NCBI RefSeq assembly: GCF_001194135.2
Contig: NC_068990.1
Span: 70,258,902-70,322,901, forward strand
DNA from: Octopus bimaculoides
Taxonomy: Eukaryota
DNA length: 64,000 bases
Reading direction: 5' to 3'
Shown piece after piece: positions 1-64,000 of the stretch; the stretch's first letter is position 1; every line of letters begins with the position of its first letter. The position numbers and the translations under genes are program-made. The notes beneath the pieces were generated by a model. That model was given only the letters and a program-made list of their open reading frames with translations, ran no database searches and was not told the DNA's origin.

Positions 1-19
1 ATATATTTATATATATGGC

Positions 20-308
20 CTTGTAGGGTTTTCGAGCGAGATCGTTGCCAGTGCCCCTGGACTGACTCTTGTGCGGGTGGCACATAAAAGACACCATTTC
101 GAGCGTGGCCGTTTTCGTGCGGGTGACACGTAAAAGCACCCACTACACTCTCTGAGTGGTTGGCGTTAGGAAGGGCATCCAGCTGTAGAAACTCTGCCAA
201 ATTAGATTGGAGTCTGGTGTAGCCATCCGGTTGCACCAGTCCTCAGTCAAATCGTCCAACCCATGCTAGCATGGAAAGCGGACGTTAAATGATGATGATG
301 ATGATGAT
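20..308 (+). mobile_element. 3' part of a high-copy retroposon with a (GAT)n tail (family R3)
   Basis: Core ggcatccagctgtagaaac...catggaaagcggacgttaaa(tga)n recurs at more than 10 sites in the window. Confidence 0.85.
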
Positions 309-360
309 ACATTATCAACTACATGTACTTAATGCATTTACTTTATGCTTTTACTGATAG

Positions 361-436
361 GCTGTGATTTGGTGTGGTAGAGAATTCTTTCTCAAAGCAC
401 TGGGTGTTGAAATGCCTGAAAATCATGGACAGTCAG
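361..436 (+). CDS. Candidate internal coding exon A of an unidentified gene (AVIWCGREFFLKALGVEMPENHGQS, phase 0 to 1)
   Basis: Acceptor ttactgatag at 360 and donor CAG|gtaatt at 437. Only one frame is open. Paired with a downstream complementary intronic sequence. Confidence 0.6.
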
Positions 437-488
437 GTAATTCACTTCTAATCTAGGAGTGATGGACATCGATGTTTCACCATTTTTC

Positions 489-558
489 TCCATGACTTTC
501 TGGTGTTTTTAACACCCTGTGCTTTGAGAGTGTATTCTCCACCACATCAAACCGTAGC
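489..558 (+). promoter_or_regulatory. Putative editing-complementary sequence (ECS) for exon 361-436
   Basis: Its reverse complement aligns to 361-429 with 7 G:U, 4 U:U and 3 A:C positions and one bulge. The copy has a stop (TGG>TGA) and a frameshift in the exon frame, so it is not a coding duplicate. Confidence 0.65.
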
Positions 559-1024
559 CTTCTGGTGAATACACAAAGTATGTATGTTAAGTATATGTAG
601 TAGATAATGTTTATTACACTATCACTGCTTCTAGTTTGTATTTGAATATGTGTGTGTGTGTATACATAGAAGCTCGCTTCTAAACTACATGGTCTCGGGT
701 ACAGTTCCACTGTGTGACGCCTTAGGCAAGTGTCTTCCGCTATAGTCTTTGGCCAACTGAAGCCTTGTGATTGAATTTGGTAGGCGGAAGTTTCTGTCGT
801 GTGTGTACATGTATGTGAAAATGCTAGCGCTCTCTTAACAGAGCAGAGGATATATATAGTCTGCTTAAAAAAAGTGTATCCAAATGATTTTCAATAAAAC
901 ATTAGGTTTTTCTATCTTGAAGGAACAGTTAAAAACTATTCCTTCTGCTGGTTGTTTATTTGTTTATGTCATAAAAAATTAGCTCTGGCTAAGGAATCTG
1001 TAATATTTCACTAACTAAATCGAG

Positions 1025-1106
1025 ATGTCAGTGCAGTCTCAAAGAGACCTGATGATTTACTTTATAACGGTCATGTTGGCTTCGTTATTGGTGGCCCATG
1101 CTGATG
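1025..1106 (+). CDS. Candidate alternative first coding exon with hydrophobic anchor or signal (MSVQSQRDLMIYFITVMLASLLVAHAD, ends phase 1)
   Basis: ATG follows an in-frame stop, there is an 18-residue hydrophobic run, and the donor is G|gtatta. Phase fits exon 3875. Could be chance. Confidence 0.25.
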
Positions 1107-2261
1107 GTATTAGTAATAGTTGTTAAATTTGTGTTACTTCTAAACTAACTTTGACCGAGGAATGACCTGTCAACTCTCTGGCAGTAACTGGAATGTCAAG
1201 CCTCTGGTATGATTTTTTGTTTGGTCAAGCTCTTATCTGTGTTCAGTATATTTATGTTGGACTTGTATGACAACTGTTTAAGGCTTAGAAAATGTAGTCC
1301 TGATATTCAAATGTGTACGAAACTGTCTGGCGAGGGATTTCACTGTCTTATTAGCTGTCTAACTGGTTGTGCTGTTGTTGTTGCATAGCCCCAGATCAGG
1401 CTTGATCAAGCATACATATGCATAAAGGTATTCCATCCATGACCATCCCTTCTTTTTCTTGTGTGCAGGGAACCCACGAATGTACTATACAATATGTTTC
1501 CTCCTCTAAGTGGTTTGATTTGAAGGTGGTTTAGTAGCTATTTCTAGCATGTCAAACCACCATATAGATACTCTTTCCTCCTCATTGGTTCATGGTATTT
1601 TGTTATTGTTATTGATAATGATGATAATCCTTGACAATTTTACACAAGTCAGTCTGCACTACATAGTAAACTAGATGTTGTACAGTCAACAAACCCATTC
1701 CTGTTTTGAATCAGCTCGTTGTTTGAAGGGAGGGAGGGGTTCACTTTACATTTTCATTTTCATTCTATGTTTTACTGTATGAAATTAACTGTAAAATTTT
1801 AGAATAGTGACTTCTATTTCAACTTTTTAGTTATGACGAATAGACAACAATCTTATATAAAAGGGTCTGAATATGACATTGTCCTTACTTCTACTAAAGA
1901 TGTTGCTCTAGGTTATTATTTTATTATTATTATTATTATTATTTATTGTTGTTGAAAATCTATTTCAGAAGCAGCTATTTTGTTTGTAGTACCTACTATA
2001 TTGTTTGCAGTACCTACTGTAGTTTTTCAATCAGATTTTTTAGTGATAGTTCTTTCTACAAGTTACACAACTGAAGATAGAGGCCATTCATAGAGAAGTA
2101 AAAAGATCCACTCTCTCATCTGAATTCTCTCCCCCTCCCCCCTCCCCCTCCACGAATGATGATACCTGTATTAATGGTTTTCTCTCAGTTTAGACCACTA
2201 TTTCTCAACAGGGGTCTACAGAAGATTTTACTGTTAAAAGAAAAAGAGGTTATACTTCTAT

Positions 2262-2414
2262 GTGGCTGTTTGGTAAGAAGCTTGCTTCCCAACCTTGTGG
2301 TTCTAAGTTCAGTCCCACTGCATGGCACCTTGGACAAGTGTCTTCTACTCTAGCCTCAGGCCAATCAAAGCCTTGAGAGTGGATTTGATAGACAGAAATG
2401 GAAAGAAGCCCGTC

Positions 2415-2470
<56 letters not shown>
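2262..2470 (+). mobile_element. tRNA-head SINE (family S1), 5' half ending in (TG)n(TA)n; approximate ends
   Basis: Same head as the copy at 13016 (gtggctgtgtggtaag...ggttcagtccca...gcaagtgtcttctactatagcc). Confidence 0.8.
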
Positions 2471-2701
2471 AGTTTGCTTACGGTGACAGCAACTGAGTAT
2501 CGCCTGAGGAGATACATATTGATCTTAAACAGGTAAATTGTTAAATAATTTAATTTAAACTTTAAATCCTGTATATACAAGGATCTGTATGTATCGAAAT
2601 ATTTGTAGCGATTAAAAAGCTGCCTAACCGTACTTACTCTTCCTTTTGACTCATTTACTTTCTACTTTATGTGTATATATATATGTATATATATAAATTG
2701 C

Positions 2702-3126
2702 AAGGTATAATGAATAAATGCTTCAATAGGTCAAAACAACTTTATATCATTCCCGAATTATCATAAATTGAATATAAATATATATTAAAACAACTGGGCA
2801 CACAATGGTAAAACCCAATAGTATAGAATGCACACATATACTCAAATAAAAGGTGATAAAACCTAAAAGGGTAATATGAGTGAAGTTGAATGAAGAAAAC
2901 TCTTTGGATTAAATTAATGCATAAAATTTTAATGCATTAATTTAATCCATATATTTTCTTCATTTGACTATCACCTTTTATTTGTGTGTATGTGTATATT
3001 TTATACTATTGGGTTTTTCTATTGGGTACCCTGTTGTTTTAATATATATTTATATTCGATTTATGATAATTTGGGAATGATATAAAGTTGTTTTTGCGCT
3101 ATTGGAGCATTTATTCATTATACCTT
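2702..3126. repeat. Long imperfect palindrome (about 425 bp foldback) centred near 2925
   Basis: 2702 aaggtataatgaataaatgcttcaatag is the reverse complement of the right end at 3126. The arms match to the centre except for one indel of about 30 bp. Confidence 0.9.
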
Positions 3127-3874
3127 TCCTCCTTTCGTCTAAGTGTCACCTGAGCACTTCTAGCTGCAGTCCTATCTTTTTATTCTTTGGTTTAACGAAA
3201 TTACTTTTTGGCTTAACGAAGTTATAAAATTATCTTTTATATATATTTATATGTATGTGTGTGTGTTTGTGTGTCTTTATCCCCCCACCATTGCTTGACA
3301 ACCAATGTAGGTGTGTTTACATCTCCATAACTTAGTGGTTTGGCAAAAGCAGCTAATAGAATAAGTACTAGGCTTACAAAGAATAAGTCCTGGGGTCAAT
3401 TTCTTCGACTAAAAAAGCCCTTAAGGTGGTGCTCCAGCATGGCTGCAGTCAAATGACTGAAACAAGTAAAAGATTTAAAGAAAATATATAAAATGTTTCA
3501 ACAATTTTTTTTGTACAATTCTTAATAATATTTAATTTTAAAAATACATTTGGATGGTTTTTTTTTATACACATCAGATAGGTATTGAGTAAAATAGGAA
3601 TCACAGGGGTCCAGAGCATATCAATCCAAAATGATTGATAACCTCTGATTTAAACTGTCTTGTGCTACCATCCACCATGTAACCCAGTCACTGACATCAG
3701 TCTGTACACTATGTCTGTAGCTGTTGTTGCACTGGAGGAAAACTTGTCAAAAAATTTATGAGTTTGTGACTAACTCGCCAAAGAACTGATTTTTGGTACT
3801 TAGTTGGCTGTCTTTTGAAGGTGTATTAAAACTGTATACTATTATATGTTGTTTGATATTAATTTTGTTTTTAG

Positions 3875-3925
3875 AAAAAAGAGAACTTGTCAAATTCCAA
3901 ATATACCAATATACAGATAATTTAA
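3875..3925 (+). CDS. Candidate exon B (EKRELVKFQIYQYTDNL, phase 1 to 1, 51 nt)
   Basis: Acceptor aattttgtttttag and donor A|gtaaag. The single open frame continues exon A. Confidence 0.45.
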   Translation, partial: KKENLSNSKYTNIQII

Positions 3926-4424
3926 GTAAAGAAAGTTTAACTCTCTCACTGTTTATGTAGATATTTTCTTTGCTGGCTCATAGTATTAATGTATATCTTT
4001 ATGGTGGTGGTCATGGTGGTGAGCCTAAAGTAGGATTTTGACTGAATGAGAGTGATAAGAAAAAAGAAAGAAAAAAATGTAATATTGAGAATATTCTTCA
4101 TTGATGTTGTATCCTTAAAGCTGAGAAGGAAGAAGTTTGAGCTACTTGTTAGATATCCATTCAGATTTTTAAAATCCATATTCTTTTATTATCTTACTTG
4201 TTTCAGTCATTTGACTGCAGCCATGCTGGAGCATCACCTTGAAGGCTTTTAGTCAAACAAATCGACCCCAGGACTTATTTCTTAAGCATAGTACTTATTC
4301 TATCAGCCTCTTTTGCCGAACTGCTAAGTTACGGGGACGTAAACACACCAACACTAGTTGTTAAGCAGTGATGGGATGGGGGTGGGGGAACAAACACAGA
4401 CACACATAAATATATACATATGTA

Positions 4425-4482
<58 letters not shown>

Positions 4483-4485
<3 letters not shown>

Positions 4486-4626
4486 TCATCATCATCGTTT
4501 AACGTCCGCTTTCCATGCTAGCATGGGTTGGACGATTTGACTGAGGACTGGTGCAACCGGATGGCTACACCAGGCTCCAATCTAATTTGGCAGAGTTTCT
4601 ACAGCTGGATGCCCTTCCTAACGCCA
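4483..4626 (-). mobile_element. Inverted truncated R3 copy
   Basis: Reverse complement of 161-308 with only two substitutions seen. Confidence 0.9.
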
Positions 4627-4629
4627 TAT

Positions 4630-5270
4630 ATATATAGTGACTGAGACCTTTGGAAATATGCTGTGCGTGAGAAGACCTGACAAGCGAAGCAAAACCATAG
4701 CCCGTCGCCTATGCCCATTTATGCATACCTTTCCTTCATTGGACACTAAACTCTGCTTGTTAAGACCTGTTGAGGCAAGTGAAATCGAAAGTGAAATCGA
4801 AATTGAAATCAAATGCGATGACTGGTATCCGTGCTAGTGGAGCTCTAAGAGCACCATCCGACTGTGATCGTTGCCAGAGCAGCTGACTGGCTTCTGTGCC
4901 GGTGGAACGTAAAAAGCACCATTTGAGTGTGATCGTTATCACCGTCACCTTACTGGCATGTGAAAAACATTCGAGCGAGGTTGTTGCCAGTACTGCTGGA
5001 CTGGCTCCTGTGCAGGTGGCATGTAAAAAACACCATTTGAGCATGGCCATTGCCAGTACCACCTGACCGGCCCTCGTGCTGGTGGCACGTAAAAGCACCC
5101 ACTACACTCTCAGAGTGGTTGGCTTTAAGAAGGGCATCCAGCTGTAGAAACTCTGCCAGATCAGATTGGAGCCTGGTGCAGCCATCTGGTTCACCAGTCC
5201 TCAGTCAAATCGTCCAACCCATGCCAGTATGGAAAGCTGACGTTAAACGATGATGATGATGATGATGATG
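4630..5270 (+). mobile_element. Longer R3 retroposon copy with internal tandem motifs and a (GAT)n tail
   Basis: Repeated ggtggcacgtaaaagcacc motifs and the same 3' end as 20-308. Related copies at about 35420-35935 (-) and 53140-53516 (+). Confidence 0.8.
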
Positions 5271-5274
5271 ATAT

Positions 5275-5308
<34 letters not shown>

Positions 5309-5548
5309 GATGGGCTTCTTTCAGTTTCTGACTACCAAATCCACTCACAAGGCTTTGGTTACCCCAAGGCTATAGTAGAAGACACTTGCCCAAGGTGCAA
5401 CACAGTGGGACTGAACCTAGAACCATGTGGTTGGAAAGCAAGATTCTTACCACACAGCCACAAAATTTTTTCTAACTATTTTGCTCTTGTCTGAGAAGAG
5501 AATGTGCATGTGTGTGTGTATGTATGTTAATTTGTTTTACCATTACAG

Positions 5549-5578
5549 TCAAGGCCATATTGGAGGATTGCCTTCAAT
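5549..5578 (+). CDS. Candidate 30-nt exon D (IKAILEDCLQ, phase 1 to 1)
   Basis: Strong acceptor tttgttttaccattacag and weak donor T|gtgtgt. In frame with B and C, and completes an amphipathic helix. Confidence 0.35.
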
Positions 5579-6979
5579 GTGTGTCAGACTGTTGGAAATA
5601 TGGATATATCACCTTTAGCAACTCCTATACCATTGTATATATAAGAGCAGCAGGACTAGCCAATCTTTTTGTTTAAATATCAAGGATTACATTGTCTAAA
5701 ATATCCTTCTATAAGACAGTAGAGTGTAATTTGATAGAGATTTGGCAGTTATTTCTAACTGATTGAGTGAGCACATAGAGGCTCCCTCATTAACTTATCA
5801 ACTCATGTATAATGATAATGTAAGTGTATGGACAATATTGATGTAGGAAGGGCTACCAGCATTAATGGTATTGTTAGTAATAGCTGTAGTGGTGGAGATG
5901 ATGATAGTGCTAGTAGGATTAGTGCTAGTAGGAATGGTGCTAGATGTTGTTGTTGTTATTATTAGTAGTAGAAACATTATCCTGTTATTAGGTAAGCATT
6001 AATGAGTTCTCATTCCCAGACTATAACAACCTAGCTAGTTTTTTTTTTTAAATTCTCTGATTCCTTTCTCAACAACATATTTTCAATAACTCTGTTTATG
6101 TACGTATATGCTTCAATGCTGCCATCAATAATTCAGGCTACTTCTTTAAAGCAATTCTCTATGAATAGAAGTATGTTGACTGATGGGATAAAGTGGTTTT
6201 GCTGTTAACTCAAATGTTATAAATCATAATGTTTAAGTATCATACATATCTCTCTTTCTTAAAGAACCTAAGGTGTTATTTGAGGTCAATTTGACTGCTA
6301 TATCTAACAGGTCATGCAGAGACCATGTAGTGAGCTCCTCATTGCTTGATCATTTCCATTGTAGATATTATGGCTAAGGGGATTAAATTATTAAGAAAAA
6401 TTGATACACTTGAAGAACTGGCATCTATATTCTTCACAATTCTCAACATAGATGGGAATATAAATACTAACCTTTTACTGTAGTAAATGGTTAGCATTAT
6501 GGAAAGGTAAGCTGGTAGACTTGTTAGCATGCTGGAAAAAATACTTTGTGGCATTTCTTCTGGCTTTACATTTGGAGTTCAAATTCCTTTGAGGACAACT
6601 TTGCTCTTCATCCCTTCAGAGTCTATAATTACCAATTGTGTACTGAAGTTGATGTAATTGACTCTTCCCTCCAAATTTCAAGCCTTGTGCTTACAATAGA
6701 AAATTTATAGAATGGTTGACAGAATCATTAGAGCATTGTGGTATTTTGATCTGGTTTTTTATCTTGCTGAGGTCAACTTTGCCTTTCATCCTTTAGAATA
6801 TAGTACTAGTGAAGTACTGGGGTTGATTATTCTCACCCCCATAAATTTCTGGCCTTGTGCCTATGCTAGAAACAGTTATAGAAAGGCAACCAACTGGTAA
6901 AAGATTTAAAAAAAAAAAAAGTAGATATCAAATTTTGTGGAGCTGTCCAACCGTTGCTAACTTGGAAAGTTGTATACTC

Positions 6980-7328
6980 TTTTACTTGTTTCACTCATTT
7001 GACTGCAGCCATGCTGGAGCACCACCTTTTAGTCGAGCAAATCGACCTCAGGACTTATTCTTTGGAAGCCTAGTACTTATTCTATTGGTCTCTTTTGCCG
7101 AACCGCTAAGTTACGGGGACATAAACACACCACCATCGGTTGTCAAGCGATGCTCGGGGGGACAAACACAGACGCACAAACATATACACACACATACATA
7201 TATATACAATATATACGATGGGCTTCTTTCAGTTTCTGTCTACCAAATCCACTCACAAGGCTTTCGTCGGCCCGAGGCTATAGTAGAAGACACTTGCCCA
7301 AGGTGCCATGCAGTTGGAATGAACCTGA
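6980..7328 (-). mobile_element. S1 SINE running into an assembly gap; approximate start
   Basis: Reverse complement of the 13016-13378 copy. Confidence 0.85.
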
Positions 7329-7980
7329 NNNNNNNNNNNNNNNNNNNNNNNNNNNNNNNNNNNNNNNNNNNNNNNNNNNNNNNNNNNNNNNNNNNNNNNN
7401 NNNNNNNNNNNNNNNNNNNNNNNNNNNNNNNNNNNNNNNNNNNNNNNNNNNNNNNNNNNNNNNNNNNNNNNNNNNNNNNNNNNNNNNNNNNNNNNNNNNN
7501 NNACATACATACCGGAGTAACAAAACTGTCCGATGAACGGGAACGTGAAACTCAGAGTAACGGTTTTTTTGTTATATTTCTGCTGCTTTTAAATAAAGTA
7601 TATATATATATATGTTTATATATATATATTTGTGGTGCTGTGAAAATGTTCTCAGTATTTATTAGGAAGGGCATCCATGTGTAGGAACTATACCAAAAAG
7701 TTATTGTTTTTTTTTTGTTTACTTTAAAACTGTTTCTGTGTTTAAAATAAATAGTTATTGTTTCTGGATGTGTTTGTCAAACTTAAAACAGACTAAATTT
7801 TGAAAGAAATCTAAGAACTTATAGATTATGTATTGATTTTTATTTTACTTGTTCTTCATTTCCAAAGTGAATTTAAGCTCCTTTGTTAAGCTGTTAAGTT
7901 TGGAGAAGTATAAGTGTTTCTTGACTAAGAATATACTGTAATACAATAGACATTTTGGTTTTATTTTATTATTTCTTTAG

Positions 7981-8045
7981 TGGCGGAGGACATATATAAA
8001 GAAAGGAACTCAGATTCATGGTGTGTTACTGATATACTTGTATAG
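7981..8045 (+). CDS. Candidate exon C (LAEDIYKERNSDSWCVTDILV*); terminal, or spliced at G|gtgtgt after 8020
   Basis: Strong acceptor ttattttattatttctttag. The phase-1 frame is open to TAG at 8043-8045. Confidence 0.4.
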
Positions 8046-8301
8046 CATTCCTATTTAGGTTGAAGTTTCTGCCCTATTTATAAATACAGTATACTGTCTT
8101 ATAAACATATGGGACTTTATGAAACAATGTCCAAGTTGACATTATTATAGTAGCCATAAAATGCCTCTGGAGATACTACTCTATTTTCTTTTGTGTGTGT
8201 GTGTATACTTAATGCCCCTAGCCTGAGTAAAACTATATTATACATCCTCACATTTGTCATATAGTCAAGCGTTTTGTTTTTCTCTCTAAGAACAATGACT
8301 G

Positions 8302-8371
<70 letters not shown>

Positions 8372-8385
8372 TATATACACACACA

Positions 8386-8636
8386 TAGGGTGCGATGGGT
8401 AAATTGTCACCATTTTATATTATTATTTCGTGCATGCACATTGTTTGTGATTTTGTCAACTACACAGTATAGTAGGGTCAGATGGGCACTGTCTGTGAGA
8501 AAAACAGCACCATTACACAATTCACTCTACCAGAAATTTGGAAACGACATACTGTACTGTTTGGCATTCATGCCAGAAGCTCCAATATGAACATTTCAGA
8601 GTATTTGGATGTCAATCTGAGGACAGTGCATAAAAA
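8386..8636 (+). mobile_element. 5' fragment of a Tc1/mariner-superfamily transposon (TIR plus N-terminal coding remnant)
   Basis: TIR-like tagggtgcgatgggtaaattgtcacc after a TA tract. Remnant TQFTLPEIWKRHTVLFGIHARSSNMNISEYLDVNLRTVH is HTH-like. Confidence 0.55.
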
Positions 8637-8637
8637 T

Positions 8638-9280
8638 CAGACAGGTAATGCACTATCGGAATACTCACGTGTGCATTGACAACAGATTAAAAACCCAGAA
8701 GGCCGCCAAATACCACTGAGTAACCATCTGGCAACATGTGGTCGTGAAACTTTTATATTTCTATTCCATAAGCTTTACAACCTGAATGAAATTGAGAGAA
8801 AACGCAAAGAAAAGGACTTTATTAAGAAATTCAAACCCACTCTTAACAAACAATGATTAAATTTATCTTACTTGGGGTTCAAAAATCTTATCCCTATAAC
8901 TAAAACACAAAAAATCTCTCAAATGTCATCATTTCTAAAAATAAACCTGGCATCATTTCTAAAAATAGCCAAACACCTACTGCTGCTGTCCAAAGGAATA
9001 GGTATAAAAGACAAAAGAACAGGCAGTCTGTTACAATCTGTCAGATGAGGCCTTAATGAATGCCAATAGGCATGAAAGCATATACTAGCCTTTATATATT
9101 TAATTCTCTATATTTAATACTCAATATTTCATATATTCAATAAGACATTCAATATTTCATTTCATTTTACTATTTATATTATATTATATATTCCATATTC
9201 TATATCCCACATTAATTTTATAAGAATATAAATAAAACATAAAAAACAGAGTTGGAACTCTTTTAAATAATATATATTCT
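8638..9280 (+). mobile_element. Penelope-like element 3' end (GIY-YIG endonuclease C-terminus at 8638-8856 plus downstream repeat)
   Basis: QTGNALSEYSRVH*QQIKNPEGRQIPLSNHLATCG...ERKRKEKDFIKKFKPTLNKQ* resembles PLE GIY-YIG C-termini. One in-frame stop. Confidence 0.7.
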
Positions 9281-9329
9281 TCTATACATGATCATACAAA
9301 ACCCTGTTTTGTGTATTTTTTAATTTTTA

Positions 9330-9383
<54 letters not shown>

Positions 9384-10156
9384 ACAGGCTTCTTTCAGTT
9401 TCAATCTATTAGATTCATGTAGAAAGCTTTGATTGGCTGAGGCTGTTATAGAAGATACTTGTCCAATATGCCATACAGTAAGACTGAACTTGAAACCCTG
9501 TGGTTGGGAAGCAAACTTCTTAACCACGCAGCTATGCCTGTGCCTAGATTCCTGTTTCATAATGCAGCAGAAAAATAAGCCCCATAAAAAATTTTTTTTT
9601 TCTTTTTCAACTGCTATGCTACTGTGAAAGGAATGTCTGTAGAGACAATATTGCTATGAATATGTCAAATGTGAACCAAAAACTCAGTTCTTCAGTGATA
9701 CAAAAGTGCTAATACTTTACTAATTCTCTATTACTTAGAAAATAAAGATAGATAAATAAATTTATGAGGGATTTGTATTGTTGAAAAGGTCAGAAGCTGT
9801 TTTAGATGTTAACAAATTCTAATCCAAAACATATCTAGCCATTTATTTGGAGTCCTTTTATTTGAGGATAGTTTTAAAGGTTATAAATGCTGAAGCATTA
9901 TATTTGGTTTTTAAGGGTTCACTTCAGTTCTCTCAATCATCATTCTATTCTTCGTTTCTATTGTTGCTCTCTTTTCTTTTTGTCTTGTTTTCTTATGTAA
10001 AATGAATCTGGATATTTCACTACTTTCCATTTCATATAAAATTCCAATATCTTGCAATTCCAAAATCATTTCTACTCCACTCTTTCCAGTTGTCATTCAC
10101 TATTTCATCCGTTATTTTATTCCTAATATACCTCTTTAGAACCAATTCTCTCTACT

Positions 10157-10194
<38 letters not shown>

Positions 10195-10250
10195 ACACGA
10201 TGGTCTTCTTGTTTAAGTTGGTGAATACTGCCATCATCCTTGCCTTCACC
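10195..10250 (-). mobile_element. Short fragment of the DD37D transposon family
   Basis: Near-identical to about 19530-19580 (ggtct.cttgtttaagttggtgaat.ctgccat.atccttgccttca). Confidence 0.7.
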
Positions 10251-11079
10251 ATTTATGAAACATATATACCATGTATTATGGGTCTGTGGACTGCTCTTAA
10301 GATTTTAGCGAGTGACCATCAAGTAGGGCTTGTTATTTCAGTATTTTCATTAACACTTTACTTCATAAGAGTAGCCAGATATAATCAAGATGGTGTCCCA
10401 TATTTAAACATATGACTAAGAATGAATAAGTCATTAATCACTGAATGCCACATGTTTTTGCATGTCTGGCATTGAACCACTCAGTTTATTCCCATATCTA
10501 CTCATTATTTGACTGCTGGTTCTTCAAAAGCTCATTTAAAACACTGACTTTTGTTTAACATATTTCCTGGCAACAATTTCACCTTTTCTTTTCTTTCTTT
10601 TTTCATTTTATACTTCAATATTCACCTCCTAATGAGCATGAATTTCTGAACAGTCAGGTAGTTGCCTATTTTATTAGTGCTGGGTATGAATGTAATTGGC
10701 TGGCTTTTATTTACCACCATGTTCCTAACAACTGTTAATAGTTGTCTGGTTGCATTTCAAATGGTCTAAGTAGTTAATGTCTTCATATTTTGATGTTAAC
10801 ATATAATGGTTTCAAATTTTGGCACTAGACCAGCAGGTTTGTGGGGAGGGGCTAAGTTAATTAAATTAGCCCCAGTGTTCAACTAGTACTTATTTTATTG
10901 ACTCTGAAAGGATAAAAGGCAAAACTGACCCCAGCAAGATTTGAATTCAGAATGTAAAGAAGGAAGTAATGTTGCTAATCATTGTGCTTGGCTTGCTCAT
11001 TGTTCTGCCAGCTCACCACCTTATGTTAACATGTCATAATAATCCTGTAGGAGTTCAGGTTTCCCATCCATTTGACTGT

Positions 11080-11475
11080 GGCTAAGAATCTTCCTTCCCA
11101 ACCATATGATCTTAGGTTCAGTCACACTACATGGCACTTTGGACAAGTGTCATCTAATACAGCTCCAAACCAACGGAAGCCTTGAGTGGATTTGTTAGAT
11201 AGAAACTGAAAGAAGCCCATCATATATATATGTGGTGTGTGTGTGTGCTCTTGTCTTAGCATCATATATTGGTTGTTAAACAAGCATCACCATATACAAG
11301 TGATGTTGTTTGTTTCCAATCTTCTATGAAAATCATGTCTCGCCATGGAGAAATATTAACTTGGTGGAAACAAGTGAAGATTGGCAACTGGAAAGGCATG
11401 GCATAGAAAATTTACCTCAACAAATTCCATTGGACCAATGCAAGCATAGAAAAGTGGATGTTAAATGATGATGAT
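11080..11475 (+). mobile_element. Composite SINE: S1 head plus an R3-like (GAT)n tail; approximate ends
   Basis: S1 head, then a TG tract, then a tail ending gcatagaaaagtggatgttaaatgatgatgat. Same build at about 57330-57780. Confidence 0.7.
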
Positions 11476-12469
11476 CTCTGTGGCTCTTTGTCAATATTTT
11501 TTGTCTGTATCTAGTAACAAGTGAAAGCAAGGGTTTATGGAAAATTATAGTTAGACTTCATGAAATAATTACTACCTCTTTTGTGAAAATAAGCTCTTAT
11601 TAGTTTATGTACATGCATGTATGTTAGCGTACATACATGTATAATCACCAAGAGAATAGCTTCTTGTGTATATAACACATAGAAATGTTTTCTGTGCATA
11701 TGTAAATATATGCTGCTATGTGTTTGCAGCATTTGTAAGTAAACCCTGAAGATTTTAAATACATTTCTCTGTTACAAATTGTGTGTGTGTGTTGAGGGAA
11801 TGAAAAATATGAATAAATTGGTAAAGTTTGGTAAACATATTCTCCTGCTAATGTATGAACATAGTTACTGCATGTATACCAGTGTGCATATGTAAGGCCT
11901 CATGATTTATGCATGCAGTTAATAACTGGTAAACTGTCTATATAGCTCTTAGTTGTTAGCTGATAAATAAACACAGCTTAAAATGTGTTTAGCAGAGATG
12001 GCACAATAACGACAACACCCTTGTGGCCTCTGAACATATTTGTTTATTAAATGTATCTTAATGTTTTCATTAAACACCACAGGAATCAGGGGTAAAAATG
12101 GCAGTGGATCCTCTAAATTATCATAGCTGACTACATGAGCCAGCAACTGTCTTATAATTTAACTTAACACTTTTGGTAGTTTCTGACTAATAGGTTTTGA
12201 ATGTAACACTCTTGAAATAATAACAATCCTTTCTACTGGAAGCACAAGGCCAACAATTTTCAGAGGAAGGGTATAGTTGATTACATCGACCCCACTGTTC
12301 AGCTGGTACTTATTTTATCAACCATGATAAGATGAACGGCAATGTTGACCTGGGAATTTGAACTCAAAATATAAAGACAGACAAAATGCCACTAAGCAAT
12401 TTGGTTGGTGTGCTAATGATTCTGCCAGCTTGCTGCCTTAATAATAACAGCAGCAGCAGCAGCAGAAAT

Positions 12470-12770
12470 ACGCTAGAGAAGTTCTGAAAATGACAAAGCA
12501 ACTATAATCTAAAATATGACAATACACTCAGAGAGAAAGATCAAGGTTAATTGACCAGATATTGTAGTCAAGGAGGACAAGGAAAGAAAAGTTTCCTAAT
12601 TGACATATTAATCTTAATAGATGACAATGTATCTCTAAAGGAGATAGAAAGCATTATTGAAATACAAAGATCTGGAAATAGAGAAAACCTGTATGGGGAC
12701 CATGAAGACAGAAACAACCACTATAATAATAAGTGTTTTAGGTATGGTTAAAAAACAAAATACATAATTG
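12470..12770 (+). mobile_element. Dong/R4-clade non-LTR retrotransposon fragment (restriction-like endonuclease)
   Basis: Decayed motif *PDIVVKED...LID...DDNVSLKEIE...KYKDLEIE. Confidence 0.65.
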
Positions 12771-12788
12771 AAGCTCCAAGACTTACAA

Positions 12789-12835
<47 letters not shown>

Positions 12836-13015
12836 AAACATAAAATAACACTGATAGGCTCTGCACACATCTTATGTAGAACAATTCCAATACAGTAAAA
12901 ATAACAACACCATGACTAACTGCAGCATATACCCAAGACACACAGAGCTGTGCTTGGTGGTGCAGTGAAAGCACACAATAAAAATATGACTACTAAGTGC
13001 ACCTATGACTACATA

Positions 13016-13141
13016 GGCGCAGGAGTGGCTGTGTGGTAAGTAGCTTGCTTACCAACCACATGGTTCCGGGTTCAGTCCCACTGCGTGGCATCNNNNNNNN
13101 NNNNNNNNNNNNNNNNNNNNNNNNNNNNNNNNNNNNNNNNN

Positions 13142-13173
<32 letters not shown>

Positions 13174-13378
13174 CTGTGTTTGTCCCCCTAGCATTGCTTG
13201 ACAACCGATGCTGGTGTGTTTATGTCCCCGTCACTTAGCGGTTCGGCAAAAGAGACTGATAGAATAAGTACTAGGCTTCCAAAGAATAAGTCCTGAGGTC
13301 GATTTGCTCGACTAAAGGCGGTGCTCCAGCATGGCCACAGTCAAATGACTAAAACAAGTAAAAGAGTAAAAAGAGTAA
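13016..13378 (+). mobile_element. Near full-length young S1 SINE (pol III A/B-box-like head, internal microsatellite in gap)
   Basis: A-box-like TGGCTGTGTGG, B-box-like GGTTCAGTCCC, CpGs retained, tail gtcaaatgactaaaacaagtaaaagag. Confidence 0.85.
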
Positions 13379-13700
13379 GTAATAATAATCCTTTCTTCTA
13401 AAGGCACAAATCCTGAAAATTTGTGGGACGGGACTAGTTGATTACATTGATCTCAGTGTTTCACTGGTTCTTAATTTATCGGTGAAAGACCTCAGCGGAA
13501 TTTGAACTCAAAACATAGAGATGGACGAAATGTCACTAGATACTTTGCCTGGTGTGCTAACGATTCTGCCAGTTTGTCACCTTAATAATAATGATAATAA
13601 TAATAATAATAATGATCATGGGTTTCTGTATTTTGTTTCTTCACACAGGTTTGCTGTATTTATTTCTGATTGTCTGCTGCTACAAATAAAATCCCTCCAG

Positions 13701-13751
13701 ATATAAATTAACCATGTCAATGGACACAGAAATCGATGACTCACTCTATAG
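13701..13751 (+). CDS. UBA6: N-terminal exon of a ubiquitin-like modifier-activating enzyme E1, UBA6-like (ATG at 13714: MSMDTEIDDSLY-S)
   Basis: EIDDSLY plus a split codon AG|gtctgt matches the UBA6/UBA1 motif (E/D)ID(D/E)xLYSRQ, with a phase-2 intron where I recall one in human UBA6. Acceptors at 13648 and 13700. The next exon (RQRYVLG) was not found in the window. Confidence 0.55.
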
Positions 13752-14084
13752 GTCTGTATTGCAATTTTCTTCAGTTTCTGGTTTTTCTTTTTTTTTTTTT
13801 TTACATTTATTTATCTCCTGTCTTTTTCATTGCAGCATTTCAAATTGAAATTATATTGTTTTATATCTGTGGACATAACCTAGTGATATATATATATATA
13901 TATATATATATAAGCATTTTTTCTAGCCTCAAGATATTACCCTTACATATTTAAACAGTGTTATGCTTTTTACTACCAATTCTGTTTTCTTTCATATTTT
14001 TATGTACTTTTTTAAAAAAAGAATTATACTTAAATATATGGGGTAGGAGTGAGCAGTCTGAAAATTAATATATGATATAGATAT

Positions 14085-14305
14085 ACCCTACAGCCAATCT
14101 CCCCAGTTGTGCTGATGACACAAAAGTATCGCAGGCAGTTTTATGATGTCCAGAGGACATCATAAAACTGCAGAAAGACTTGAATGAAATATACACATGG
14201 GCTAACAAAAATAACAGGCAGTTCAATACTATGAAATTTAAAGCACTCCATTATCGGTCCAACACCAGGCTAAAATCGGAATACACTGGACCAGAAGGCA
14301 ATATG
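14085..14305 (+). mobile_element. CR1-group LINE reverse transcriptase fragment
   Basis: ADDTKVSQ...LQKDLNEIYTWANKNNRQFNTMKFKALHY. Confidence 0.7.
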
Positions 14306-15679
14306 ATGTTGATGATGATGATGATGATTATTTGTTTTTCCTGATGTTTCACATACCTAACCCTATTTTAAAGGCTTTGTTAATTTTATATGTCAATCAA
14401 GGGAATATAGGCAGGGACCCTAACCTTTGCAAACCCTTTTTCACACAGGTAATAATGATACGGCTGATACCTACTCAGCTTGAAAATCTATGGATCGCTG
14501 TTTGCAGGGAAAAATCTGGGCACAGGAGCTATCAGTTAGGTTAGGGATAGGATGTAATCTAAATGATTTTAACTAAATATATTCCACCAAAATCCAATGA
14601 AATCAAGTGGCAGTGGTGTAAACTGGGTGGTGTGTTACCTCTGTCACCCTAGGTAGGGTTGCTGGTTAAGATGACTAACATTTCAGCTTTTTGTATGTGT
14701 ACTTCTCTGTATGTATGTGCTCATATGTTGTCAGACCAGTAAGAATTGCTTGGATGCTGTTCTTTCTTTTATATGATTTCAAATCATCTCTCTCTGTAAT
14801 CAATAAGTCTTAGTAATATGTGTGTGGGTATGTGTGTGTATGATGGGAAGGGCTAAATCAATTGTTAATTCCATCTGCACCAAGTTGACTGCTCTACACT
14901 TGATTGTGTTTTTTTAGAATGTATGATGATTATTAACAAAAAATGGCATGCCGGCATGAAAAAATGGATGATAAATTGATAATCACTGTAATGGATATTG
15001 TGTAACTTTATTTACAATGTATATATATATTTAGAAGGTTGTTAGTTATGGCTGATCAGAGAGCGACCATTGGCTTTGTCTTTGTAAAGCTCTTAGCTGT
15101 ATAGTAGCAACATTGTTTCAGGCATGCTTACATGTATCATCATCGTCATCATTGTTTTACTTCCATTTTCCATGTTGGTATGGGTTATATGAGTCGTTTT
15201 AATCTAAATCAGTCCTTATTTAGAGTGACTTTTTCCAGATGGGTTGACAGGCAGCATCTCACTTGTTGTTTTCTATGACTGGACACCCTTTCTAACACCA
15301 ACCATTTTACACAATGTACTGAATGCATTGTTGTTATGCTACTGGTACTAGAGAGTTTGTCATGTTCGCAACAAGACTAATGAGTCCTCTTGATCAAGTG
15401 TCTTTTGCAATAAGGTCGTGGGCACTGATTTTCTTCTCTGACCTACAAGAAGAGAAAAATTGTCCTTACAACCATTACACTTTCGTCTTTGAAATATCAG
15501 GGATCTGTATTGAAATCATGCTGTCTTAAGCTTTATGAATTAAATGGCCTACATTTTAGAGGGTGATTTGTGGTTATGTTATGTAGATTGTGCAGATGTA
15601 ACTCATAATCACCTTATTTTAATGAAATGTACATAAGAAGGTGAAACTAATTATCTTATAAACAGTTTCTCATACTTTG

Positions 15680-15728
<49 letters not shown>

Positions 15729-15834
15729 GGAAGAGGCTAAACAGAAAGACTCCATATAGTGTACTCAATTGTATAATGTTTATGTTGGAACAGCGATACA
15801 ACAGATTTAATAAGACTGGAAAAAAATGAAGTGA

Positions 15835-16130
15835 ACATGCTCCATTGGATGTGCAGTGTGAGTGTGTATACAAAACTGCTGAGTGAAAAACTGGGTATAG
15901 GAAGAATCAGATGTGTTCAAGAAAGAAGACTGTGCTGGTATGAACATGTGATGCATATGGATGAGGTCATTTATATAGAAAAAAGTGTTGTTTGCTTAAT
16001 GTGGCCGGAACCTTCAGAAGTGGAAGACATGGGAGGAAGTGATGAAAACTGACTTCAGGACCCTTGAGCCTAATGGATGAGATAACAAAGGACCAGGATC
16101 TCTGGCAATATGAGGTTCTCAAAAAGACAC
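15835..16130 (+). mobile_element. RTE-like LINE 3' fragment
   Basis: EKLGIGRIRCVQERRLCWYEHVMHMDE, similar to the RTE C-terminal RRLRWFGHV motif. Confidence 0.6.
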
Positions 16131-16406
16131 CTTCCTCAGCCAAATGAGTTCTGGAAGTGCTGTTTTGGATTCAACTGTTACAGTGACTCTTTCTTCCCAT
16201 GAATTATGCCTGCCTTTTCTCCTTCCACCTTGGCGCCATAGACTCTCCAACCATATTGTATCTTGGTCCTCCACCCCAACAACTGTATCATCTTTACTAC
16301 TCCTGCTGCCCTTCCCCACCCTTCTGCATCATGACTCTTATTTCAGCCATTCTTTAACCCTACCCATTTTGGTAGCTTGTTTCCACATTTACTGTTCCAT
16401 ACAATT

Positions 16407-16500
16407 TTGCAAACTACCCTCCTACCCACCCACCAACTTCTACTCAGCATGTGCTTTGTGGGAGTAGAAGTTGGTGGGTGGGTAGGAGGGTGGTTTGCAA
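16407..16500. repeat. Near-perfect inverted repeat (39-bp arms, 16-nt loop)
   Basis: 16407-16445 versus 16462-16500, with one T/G difference. Confidence 0.95.
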
Positions 16501-17029
16501 GATGATGACCCCCTTATCATTATCTATATCTTGCAGCTCCTACTGATCATTTTCTCCACATCATCGTCATCATCATCATTTAATGTCCATGTTCCCTATA
16601 TATTTAATTCCTGCAACAATACAGCAATAAGGGCTTCAGAGTAGAATGTTTTTCTGGGGAAGGAGATTGGAAATTAATGCATATATATTATTAATGATGG
16701 GAAAAGGAGTGTCAGTCATACAGACTAAATTACAGGGAAAAGATGTAGAGTTAAAGATGAAGACTACTAGTAGTAGCAGTTGTAGCATGGGGGCATGCTC
16801 TGTAACAGTGTGTTATTGCATCCACCATTTGTTGATAATTTCCTACCCCTGGTAGATGACACCTTTGCATGACACAAGTGACAACTCTCCAACCCATGGG
16901 TTTATTTGGGCAGTTGTTGTTGGTGAGGGTTTTACAAGGTCAAAATGCAAATCCTACCTCAACCTTTTATGACATGCAAAGGAAACAGTGAGTCTGTTCT
17001 TTGACTCGCTGATCCCCACACAAAAATAA

Positions 17030-18310
17030 GGATTAATGAATAATTATTAAGAATTCCTAGTAGGGTTAAAAATACTGGATTAAGAATTCAATATGAAGAG
17101 TAGAATTTTAATTAAATAAATTAGTGGTTTATTATAAAAAGCATAATAATGAGAAAAGGGTTGTTTGGAAAGGATTAATTAGTGTGTTTATTATGAAGGT
17201 GAAATCTAAAGCATACATTCTATTGGGTGAATATTGAGGTGTATAAGGTTAAGTATATATATAGTGTTAAAGGTGATTATAGAATTAAATATAAAAGTTA
17301 CTCAACAGTTTGTAGAAAACTGAAGACAAAGGGTTATTCATAGGGAAAGGAAATGTAATCATATTAGGCTGAATAACAATCCATTGTTAGCTTTGTAATA
17401 ATAATCCTTTCTACTATAGGTGCAAGGCCTGAAATTTTGGTGTAGGGGAATAGTCAATTACTTTGACCCCAGTACTCAACTGGTACTTATTTTATCGACT
17501 CTGAAAGGATGAAAGGTAAAGTTGACCTCAGTAGAAGTTGAACTAAAGGTGGACAAAGTACTGCTAAGCATTGTATCCAACTTTCTGCTTTTAACATTGT
17601 AATAATAATAATAAAAATATTTTCTTTCTACTTAAGACACAAGGCCTGAAATTTTATGGGAGGTTACTTTGTCAATTTCATTGATCCCAGTGCTTAACTG
17701 GTACTTAATTTATTGACCCCAAAAGGAGGAAAGACAAAAGTTCTGCTAAGATCAATTTTGCTTTTCATTCTTCGAGGGTCAATAAAATAAGTACCAGTTG
17801 AGCCCTAGAGTCAATGTATTCGACTAGTTCCCACCCTACTAAAATTTCATGCTAACAATTTTGCCAGCTCACTTCCTTGATAATGATAATAGTAGATGTG
17901 GTAGAGATTTTCTTATAGTTACCAAAGGGTTTGTTATATGACAGAAAGTGAGTAAAAGTTAGTATATCTGGGTGAATAGTAAAAAGATATAGTAACCAAC
18001 GACTGATGATAAAATATTAATTAATAATGATATATGATTAATAGCAGAGATTAACATTTTAGATAGAATAAAGTGCTATCAGGTGTTTTATAGTAATGTT
18101 GACAGTAGGGTTAAGATATGAATAGAGGATTAATAACCATCATTGTAAATGATAGGACATAGATTAGATATTGTTAGTAGTATGTTGGTGGTGTAGGTAC
18201 ATAGAGATAATGATAGGGATTAAACAGATAAACGGTATCTACACGAAGGATTTAACTCAGTGATCTTAAAGGGTATTGAAAGAAGGATCACATTACGAAT
18301 TCTGTCACTA
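17030..18310. mobile_element. Old decayed interspersed repeat (possibly Penelope-like) interrupted by S2 SINEs at about 17400-17880
   Basis: Strand-asymmetric G/T-rich sequence. A similar segment (caatttgtaaagaag...gacaagggttat) recurs at about 39255. Confidence 0.35.
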
Positions 18311-19094
18311 AAACCTAATGAGTCAGCCTGGAAGTGATGTGGTGGATCAAAAGGGGAAGCTTCATTGCCATGTTCTCATTGGAACATGAGGAAATTTTTC
18401 AGAGTTTTTTATTATTTATTTATTTGTTTTGATAAGGTAATATTTTTTTAAATATATTTTCATCTCTTGAGACAAAAAGCTTTCAATGCTTACATTTCTA
18501 TTAATAATTACAGATGTCTTCAGAGAAATAAGTAAATTAGATGTTTATATGTCAACCATGCAGGTTTACATATATGATATCATGCCTTGATACTGTGTAG
18601 ACTGGGTTTCCTGCTGACAAGATCTGGATATTGAAATAAGATATTAAGCATTTTATGTTAAACACTTATAGCACGCAAATTAGTAGCTCCAGTTTTCTGG
18701 AGCTCCTGGATTTGATGTGTATATAAACAGATTGGCTATTTGTTTCTCTGCAATTGATCAAGTGATGTAGATACCTTTGATATGACCAAAATCAACTTGG
18801 ACTGTTCACCATTTTTGCAATCTACAGAGAAATAGTTAAATTTGACATGTCTGTATGTCTACAACAAAGGTTTATATATATGTATTTAGTTACATACATA
18901 TGTATGTGTAGTGTTTTTCTTCTGTAATTCTTGACCATGAGAAATTTTTTGGCAATGTCGTTGCCCTTGCCATAACTAAATCTGATTTGGAAATTTCCCT
19001 GTCTTAATCTATCTCTAGTGTGATGGAGTAGAAACTTCTTGTTAGACTGCCCCATTGTTAAGTATATACTGACAGAGCTCTTTTTGTCTCATAG

Positions 19095-19302
19095 ACTGCT
19101 ATCTTGGACGATAATCTTGAGAACAGTCTCTTTCACCAGCATACAGATTTAGTCACTATACATCTTAAGTAAATAGTCTTGCTCATCATCCTTTCTAGTC
19201 ACGAGAAAGTACACAACTAAAACTTTCAAAATAGCAGCACATACCTGGCCTCAGAATTACTGATAAACTTTCATGATAGCACACCATATATATGTATGTA
19301 TG

Positions 19303-19344
<42 letters not shown>

Positions 19345-22300
19345 CATACATACAGAGTGTGGTGAATATCCAAATTATGTAAAAATAAAAATAACACTGA
19401 CATCTCATTTTAACAGATATATTTACGAAAATTACATAAAAATATCTTCAAATACTAAAGAGTAAATTTCGCCATTGGCTTCAACCATGACTTCCAGACA
19501 ACTTCAGAATCTCCTGCAACTCTTCTGAATGGTCTCCTTGTTTAAGTTGGTGAATGCTGCCATAATCCTTGCCTTCAGTTCACCTTTGGTGTTACAAGGA
19601 GTTTTGTTGGTCTCTTGATCAACTACGCCACACACAATAATGGAGGGGATTGTAGTCTGGGGAATTAGGTGGCCAGATGTTAGGGGTGGTGTGGACGCAG
19701 AAATTGTCTGACAGCCATGACTGGGTTCTCCTGCTTGTGTGGCATGGTGCAGAGTCCTGTTGCCAGACACAGGGTCTTCCAGCAGCCACTCTGCTGACCC
19801 AGGGCAGCACTACCTCCTCCAGACACTTGATGTAAAACTCCGTGTTGAGTCTGAGGTCATGTGGGAAGATGAATGGAGGTATAACGTTGCCATCACTAGT
19901 GATCACTCCAAACAACATGATGTTGACTGGATGTTTGATTTTTATCACTCTTGGTACATGTTTTGGGGACACTGCAAGCCAATAGTTTTTCTGTGTTTTC
20001 AGCATCTTATCCTGGCAGAAATTTTTCTCATCTGAGAAAGACCAAAGCATGTTCATTAGGAGATGCTTGAGTTTGTTCAACAGCTTTGTAGTGCAATCTT
20101 TCCTCTTGTCCTTGATGGCTTGGGATAAAAATTGGCCCTTTCTCATCTTGTATGAGGAATACCGAATGTCTTCATGCACTACTTGGCTGATAAGAAACTC
20201 AGACGCATCCATGTCCCTGGTGATGGACCTGATTGACTTGGAGGGATCATTGTCAACCATGGTCTGGATCCCACCAACAATTTCAGGAGTTATTTTCTTA
20301 TCAGATCAATCAGAGTGAGGTTTCCAAGCTGCCGTACTTTCATCTACAAATATTTGATATGAATATTGTTTGTATCTGCTGCACCTGTCAGAGTAAGGAT
20401 TTTAACCATCAGTGCCAACTGACCCAATGTCACATGGTGTTAAATGCTGTGCTTTTCAAAATTAGATTCATTGAAACTGCTGTTGGTACTGCACCCCTGT
20501 GCTGTATGAGTGGGTTTGTATATGAATCAAAATCTGGAGTCAAAGTTGCATCAGACATGCATGTTTAGAATATTGACATGTAAACAACTACACAGAACAG
20601 CCAAATTTATCAGACACCATCTCAGGCATCATGCCTTCTCTCCATCACATATGTTTGGTTTCTTCTTGCTATTTGTGCACATGTTACCTACACTTTTTTG
20701 TGTTTGTCTTCTAATTATTTATAAACTATTTTCCAATTTTTAAAAAAAGATAACTTGAGTGATGAGTTTTCATACATACATACATGCATGCATGTATGTA
20801 GGATATATATATATATATATAGATAGATAGATAGATGTATGTGTGTATACACATTCTTACAGTATATTTACCATATGGCATTTTGACATGGATTCATTAA
20901 TTAATAGAATTTTGTAGAAATATAAACCCCAGCTGGATTTTGATGTCTTCCTCTAATTCAGGGTGTCTGGTTTAAAGGAATTATCTTTCTTGTACAGATT
21001 GACTTCTTGATCCTGAATCTCTCCTACAAATAGATGCATAAAATTAAACAGTCTCATATTTGCAAACATGCACATGCATACACACACCTAAAAAAGCTGC
21101 CTGCACACATGTGCCCATGCATCCAAATGTGTAAGTACACAAATATATATGCCCTCACATAAACATTAACTTTATTGGTCAGTATTAACATTGTATAAGA
21201 ATATGTGTGCAACTATGTATTGACATGTACATCTGCCCTTTGATCCTTTAGTAGTTCTTCAATTTGGTTTAGCTATCACTTCTAAAGGTATACTGGAACA
21301 GTGGATTTAGTGCACACATATTTCCTCCTGTTGATCCACTACCCATATTCTCTCTTGCTCCTTAGATGTTGTGCTCTGGTACCCCATCACTACCATCTTA
21401 TCTTTCCCTTGATACTCCCACCCACCCTTATATAATGCAGGGTAGCCATGTATTTTCTCTATGGCAAAACACCTCTACACTTCTGCTTGTCCCTGGCATA
21501 AAGCCACGTCCCTGCTCTTTCAAATATTCTCATCAAGAGGACTTTGTCCTTTTCCCCATATTTGTTTTTTCCTGTCTTGCAAGTTACCTGGCAACTTCAC
21601 TATTCCTGGCACCATGATAAAAAGCACCAAGCACACATTGTAAATTGGTTGATGTTAGGAAGGTTGTCCAGCCATAGAAATCTGCCAGTGGAGCTTTGCT
21701 GGATCCCGTTAAACTGACCTACCCATGCCAGCATGGAAAATGGGCATTAAATGATGATGAGGTATAAAGTCACAAATTATGGAGGTGGTGGTAGGGTCCT
21801 GGCACTTCACCATAAAAGCATATGACATTAAGGTTTCTGTAATCCTTTTATCATTCCTCAAAATAGTAAGGTTTTGAATTCTTGATTGAAACGTAAAGAA
21901 AATTCTATTTCAGATTTTTAATTAATAACAAGTAAGAATAATGATTAAGAATTCTTGATTATTTTGTATAAATATTTTATTTAATTGTTGTGCCTAAGTA
22001 CATTATACAAGGTTTGTAACATGATACAGCAGATGGCCATCTTGTTTACTATGTCATAGTGCTGCCTGTGAACACTTAAGAACCACAGAAGGTTTTAAAA
22101 ATGTGTTCAACACGTAGATTTAAATAATTTGTTAATGTGCCTAACTGGATGCTATCAGATAGTGATGGTGGTGTTGGTGACAGCATCAACAGCAAAATAA
22201 ATTTCTTTATGTTGGCCTGTTATCTTAAATTTGTTTAGAAGACAGTCAATATGGGGAGTTGTGACACTCATTCCTAATAATGGCAAAGAAAATAAGCTCA

Positions 22301-24010
22301 ATGAGGATGTTTTTTTATGGTAGAACAAATGTATATTCCAAAAGTTTTCTGTTTCTATTAATATTATGATTGTGATGATATGGTTATTAACTGAGATGAA
22401 ACTGAGGGTTGGTTGAAATGTTTCATTCAATGACTCCACACAAACAACTAAAATGATAGAAATAATACCAAACAGTCTAGTCTTTGTATCTTTTTTTGTA
22501 TGTCTTAGAGGAAGAAAGGCAATACCCAGGACTCTCTTGGGAGTCTCCAAGACTTGTGGGAGGAAGAGAGTAAATATCCTTGGCCTGGAGACCTGGGTAG
22601 AAAGCTAATAACAAAGTGATCACCATGAAAAGCACTCAAGGGCCAGATCTACTGCCTGTTAAACAAACAGTAGATTAAGTCTAGCATCTAGAGATGAGTA
22701 CGGATGGTTGTTACTTCTGGCCTTTTGTAAATGTTAATTTCTAGCAGGATTTGAATTTAGAACAGAAACATCAAACTGAACAACATCGATTAAACTAAAC
22801 AGTAGGATCTGATGAAAGTAGTGATGGTTATTAGTAGTAAATAGTGAGCAGAGTGTTAAGAAAATGCAATAAACTTGGTTTGCTATTTATTGAAGAAAAA
22901 CAAATTAAAGAAGTTTTGTCTGAGAGAGAGAGAGAGAGAGAGAGAGATAGTGACAGTGAGAAAATGAAGCACTTTACATATCTTGGTTCAACAAAGTCCT
23001 TCCTGAAATGCTCCTCCTCTCACCCAATCAATGTATTCTACTTTTAGACAGTTTCAATAACAATTCATTTTCTTCTTTCAAGGAAGTTCTTGTCTCAAAC
23101 TTTAGAATACTCTGATTTCAGCACGCTTACATTTATTGTACAAAGTTCAGTTGTATATAAATTCTGGTTGTTTCTTCTATCATTATTACTTTGATTTTGT
23201 TTAAATAATAATAATATAAGGCATTATACTACTGCTTTGCTAAATGTAGTTTATAACTAAGTTATTTAGCTTGTGAATAAAATGCTAGAATTGAAATGTG
23301 ATTAAATCTAGAGAGAAAAATTCCATAGAAGAATTCGAAAACTTCATGGTGTAACTACCCTATTACATCTAGGATTTGATAATAAATAAGGCACAACAGA
23401 AAAGCATTCTCTGTTTCAAATAGCCATTGGTATGGCTTCAGAGGAGTTATGTAGTTAGTAATGATGACTTTATATAGGTTATGTTTTACAGTTTTTTTTA
23501 TTTAGTTACCATAATTGCACATTGTGTCCTTAAGCAAGACACTTCACATTGCTCCACTCCACTAAGCTGGAGAAAATGAGTGTACCTGTATTTCAAAGGG
23601 CCAGCATTGTAAAATTTTGTGTCACTGAATCTCCCTGAGAACTATGTTAAGGGTACATGTGTTTGTGGAGTGCTCAGTCACTTGCATGTATAATTTCATG
23701 AGTAGGCTGTTATGTTGATTGAATCAGCTGTAACCCTTATTGTCATAATCAACAGTGTCAGTTTTGTTTTGTACCAGTGCACATCATTGTTTGCTGTTGA
23801 AATGTTTTTCAAGAATGGTGAATGAATCTGAGGGGATTTTTGGCTGCACTCTGTATAAATTTAACTCTCTTTTATCACGATTTAATTTTTGTTCTGATGT
23901 TTTCAGAAACAGAAAATTGCAAACTGTTTTCACAAGCTCTACAATTTATAGCTTACCTATTATTATATTGCTCTCAGCAGTTTTCGTCAGCTATTATAGA
24001 TGACCAATAA
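19095..24010 (+). other. Low-confidence frame-consistent chain of candidate exons: 19095-19168, 20466-20562, 22509-22569, 23907-24010
   Basis: Each has a pyrimidine tract plus AG, and the phases chain 0>2>0>1>stop. No recognised homology. Confidence 0.2.
19353..20335 (-). mobile_element. 5'-truncated maT (DD37D) transposon with a 213-codon open segment (19619-20260)
   Basis: WQQDSAPCHT...WPPNSPDYNPLH: 37 residues follow the second catalytic D and the third D is mutated to H. Frameshift near 19620. Terminal cagagtgtggtg next to TA. Confidence 0.9.
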
Positions 24011-24679
24011 AATTAATTTTACTTTCTAGATCAATAACAGAATGAACTGATATGTTAAATAGCTCCTATAAATGCTGTCCTTGACATTCACTGTCATTAT
24101 TAAGTCTCTTCCTTGCCATTTTTACCTCTGCTAGTTTTATTACTTTATGTTTCTGCTGCTCAAATTAGTTTTCTTTTATTATTTGTTTTCTTATTATTAA
24201 CATATGGTGATAAAACTCTGATTATTGTCAGATTAGAAAAATTCTGCTGGTACTAAGGTGGATACCATTTTGGAAACCTGTCAAAATTACTCACTAAATA
24301 TGCATCAAACTGATGTGTGTTTTAAGGTTTGGTCCAGTGCTATTAAAAATGAATCTTTTAGCTTGTACCTTTTCTCTTCTGTTATTGTTACATAAATATA
24401 CTTCACTTGCTTTTTATTCAGTAATCAAATTGTGGAAAGATCTTGAGTCATTTTCAATTCTGTTTCAGTTTTTTTTTTGTCAGTGATCTTTTCTTTTAAA
24501 AATTACATATAGTATATGAAATGTCACCAGTCCTCATTTATCTCACCTGCCTTGTCAGTCAAACAGAACAGCTAATATTTACAAGGCTCACAAACTGCAT
24601 ATGATCCATGGACATTTCCTGTGTTACTCATAATTAATTTCAATATTTAGATATTGAAGAACAAAGAAGGTTGCACCAT

Positions 24680-24755
24680 CACCACCACTACCACCATCAC
24701 CACCACTACCACCATCACCACCACTACCACCATCACCACCACTACCACCATCACT
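24680..24755. repeat. Minisatellite (caccatcaccaccactac) about 4 copies
   Basis: Direct reading of the sequence. Confidence 0.85.
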
Positions 24756-26508
24756 ACCATTCATTTTTAATGTCCACTTTCCCATGCTTGCATAGGTGAG
24801 ATGGAATTTGTTAAAGCAGATTTTCTGTGGCTAGATGCTCCTCTGGCAACCAACCCTCACTTGTTTCCAAGCCAGATAATATTTCCCCTAGTTCTTCATA
24901 TACAAAAAAAAGTACAATGGCTGGACATGCTATCATGGAACATTGCAAATGAATGCCATGGTTTTTGTTTACAATTCATGCACAGCCTCAAGGCAAGGGG
25001 ACATGCACACATGTATGCATGCATGCACAGCTTTTTTCAGTTTCTGTCTACTTAATACAACTCACAAGGCTTTGAGTGGCAAAAGCTATAGTAGAAGACA
25101 CTTGTCAAAATTACCAAGTTGTGGGATGGAATCCAAAGTTCTTAACCATACAACCATACTTGCAATATTAATATCAATACTTGCCTCAATATCAGGAGAA
25201 AATCAGAAGATAAGATGCTTCTTCCTGCTCACTATCTGGAATTTATTAGAATATTTGAAGATCTACTGTGCCCTACAGAATTTAAGTTTTAAGAAATACA
25301 GTTATTGCTGCTTTCTTTATTGAACTAATTTGCTATTAACCAGTCTGTTTTCAGATATGGTCCTTTAAATGCTGATCTGCATGATCAACCCATTGATAAA
25401 CTTGCTTGCTCTTAAAAATTCACAATCATTTCCAAAACCAAAGTGTGCCCCACATTCATGATCAAAATGTAGTCTTTTGACCCATCTAGGTGAAGAGTAT
25501 CCCCAAATATGTGCTGACACTGATCATGATGACCCATCTAACACATTCCAGCATAGAAAGGGGACATGGAACAATGAAGAGATAACAAGATTATTGTACA
25601 TACAGTTTATTCTATATCCAAGAAAATACTTGACAGGAATGCTTTCATTCTCTCTAACACCCATTCTAATTACTCTCTCTATCTCCTCTCACCCACTGTG
25701 TCTCACCTCTTATATTTCCTCAGACTTTCCTTTTTGAATTGGCATTTTTTAAGAACTGCATTCCAGTGTAGTTTGCTTCTATTTATTAATCTATCGTACC
25801 TGAACCTGTACATTATATTCATTTATTTTTATTTTATCAAAATATTCATTATCCAGTTTCATTAGTAATTTATTTATGTTTATGTCACATTTTCGGAACA
25901 TCAGCCTTGTTGGTTACACGTTTCCAATGGACTGATCTATGTTTCACTGCATATATAATGATGAAAGTGGTAAGGGATTGTCTGTACAATTCAGGTTGAA
26001 CAAATATCAAACAGGCATTTTCATTTGGAAGTACTGGTTTATCGGTTTTCTAGATGGTGCTTATAATCTTCACTGATATACATACTTAGAATAGACTTCT
26101 ACTCAATATCAAATTCCACTCATAAAGCTATGGTAGAAGACAGGTTGCACAAAGTGCCACACAGTGGGATTAGATCCAAACCCATGAGAAGAGAATTTTT
26201 TCATCATGCAGCCGTGGCTTACATATCAACATTTCAAGAATCAGTAGGACTCTCAACATTTATGAATGACTGCTTTTGGCTATGTTTTGTCATTTGCTTG
26301 TTTCATCCGTTGGACTGTGGCCATGCTGAGGCACTGCTTTGAAGGGTTTTGAGGAACAAATCAACCATAATACATATTTTTTTTAATTATTTAAAGTCTT
26401 GTATTGATTCTGTCAGTCTCTCTTCTTTAACTGGTAGGTTATGGAAACATAAAGAAACCAACACTGGTTATTAAGTGGTGTGGGGACAAACACAAAATCT
26501 CTCTCCCC

Positions 26509-26540
<32 letters not shown>

Positions 26541-28082
26541 GCACACAATGGGCTTCCATGCAGCTTTTCTTTACCCAATTCACTTCACAAGTATTAGTTG
26601 GACCGGGTTTATAATATAAGACATTTTAGCCAAATTGCCATGCAGTGGGAGTGAACCCAAAACCATGTAGTTGCAATGTAAACTTCTTAACCATACAGCC
26701 TTGCTTGCATCTGTAGTAACCATACCATAGAGCATGCTTGTTGTTCTATATAAAAGTTACTCTAATACTTCATCACACTTGTTTCAATTTCCAATTACCA
26801 AACAATATTTCCGTATTTTCTGTTTTTTTGACAATATTCATGAGTTTAGAGATTTTTTTCTCCATCGCAGTGACTCTTCTTCTTGAGACCATCTTCCAGT
26901 TGGCACCCATATTATCTTACTCTCTTTATATCATATTATTATCTTACTTATCTATTTACATACAATATTTGTTCTCTTATCACCATTTCACATTCACAAT
27001 TAGAAATCATCATCACTTTATGTACCAGATATACTTTCCATTCTCAGACATCTTTTAACCTTCCATTCACCCCATCCCTTGCCTCACCCCTAATACTTCC
27101 ATCTAAGTATTCTTCTATTCTGATATTATTTCACACACCAGTTGCCTGTTTCTTCTTTGTTTACTGTCTATTATTCTTTTCCTACTTTCTTTGTAATAAA
27201 CAATAGTTTTAGGCTCATAATGAACTTTACCTACTGGACTTTGTGTGTGTGTGTGTGTGTCTTTCTCTCTCTTTCTTTTCTCTCTATTTTTAGAAATTTC
27301 TTTCTTTCTCTTCCTTCTCTCTTTCTCTATCTCTTTTGTCCCTCTCTCTGTGTTTGAGTATAAATCTTCTCTTTCTCTGTTTTGTGTGTGTTTATGTATT
27401 CTCTCCTTCTCTGTTTATGAATTCCCTCTCTCTCAGTTTGGCTTCAGTTATTGGTCTGCCATAATGCAGGGGTGTATGTAATCTATCTACATTCATACAT
27501 ACCAATATACCAAGGAATCTGGTATATCCATCCTATCAACAAAACCCTACCTCCCTCCTACTATGATGTAATCTATAGAAAGAACTAAAAACTGACACTG
27601 ACTGTCTACAATATTCCTTAGAATGCTAAGAATGTATTGTCAGAGTCGAAGAGATATTAAATGTTATGAAATACAGTTTATTAGCTACAGTCTGTTGGTG
27701 CCAGATATCCTTGATTCCTATCAGGTGACCAAAATGAAGTATTATTAACATTGGTTTAGAATAAGATGTGATGAGTGCTGCCACCTTGTTTCTAGGTGTT
27801 GCATAAACCTTACTAAAAGCACTAGCCTCAACATTTTAGTCATTCTTTCAAATAGTTACACACACACACACACACACACACATGCACGCACGCATGCACG
27901 CACGCATGCACGTACATACTCACACACACACATATATGTGTGTGTGTATTCATGTGTATAGAAGCTACAAAGTGACCCAAGAGCTGAAAGGTTCATGCAT
28001 TGGCACTTATGAAACTTTTATAAGTGCCATGTTTTGAGTTCTGTTTTTCTATTCAAAACACCAAAACTTTCTCTCTTCCCTG

Positions 28083-28121
<39 letters not shown>

Positions 28122-28124
28122 GTA

Positions 28125-28430
28125 ATGAAGGCACATGCCTCAGTGGTTAGGATGTTGCACACACAATTGCGAGATTGTGGTTTCGATTCCCAGATTGGGC
28201 CTTGCATTGTGTTCTTGAGTAAAACACTTCATTTCAGGTTGCTCTGTGATCATCTCGTCTTCTGACATGTGGTATGTCATGACCTGTATAGGTAATGTCG
28301 ATCTGATGGAGGGAGTGAGTTTGTGTGTAAATCAAACATTTGATCACTATAAACAAATTAACTGTGTGGTTGTTCAGCAAGAAATTGCAAGACCTTCATA
28401 TATCGTTTAATGACAGGAGAGTCCATGATG
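28125..28430 (+). mobile_element. tRNA-head SINE (family S4); approximate ends
   Basis: cagtggttaggatgttgcac...tttcgattccc...gtgttcttgagtaaaacactt...gagagtccatgatg. Copies at about 52460-53135 and 56180-56465. Confidence 0.7.
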
Positions 28431-28994
28431 GTATGAGGTGCAGGTGTAGCTGTGTAGTAAGAAGCTTGCTTCTCAACCCCATGGTTCCAGGTTCAGTCCC
28501 ATACATGGTACTTTGGGCCTTCTACTATAGCCTTAGGCTAACCCAGGCCCTGTGAGTGGATTTGGTAGATGGAAACAGAAAGAAACCCATTGTATATGTA
28601 TATATCTATGTGTGTGTCTTTGTTTGTCCCCTCCCACTGCTTGATAACTGGTGTTGGCTGGTTAAAATGTTAGGCTTATCTTCATAAAGTCATGGGTGTG
28701 ATTTCTGGCTGCTCAGCATGCGATATCTTTGAGCAAAGTACTATGTTTCATATTGCTCCCATCTACTCAAATGAGAATGTGTACCAGCTGAGTGCTTGCG
28801 TAGTCCTATCTCCCTGCAGCTGTTATATTTTTGATGTTCTGCTGGGTCAGGGGTAGGAGAACTGAAAGAGAGTCTATGGCTGCTGGTGACTATTTAAGCA
28901 CCTAATGCAATTAGTGAAAGCATGGTGCGTGCTGCTAGTAATACTTACTTGTGAGTGATGACTAAGCTTTTGTGGGGTGGAGTACACACACACA

Positions 28995-29490
28995 CACGAG
29001 GGTGAGCTGAAAAGTTCATAGGCTGACTATGGAGTAATGCTAGACCTGTGGAATTTTGCATGCATTAATTTCAACCTTTCTTATTAATAACTGCATTGTT
29101 TCTTTCTATGTAAACTGACATCTGAAAGGCTATCAAGACCAAATACCTAGGAAAACTGATGAAAGGTTTCTTGTTTCATTGGGATAGTGTTCCAGCATAC
29201 AAGTCCTTGGTTTCTATGACTGCTGTGCATGGCTAGGGCTTTGAACTGGTTGATCACCCTCCCTATTCACATGATTTGACCCCATCTGACTATCATCTCT
29301 TTCCCAATATGACAAAACACTTGGCTGGGAACCAGTACTGTAGCGATGATGACATCATATCTACTGTTGATGACTTTTTGAGCAACAGGATGAAATCTTT
29401 TTCACCAATAAGATCCTAAGCACTGCAACACCAATGGAAGAAATGTATGAACCACAAGGGGGTCTATGTTGAAAAATAAACCTCATTTGA
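28995..29490 (+). mobile_element. Internally deleted mariner remnant (irritans-like TIR)
   Basis: TIR cacgagggtgagctgaaaagttc. C-terminal remnant ELVDHPPYSHDLTPSDYHLFPNMTKHLAG. Confidence 0.75.
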
Positions 29491-29560
29491 TTGTGTGTGT
29501 ATATGTGTGCATGCATGCACACATGCACACATTTTCTTCAAGTGGCTAATGAACTAAATA

Positions 29561-30833
29561 TTGGGTCGTCTCATAAATAATGTGGTTTTTACAATTGCAT
29601 GAACTAAAAGTTGGAGGGGGATGGGATAAACTTGCATCAACTTGCTATAAAAGCAGGTAGTAATTTTACTTTGTACTGATTCTTAGTGCAAGTTTTGAAA
29701 AGTGCAGTTTGATTTTAACTGTTATTTTTTCAAAGCTATTATAGAAGTGACAAAGGAGCATGTTTAGCATATTTTGCTTTGTGTGTTTAATACAGGCAAT
29801 AACGCAACAGAAAGTGCAAGGAATATAAATGCAGTTTATGGGAATCAGACAAGAAGTGTAAGTCAGTGTCAATGGTGGTTCCAAAAATTCCGAGCCAGAA
29901 ACTACAGCCTAGATGATGAGCCTCCTCCTGGAAGATGTGTAGAGCTCCATGAGGACATCCTGCAAACTTTGGTGGAACAAAATCCCATCGTAACCATTGA
30001 GGAACTAACAGAGAAGCTTGGATTTGGTCATTCAACCATTCATCAGCACTTGCATGCCATTAGAAAAATCAGCAAATTGGGTCAATGAGTTCCTCACAAA
30101 CTTTCCGAGTCTAATCGCACGCAGAGAGTGAATGTGTGCTCTCCTTTGCTGTCATGTCTCACCAATGAACCTTTATTTTGGACTGAATAGTGACTGGTGA
30201 TGAGAAATGGATTCTCTATAAAAATGTTATGTGCCAAAGACAGTGGATAGGGAAAGGTGAAAGACCGGCACCCCAGGCTAAAGAAGGTCTTCACTCACAT
30301 AAGGTATTTGGTGGGATATGAAAGGTTTAGTCCACTTTGAATTTTTAAACCCAAACCAAACAATAACAAAGGAGATCTACTGTGAGCAGCTTCAGTGGCT
30401 TAAGTCAGTGCTAGAAGAAAAACGACCATCTTTGGTTTCAAGACAAAAAGTGTTCTTCCATCAGGATAATGCTCTGCCACATACATCGAGGATGACATTG
30501 CAAAGGCTGGAGTAGTTTGAATGGGAAACAATGCCCCACCCACTGCATTCGCCAGACATTGCCCCATCTAATTATCATTTATTCTGCAGTCTTCAAAATC
30601 ATTTGGACGGAAAAAATATGAATTCTGTAGACGAGGTTAGAACAGTACTGGAGGAGTATTCTTCGTCACGGACAAGTGAATTTTGGTAGTGGGGCTCTGC
30701 AAGTCTATCAGATAGAATGAAGAGTATTGTAGAAAATGAAGGAGTGTATATTTTAGACTAAAAAAGAACTTTATCTTAATTTTGAATAATAAAAGAAGTA
30801 TAAAAAAACAGCATTATTTATGGGATGACCCAA
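29561..30833 (+). mobile_element. Full-length (1273 bp) inactive mariner, DD34D
   Basis: TA-flanked TIRs TTGGGTCGTCTCATAAATAATG / CATTATTTATGGGATGACCCAA. Motifs TGDEKW and HQDNALPH...HSPDIAPSNY (34 spacing). Several stops and frameshifts. Confidence 0.95.
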
Positions 30834-32379
30834 TATTTTTATCTCTTTGCATTTGATCTGGGTGATTTCTAGCATGACTGTTTTTTCCAGTTTTTTGACA
30901 ACAGTCGTGAGACTCACAAATCATGTGACACTTCTAGGCCTTCAGTGATAAACAGCCTATTCCATATTATTACCTTCAGTTATTTCTGATGATTGCTGGA
31001 GTTGGAGTTATAGAAAACCAGTTGGTAATATGGCTATTATGGCACTATAATATTATTATTAAGTTGGAGAGTTGGCAGAAACGTTAGCAGACTGGGCAAA
31101 ATGCTTAGTGGCATTTCTTCCGTCCGTTATGCTCTGAGTTCAAATTCCACCAAGGCTGACTTTTCCTTTCATCCTTTTGGGGTTAATAAAATAAGTACCA
31201 CTTGAACACTGGGGGTTGATGTAATTGACTTACTCCACCCCAATTTCCGGGCCTTGTGCTTATAATAGAAATTATTATTGTTATTATTATTATTATGGTA
31301 ATAATAATGATAATAATAATAATAATTATAATAATAATTTCTTTTATTAGCTACAGGGACCTAGATAGGGGTACATCACAAACAGACAACAATTTGTGTG
31401 GTGACTTACATAAAAGATGGGGAGAAAGAACTGGAAAGGACAGTTGAGAAATGGGATAAAAGCATACATTGTATACAAAGTATGTGATAACGTGACTAGT
31501 GCAGTCCTCATGATACAGAAGAAACTATAACTAGGGCCAATCAAAGAACTCTCTACAGATCCAGGATTTTCTCTGACCACAAAAGGTACGAGCCATCTCA
31601 TGCTCTCCAATCTACTGGCACATACTTAGAGTAGGGCCATTCACTCTAGCCATTTTTTCCACAAATAAAAATATTATAATTTAGTTTCACTAATAAAAAT
31701 GTGAGTAATCAATACATTGTGTAGAATGAATATATATTTATTATAATGAATATTGTGACTTTTAAGTACCCTGGTAAATGAAGCATTCTTCAGATGGATG
31801 AGATCTGAATGGAAGTTTTTTTTCTTCTTCAAAGCACATCCATCTTTGTGACTAAATGCCATTGTCAGTACTGTTTCCACTTTCTTTCTTTTCTTTTTTT
31901 CTTTTCTGCCATGATTGTAAGGAAAATGTGTGTGTGAGACATTAAATCACGACTAAGATAAGGGCAAAGGTTTTCAAATCACTCAGTCTATAGGCATGTA
32001 TTTATATCAAGAACAGCCCTGTTTTAGTTCTTGCCTTAAGTGACAAATCCATGATAAAGATCAGTATTGTTATTGAAAACCAAAGTTGGTAGTGTGTGGA
32101 ACAATATTTATTATAGACTCTTGAATTTTATTGTTGTAAATTCTGTGTTCACCTCCTGTCAGAATGAACTTTGACCTTCATCTGAGCATGGTTGAGATAA
32201 AGTACATATATACAAGTAATGCATATATATATGGAGATCAATTCTATCTATTTGTATCTTTTATAAAGCCCCACTTGGTGCTAAATGAAAAGAATTCATC
32301 ATTGTTGTTGTTTTAGTTGTTTTGTTATGATGTATTTCAATGAAGGGAGACCAAATACTAAGAATTAGAATTTTCTTTT

Positions 32380-32650
32380 ATCTTTTACTTGTTTGTCATA
32401 AGACTTTGGCCATGCTGGGACACTGTCTTGAATTTTAGTTGAATGAATTGACCCCTGTACTTTGTTTTAAAACCTGGTACTTATTCTATTGGTCTCTTTT
32501 GCCAAACCACTAAGGGGATGTAAACACACCAATACTGGTTGTCAAGTGGTAGTGAGGGAGAGACACACACAGACAGACACACGCACGCACGCACACACAC
32601 ACATACACACACACACACACACNNNNNNNNNNCACGCACGCACGCACACA

Positions 32651-32701
<51 letters not shown>

Positions 32702-32870
32702 GCACATACATATGATGGGTTTCTTCCAGTTTTTGTCTATCAATCCACTCACAAGGCTTTGGTAAGCTTGAGGCTATAATAGAAGACACTGGCCCAAGGT
32801 TCCATGCAGTGGGACTGAACCCAGAACTATGTGGTTGGGAAGCAAACTTCTTACCACACAATCATACCTG
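32380..32870 (-). mobile_element. S1 SINE with an internal (CA)n tract; approximate ends
   Basis: Reverse complement of the S1 copy at 13016. It is the source of spurious CV/HT-repeat ORFs. Confidence 0.8.
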
Positions 32871-33129
32871 CGATTTTAAAAGATTTTAATAAATTCAAAC
32901 ATTCTTTGGTTGAATGTTTTTCTGAGGATTTGGGCTGTTTCTATGAGAACAATTTTTGTGTAGTTCTGATACTTTTAGGTGTCTTGGTATTTGATTACAG
33001 TATTTAAGAGTACCTTTTGTTATTATATCCAAAACTCTGCATTTCACAGGTACAATTGTTGTTTTTAGGTGCCACATGTTAAAGATCTCAATTCCAAGGC
33101 CCTTGTCACAGTAAATTCTATCTAACCCA

Positions 33130-33269
33130 NNNNNNNNNNNNNNNNNNNNNNNNNNNNNNNNNNNNNNNNNNNNNNNNNNNNNNNNNNNNNNNNNNNNNNN
33201 NNNNNNNNNNNNNNNNNNNNNNNNNNNNNNNNNNNNNNNNNNNNNNNNNNNNNNNNNNNNNNNNNNNNN
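33130..33269. other. Assembly gap (others at 7329-7502, 13093-13141, 32623-32632, 34515-34540, 51966-51975)
   Basis: Runs of N, mostly next to microsatellites. Confidence 1.
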
Positions 33270-35183
33270 TATATATATATGAAAATGGTACATTTCTAAT
33301 GTGAGACAATATAGGGGAAAATGTATCATCATCATGAATCATTAAATTTGAATATTGTCTTTGCAGAATAAGCATAATAGCAGAACCATTCCAATGATAC
33401 TTTTAAGAAGTGTTTTTATATAGAAACCTAGTTTGTGAATGTGAAAAACATACAAAATACCAAAATTCAAAGGTCAAAATTTCTAACCTTTGATACTGTA
33501 ACATTTTTTTCTTAGTAATTTTCTTCCAGCTGACAATGTGATTGAATGATTTTATGGAAAGAAAAACAACTCAGTTGTGAATGATTTTTGCCTTGAGAAT
33601 TTCATTGTTTCTAATTTCTGAATTTAGATGAACTGGTCATCTCATACCAAAAAAAGTAACTAAACTATTAAATTTCTAATTATTAGCACATGGCACAAGA
33701 GTTTTTATTTTGTGTAATTAGGTATTACAAGAACCCTGTTCCTCTTACATTTTGGCAATCAGACTAGAACTTGAGGTATTGACTCTGTAGTATTATCCTG
33801 ATCCAACAGACCTGTGATCGAAAGTATTCCACTCACAACTATCGTGTCTTTTGTTTTTATTTTAATTTTAATTCAGGAGAGTGTTTAACACTTCATTAAC
33901 CCACATATAATTCCTTTCTGAAAATGCTTGGGCATGATTGGAAAGAGATTTAGCTACTTATTCTAACAATTGAGCAACTGCATGAATGTACCATTGTTGG
34001 CTTCAGAAGTATTGATGTTCTTTTCTTTGGATCATATTATGGCAGCTAAGCAAGCAATTGTAATATTAGGGCAACAATTGGTTCCTATAATGACTTGTGT
34101 AGGAGCAAATCCTGCAGGTTGGAGCTGTTCACTCAATAGATACCTGGGCTACCCACATCTTTTATTATTTCTTTAGAGTTATTTTTATTGTTGTTTAACC
34201 CTAGGTCAGCTCTCATTGTGTACATCTAAGATGAAAGATATTCCACATATGACCATCGTTTCTTTCTTTCTTTGACATATAGTATATCCAAGACTTACAT
34301 TATCCACTGTATTTTAAGACAATAAGGTGTTACTTGAGGGAGATTTTGTTGCTATTTCTAGCAGGTTGAGTAAGTATAGTTATGCCTGCCAATGCTCAGT
34401 TCCTTTCTTGTCAGTAAACTAAATAGTTGTAATGGATTTTCTGTAATGTGCACCTTCGCACTTTTGTAAAAATTGATTAATGTCTAGGAAAGAAATTATT
34501 ATTTCGGTGTGAATNNNNNNNNNNNNNNNNNNNNNNNNNNGGGGGGGAAGATTTATGAAGAGAAAATAAAAATGCATATTTAATGTAGCATGCATTTTTA
34601 ATGTAGCATAATAGATTACAAGCTGTTCTCATTAATTCAAGTAAAGATGAATTGAATTCCTGTGAAAATTTTTTGTTTAGAATACAAATTTATTGTAACT
34701 CTGTCTACCATTTATAATTATTTCTGTTGTGGTTATTAATTTTGTTATAATCATTATAATAATTACTATAATTAGTGGCAATCTATTCAGTTCATGGTTG
34801 GACAATATGACAAAAGATTGGCTTTTAAAATAGCTTAGCATTTCTTTGCAGACAGTCTCTCCTCTTAAACTATGTCACTGCAATTATAAATATAATATAG
34901 GTAATTGAGATTATAATGTTGGACTCTGTTCATTAAAGCAGTGTTTCTTGTATGTAAGGGGACAGGATATCTCTTGGGGGAACCTGTGAGGGTTGGAAAT
35001 GTATCCAGACAAATTAATAAGTCTAACAAAATTATGATCATCCTGCAACATGATAAAGAAAAGTTCTTCTCATCAGTACTCTCCATGCCTCATTAGTAAT
35101 GAGGCAGAGAAAATAATGGCACTTTTTTTGGTGGTGGTGGTGTATATCCATATATATGTGTGTATATATATGGATATATATAT

Positions 35184-35400
35184 AAGGCGGCAAGCTGCCA
35201 GAATCGTTAGCCCATCGGGCAAAATGCTTAGCGGTATTTCTGAGTTCAAATTCCGCCAAGGTCGACTTTGCCTTTCATCTTTTCGGGGTCGATTAAATAA
35301 GTACCAGTTACACACTGGGATCGATGTAATCGACTTAATCCTTTTGTCTGTCCTTGTTTGTCCCTTCTATGTTTAGCTCCTTGTGGGCAATAAAGAATTA
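35184..35400 (+). mobile_element. Young S2 tRNA-head SINE
   Basis: aaggcggcaagctg.cagaatcgttagc...gagttcaaattccgcc...taagtaccagtt. More than 15 related copies in the window. Confidence 0.85.
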
Positions 35401-35949
35401 TATATGTTTATATATACTATATATATATCTCATCATCATTTAACGTCCATTTTCCATGTTGGCATGGGTTGGACAGTTCAATTGGAGTCTGGGAAGCTAG
35501 GAGGCTGCACCAGGCCCCAATCTGATCTGGCAGTGTTTCTACAGCTGGATGCCCTTCCTAATGCCAACAGCTCTGAGAGTGTAGTGGGTACTTTTTACGT
35601 GCCACTGGCACAAGGGGGCCAGAGGAGCTGGCATCGACCACGATCAGATGGAGCTTTTTATGTGCCACCGGCATGAAAGCCAGTCAAGGCGGCACTGGCA
35701 TCGGCCATGTTCGGATGGTGCTTTTTACCTGCTACTGGCACAGGGCTCACAACTACAATTTCCATTTGATTTGGTTTTGATATTGCTGATGTTGATGTAC
35801 TTGACTCAATAGGTCTCCTCAAGCATGACATGTCGCCCTACAATCCAAGGTACTTTTGAGTGGGCTGGTTATGTGACACTGGTGTAGGTTACATCTGTGG
35901 ACTCACTTTATTTGCCGGGTCTTCTCAGTCACATATATATATATATATA

Positions 35950-36238
35950 AAAAGGAATACCAAAAATGGGACAAAGACACAAAACATCCAGACAGTTAGA
36001 TGATACAAAAAAGGGACAACAAAACATCCAGACAGACGATACAAAGAAACAAGGACGGGTCATTCGGAGTTTTCTTTCTTCAGTTGAGTTCCGGATTATC
36101 TTTGCAATTTCGGCTGGTTATACTTGGGATTGTTCCAATCTGGCCAACCCCAAGGAAAAACTAAGCTAAGAGCATTAGATTTCTTGGAAGAAAGCAGCAA
36201 ATGTATGTGAAAACAAGGATGGAAAAAACAGAGAAATG

Positions 36239-36240
<2 letters not shown>
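35950..36240. mobile_element. Probable terminal-repeat fragment of a retroelement (Penelope-like) between TA tracts
   Basis: CpG-retaining block bounded by (TA)n, with an internal aaaacatccagacag duplication. Family assignment is tentative. Confidence 0.3.
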
Positions 36241-36279
<39 letters not shown>

Positions 36280-39200
36280 TGTGTGTGTGTGTGTATAGGT
36301 ATGTATGTGCATATATTATAATATGTATACATGCATATATACAAACACACACACACATTGCACATGTGTGCATATTGTTGATCTGTAACATTTTTCTATA
36401 TTTGATTTTTTTTTCTCTCCAAACTTAGCTTTTATAGTCATTTAGTTTCATTAATATTTAGAGGAGAAAAGGTTGTTTAATATTACAAATGCATCTACTT
36501 ATGCAACTGTACTCATTAATTATTGTGTGGTTGGATGTAAATTTGAATATGTTGCAATGTCTCAGTTTGAATATGTTTTCTCTTGTTTTATATGTTTGTG
36601 TGTGTATAAAGCATTGCATGTCTCTGTTATATATCTGTGATTTTTTTATATCCCTGATGAGATATTCATGTATACATGTGTGTCTATGTGGATATGGTTC
36701 TTTATTTTACTATACATATTTCTATGTGTGTCTGCATATGTGTGTGTATGTTTTCTTGATGTATATTGCTGCTGTATTTCATTTTAGGTTTGTCTCTACT
36801 CTAAGATAATTACCTATGATTATCTTCTGTATGTGCATGTTTCATGTGTGCATTTGCATCTGCATGCATGTGCATTTAAGCTGGGTGTTAATTGGAAAGG
36901 AACAAAAAAAAAAAAAACTAACGCACTTATCTCTGTCTCATGAATATCTTTACAACTTACCATTCCAAAAAGAATGAAAAAAAAACGAAACAGGAGAACA
37001 TTAATTAATAGTCTCCATTAATCAAGATTACTTAGACACCTCCACACAAAACTCTCATACATGGATAGAAACACACATAAATATACACACAAACATATAT
37101 ATGGACACAAATATACACGCACTTGTTCACATATATACACTTTACTTTAATCTTATGCAAATGCAGTTAGGAATATGTTTGTAGACATTTTCTACTAGCA
37201 CACATTCATACATCACCTGTACACGTATTTATACTCAATCTGTGCAATATATTTATGTTGCCCTCCACCCCATCGTTTTATACCGTACTTCATTCACTCA
37301 AAGAGACTTATCTTGCAGATGCTTGGTGACTTCACTAATGCTGGTGCTATGTAAAAGCACTCAGTACACTCTGTGAAGTGATTGGCATAAGGAAGAGCAT
37401 CCAGCTAGAGAAACCTTGCCAAAGCAAGCATTGGAGCTTAGTGCAGTCCTCTGGCGCAGCAGTTCATGTCAAATCATCTACCTCATGTTAGCTTAGAAAC
37501 AGGGATGTTAAATGATGACAATTAGTATATATCTATAATCTACCTTCATTATATTCAACCTGTATATCATCAACATTTAACATCTGTTTTCCTTGCTGGA
37601 ATGGGTCGGACAGCTTGACAGGAAATGGCAAGGCAAGGGGCCACACGAGGTTCCATAGTCTGTTTTGACTTGGTTTCTATGATTGGATGCTCTTCCTAAT
37701 GCCAGTCATTTTACAGAGTGTACTGGGTGCTTTTTATGTGGCACCTTGGTTTTAGGATCTCAATCCTGTTGTGGTGGGAGAATCTTCATCAGCAGCACAC
37801 CACATATCTCGGTCCTCTGTCATCTCCTTCGCAAGCCTCTGCATTTGAGATCAGCCTTCAGTACTTCATCTCATGTCTTCCTGGGTCTCTCTCTTCCACA
37901 ACTTTCCTTCACTTTCAACACACAAACACACACATTATTATCATTTTACATCCACTTTTCTATACTTGCATGAGTTAGATAGAACTTGTTGAGACAGGTT
38001 TTCTTCAGTCAAATGCCTTTGCTGTAGTCAACCCCTACCTGTTTCCAAACAAGGTAATATTTTCCCTTAGCTTGACATATTTGTCTGGAAAAACTGAAAA
38101 GAAAGAACCTTGCTTATATGATGATGACAATGATACTCATTTACTGTCATCTCATAATGTCACAAACAAGGGTAGAAACATACACACATACAGGTAGATA
38201 TTTATACGCAACATTTACATATATTTTCACTCAACTTCTACATATATACTCAATACCTCTCTAAATTTATTCTAAATATCTGCGTACATTTCTGTTCAAT
38301 TTACACATACACACACATACACACAACTGTAGAAAATTATGTGCTTTCTGTGAAAAATTACACACAAATTTACGCACATAGATTCACATACACACATTTG
38401 TACTCTTCACTTGACACATACATACACTCTTATAGTTATAAAACAAGCATATGAGAGATCCAGTGCAGCCTGAAATCACAAGACACAACCTGTCACACAA
38501 TGACAAGTTATGTGAAATGTAATATGGCACTGACATCTTCCCTCCATTTTCTTGTTATTTTTCAGTGTGGTTAATATGTGGGCAAAAGTGTCTGGTGATA
38601 ACTGTAGTAGAGACAGGTGAGGTGGTCTCAGTGGTGGCTGCAGTATAGACAGGTAGGGTGACCGCAGTCATTGTATAACAGTCATTATTCCTATGAAATT
38701 TTGTTGGATCACATAATGCATTTACTGACAACTAATCATTGGTAACTGCTGTAACCATCTCACAACAGACAGACTGCTGCTGCATATGTGTAAACATGTA
38801 TTGGCAGTATTGAGTAAATTAAATGCTTATTACTAATTAAGCCTGAGGCAAATTGTTCTCTTTTTTCAAAACCTGGTAACAATGGCACAGCTGCTTCTTT
38901 AAAATATTATTGCTTGTAAACAACATCTGAAGCAAACCCAATCAGCCCTAGAAGAGGACGGTAACATCTTTGAGAAGGGCTAGTCTTGGAGATATGTTTT
39001 GGTGGCTTAATAGTGGCTTCATCATCATTTTAACATTTGCTGACATCTAGACATGAAAAAAGTCAATGGAATATGTTTGATTCCATTATGAGGATTTTCT
39101 GGTGGTAGCTAGATCTATTAGTTTAATAATATAGACTGTCAAACTACCACTGTCAGTGGACAGTAGCATAGTGAAGTACATAAATGCTAACGTAGTGTGC

Positions 39201-42200
39201 ATGATAATTTGAATCAGACAAGACTATAACAGTATTGAGGTAAACATTGGTGAACAATTTGTAAAGAAGCCAAACAAAGACAAGGGTTATAACTCAAAAT
39301 GACAATTAAAGAAAAGTGGTGAAGAGAAGAGAAATAGTTTTAGGTCTCATGAAGTGATGTTAAGTTCTTGATTAATTGTTTTTCATAACCATTAACGAAA
39401 TGCACTGCTGCTTTGGTTATAACTTAAAAAAGGTTCTATAAAATAGTGTTGGTCAGGGTTTAATTTCATTATGAATACAAGAGGTACTGGTATGGTTGTG
39501 TAGTTATAAAATTTGCTTCTCAATCACATGACATTGGGTTCAGCCCTATTGCATGGCACCATGAGCAAGTGTCTTCTACTATAGCTTCAGGCTGATCAAA
39601 ACCTAGTGAGTGAGTGGCTTTGGTAGACAGAAACCAAAACACCCCCCCACCCTCTGCGCACACACAGTACCTTGAAGTTGTGTCCTGACACATTACCACC
39701 ACCATCTCTCTCTCTCCTTTCTCTTCTAATTGGTGTTGCAGTGTATCATCTCTTCTGTAGCAAGACATCTTTATCCCTCTATTATACTTTTTAACTTCTC
39801 ATCAACTGGCACAAAGCCACCTCTCTCAATACTACTCCCTATCCAAGTCAAGGGATCTTTGTCTTGCAGGTGACTCTGTTGGTGCCATGCTAATAGCACC
39901 CAGTAAACTCTGTAAAGTGGTTGGCACTAAGAAGGACATCCAACTGTAGAAACCATGCTAAAGCTGAGAGTTGAGTTTAGTACAGTCCTCTTGCTTGCTA
40001 GCTCATGTCAAACCATCCATCCCATGCTAGCATGGAAAACAGATGATGATTGATAGAAAGAGAAATAGAGAGAAAGCATATGTGTGTGTGTGTGTGTGAG
40101 TGTTTCTTTATTTGTGTTTTTTACTAGTCTTGACATAGTGTGGTGGTTGTGAAGTGTGACACTGTCATACAAGCAGTGTCATCCATTTCCAATATCCTGC
40201 AGAAACATAATATTACCTTGATTAGAAACAGGTGAGAGTTGGTGACAGCAAGAGTATCTGGATGTAGAAAATCTGCCTTAGTAAACTCCGTCTGAGTAGG
40301 GAAAAATAAATGTTAAAACAATGATGATGATGATAAGAGGTTTTGCTTAATAGAATCAGAGGTGGGCTGGTTTTAAAAGGATTACTTGCTATTATAAAAC
40401 AGGTTTTAATATTTTTTCTCAAAAATAAGATGATAATCTGGCACTCCAGCCAAAATGCTCAGTGGTATTTCGTCTGTCTTTACGTTTTGAGTTTAAATTC
40501 CACCGAGGTTGACTTTACCCTTCATCCTTTCAGGGTCTATAAAAATAAGTACCGGCAGAACTCTGGAGTCAGTGTAATCAACTTACCCCTGCCCCACCAA
40601 AAAAATTACTGCCCTTGTGCCAAAATTTGAAACTAATATTTCTGTCAAGAATGCACCACTTCCCATTAAGACTACTGAACAGTTACTAGATATACTTTGT
40701 CAGCTATCTCTGTTAGAGTCACCATGAAGACCACCAGTCACCATTTTTGTGAACAATCCAAGATATAGTTACACAATGATGACGGATCAAGAATGGTCCA
40801 GGGTTAATGTGACATATACATCACTTCTTGCCTGCCTGTCAATCAGCAGTAACCTACCATCATATAGAACTACTTGAACACAAACTAATATAGTGATTGT
40901 GATTTCTAATAATGTTACTTTGACATCATCGCCATCATTATCATCATCATCACCATCATCATTATCATCATTACCATCACCTTCATCATCATCATCATCA
41001 TCATGTTATTGGCTTTCCCTCCCACATGTTTACAGTCTGCTTCATCATAAATCATCCAAATCATCAGAAACTCTATATCAACTCAGCGAGCTACGACATA
41101 TCATTGGCTGCATAAGGTAACCATCCAATAACAGGACATAAAACCAATTAATAATCAATGGGTATTTTGTTGGTTTTCTTGTTATTGGTTTTTGTCTGGC
41201 AGAGGGGGACGGGGGGGGGGAATCTGAGACTGGTGAGATTGACGTGACTAATGTTCGTCTGGAACAATTGCAAGTTGCTGGTTGCTGGACAAATAAACAT
41301 GGACAGGATGGGAATTCCAATGTTCAGGTTCTGGGGAGAAAAGACTGAGAGACAGGGTTAGTGTGGGAGGAGACACAAAATCAATGATGGTAGGAGGGAG
41401 GTAGTGGTAGTAGAAAAGCAGAGCGAGAAGACAGCCTGTCTGTGAGCCAGACGTTGGAGTGTGTAGATTTTAATGTCCGTTTGTGTGTGTGGCTCTCTTT
41501 TACAAACTGATTCTCCTTCCCTCCCTCCCTCTCAATCTCTTGTTCCCTCCTCTCCATCTTGCTGTGATTTCTCTCCCTGATGTAATTATTCAGGATCATT
41601 TTTGTGCTACTCTTACATTTCTCACTTCTTACTCACATTTACATTTGGTTATATCCTTTTTTGCCCATGTCTAAAATGTTAGGAACAATTCAAAATAATT
41701 GTTCAAAATAATTTTCAAATTCCTATTCTTGTTTGTTACTGTTTTCCACTCCTCTCTCCACCTTGAATGGAAGCAGCCAGTGCCGCCATTTGCTCCCCTT
41801 AACCACTTTGGGTCAAAGGACATGGCCTTAAAATCAAGTCTTCAAGGATCCTAACTAGTATTCATTCATACCAGTTGAATTAATTGCCTCTCCTCTCATC
41901 CCATGTCTTTTTCAGGAGTTGACCATTGTTCCTCTGTCGTTCTTTGTGTGTGTGAGTGCATGCATGCATACATTCATGCATGCACTTTCTACATGTCACT
42001 CTAATTCATAACAACTGAAAATAATGCCTGTCTGTGCATTAGTCACTCTTTCCAATTGATGATCCTAACTATATTTTGTAACATTAGAACTGGCTTTGTT
42101 CTTGAATTTCCTACCCAAAAGATGGCATCTCCGTCAATAATATGGAATGCTAAACTTTTGGTAACTTGAAAAATCATTCAGAAATAGGGCGGTCTGCTCT

Positions 42201-42676
42201 GTTTTTCTGACAGCTGCCATATCGCTGTGTTTTCCTCCCACTTAAGATAGTGCAGCTGCATGACACCCAGTTGGAAATAAAAGGGTTATTGTGGAGTAAA
42301 GAATTTGTCAACACACACACAATGCAATAAACTTTCCAAATGAAGTGAAGTCACTTATTAATGTTGTTTTTGTTTCTTTTTGACCAAATCTGATTTTCTA
42401 ATTGTTTGTTTACAGTTGAAGTCATCGTATAAAATGTTGTCAACTTAGTGAGTTTAACAAACATTTAAAAAAGAAAGAAGAAACTTTTGTTATGAGAACA
42501 AGTTGAAAGAATTTTGTTGTTGGTTCCATTCATCCTGCAATTAAATTTGAAATGAAATTTGGAAACGAGAATGTTTTAAATAGAAAAATTATGTTTTAGA
42601 AATTTCTAATGAGATCAAATGAAACCTTTGAACTTCTGGTGAGTGGCAGCAAACAGTACCCAAACCATTTGAATCA

Positions 42677-42721
42677 ATGATTCATCACCATCAATATCAC
42701 CATTGTGCTAGGGTTCTCTTT

Positions 42722-42752
<31 letters not shown>

Positions 42753-42880
42753 CTACCACCACGGGCACTTTGTCATCTACCAGTATCACCATTATAAATC
42801 ATCATTACTTCTACTACTCCTACTGCCACCATTCTCATCATCATCAACACCACCACCACCACAACCACCATCTCTTTATA
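42677..42880. repeat. Degenerate (CAT/CAC)n low-complexity tract
   Basis: Direct reading of the sequence. Confidence 0.85.
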
Positions 42881-43499
42881 TAATACAAATAATACCTCTT
42901 TATATCAATTGTACTCTAGTATTATCAGTCTGTTGTCTGTAGATATTGGTTTCTATTGATTCTGGGAAGTTGGAATATAATATAGTATTGTTATAACATC
43001 TCAGCAATGTTGAAGTATGGGTAGGTCAGCAGAAATTACTTTGGAAAACTCCCAACTTAGTGTTGCTGGATGTTCTAAGCACTTTCTCTCCAGAAGTGTA
43101 CTGTATTTTATAAGTGCTGTTGTTGTAGTTTAGCCCTTGGTTGAGCCTCATCAAATGTTCTGATCATAGATCAGAACATTTTAGCCATATTCAACTTCTT
43201 TGTTTTCATTTAAACACATGTATCTTTTTAAGATGGTAAGGTAAGTTTGGCTGCTATTTCTAGTCTTTAAGCAACCATGTAGAGGTTCCTTTGTCCATTT
43301 GTATGAGTTATGGTTGCTTGGGTGTTTATGTTAAGTGAGCTGAATGTTTTGGAGTTAACTAATGGTGTTTCAAACTTTAGAAAAGGATGTCTTTGGAGAT
43401 TTGGATGCATAGATTTAAGAATTTGAAAAATATCCCTTGTTATAATAACTTATATGCAGATGAGACATGGGCCACTATAAAGGAGAAACATTGATTGGC

Positions 43500-43810
43500 T
43501 ACAGCACAAAAGCTATGATAGAAAGATTCATGCCAGGAATATCTTTGTGATATCATATCTCAAATGAGGTAATATGAAAATGAAGCAGAGTGAATGATGT
43601 GATTGTTGAATACTGAAAGCCCAAGTTTGCAAAGTTTGCAGCCATGAGTAGCATCCAAGAAATTGGAAAAGGTCACTTGGAAGGCCTCTACAACAATGAG
43701 AAGATGATTTAGTTAAAGAATTTGGGCCAAGATGGGAAAAAAGGGTGCAATCAAGAAAGAATTGGAAGCACATTGTGACCAGTGGTGTATAAAAACATCT
43801 GGCAGCTTGG
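43500..43810 (+). mobile_element. RTE-like LINE 3' fragment
   Basis: Decayed PRNWKRSLGRPLQQ*EDDLVKEFGPRW motif. Confidence 0.6.
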
Positions 43811-44149
43811 TTGATACAGTGATAATAATGAGACAGTTGAGTAAAGATATGGTAATTATAATTAAACTTAGCAATTCTTGATGAAACATTAAATTATTCT
43901 GCAACCTCCTCATTTACTAAATTAAAAGTATGATGATTTAATTTTTCATTAACCTGAGCTTGCTTTTGGTTCTATGATACAAATTACTTGTTTTAAAGTG
44001 ATCTAAACTAAAAACTTCCATTAAAATTTCAAGTTTACTGTATTTATTTTTGTGCTTATGTCACACTTCTAATTTAATAGTAAATCTTGTTAAATTTTTT
44101 TTTCCTTCACAGTTTTAGCCTTGCCCATGAATGTCATACCCCAATTTTA

Positions 44150-44910
44150 TCTAGCTACAACCATATATAAAATAGTGCGAATTATACTCGCTTGCTGAAG
44201 CTGATAAAAACCTACAATGGCTTACATCAGAACTAGGACAAATGCAGGAATGATTGGTCTGAAAATCAGTGTAGGGAAGACCAAAACAATGAACACCAGA
44301 ATTGATGATTGTCAAACAACAACAATTCTAAAGATCAATTAGCAAAATATGAAGACAGATGACAGATTCACCTATGTGGGGAGCATCCTCAGTAACAATG
44401 GCAAAGCTACAGCCATATTCCAATCAGCTTACACACAAAGATTCAGCTCTATAATACCATAGTTCTACCAACAGTTCTCTATATCAATGAGACATGGAGG
44501 AGCACTGAGAAAACAACAGAAAGCTAAATGTTTTCCATCAAAGATGCTTGAGGAGGATTCTAAGAACACACTGCAAGACCACATAAGTAATGAAGATGTT
44601 CTAAAAAGAGCCAACACAAGATCACTTAGCAAAATCGTCACAGAATGAAAATTGAAACTAGCAGGTCATATACTTTGGTTATCAAAATAACACCATTCTA
44701 AAACAGCTTTCAAATGGACACCACCAGCAGGAAATAAATAGAGAGGGAGACCAAAAACTACTTGGCACAGAATATTCATAACCAACATGAAAAAGGCCAA
44801 TATTGCATAGACAGATGTAGAAAAAAAAAAAAAGAAAAAAAAACCACAGCCAGCAGAAACCAGTGGTGTCAATTTGCTGCCCAATGTGCTCAAGAGCATA
44901 GAGAGAGCTG
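44150..44910 (+). mobile_element. RTE-clade LINE reverse transcriptase C-terminal fragment
   Basis: FTYVGSILSNNG, FHQRCLRRIL, ISNEDVLKRA, LKLAGHIL and RGRPKTTW motifs, with stops. Confidence 0.8.
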
Positions 44911-46517
44911 ATACTGATACTTGTGTAAATATGGTATGTCTCACACACCAGCTTAAGCATCATCATCATTGTTTAACATCCATGATCCATGTTTGCAAAG
45001 TTATTCTACTGAATTTTTCATTATTTTCAAAATTACTTGAAACAAAAGTAGTCTTTCAACAGAAATATGGTAATGCAAGGGTTAATTCTCTTACTTTACA
45101 CCTACGAATATACATTTCTGTGTGTTTATGTTTTTATTTGATCCCTAATGCTTCAGTAAGTCATGAAGTCTTCAGTTGTAGACTTCCAACAGAATAAAAC
45201 CTGTCTAAAGTTATTTTGTATACTTATTGTGGAAATAAAGGAATTTGTTTAAAACTAGTATTATTTTCCTTAAAAGATTTTGCATATCTAATATAATTTT
45301 GACTTGTTTAATCATGTAAGAAATATGCTCTTTTAATTATCTGTCTAGTAATTCTTCATTGTGATTTGTATTGATTTGTAAGTATATCTTCTTTGATAAA
45401 AAGAAGCAATTAGTGTAAGTTATGCCTTTTACCTGAAATTTAAAAAAAGGTTGTTTTTTTTTCAGTTCAAAACTCTAGACTTACCCATTACTAGATTTGT
45501 CTATGACCAAACAGGAGGAAAATTGTCCTAAATGTCAATATTTTCTTTTATTAATTCCTTGATTTCATCTCTGTTATCAAGATGTGTAAATAGCAGTAAT
45601 TTACTACTATATTGCAGGTGTTCATTGTATATAAAACATACTAATGGGGGTAAGAAGAAAAGGAGATTGGGGTGTAGTTGTATTTAGGCTACTTTATCTG
45701 TCTATTGTATGTAACAGTTTCAAATGCCAAAGGCAGTTGTAAACTTTGAAAGGGCTTAGAAAGTAAAGTGTGATGATTTCAAACACAAAGGTTAATATTT
45801 TTTTTAGGCTTTTACAATCAAAAAGAATCCTGCCAGAAGCCTTTTCTCTAGCAGGTGCAGAAGATCAAGAACTTTTCTGTATCCATATAACATCAGCCAA
45901 TCAGATGAAGTGTTGTAAAAAGAACTTTTTTATTGACTTCTTAAAAAAAAAAAAATTTTAGGACATTATTGAAGTAGATTGGCATTGTATAAGATCTATT
46001 TATTAACTAGATGACATCAGTTGATTTACAACTGCTTTTCCTCGATTTTAATAAAAAAAAGATTCAATTTAATAAAATAAAATATGATTCAGGGATGGGG
46101 TAGAATGAAAGGAGGAGGAGGGATGGTCATTTTTTTTGTTTTTTTTTATTTTTTACTTTTGTATATTTAATCATAAAATCTTTGAAAATTATCTGAAATA
46201 AGTAATGAAATGTAAATGTGTTGTTATAATAAGATAGCAAAGTAGGATTTGTAAGTTGAAGAAAGAATCCTGAAAGATGGTGACAGTTATGGTGGTAGAT
46301 AACTGTCTACTGATTGTCTTTCTGGCTTTATTTCATGTGACTTTAAAGTGGTGGTGGTGGTGGTTGTTGTTGATTCTATTTCATTTCTTCTCTGCTCACT
46401 TTTTGTGTTCTCTTTCTTTCATTTCTTTCTTTCTTTTCTCTTTAATGATGGCAATTAGAATGATTTCGTTTCCAAGTGTACTGGCTGCTCTATAAACCAG
46501 TTGCTTTGTTTCCTTAC

Positions 46518-46582
46518 CATTTGACTCATCTCTTCTATTGCCAACATGCAAAATAGACAGCTGGAGAAAACCCAATAAATAC
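46518..46582 (-). other. Candidate minus-strand exon (coding status unknown)
   Basis: Minus-strand acceptor ttttaatcgtttccag and donor ATG|gtaagg. A second acceptor (ttttctccag) is at 46561. Confidence 0.25.
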
Positions 46583-48111
46583 CTGGAAACGATTAAAATA
46601 AAATTATAAAAAAAAATATAAATAAAAAAATTAACAAAGTTAAAAGACACAAAAAATCTTGATTCTCTAAGATTTTCTTTGTAGACATGTCCTACCCTGC
46701 CCCTCTCTCCTACACTCACACACACACACACACACACACTCACTCTCTTTATATCACACATCTGTACACACTCATACATGCCACATACTTACACAACCTT
46801 TTCAGTTAGGCTTTTATAATGTTAGGTGACACTATACACTCACTAATATCTCATTTATACATTCTATAAAGCTTTATACTGACTTCACTGCTTTTTTAAA
46901 ATTTTATTTTATAAATTTTCTTTTTAATTGTTTTTTCAAGAAATTATATTGGATTGCAGCCTACACTGCCAAAAACACTTAACTAATTGCTGCACTGCCA
47001 CATGTTGTGTCTACAGATGGCGGCTGCACCTCTTTTACATTAATCACAGCACCACTATCTCTGTGAATAGGACAATGATACAAGTCTTTTTTTTATTACT
47101 CTTGCTGCTCAACACCTATTCTTTGTATTGAGTGTTGTCTATCTGACTGACTGCCTGTCTGTCTGGCTGCACCTTGAAAAAAAAAAGTGCAAGAGCAAAG
47201 AGAGGTGAATTGTCAACTTTACTGTAATATCATTTCTTTGTGATTTGTAACTTTTAGTTCTTACATTGAAATTTCTTTCCTCTCTGAATAGATCTTTTGT
47301 ATGACATTCTATTGAGTTGCCTCGATTAGTTTTAGTGGAGTATATTTGTATACTTGTAATTGAATTCAACTGAGATGGTTGGATTGGGGAGCAAAATTTA
47401 AGAAATGTTATTAAAACTACTATACCTGTGCTGTGTTAAGAATCCTGGAATCGATATTCGTTAAAACTAAGTTTTGTGTTTTAAGATTTTGCGTTTCAAA
47501 TCTCTGTATAGATCAACTTGGGACTTGCTTCTGTCCAGGAAAAAAAAAACAGTTGATGGATGAACATGGTCATTGTTTGATGGATGGTTTCTGGTTTGGA
47601 CTACAAATTCCAATAGAACTGTATGAAAATAGATCTGCAACACTGAAGCAATCTATCCCAAGTGATACATGTCTCTTGTATTTATAATGATAAAGAAACT
47701 GAGATGAACACCAGTTCTATAAGTTCACTTGGCTTTAGGATTAAAACCATTTTTTGCTCTGTTAGAAATATATTTTCCCCTTGTGTCATAATGACTATCA
47801 CTAGTACAGTCTTAGCCTTTTTACTCCACCCCTGTCTGTGTATGTGTGTATAAATATATATATATATTTCCACTTGTACATCTAATTACCTTTTGGACAT
47901 ACACTTTTTTTTATACACTTCTGTATTGACTTTCTCATTGATAATGTCTTTCTCTACATATGCACAAATGTAATTCTTTCCCAAATAAATTGCACTTCAT
48001 ATTCAAGGCTTCAATGAATCTGTAAGGTGTTATCCAGGCACAGAACTATGAGTCCATTGTATCTTAAAGCAGAAACAGCTGTAAGCTAATGAAGTTCATA
48101 AGATAATTGTA

Positions 48112-48155
<44 letters not shown>

Positions 48156-51100
48156 AAATATCAGAGATGCTTTACAGGAGCTATTCAGTAGTCTTACAAG
48201 CTTTTCTTCTGATGGTGATTAACTCATTAGTTTTGAGATTTTGATGATGAGATTGTTTATGTTTTGGAATGATATTGTAGAGGAGGTGTGAGAGGCCAGA
48301 TCTAGCTGGTTTGAACATAAAATAGATAAAATAAAGCTATCACAGTGTCAGAAACCCTTCTGTATCTTCAGCAGATATCTCAGGGCCATAAATGTTTCAC
48401 ACCTTAACTTGTCTACTCCATTTAATGAGGCAGTGAGGACTGAATTAGCCTTCACCTATGAAAAGATTTCCGTCTGCAGTCTTGTGCCCTTTTCCTCTCT
48501 GTCTATTTGTTTGATATTAACAATAATCAAACTTCTAAGCTGTCTACCCTAACTTCACTTAAGAATAGTGAACTACATAGCTAACATTCTCTGATTTGTT
48601 CTAAAAAGTTTTAAGTCTAAATTCTGCTGGGAGGCATAACAATTTTCATCCCTTTAAATGGGACAAGAAGATTAATTATATTCTTACCCTGAGATCATAA
48701 CCTAGAAATTTTTTCTTGTTGTTGTTCAGTACTGTTCCAGGTGACCTTAGATCAAAAGCTTTCCACTCGTGATCAGCTTGTCCATCTTTCACTTTTTGTG
48801 TGTAAAGGACTACATTATCTTTGTGCTATACTATTTTTTAAATGGTCATTGAGGAAGATGTGGCTGCTATTTCTAATAGGTCACAGAATAAAGCAATGAA
48901 GAGAAAGGTGCAAGAAGAAAAGAGGCAAGATAACTATATGAAATATGTGTGTGCCAAATTCTGCTTAGGTGAACTTTGCCTTTTATCCTTTTGGGGTTAA
49001 TAAAATGAGTACAGTGGAGCACTGAGTTTGATGTAATCAACCTACCTGTCACCTGAAATTGCTGGCCTTGTGCCAAAATTTGAAGCCAATATTAAAGAAA
49101 AGGCAACTAGCTGGCAGAATTGTTGGCATGCCTGACAGAATGCTTCTAGCAATCTATCCTAAAAGACCTAATGTTTGGAAAATAGAAGTACGTATTTTTT
49201 ATTCAATGTCTGATTTAACCATTTGTAGTTAGAAAATAAAAATCTAACTGCAATAAAATAAAGAAGTTTATTGTCTTTAACATTGACATAGATTTTTCTT
49301 TCCAACATATCATAAATGTCTAGTTTACGGTCATTTTCACATATTATAAACATGTAGTTTATGGTCTTATTTACATATCAACAACATGGATTCTTTTTGG
49401 TGTGCAACCCTAGAACAAGCACATTTCAAAAGAAAAAGTAAAAAGAAGTTAAAAGAGATGGTGGTATTGAACAAGGATGGAAAGAACTTAACAAACTGAG
49501 TCACCAATTGTTCATTTCTAAATTTTTACATCATTATCATTATCATCATCATTTAATAACCACTTTTCTATGCTTGCATGGGTCAAATGGAATTGGTTGA
49601 GGTAGATTTTTTTATGGATGGATGCCCTTCCTACCACCAACCCTCACCTGTTTGAAAGCAAGATAATATTTTCCCTTGGCTAGACATGTTTATCATGGAA
49701 GAATGGAAACAAACAATCTTGCTTGCATGATTGAGATGATGTACCTTGGGGAAGTGTTGTCTATGGTAGACTTAGGCAAACCAAGCCTTGTAAGTGAATA
49801 TGGTTCATAGAAAGTACAAAGCCCATCGTATATATATGGTTGTATTTATGTGCATATATAATGTATATATATATGTAATGAATGTACGTGTGTATGTTTT
49901 TCTAACTCTTGCCAGAATAGGGAAAACAGGTATAAAAGGAACAATATACACATACATAAATGTGTGTGTAAACCAGTATTGTATCCCATTGTATCAAACA
50001 TTACTTTGCCATTTGATAAATATTGTTAAACTTAATATTAAACTGAAATAAACACAGAAGTTGATATGATCAACTTCAGAAATTTTAAACCAGTGTTCTA
50101 GCATGGCTGCATTTCAGTGACTGAAGCCACTATTTTTACTGATGTAATTCTCTTTTATAATAAACCTCTGTGTTATCACTTTAAAATGTTAAATCTGATA
50201 ATTCTGAAAAATAAAACATTTCACTCTAAATCTTACATTTAATTTTTTTTTTTTTTGATAGAGAGAAAGTGTGTGTGTGTGAGTGTGTGTGTTCTGCATT
50301 ATTTATGTTTGGATATGTTAGACTAAAGGCCGATTTGTTTTTGCTTTTTTGTTTGTTTGTTTGTTTGTTGAAGGTGATACTCTCTAAAAGCAGTTTTGGA
50401 AATGTGACAAGGCTATGTTCACCAAAGTTCCTATAGTAGTTACATTCTATTTATCAAAGAAATATCACTGCTTATTTTTTTTATTGTTCGAGAGGGGCTT
50501 TTTTCTTTTTGCTTAATTTGAATGGAGGATAATATATCTAGAACTAATTGAATTTCATATTTGTATATTTTTTTTCTTAGTTTTGGCTTTCTAAAAATTT
50601 GCTGCTGGTCTGACTTTAAGACCACATCCAATTTTGCTAAGTTTAGAATCCAGAAACTAATATCTTTTAAAGTTGTTACTTAATAGTCTCAAACCTTACT
50701 CTTTTCCGGCCAGTTCCTCATTAACCTCTGAAGTTTCTTGTAAGCTTATCACTTATTTTTATCTTACATTGATACTGAGAAACATTTATCTTTTCCAGTT
50801 ATTTCAGGTTTTCATAATCAATTGGTTAAACTTTTAAATACTATTTCTAGTTATTTACTGGCATAGGTGTCTGGTTAAAATGTGTGCTTCCTAACTACAT
50901 GCTTTTGAATTCAATTCCACTGCATTGTACCTTTGAGTAAATGTCTTCCACCATAGCCCTGGGGCTAACCAAAGCACTGAGTAGATTTGGTTGTAGAAGA
51001 AAACTGTAAGAGGCCCGTCATGTGTGGCTTTGTGTCTCCTTGTTTCAACTTCATGTGCTAATTGTAAGTGAGTAGCATCAGTGTCATACGAGCAGCATTC

Positions 51101-51728
51101 CTTCATTTTTGATCTTCTGTGGAAAGATGTTCAGCCATGGACATGTTCTTAGCTGATTTTTCTTTCCTTTTAATGTTCATCAAACTTATAATAATAATTC
51201 ATGGAGTGCACACAAGAAAGCAAGAATTTAAAAAATGTATCTATCCATTCTTAATATTTATTGGCAGATTCAAATGTGAATATTTAATTGCTGTTGTTTT
51301 TTTTATCATCAGAGAACACTGCTTCCCTTCAGATGATAATGTGTTCATAACACATACAATTTATTGGTGTAAGGGGACTTTAGGACACTGAAGTGTTTTG
51401 ACATTATTGTATGCCTTCTCGGTTAAACCTTGGATTCTCACTGTTCTGCATGAATTATTATCTGTTTGGTAGACATCAACATGCATCAGTAAATAATTTG
51501 TTTGCTGATTTCTATAAACAAGAGACCTGTGCTCTTGTTAGATTCATTGGTGTGGCAGAATAGTTTTGGCTAAGGAGACACACGTCAAGGTCAGGCATGC
51601 AGCTTCAATACTTCATTCAAAGTACATCATCATTATCATTATTTCAACATCCACTTTTCCATGCTTGCATAGGTCAGACCAAAGCTTTGTGAGTGGATTT
51701 GGTAGACAGAAACTGAAAGAAGCCCGTC

Positions 51729-51764
<36 letters not shown>

Positions 51765-51934
51765 CTTTGTGTCAGTGTTTATACCCCATTGCCACTTAAC
51801 AGCTGGTGCTGGTGTGTTGATATCCCTGTTACTTAGCGGTTCAGCAAACTTGAGATCGATTTGTTCAACTAAAACCCTTCAAGGTGATGCTCCAGCATGG
51901 CAACAGTCAGATGACTGAATCTAGTAAAATAGTA

Positions 51935-51965
<31 letters not shown>

Positions 51966-52598
51966 NNNNNNNNNNATATTATTCCTTTCACTTTATTAAT
52001 GGGGAAAAAATGTGGATTTCTGGGAGAAAAATCTCTGTCTGTAATATGAAAAGGAAATGAACAAACAATTGACATAAAGCTGTGTGTGTTATTTAGATAT
52101 AATGCACTCATTAGCATCATTATTTTATGTTTGTTTCCCATGCTGGGTTTAATGGATGATTTGCTCGCTACAATAGATTATATCTTAATATGTATACAGC
52201 ATGAAAGGTGACTTAAGCTGATAAAACTATATGAAGCTGACTTAGAACATGAGATAAATTGAAGCCTTTGGTTATGCCCCTATGACCCAATGGCTTGTAA
52301 GGAATTTCTTCATGTTTGAAGCCAAGTCTTCCTGAAATCATGGCCAGATTGCCTTTTACCATAGATCGGTTCTGTCAGGACTGAACGGGGGATAAACAAC
52401 TATATAAGCAAAATAATTGGGTGCTTGCTAGAAATGAAAGAATAACAGCAAAAACAAAGTTATTGTTGCATTGTGTTCTTGAGCAAAGCACTTCATTTCA
52501 TCTTGCTCTGTGATTGTCATCTGACATATGGCACATGGTGCACCTGTACAGGTAATGTCAATTTGATGGAGAGAGTGGACACAAACATTTGATCACTA

Positions 52599-53053
52599 TG
52601 TAAAAGTTTGATAGTTGTCATAGACAATTTAGTCTCTCTCTATCACCTTTCAACAGCATTATAAATGAAGAGATATTGGAACAATTTTACAACATAATAA
52701 AAATAAGATTTATTTTTTTCTTGATGCTTGGTTTCACAATTCCTGCCATTCAGCTTAGCAGCCGCTGATTAAGTTGTAATTTGGTATTGGAAGGTTAAGG
52801 GCTTCCTTGACGCCTGCCAGAGAAACAAGTAGCTATCACCATCGAAGGCATCGAGGTGAAGTGGTGATTCGTTGAGGAGTGAGGAGTTGTCACGTAGAAG
52901 GTCTGTGGCTCAACTGCCTAACAAAGTGAAACTCTCTCTTTAAGTACCAGTTTTACTACGCATGTGCACTCGAGGGGCTTCCGGTGGTGAAGTCCGCTGC
53001 GCATGCGCAGAATAGTACTTCCTCAATGGCGGCTATAATTTCGTGCCACTACA
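52599..53053 (-). mobile_element. Solo LTR (455 bp, TG...CA ends, 4-bp TSD ACTA) inserted into an S4 SINE
   Basis: The SINE text gatcacta|taaacaaat is split exactly, with ACTA at 52595-52598 and 53054-53057. CpG-rich. A 4-bp TSD is typical of Gypsy. Orientation is inferred from AATAAA on the minus strand. Confidence 0.8.
52978..53033. promoter_or_regulatory. Cluster of ETS (CTTCCGG), NRF1 (TGCGCATGCGCA) and YY1-like (AATGGCGGC) motifs inside the LTR
   Basis: Motifs read directly at 52978-52984, 52998-53009 and 53025-53033. Function not shown. Confidence 0.5.
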
Positions 53054-54429
53054 ACTATAAACAAATTATTTGTGTTGTTGTTCGGCAAGAAATTGCTGAA
53101 CCCTCATATGTTGTCTAACGATGGGAGAGTCCATGATGATATATATGGCTCCCATGCTGGTGACACGTGAAAAGCACCATTTGAGCATGATCGTTGCCAG
53201 TGTTGCCTTAATGGCACATGTGCCGGTGGCACGTGAAAAACATTCGACTGGCACCCATGCAGGTAGCATGTAAAAAACACTTTTTGAGCATGGTCGTTAG
53301 CAGAACCGCCTGACAGGCCCCCGTGCCGGTGGCATGTAAAAGCACCCACTACACTCTCAGAATGGTTGGCATTAGGAAGGGCATCCACCTGTAGAAACTT
53401 TGCCAGGTCAGACTGAGCCTGGTGCAGCCTCTGGCTCATCAGTCCGCAGTCAAACCGTCCAACCCAAGCCAGCATGGAAAGCAGACGTTAAACGATGATG
53501 ATGATGATGATGATGATATATATATATATATATTTATATCCCACTCCCCCAAAGACATGCTTGAGGAAGTTTTTGGAGCAAGAAGACTAAAAGAGAAAAT
53601 ACTGTCTGTACTAATTATGGAGGGTAGCACTACCAATAAGGTTGAATTAAATGAAAACCCAGTGCCAATGTCAACCACTTATTCTGCTCAAATTCTCATA
53701 GACATCACATATATGAATCCCCTTCCATCACCACCACCCACTCACCTCAGCTAGTAATAAACAACCACAATAAGTCTTATCTTCCACATGTCAGCTGGCC
53801 AATCAAAACTTCAACAGGAACAACGATGAGTTGATGATGATGTTGTAATGTAATAGTATTTGAGTCATTAGTTACTTAAGACCACTTATACAAACTGGAC
53901 TGACTCACTCACTGATCATCATCACCTCTCCACACTCCATGGCTTACAAAACAACGCAATTTGCTGGCTTATTTTCTTTCTCTTCTTTTGTTGTTTCAGG
54001 TTAATTTCTGTTTGAGATAGCCTAGTGGTGGTATGATTGTTTTGGAAGTGAACTGAGCTTCTTATTGTTATTTGGAAATGTGGTGGATCTTCTTTCAGCT
54101 GTTTTAGAAGTGATCATTAAAGAGACACTGCTTGGCAGTATTTAGGAACTTTTTCTCTAAAACCAAACAAACAAACAACAAATATTTCTTTGGTGTCTAA
54201 GTAGTTTTAGAACCTAATCACTCTAAATTTAGAGGACCTCATTATCAGGAAAATTATTATTCCTACTCTGAAGCAAAACATTTACACATGCACACTCTGT
54301 ATGCTTGTCTGACTAACTGTGTATGTGTGTATATGTATATTTGTTATGTACAACCACTTTTCAGTTTCTTTGCTCAGTGTATCGTGGGTACCAACACCTT
54401 TTTCATTAACCATAGTTTATGATTCTTCT

Positions 54430-54840
54430 CTTCAGATCTTCATATCTCATCAGTTTTTCTCCTTTTCCATCACTTCTGATGCCTTATAATCAGGCATAGT
54501 TTTTCCCTCTTGTTTACCAGCACAATATTGGGATTCTGATGTTCGATTCCATGATGACATTAGATGACAAAATCCCAAAGTAAATTTGCTCTGTCATTTT
54601 CTTACTACTCATGTTTGTACCATTTTCTCACTTTTTCCAATCTAAACTTAGTTCTCTGTGAACCATTCTGACGACATTATCATATCTTCTCTTGCATTCT
54701 TTTTGAGCCAATTTGCTGCATTCACTTTAAATACTGTCTCTCCAGTTTTACCACACATTCTACATTTGTCAGATTCTGAGGAATGGTCTTGATGTAGTTG
54801 TTCTCAGCACTTTTTTCTTGCTGTACTTATCAAGGTCACA
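54430..54840 (-). mobile_element. Dong/R4-clade fragment (zinc knuckle plus REL region)
   Basis: The reverse strand reads ...SESDKCRMCGKTG...LAQKECKRR.DNV..MVH...LLWDF.... Confidence 0.7.
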
Positions 54841-54879
54841 TTTTTGTAACCACATCCATCATCATCATCATCGTCATCA

Positions 54880-56160
54880 TTAAGGCCAGCAGGCATAATT
54901 GTTAGCATACCACACAAAATTCTTAGTGACATTTTGTCTGTTTTTATGTTCTGATTTCAAATTCCACCATGGTTCACTTTGCCTTTCACTCCTTTTGGGT
55001 TGATGAAATATGTACCATTTGAGTTTTGGGGTCAATGCAATCCCCTGATCACTCTCCTAAAATTTCAGGCTTTGTGCCTGTAGTAGAAAGGATTATTATT
55101 ATTATTATTATTATTATTATAAGGTGGTGAGCTGTCAGAATCATTAGCACACCAGGCAAAATGCTTAGCAGTATTTCGTCTGCCACTATATTTCTGAGTT
55201 CAAATTCTGCCAAGATCAACTTTGCCTTTCATCCTTTCGCGGTCGATTGAATAAGTACCAGTTATGCACTGGGGTCAATGTAATCAACTTAATCCCTTCC
55301 CCCAAATTTGAGGCCTTGTGCTTCCAGCTGAAAGAATTATTATTGTTATTATAATTATTATCATTAAGGTGAAGAGCTGGCAGAATCGTTAGCATTGTTG
55401 GGTGAAATGTTTAGTGGCATTTTATTTGTCTTTACATTCTGAGTTCAAATTCCACCAAGGTCAATTTTGCCTTTCATTCTTTTGGGGGTTGATGAAATAA
55501 GTACCAGTCAAGTGATGATGTAATCAACTAGTTCCCCTCCCCCAAATTTCAAGACTTGTACCTATAGTAGAAAGGATTATTATTATTATTCAACATTTGA
55601 TAGTTTTAGGTAAATTTCTACTGCATCACCTGCTACATCTCTGTGTTGCTGGGAATTGTGCAGCATTGTGTATTCTTTTTTGTCGTTGAGGGAGTGCAAA
55701 GTCTTCCTGGTATTGTATTGCATCACTTTATTTTGTTATGGGGGTCTGGTTTCAATCTTTTGTTGTAGTAATGTTTGTGTTGTGTGTGTAATGTGAGTTG
55801 TGTTCTTCTATTGGAAATCTGACTTGTAGAATACATGTTGTGGTTGTTTATTTTATTGGATATTTACTGTATGGAGTGTGTCTTATGTTTGTGGATTGCT
55901 TAGTTTGGGTTGTATTATCAAATTATTATTATTACTATTGTAAGGCAGCAAGATGGCAGAATTGTTAGCACACTGGGTGAAATGTGTAGCAGCATTTTGT
56001 CTATCTCTGTGTTCTGAATTCAAATTTCACCAAAGTTAACTTTGCCTTTTATCTTTTCAGGGTCAATAAAATAAGTACTAGTTTATCACTGGGGTCGATG
56101 TAATCAACTTATCTCCTTTCCCAAATTTGCTGGCCTGGTGCCAAAATTTGAAATCATCAT
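54880..56160 (+). mobile_element. Head-to-tail cluster of four S2 SINE copies separated mainly by (TAT)n
   Basis: Copies at about 54880, 55120, 55365 and 55940. Confidence 0.8.
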
Positions 56161-56785
56161 CATCATCATTATTATTATTATTTGTAGTAGTAGTATTGGT
56201 CTTGTAGTTAGGGTGTTGCATTCACGATCATGAGATTGTGGTTTTAATTCCTATACCAGGTGATGTGTTGTGTTCTTGAATAAAACACTTCATCTGACAT
56301 TTCTCTGCATGGTACACTGTACACTTATTCAAGCAGCGTTGATTTGATAGAGGGAGTGAGCTAATGTACGGCACATCCATTTGATCATTATAAACAAATC
56401 ATTTGTGCAAGTTGTTCGACAAAAGCTGAACACTCATGTCACCATCAACAGCAGAGTCCATCATTATTATTTTGATTTAAAGCTTATATTCAGACATGAT
56501 GATTATGTGTTCATGGTACATTTAAAAAAAGATTAAAGTAATCTGTCTTAATTTGTTGTCATTTTTCCATATTTATCATGTCACCACATTCCACTTGAAC
56601 TATGTCATCCTGAACTCGGCATTTCAGTTTAAAAAAATTTTTTTAAAACTTTTTTACATCAACCCAGAGTTCAATTGAGCTTAATTTTCTAGTAATTAAT
56701 GAAATGCTTAGATATTTCAGATGAGTTGTTCTCAATAAGATTTTAATTTTTTAATTATTGACATCATCTTTAAGGATGAAAGCAT

Positions 56786-57085
56786 GTTTAACATCTTTGA
56801 TACCAGCCCACCAGAGACCACCACTCTTGATTCTGTGATGCAAACTTTCAATTTAACATGATTTGAATATAAATCTTCTATCAAATCTCTATGTTAATTT
56901 ATCTTCAGTCACCAGCTTAATAACGACAAAGTTATTTTTCTAAATTCCTCAATATGGCGGTGCCCCAGCATGGCCACAGCTCATGAGCTGAAACTAGATA
57001 AAATGAAAATGAAAAAATATTTTCATAAGTAATTGAAACAAAGGTAGTGTATTTCAATGGTAATATGGTAACAAAATGGTTGATA
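56786..57085. mobile_element. Decayed MITE with TTAA-CCCTTT-like ends (piggyBac-like); related pieces at about 43930, 45000-45085 and 62940-63060
   Basis: ttaacatctttgatacc...ggtaacaaaatggttga. A better-preserved end ggtaatgcaagggttaa is at about 45085. Confidence 0.4.
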
Positions 57086-57499
57086 TATACAATCACTTTA
57101 TGTTCCAGTTAGTTTGATCCATGATTGACATCTGGGTTATAAGAACTTATTTGCTATTGGTTTAAAAATACAAGTTCCCACTCAATTTCACTTTGACATT
57201 ATGTATACATGATGATGACAACATGATGAAGATCAGAAATTAAACCAGAATACTGTTGCTGTTCCTTAGCTGAGCAGACCAATCAGCTGTGACTATCCAT
57301 CTTTTATATATCTGGCTATAAGCAAAAGTATGACTGTGTGGTTGAGAAGTTTGCTTCTCAACCATATAGTCTTGGTTTCAGTTCTATTGCATAGCTTCTT
57401 CTACTATAGCCCAGTTAAACAAAACCTTGTGAATGGATTTAGTTGTCAGAAGCTGAAACCTGACATGCAGTAACCAGAAGCTGAAAAAAACCTGACATG

Positions 57500-57538
<39 letters not shown>

Positions 57539-58859
57539 CCTTGTCTTGACATCATGTGATGGCTGTAAATGAGCATCACCATCATAGAAGCAATGTTGTT
57601 CATTCCCAATTTTCCATGAAAAACATGTCTGGACTTAGAAAAAGAAATATTACCTTACTTGGAAACAAGTAGTGATTGGTGATAGGAAGGGCATTCTACT
57701 CTAGAAAAATCTGCTTCCAGAAATTCTCTTTGACCATTGCAAGCATAGAAAAATGAGTGTTAGATAATGATGATGATAGGCTACATTCTCCAATGTGTTC
57801 TTCATTTTTTAAGACATTAAGGGTGTAATTTGAGGAAGCTTTGGTTGTTATTTTGTGCAGGTTGGGTGACCACATTGAGAGCCCTGTAAGCATAGCTTTG
57901 TTGTTTACTGAGTGAAATGTACTTTATGTAAATTAAACATATTTTTCTTTTTCATCTCTATTGTTCAAAAGTTTATTAATTAATTTTTTGGTAAGTTCAT
58001 AAGTAAAGTTACTGGTTTCAATTATTTTCAAACATCAACCAATGACATGTTGAAGCTTCTTGTTGAGCAAAGTATATTTGGGTTGAATTTAGAGGAACTG
58101 TAAACACTTTTATTGCTTAAGAAGAAAGAAAATAATATTATTTCACATCTGGGTACATTCATTTACTATCGTTGAAGATTGAACTCAGTTCAACTTCTCT
58201 GTTTTCAAATACAACATTCTTCTTTGAGTTTAAAAGTGGCTGGTGGTGATGATGCTGACATCATGCATCATACTGTCTAAAAATAGTGTTGTTACATCTG
58301 TTAAACAGTAGAATCTAGTTCTTGTAAATTTGTGTTGCTGAAGACAGGAAACTCTTTGGTACAGCTTGAACAATTTATTCCTCAAGGAGCATCGTGAAAA
58401 GGAGTAGAATCATTCTAAATCATTTCCTGCTACATACATGCTCTTACATACTCACACAGGCACGTGTACAAATGTATGCCCATTCACACACATATTCACA
58501 CACACACACACACACACATTCCCATACATATTCACACATACATTCACATGTTCACTAATAGCTATTCCTAAATATAGACTAATACACATTCCTATAGAGA
58601 AAAATGCTAAGAAAATTGAAGAGAAAGTATGAATGAGAGAATAATGATGACGATGAGAAGGAGAAAGAGGAAAAATAGAAAAGAGAGAGGGAGAGAGTCA
58701 GATGAGAGAGAGAGTAAATGAGATAGAAATGAAGAAATAGTGAAAGGGAAGCAGAGAGACAATCAGACAGATAGATACTGTTTTTTGCTTGGACCATTTC
58801 ACCATTTTTTTGTAAAATGAGAATCCAACACATTTTAGCTTAATCCTTATTTCCTCCTT

Positions 58860-58877
58860 CACATGTGTGTGTACATG

Positions 58878-58919
<42 letters not shown>

Positions 58920-58989
58920 CACACACACACATATACACGCACACACACACACACATACACACACATATACACACGCACACACACACACG

Positions 58990-59033
<44 letters not shown>

Positions 59034-59045
59034 CTCTCTCTCACT
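58860..59045. repeat. Compound (CA)n/(CT)n microsatellite
   Basis: Direct reading. It generates six spurious ORFs. Confidence 0.95.
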
Positions 59046-60159
59046 CACTCAAATATACCGTATCTTACTCTCTGCTGCTATGGGCTGTCATGACTGTCAT
59101 AATCAGTTATTTCGTCACCATCTTCAAGACAGCCCTTTCAAGATGCTGGTGTACATGATAATGAAACATGTTTACATGAACATGTGGGGCTGGTCCCACC
59201 AAAAAATACAGGAAATTTTAACTGAACATTCACTCTCAGTACTGTCATGTGGCAAGGTTTTCTTTAGGCTTTTCTGCCCTTAATCCTTGATTTTAACACT
59301 GCTGCAGGTCTGTGGTTTAACTATGCAACACAGGAGGATTTAACTCTATGAGGCATGACTTACTTATATAAACTAATACAAAAAAAAAAAAAAACCCAAA
59401 CAGAATAAATAACTTATTTATGGACTCATTAATTATGGACTATTGTTTTGTTATGAAAGGTACACACCCATACATATGCATACCCATACACAAACACATA
59501 CACACATACCCGCACACACCAGCCACATATACCTATAAGATAATTCTCTTTAATCTCTTCCCTGTAATTCAAGTAACCACTTGAGATATGTAGGGTGTGT
59601 GGGTATAAATGTATGCATGTGTGTGTGTGCATGCACACATGTATGTGTGTGTATGCATGTGTGTGTGGGTGTGTGTGCATGTGTAAGTGGATGTTTGTGC
59701 AAGTGTATGTAGATGAGTGTGAGTGTATGTGGATGTGTGAGTGTTTGTGTGAGTGGATATGGATGTGTGTGTGTGTGAGGGTATATAAATGAGTGTGTTA
59801 ATATATGTCTGGTGCTGTAAGAGGTAGTTTCTTATAGTGGGGTTAGGGTGTGTCTTAGTTCCTCAAACGTTGGTAACATTTTCACAAAGTGTCTCTCATT
59901 GGCCATAGTATGATCTCATTACAAAATGTCTTCTGGCATGAGAACAGATATTTTCATTGAAGAACTGGCACACAGCAAAACTTGGTTTCTCTAGGTTGCT
60001 TTCTTTGACTGTGTGCATGAGTGTGTGTGTGTGTGTGTGTTTTGGGAGGAGGGATGGTGACGTACTGGGATTTTAGACTTGAGCAAGACATTTGTTCCCT
60101 GAACACATAAATACACACATGCATACATTCTCATTAACACTTACACCAATACCACCATC

Positions 60160-60212
<53 letters not shown>

Positions 60213-60719
60213 TTATATATTTATATGCATACATATACACAGAGAGAGAGACTATAAGTGTTGATACTGCTTTTATAAATACGTGTATTAACAAACATAT
60301 ACACACATGCTACACATGCACCATTGCTGTTGCATAACCACTACCACTTCTTTCAGCTTACACAAAAAAACAAACCTTGACATAATACACACACACACAC
60401 ACATCACTTAGCTCCATTCATACACACCTAAACAATACCACATGTAAATCCCCATGGAATTTAAAAGTACATATCTCTACCTACCTTTCCTTCTTTCAAA
60501 ATATTTAACAGTTTTAAAAAAAAGATAAGTAGTGATGGAAGGTGTTCTTTGGCCCCTGGACTACCTACCCTATTCGAGCAGGTTGAAATCAGAAATGTGA
60601 TCAGACATGAGCATCATATTTTTATTTTCCATATATATTTTATCCAGTAGTATACTACTATTACTACTACTACTACTACTACTAATAATAATAATAATGA
60701 TGATGATGATGATGCTTTA

Positions 60720-61990
60720 TTGTTGGCATAAGGCCACTGATATTTAGGGAGGACAAAACTGATGTTAAGGACACCAAGTACTTTACTGATAATTAATTTA
60801 TCAAAGCTGGGAAGGACAAAAGATTAAACTCTGAAATTTGAAATCAGAATGTGAAGAATAGAGGAATTTAACAAAATACTGTAAGATGTTTCATGAAGAA
60901 ATTACTGGCAGACTTTCATTTCTGGCACAACAACAATAGTTTCAAATTTTGGTTCAAGGTCAGCAATTTTGAGGGAGGGGGATAATCCAATTACGTTGAG
61001 TCCAGTGTACAACTGGTACTTATTTTATCGACCCTGGTAGAACTTGAACTAAGAACATAAAGATGGACAAAATGCCACTAACAATTCTGCCAGCTCACTG
61101 CCCCCTCCTTTGCCTTCTTCTTGATGATGATTCAAATTTTGGCACAGGGTCTGCAGTTTTGAGGGGGAGGGGACTAACCAATACCATCAACCCAAATACT
61201 TAGCTGGTATTTTATTTTATCAACCCTGAAAGAATAAAAGGCAAAGTTGACCTCTGCCAGATTTGAACTTGGAGTGTTGAGACCTTGAATAAATATCACA
61301 AAACACTTCTTCTGATATTCTGATGATTCTGCCAGCTCACCGCCTTTAATAATGGTTCCTGATTTAGGCACAGGGCCAACAATTTTGAGGGGTGGGGTTA
61401 AGTCAGTACTATCAACTCCATCCAGTACTTGACTGATACTTTATTTTATTGATTCTCGAGGAAAGTTAAGGCAAAGTTGACCTTGACCAGATTTGAACTC
61501 AGAATGTTAAGAGTGAAAACAAGGCTTTTGTTCAAAGGCATTTGTTCAAAACATTGTCAATTTCTTCAAAACTCTGTCAATTCTGATAATCCACTACCAT
61601 GATAACTATGGTAGTAGTAATATTAAGAAGAAGAATGGTAATAGTAATAATAATAATCTTATCTACTGTGGGCCCAAGGCTTGAAATTTGTTGGGGTGGA
61701 GCCTAGTCAATTGCATCAGCCCCACTCAGTGATCAACAGATACTTATTTCATTGGCTCCAAAAGGATGAAAAGCAAAGTTGGCCTCCACAGGATTTAATG
61801 GTAATGACAATTGTAATCCTTTCTACAATAGGCACAAAGCCTGAAATCTGTTGGGAGCGGGGCTACTTGATTACATTGACCCCAGTTCTCATCTGGTATT
61901 TATTTCATCAACCCTGAAAGGATGAAAGCAAAGTTGACCTTGGTAGCATTTGAACTCAGAGTGTAAAGGCAGATGAAATGTTGTTAAAGT
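60720..61990 (-). mobile_element. Cluster of at least five S2 SINE copies in the same orientation
   Basis: Repeated aactggtacttattttatcgacc...tttgaactcaga...attctgccagctc blocks with (TAA)n spacers. Confidence 0.75.
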
Positions 61991-64000
61991 TGACAGCCAC
62001 AAAAGTACCATCAGCTGGGCCTGTCCAAAATACATATGGTTTGATGAAACAATTTTGCTTGCACTTGTTCTGTGTTTGAACATTTGCTGACTAATGGAAT
62101 TTTGTTGAACAACTATTGAAGTATTTAGGACAGACCTATCAGCTAAGTCTGTCAACCCTTTTCTTTATTTTTGGCTCTGTTCATTCTTTTTCCACAAATT
62201 CTATATTTTTATTAACAAGTAAAGTTAATCGCCACAGCAATAAGGCTGTTCAATGTTACTACTAGTTCAACCCCAGGCAAATCTTCTGCTAGCTGGTTAT
62301 AGATGTACCCTGCACCCTGTACATATATATTGTCAGCAGGGGAACGAACCCCTACCATCCTTCAGCATATGGGATCACGAGACTGATTTGGTTTTGAGCT
62401 AGTTTGGTCATCCTTAGTTGTGAACACTTGGTCGCCAGAGAGATGGCCAGAGTCCACTCCAGCATATATTTTTATTGTTTCTAAGCCTTAATATTTTTGT
62501 AGCTGGGAGGCAGGGATTCATGACATATACCATGACCAAAGGGATTTGGTGCATGAAATTAAGTTGTTAATGATTACTGAAAGTGCTGTGCCTGTTTCAA
62601 GAAACAATCATCCATTCCATCTACATCAAATTCACAGACGAAAATCACCTCTTGTGTTTACCTTTTTATTTTTATTTGATCTTTTTTCATTTTTTGATAA
62701 TGAGCAATTCAAATACCTCATAGAGCAAATAGGTTTTTTTCTCTTTTTTAACATAATGCTTCATTTAAAGAAAGAAAAAATATAAATATTTGATTTGGCG
62801 AGAATCACTCACACAATCTTCTAATACCTAGCAGCTATGATGAAGATAAGGAATTAAAATACCTCAGGAGATTAAGCAAATGATAAAACTGTCTCTGAAA
62901 GGTTTGGCAGTGCCAAATTCATCAAGATGCCACAAAGAAAGTTTAAACCTTTTATTACTATATTTCTGTTGAAATACATTGCCTTTGTTTCAATTAATTT
63001 TGAAAACAATGACAATTTTATTAAAATAATTGTCATTTTTAATCTGGTATTTGGAACATAAATTGACATAAAATTGACATAGAACTTGATTCGCTTTAAA
63101 ACAGCTAGCTTGCAACATACAATGAGGAGTAATATTTATCCTTACTACAATGTGAATGTTCTCTTAGAACAAACTACACTGCGGTAGATACCATGAGAAA
63201 AACTTACATATTGGCATTTTGGTACAAAATGCAAGCTTGTTTATATTGCTAGCAGGAAGATATATCTCCACCACCTCCTGTGCTGAGACCATGAGATCAT
63301 GTGATTTGAACTTTTCTTAGTCTTGTCAATGACAGACACTTAGCTGCTAGAGATAGCAGCAGCTCAGTGATATATAGAAAAACAGTGCCAGAACAGGTGC
63401 TGGTGCTGCAATTAGCTAGTGAGCTTGTTAAAAGCTAGGGATGGTCTGGGTTGGTATCATTTCAATCAAGCCCTTGCTTAAGACCAAATTTCCCATAATT
63501 CCCTATTAAGAAGTCATTTTCCCTCTAAGGTAGCCTCATGATCCACAAATATCAAAATTTCCCTACCATATGGAATATGTTTTGTGTGTATGATAAAATT
63601 AAGGATATGAAATTAAACACAAACATGACTCCAGCATGTTTTTGCTTATAATTAATGTATTTATTACTAAATTACCACTGATATACTGGCTTCATGCAAT
63701 CCTGATTCAGCTCACTCATTTCTAAAAATAATTTATCTTTTTCCTATGTAAAAAAAACTATTGCCTGTTGATGAAACAATTGTCATAGTCACGCAGTTAT
63801 CACCATAGACACCAGCCTTATCATCATCATCATCATCATAGGCACTATCAGCATCAGCATTATATGATTGATTTCTAATTATGGCATTTTGGCACAAAAC
63901 AAATTTTAGGTTTTAATCCTGTACTTACCTTTTATCTCTCTTTTGTTTCAATCTGCAGACTGCAATCATGCTGGGGTACTGCCTTGAGGAACTTTAGTCA

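Follow-up and report, generated by a model that had tools for sequence, protein, structure and literature searches.

The hairpin locus and its surroundings

Near the left end of the window, by which we mean the whole 64-kb stretch of Octopus bimaculoides DNA analysed here, lies a long inverted repeat whose 5′ arm (309–429, + strand) is separated from its inverted copy, the 3′ arm (489–610, + strand), by an apical loop of 59 nt (430–488, + strand). The hairpin is flanked on both sides by dispersed SINE-like repeats. One of these, with a (GAT)n tail (17–307, + strand), abuts the 5′ end of the hairpin and has eight other copies in the window with identities of up to 98.5%. A second dispersed repeat (640–830, + strand) starts 30 nt downstream of the hairpin and has four other copies. 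The 5′ arm and the beginning of the loop contain an exon-like segment (361–436, + strand; between ...ctgatag and gtaatt), which consists of an open frame of 76 nt (AVIWCGREFFLKALGVEMPENHGQS). It is preceded by a putative pyrimidine tract, branch region and acceptor AG (340–360, + strand) and followed by a donor-like CAG/GTAATT (436/437), which lies in the apical loop.

The window consists of repeat-rich DNA with microsatellites, transposon remnants and N gaps; assembly gaps at ~7.3, ~32.7, ~33.1 and ~52.0 kb (409 N in total) mark a scaffold region of draft quality. The (GAT)n-tailed SINE-like family is represented at 17–307, 4492–4626 (− strand), 5074–5253, 35433–35605 (− strand), 39881–40038 and 53322–53498, with copies that are 75–98% identical. 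A Tc1-like transposase remnant (19469–20343, − strand) was recognized by its Pfam DDE_3 domain and contains an open frame of 213 aa (19619–20260). Its DNA is 81% identical to the O. bimaculoides LOC128250757 locus (GCA_001194135.2; L001) and to an ENA contig (L002), and its best protein relatives are 75% identical. L002 has only the transposon in common with the window. Other SINE-like repeats of the window (e.g. 13220–13370 and 6975–7124) match L001 with 80–90% identity, and no match to positions 1–900 of the window was found in L001. A Mos1-type mariner remnant (~29237–30318, + strand) carries the Pfam domains HTH_48 and Transposase_1; an inverted repeat of 36 nt (29556–29590 and 30803–30838, 88.9% identity) may represent mariner terminal repeats. 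By eye, the open segments at 15777–16049 and 43717–44908 (+ strand) resemble the C-terminal parts of proteins of LINE-type retrotransposons; a Pfam search confirmed no reverse-transcriptase domain in them.

Self-comparison of the window by blastn showed that the two arms of the hairpin match each other only and are unique in the window, as the first-pass annotation had noted for the 3′ arm, so that they do not represent a dispersed repeat there. No match to the arms was found in L001 or L002, which together with the window sample ~100 kb of the genome. A further copy of the hairpin was likewise not detected in these ~100 kb, and thus an arrangement of the Alu-pair type, in which the arms are members of a dispersed family, was not encountered. 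Pattern scans with the core of the stem gave no match in metagenome and viral contigs, collections in which cephalopod genomes are absent and from which little can therefore be concluded, and exact look-ups of five ORFs of the window in public assemblies, two of them overlapping the hairpin, returned no record. No target-site duplication was evident at 308/611, though the left edge of the hairpin abuts a later SINE insertion. We also considered that this insertion had truncated the left end of the hairpin, an idea that was dropped when inspection by eye revealed no continuation of pairing between 1–16 and 611–640.

The arms are 76% identical over 121 nt with one indel, corresponding to a divergence of ~24%. 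As this degree of similarity cannot arise otherwise, the locus originated by inverted duplication, which had been put forward in the first-pass annotation as a possible origin. Local inverted repeats occur seven times in the 64-kb window, the hairpin included, so that long hairpins are no rarity here. Of the other six, five consist of repeats found 6–17 times in the window.

The arms pair over about 121–127 positions

The first-pass annotation had described a duplex between 361–429 and 558–489. For a pairing map, the 3′ arm was reverse-complemented and aligned globally to the 5′ arm. The counts given for the duplex proved to be exact: 55 Watson–Crick pairs, seven G:U, three A:C, four U:U and one bulge, without any purine–purine, C:C or C:U clash and with the unpaired base in the 3′ arm. 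Altogether, 62 of 69 positions form Watson–Crick or G:U pairs. This duplex is the inner part only of the full hairpin, which comprises 309–429 and 610–489 and is extended by weak additional pairing out to 303/617, which on the 5′ side involves the (GAT)n tail of the SINE-like element. As an inverted self-match in blastn, 309–429 and 610–489 show 76.4% identity over 123 columns (E = 1e-12), which is far beyond chance. In the repeat search of the window the arms were split into two matches (309–412/507–610 and 410–429/489–508).

Folding of 300–620 with RNAfold, a check suggested in the first-pass annotation for 350–570, yielded one long hairpin with a minimum free energy (MFE) of −143.1 kcal/mol, compared with −72.3 ± 5.2 kcal/mol for dinucleotide shuffles of the same region (z = −13.5). 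The stem comprises ~121–127 positions, of which 75% are Watson–Crick pairs and 86% Watson–Crick or G:U pairs. It is composed of helices of 6–17 bp each that are interrupted by single mismatches, the longest unbroken helix being 17 bp. The stem reaches 52 nt upstream of the proposed acceptor. According to both the pairing map and the MFE structure, the stem encloses the acceptor AG (A359:T560, G360:C559) together with the pyrimidine tract and the likely branch region, 340–360 being paired with 559–580.

The apical loop contains a small near-perfect hairpin of its own at ~442–462 (TCACTTCTA / TAGGAGTGA), just 3′ of the donor-like GT. This small hairpin is off-centre with respect to the axis about which the two arms are symmetric.

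The mismatch spectrum favours pairing of the + strand RNA

In an inverted repeat that diverges neutrally, G:U mismatches are expected to be as frequent as A:C mismatches, and U:U as frequent as A:A. The 32 mismatches of the hairpin comprise 14 G:U versus seven A:C and nine U:U versus one A:A; one belongs to the strongly disruptive class (C:U, A:G, C:C and G:G). For comparison, the six other inverted repeats of the window were pooled. Their 110 mismatches include 38 G:U versus 37 A:C and seven U:U versus nine A:A, and 19 are disruptive; these are transposon pairs, in which part of the divergence is older than the insertion, and hence imperfect neutral controls.

Mismatches tolerated by the + strand RNA (G:U and U:U) thus outnumber those of the A:C and A:A types by 23 to 8 in the hairpin (binomial p = 0.011), as opposed to 45 to 46 in the control inverted repeats (Fisher p = 0.021). 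Strongly disruptive mismatches are rarer (1/32 versus 19/110, p = 0.045), and 10 of the 11 transversion mismatches belong to the U:U/A:A class, compared with 16 of 35 in the controls (p = 0.013); all these comparisons are based on 32 mismatches and give p-values between 0.01 and 0.05. The RNA of the + strand folds 16–17 kcal/mol better than that of the − strand. The bias is 11:3 in the part covered by the exon-like segment and 12:5 in the upstream part. As these ratios are alike, the bias belongs to the whole stem and not to an exon. The density of indels was examined as a further sign of constraint and rejected, since the control repeats have similar gap-to-mismatch ratios.

Transcription-associated mutation asymmetry pushes the sense strand toward G and T, and its known magnitudes are well under the 2.9-fold asymmetry of the hairpin. 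Such an asymmetry would act in the same direction as the mismatch bias of the hairpin, with a window-wide skew of only ~1.1-fold. On the + strand, the unmasked sequence of the window is richer in T than in A (mean skew +0.049, p = 2e-17); the sign does not change in any of the eight 8-kb bins, and a G/C skew is absent. An excess of T over A is typical of the sense strand in long transcription units, as in metazoan introns. The T>A skew and the mismatch spectrum indicate the same strand. The skew gives weak and indirect support for transcription of the + strand, and the window is compatible with a position inside a long + strand transcription unit.

Taken together, these observations provide moderate evidence for a duplex whose pairing has been preserved in the + strand RNA, and the mismatch statistics suggest selection as the cause. 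The earlier proposal that substitutions which keep the RNA paired had tuned a recoding cassette is moderately supported in its first part, by the 23:8 bias toward types tolerated on the + strand, and not in the part concerning selected tuning for recoding.

The exon-like segment has splice-like motifs and no protein relatives

The frame of 361–436 opens directly after the TAG that contains the acceptor AG. As had been noticed before, the 3′ arm has lost this frame: in the same register it reads ATV*CGGEYTLKAQGVKNTRKSW, its fourth codon being a stop, and beyond the 1-nt indel that sets it apart from the 5′ arm the frame is shifted. Scored with rough generic matrices of our own making, the acceptor reaches 3.9 bits and the donor 8.5 bits. 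Among the 10,870 open AG..GT segments of the + strand, 361–436 ranks tenth (top 0.1%), and only three + strand segments, 361–436 included, match or exceed both scores. The other top-ranked segments look like junk, being of low complexity or derived from repeats. Over both strands of the window, ~14 segments have summed scores just as good, which means that exon-like decoys of this quality occur about once per 9 kb. A 3′ splice site buried in a stem should oppose use of the exon.

The interpretation of 361–436 as a coding exon in the first-pass annotation found no backing, as neither a protein, Pfam or PDB homologue nor neighbouring exons could be identified. No Pfam or PDB match to the peptide was obtained even at E <= 10, and a comparison with 5.8 billion protein clusters revealed none that has three 5-residue words in common with the peptide. 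This negative result is meaningful because the collection searched contains O. bimaculoides RefSeq proteins; as a positive control, the transposase remnant of the window retrieved an O. bimaculoides NCBI/UniRef protein (P0076) from the same collection. An exhaustive phmmer search of 1.84 billion representatives with a 31-aa query returned two matches (P0001, E = 4e-8; P0002, E = 7e-5). Both are tandem-repeat proteins in which many weak repeat matches are summed, and they were discarded as artefacts: P0001 contains no single passing stretch and P0002 matches 18 residues at 33% identity. Tandem-repeat proteins may in general gain ‘significant’ whole-sequence E-values in phmmer searches with short peptides by such summing of weak matches.

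The search for a host gene was extended to the remainder of the window. Both strands were scanned with Pfam for every stop-to-stop segment that reached 42 aa (580 in total), and transposase domains and chance-level matches alone were detected. A concatenate of 4,910 aa, made from the non-repetitive + strand segments at 1–48 kb, yielded 2,570 candidates by shared words before the E-value cut-off and no homologue at E <= 0.001. Thus, no exon of a host gene was detected elsewhere in the window by Pfam on both strands or by homology on the + strand at 1–48 kb. Differences between the arms, taken from the pairing map, fall on codon positions 1, 2 and 3 in numbers of 5, 6 and 3, without an excess at third positions. 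Judged by these negative searches, the hairpin region is probably non-coding. Beyond the splice-like motifs, there is nothing positive in favour of 361–436 as an unannotated lineage-specific or alternative cassette exon.

A mirror ‘exon’ in the open frame of the − strand at 477–710 was also considered. It has poor splice scores (acceptor ~0, donor 4.6 bits), runs into a SINE-like repeat and was rejected.

A:C mismatches are not enriched in the stem

In the first-pass annotation, three A:C mismatches had been highlighted as recoding sites. All three are present in the pairing map as described (A367:C552, A379:C540 and A422:C496), and in the frame of AVIWCGREFFLKALGVEMPENHGQS an A>G change would cause the substitutions stated, that is I>V (ATT>GTT), R>G (AGA>GGA) and N>S (AAT>AGT). 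The stem as a whole contains seven A:C mismatches on the + strand, at 345 (UAU), 357 (GAU), 367 (GAU), 379 (UAG), 422 (AAU), 571 (UAC) and 584 (UAU); the A is located in the 5′ arm at the sites from 345 to 422 and in the 3′ arm at 571 and 584. Four of the seven (345, 357, 571 and 584) lie outside the ‘exon’.

ADARs prefer A opposite C with a 5′ U or A and a 3′ G, and disfavour a 5′ G. Of the three exonic sites, A379 (UAG) is in a favoured context, A422 (AAU) in a neutral one and A367 (GAU) has the disfavoured 5′ G; a UAG context hence applies to A379 and not to A367 or A422. Wherever an inverted repeat diverges, transitions give rise to A:C and G:U mismatches; in this stem the A:C class is the scarcer of the two (seven versus 14 G:U). 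Since most A>G changes are non-synonymous, three non-synonymous changes out of three are about what chance would give, and the three A:C mismatches do not exceed it. The concept of a selected multi-site recoding cassette finds no support here, A:C mismatches not being enriched, four of the seven sites lying outside the exon and the exon itself being unsupported.

Editing in squid is stronger in the axon than in the cell bodies at more than 70% of sites, and squid ADAR2 can edit mature mRNAs (PMC7192619). For this reason, the prior for intron-dependent recoding in coleoids is not especially high.

Discussion

We tentatively favour the view, at slightly less than even confidence, that the hairpin is a long dsRNA element in non-coding and probably intronic sequence, paired as + strand RNA, to which ADAR would bind. 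An old local inverted duplication within non-coding, probably intronic DNA would have created two arms of ~121 nt around a spacer of 59 nt, and a + strand transcript of the locus would fold into a long imperfect hairpin with ~127 stem positions. After the duplication, the arms would have retained mainly those substitutions that the + strand helix tolerates (G:U and U:U). Such retention would imply that the hairpin matters as RNA. The hairpin could then serve as a substrate for the dsRNA-binding ADAR, with scattered editing or hyper-editing as the outcome, and might act as an editing inducer or as a dsRNA sink. Binding by ADAR is the most likely activity in the light of general ADAR biochemistry. 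Occlusion of the 3′ splice site of the exon-like segment would be a by-product. The splice signals of this segment, which are in the top 0.1%, fit such a non-coding element less comfortably.

That the structure is instead a functionless relic appears rather unlikely, though it deserves to be taken seriously. A replication-error inverted duplication or an old low-copy foldback or MITE-type element would simply be decaying, the strand bias of its mismatches being due to chance and a mild transcription-associated asymmetry and any editing of a transcript being incidental. Local inverted repeats are indeed common (seven in 64 kb), the hairpin is surrounded by copies of transposons in repeat-rich DNA where no genes were detected, its indel density is like that of the controls, the p-values do not go beyond 0.01–0.05 and the region does have a degree of strand asymmetry, as seen from the T>A skew. 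However, three partly independent features of the mismatches all point toward compatibility with a + strand RNA, and the asymmetry is 2.9-fold compared with a compositional skew of the window of ~1.1-fold and symmetric controls (45:46). In addition, no second copy was seen in the window, L001 or L002, and no target-site duplication at the edges of the hairpin. A recoding cassette, in which 361–436 is a coding cassette exon, the downstream arm its intronic editing-site complementary sequence (ECS) and A367, A379 and A422 selected ADAR sites, is improbable. The duplex and the A:C sites exist exactly as described, with A379 in UAG. Moreover, the frame opens right after the TAG with the acceptor AG, the segment ranks 10 of 10,870 by its splice scores, the 5′ arm retains a frame that its copy has lost, and there are signs of constraint on the + strand at the RNA level. 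Nevertheless, the peptide is absent from all protein resources searched, one of which contains O. bimaculoides RefSeq proteins, and neighbouring exons were not found within the 64 kb. For 52 nt upstream of the acceptor the stem continues through the ‘intron’, its mismatches being of the same style, so that acceptor, pyrimidine tract and branch region are all hidden in it; A:C mismatches are not enriched (seven versus 14 G:U), four of the seven are off the exon and A367 has a 5′ G; and the differences by codon position (5, 6 and 3) show no third-position excess. Editing of axonal and mature mRNAs in squid likewise indicates that intronic partners are often not needed (PMC7192619).

A more specific form of the recoding model assumes that a lineage-specific cassette exon was duplicated in inverted orientation together with its upstream intron in one step and thereby gained its editing partner. 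We consider this form very improbable. If it were true, the stem of 127 positions would present three A:C sites to ADAR and at the same time lock the 3′ splice site, and inclusion of the exon would be coupled to recoding, for instance by temperature- or ADAR-dependent unwinding. We give still less credence to a precursor of small RNAs, that is an hpRNA (endo-siRNA) gene or an unusually long miRNA-type gene that arose by inverted duplication and is diced. The long imperfect single-copy hairpin, its duplicative origin and the apparent constraint at the RNA level would agree with such a gene, and the formation of hairpin genes via inverted duplication is a documented route (bioRxiv 10.1101/682591). 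Yet, no Rfam family was detected in 300–620 even at E <= 1, a stem of 127 positions with a structured loop of 59 nt is unlike animal pre-miRNAs (the stem being about four times longer), and a blastn search revealed no complementary potential target elsewhere in the window. Sub-threshold matches to Rfam miRNA families at 2.4 and 2.9 kb of the window fall in simple repeats.

Long inverted-repeat hairpins and ADAR-bound non-coding duplexes are already known, and the hairpin is a new single-copy example. Its signature of RNA-level constraint is interesting and statistically modest. If the selection is real, the locus would be a long single-copy hairpin, not derived from a transposon, whose RNA form has been preserved in a cephalopod. 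Recoding is far more extensive in coleoids than in the other animals studied, and little has been mapped of the cis-elements by which ADAR is attracted; cataloguing hairpins of this kind could help to explain how ADAR is recruited. The locus also calls for caution in two respects: AG and GT at the ends of an open frame within an inverted repeat do not amount to evidence for an exon, and A:C mismatches are to be expected wherever the arms of an inverted duplication diverge.

The dsRNA element proposed here can be compared with several known systems. With the exon/intron ECS duplexes of mammalian GluA2 (Q/R and R/G sites) and insect Syt1 it shares an imperfect duplex formed within one RNA across a donor-like site, and it has A opposite C, one of these in UAG. 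It differs from them in that its ‘exon’ is without coding support and its stem is far longer (~127 positions). Furthermore, an ECS pairs only the 3′ part of an exon with the downstream intron, whereas the hairpin extends upstream and buries the acceptor. The editing inducer element in intron 9 of Gabra-3 is a conserved hairpin of 149 nt with a 66-bp stem that recruits ADAR (PMC3479170). Both structures are long, stable, non-coding hairpins at a single locus, and in our case, too, the duplex rather than the sequence would matter, via binding of ADAR. Unlike the hairpin, near which no edited exon is known, the Gabra-3 element lies ~150 nt away from an exon whose editing is documented, and its conservation spans human to chicken (PMC3479170). 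On this comparison, the closest functional precedent for the hairpin is a non-coding hairpin of the Gabra-3 type or a hyper-edited inverted-repeat hairpin, and not an ECS.

Young plant MIRNA genes and Drosophila hpRNAs resemble the hairpin in their local inverted duplication followed by mismatches that spare the fold; the hairpin differs from them in being without an Rfam match or an identified target. Drosophila hpRNAs are hairpin genes born by inverted duplication, a class that, to our knowledge, has not been described in cephalopods. With inverted pairs of the Alu type the hairpin has in common a long intramolecular dsRNA in repeat-rich non-coding DNA, but its arms are single-copy, its spacer is only 59 nt long and its mismatch spectrum is strand-biased. 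The window itself contains two inverted pairs of SINE-like repeats, one at 4443–4626 and 5120–5305 (92.5% identical, spacer 494 nt) and the other at 3284–3485 and 4178–4375 (84% identical, spacer 693 nt), both with symmetric mismatch spectra. As these pairs would form longer and more perfect dsRNA, they are likelier substrates for hyper-editing than the hairpin, if transcribed.
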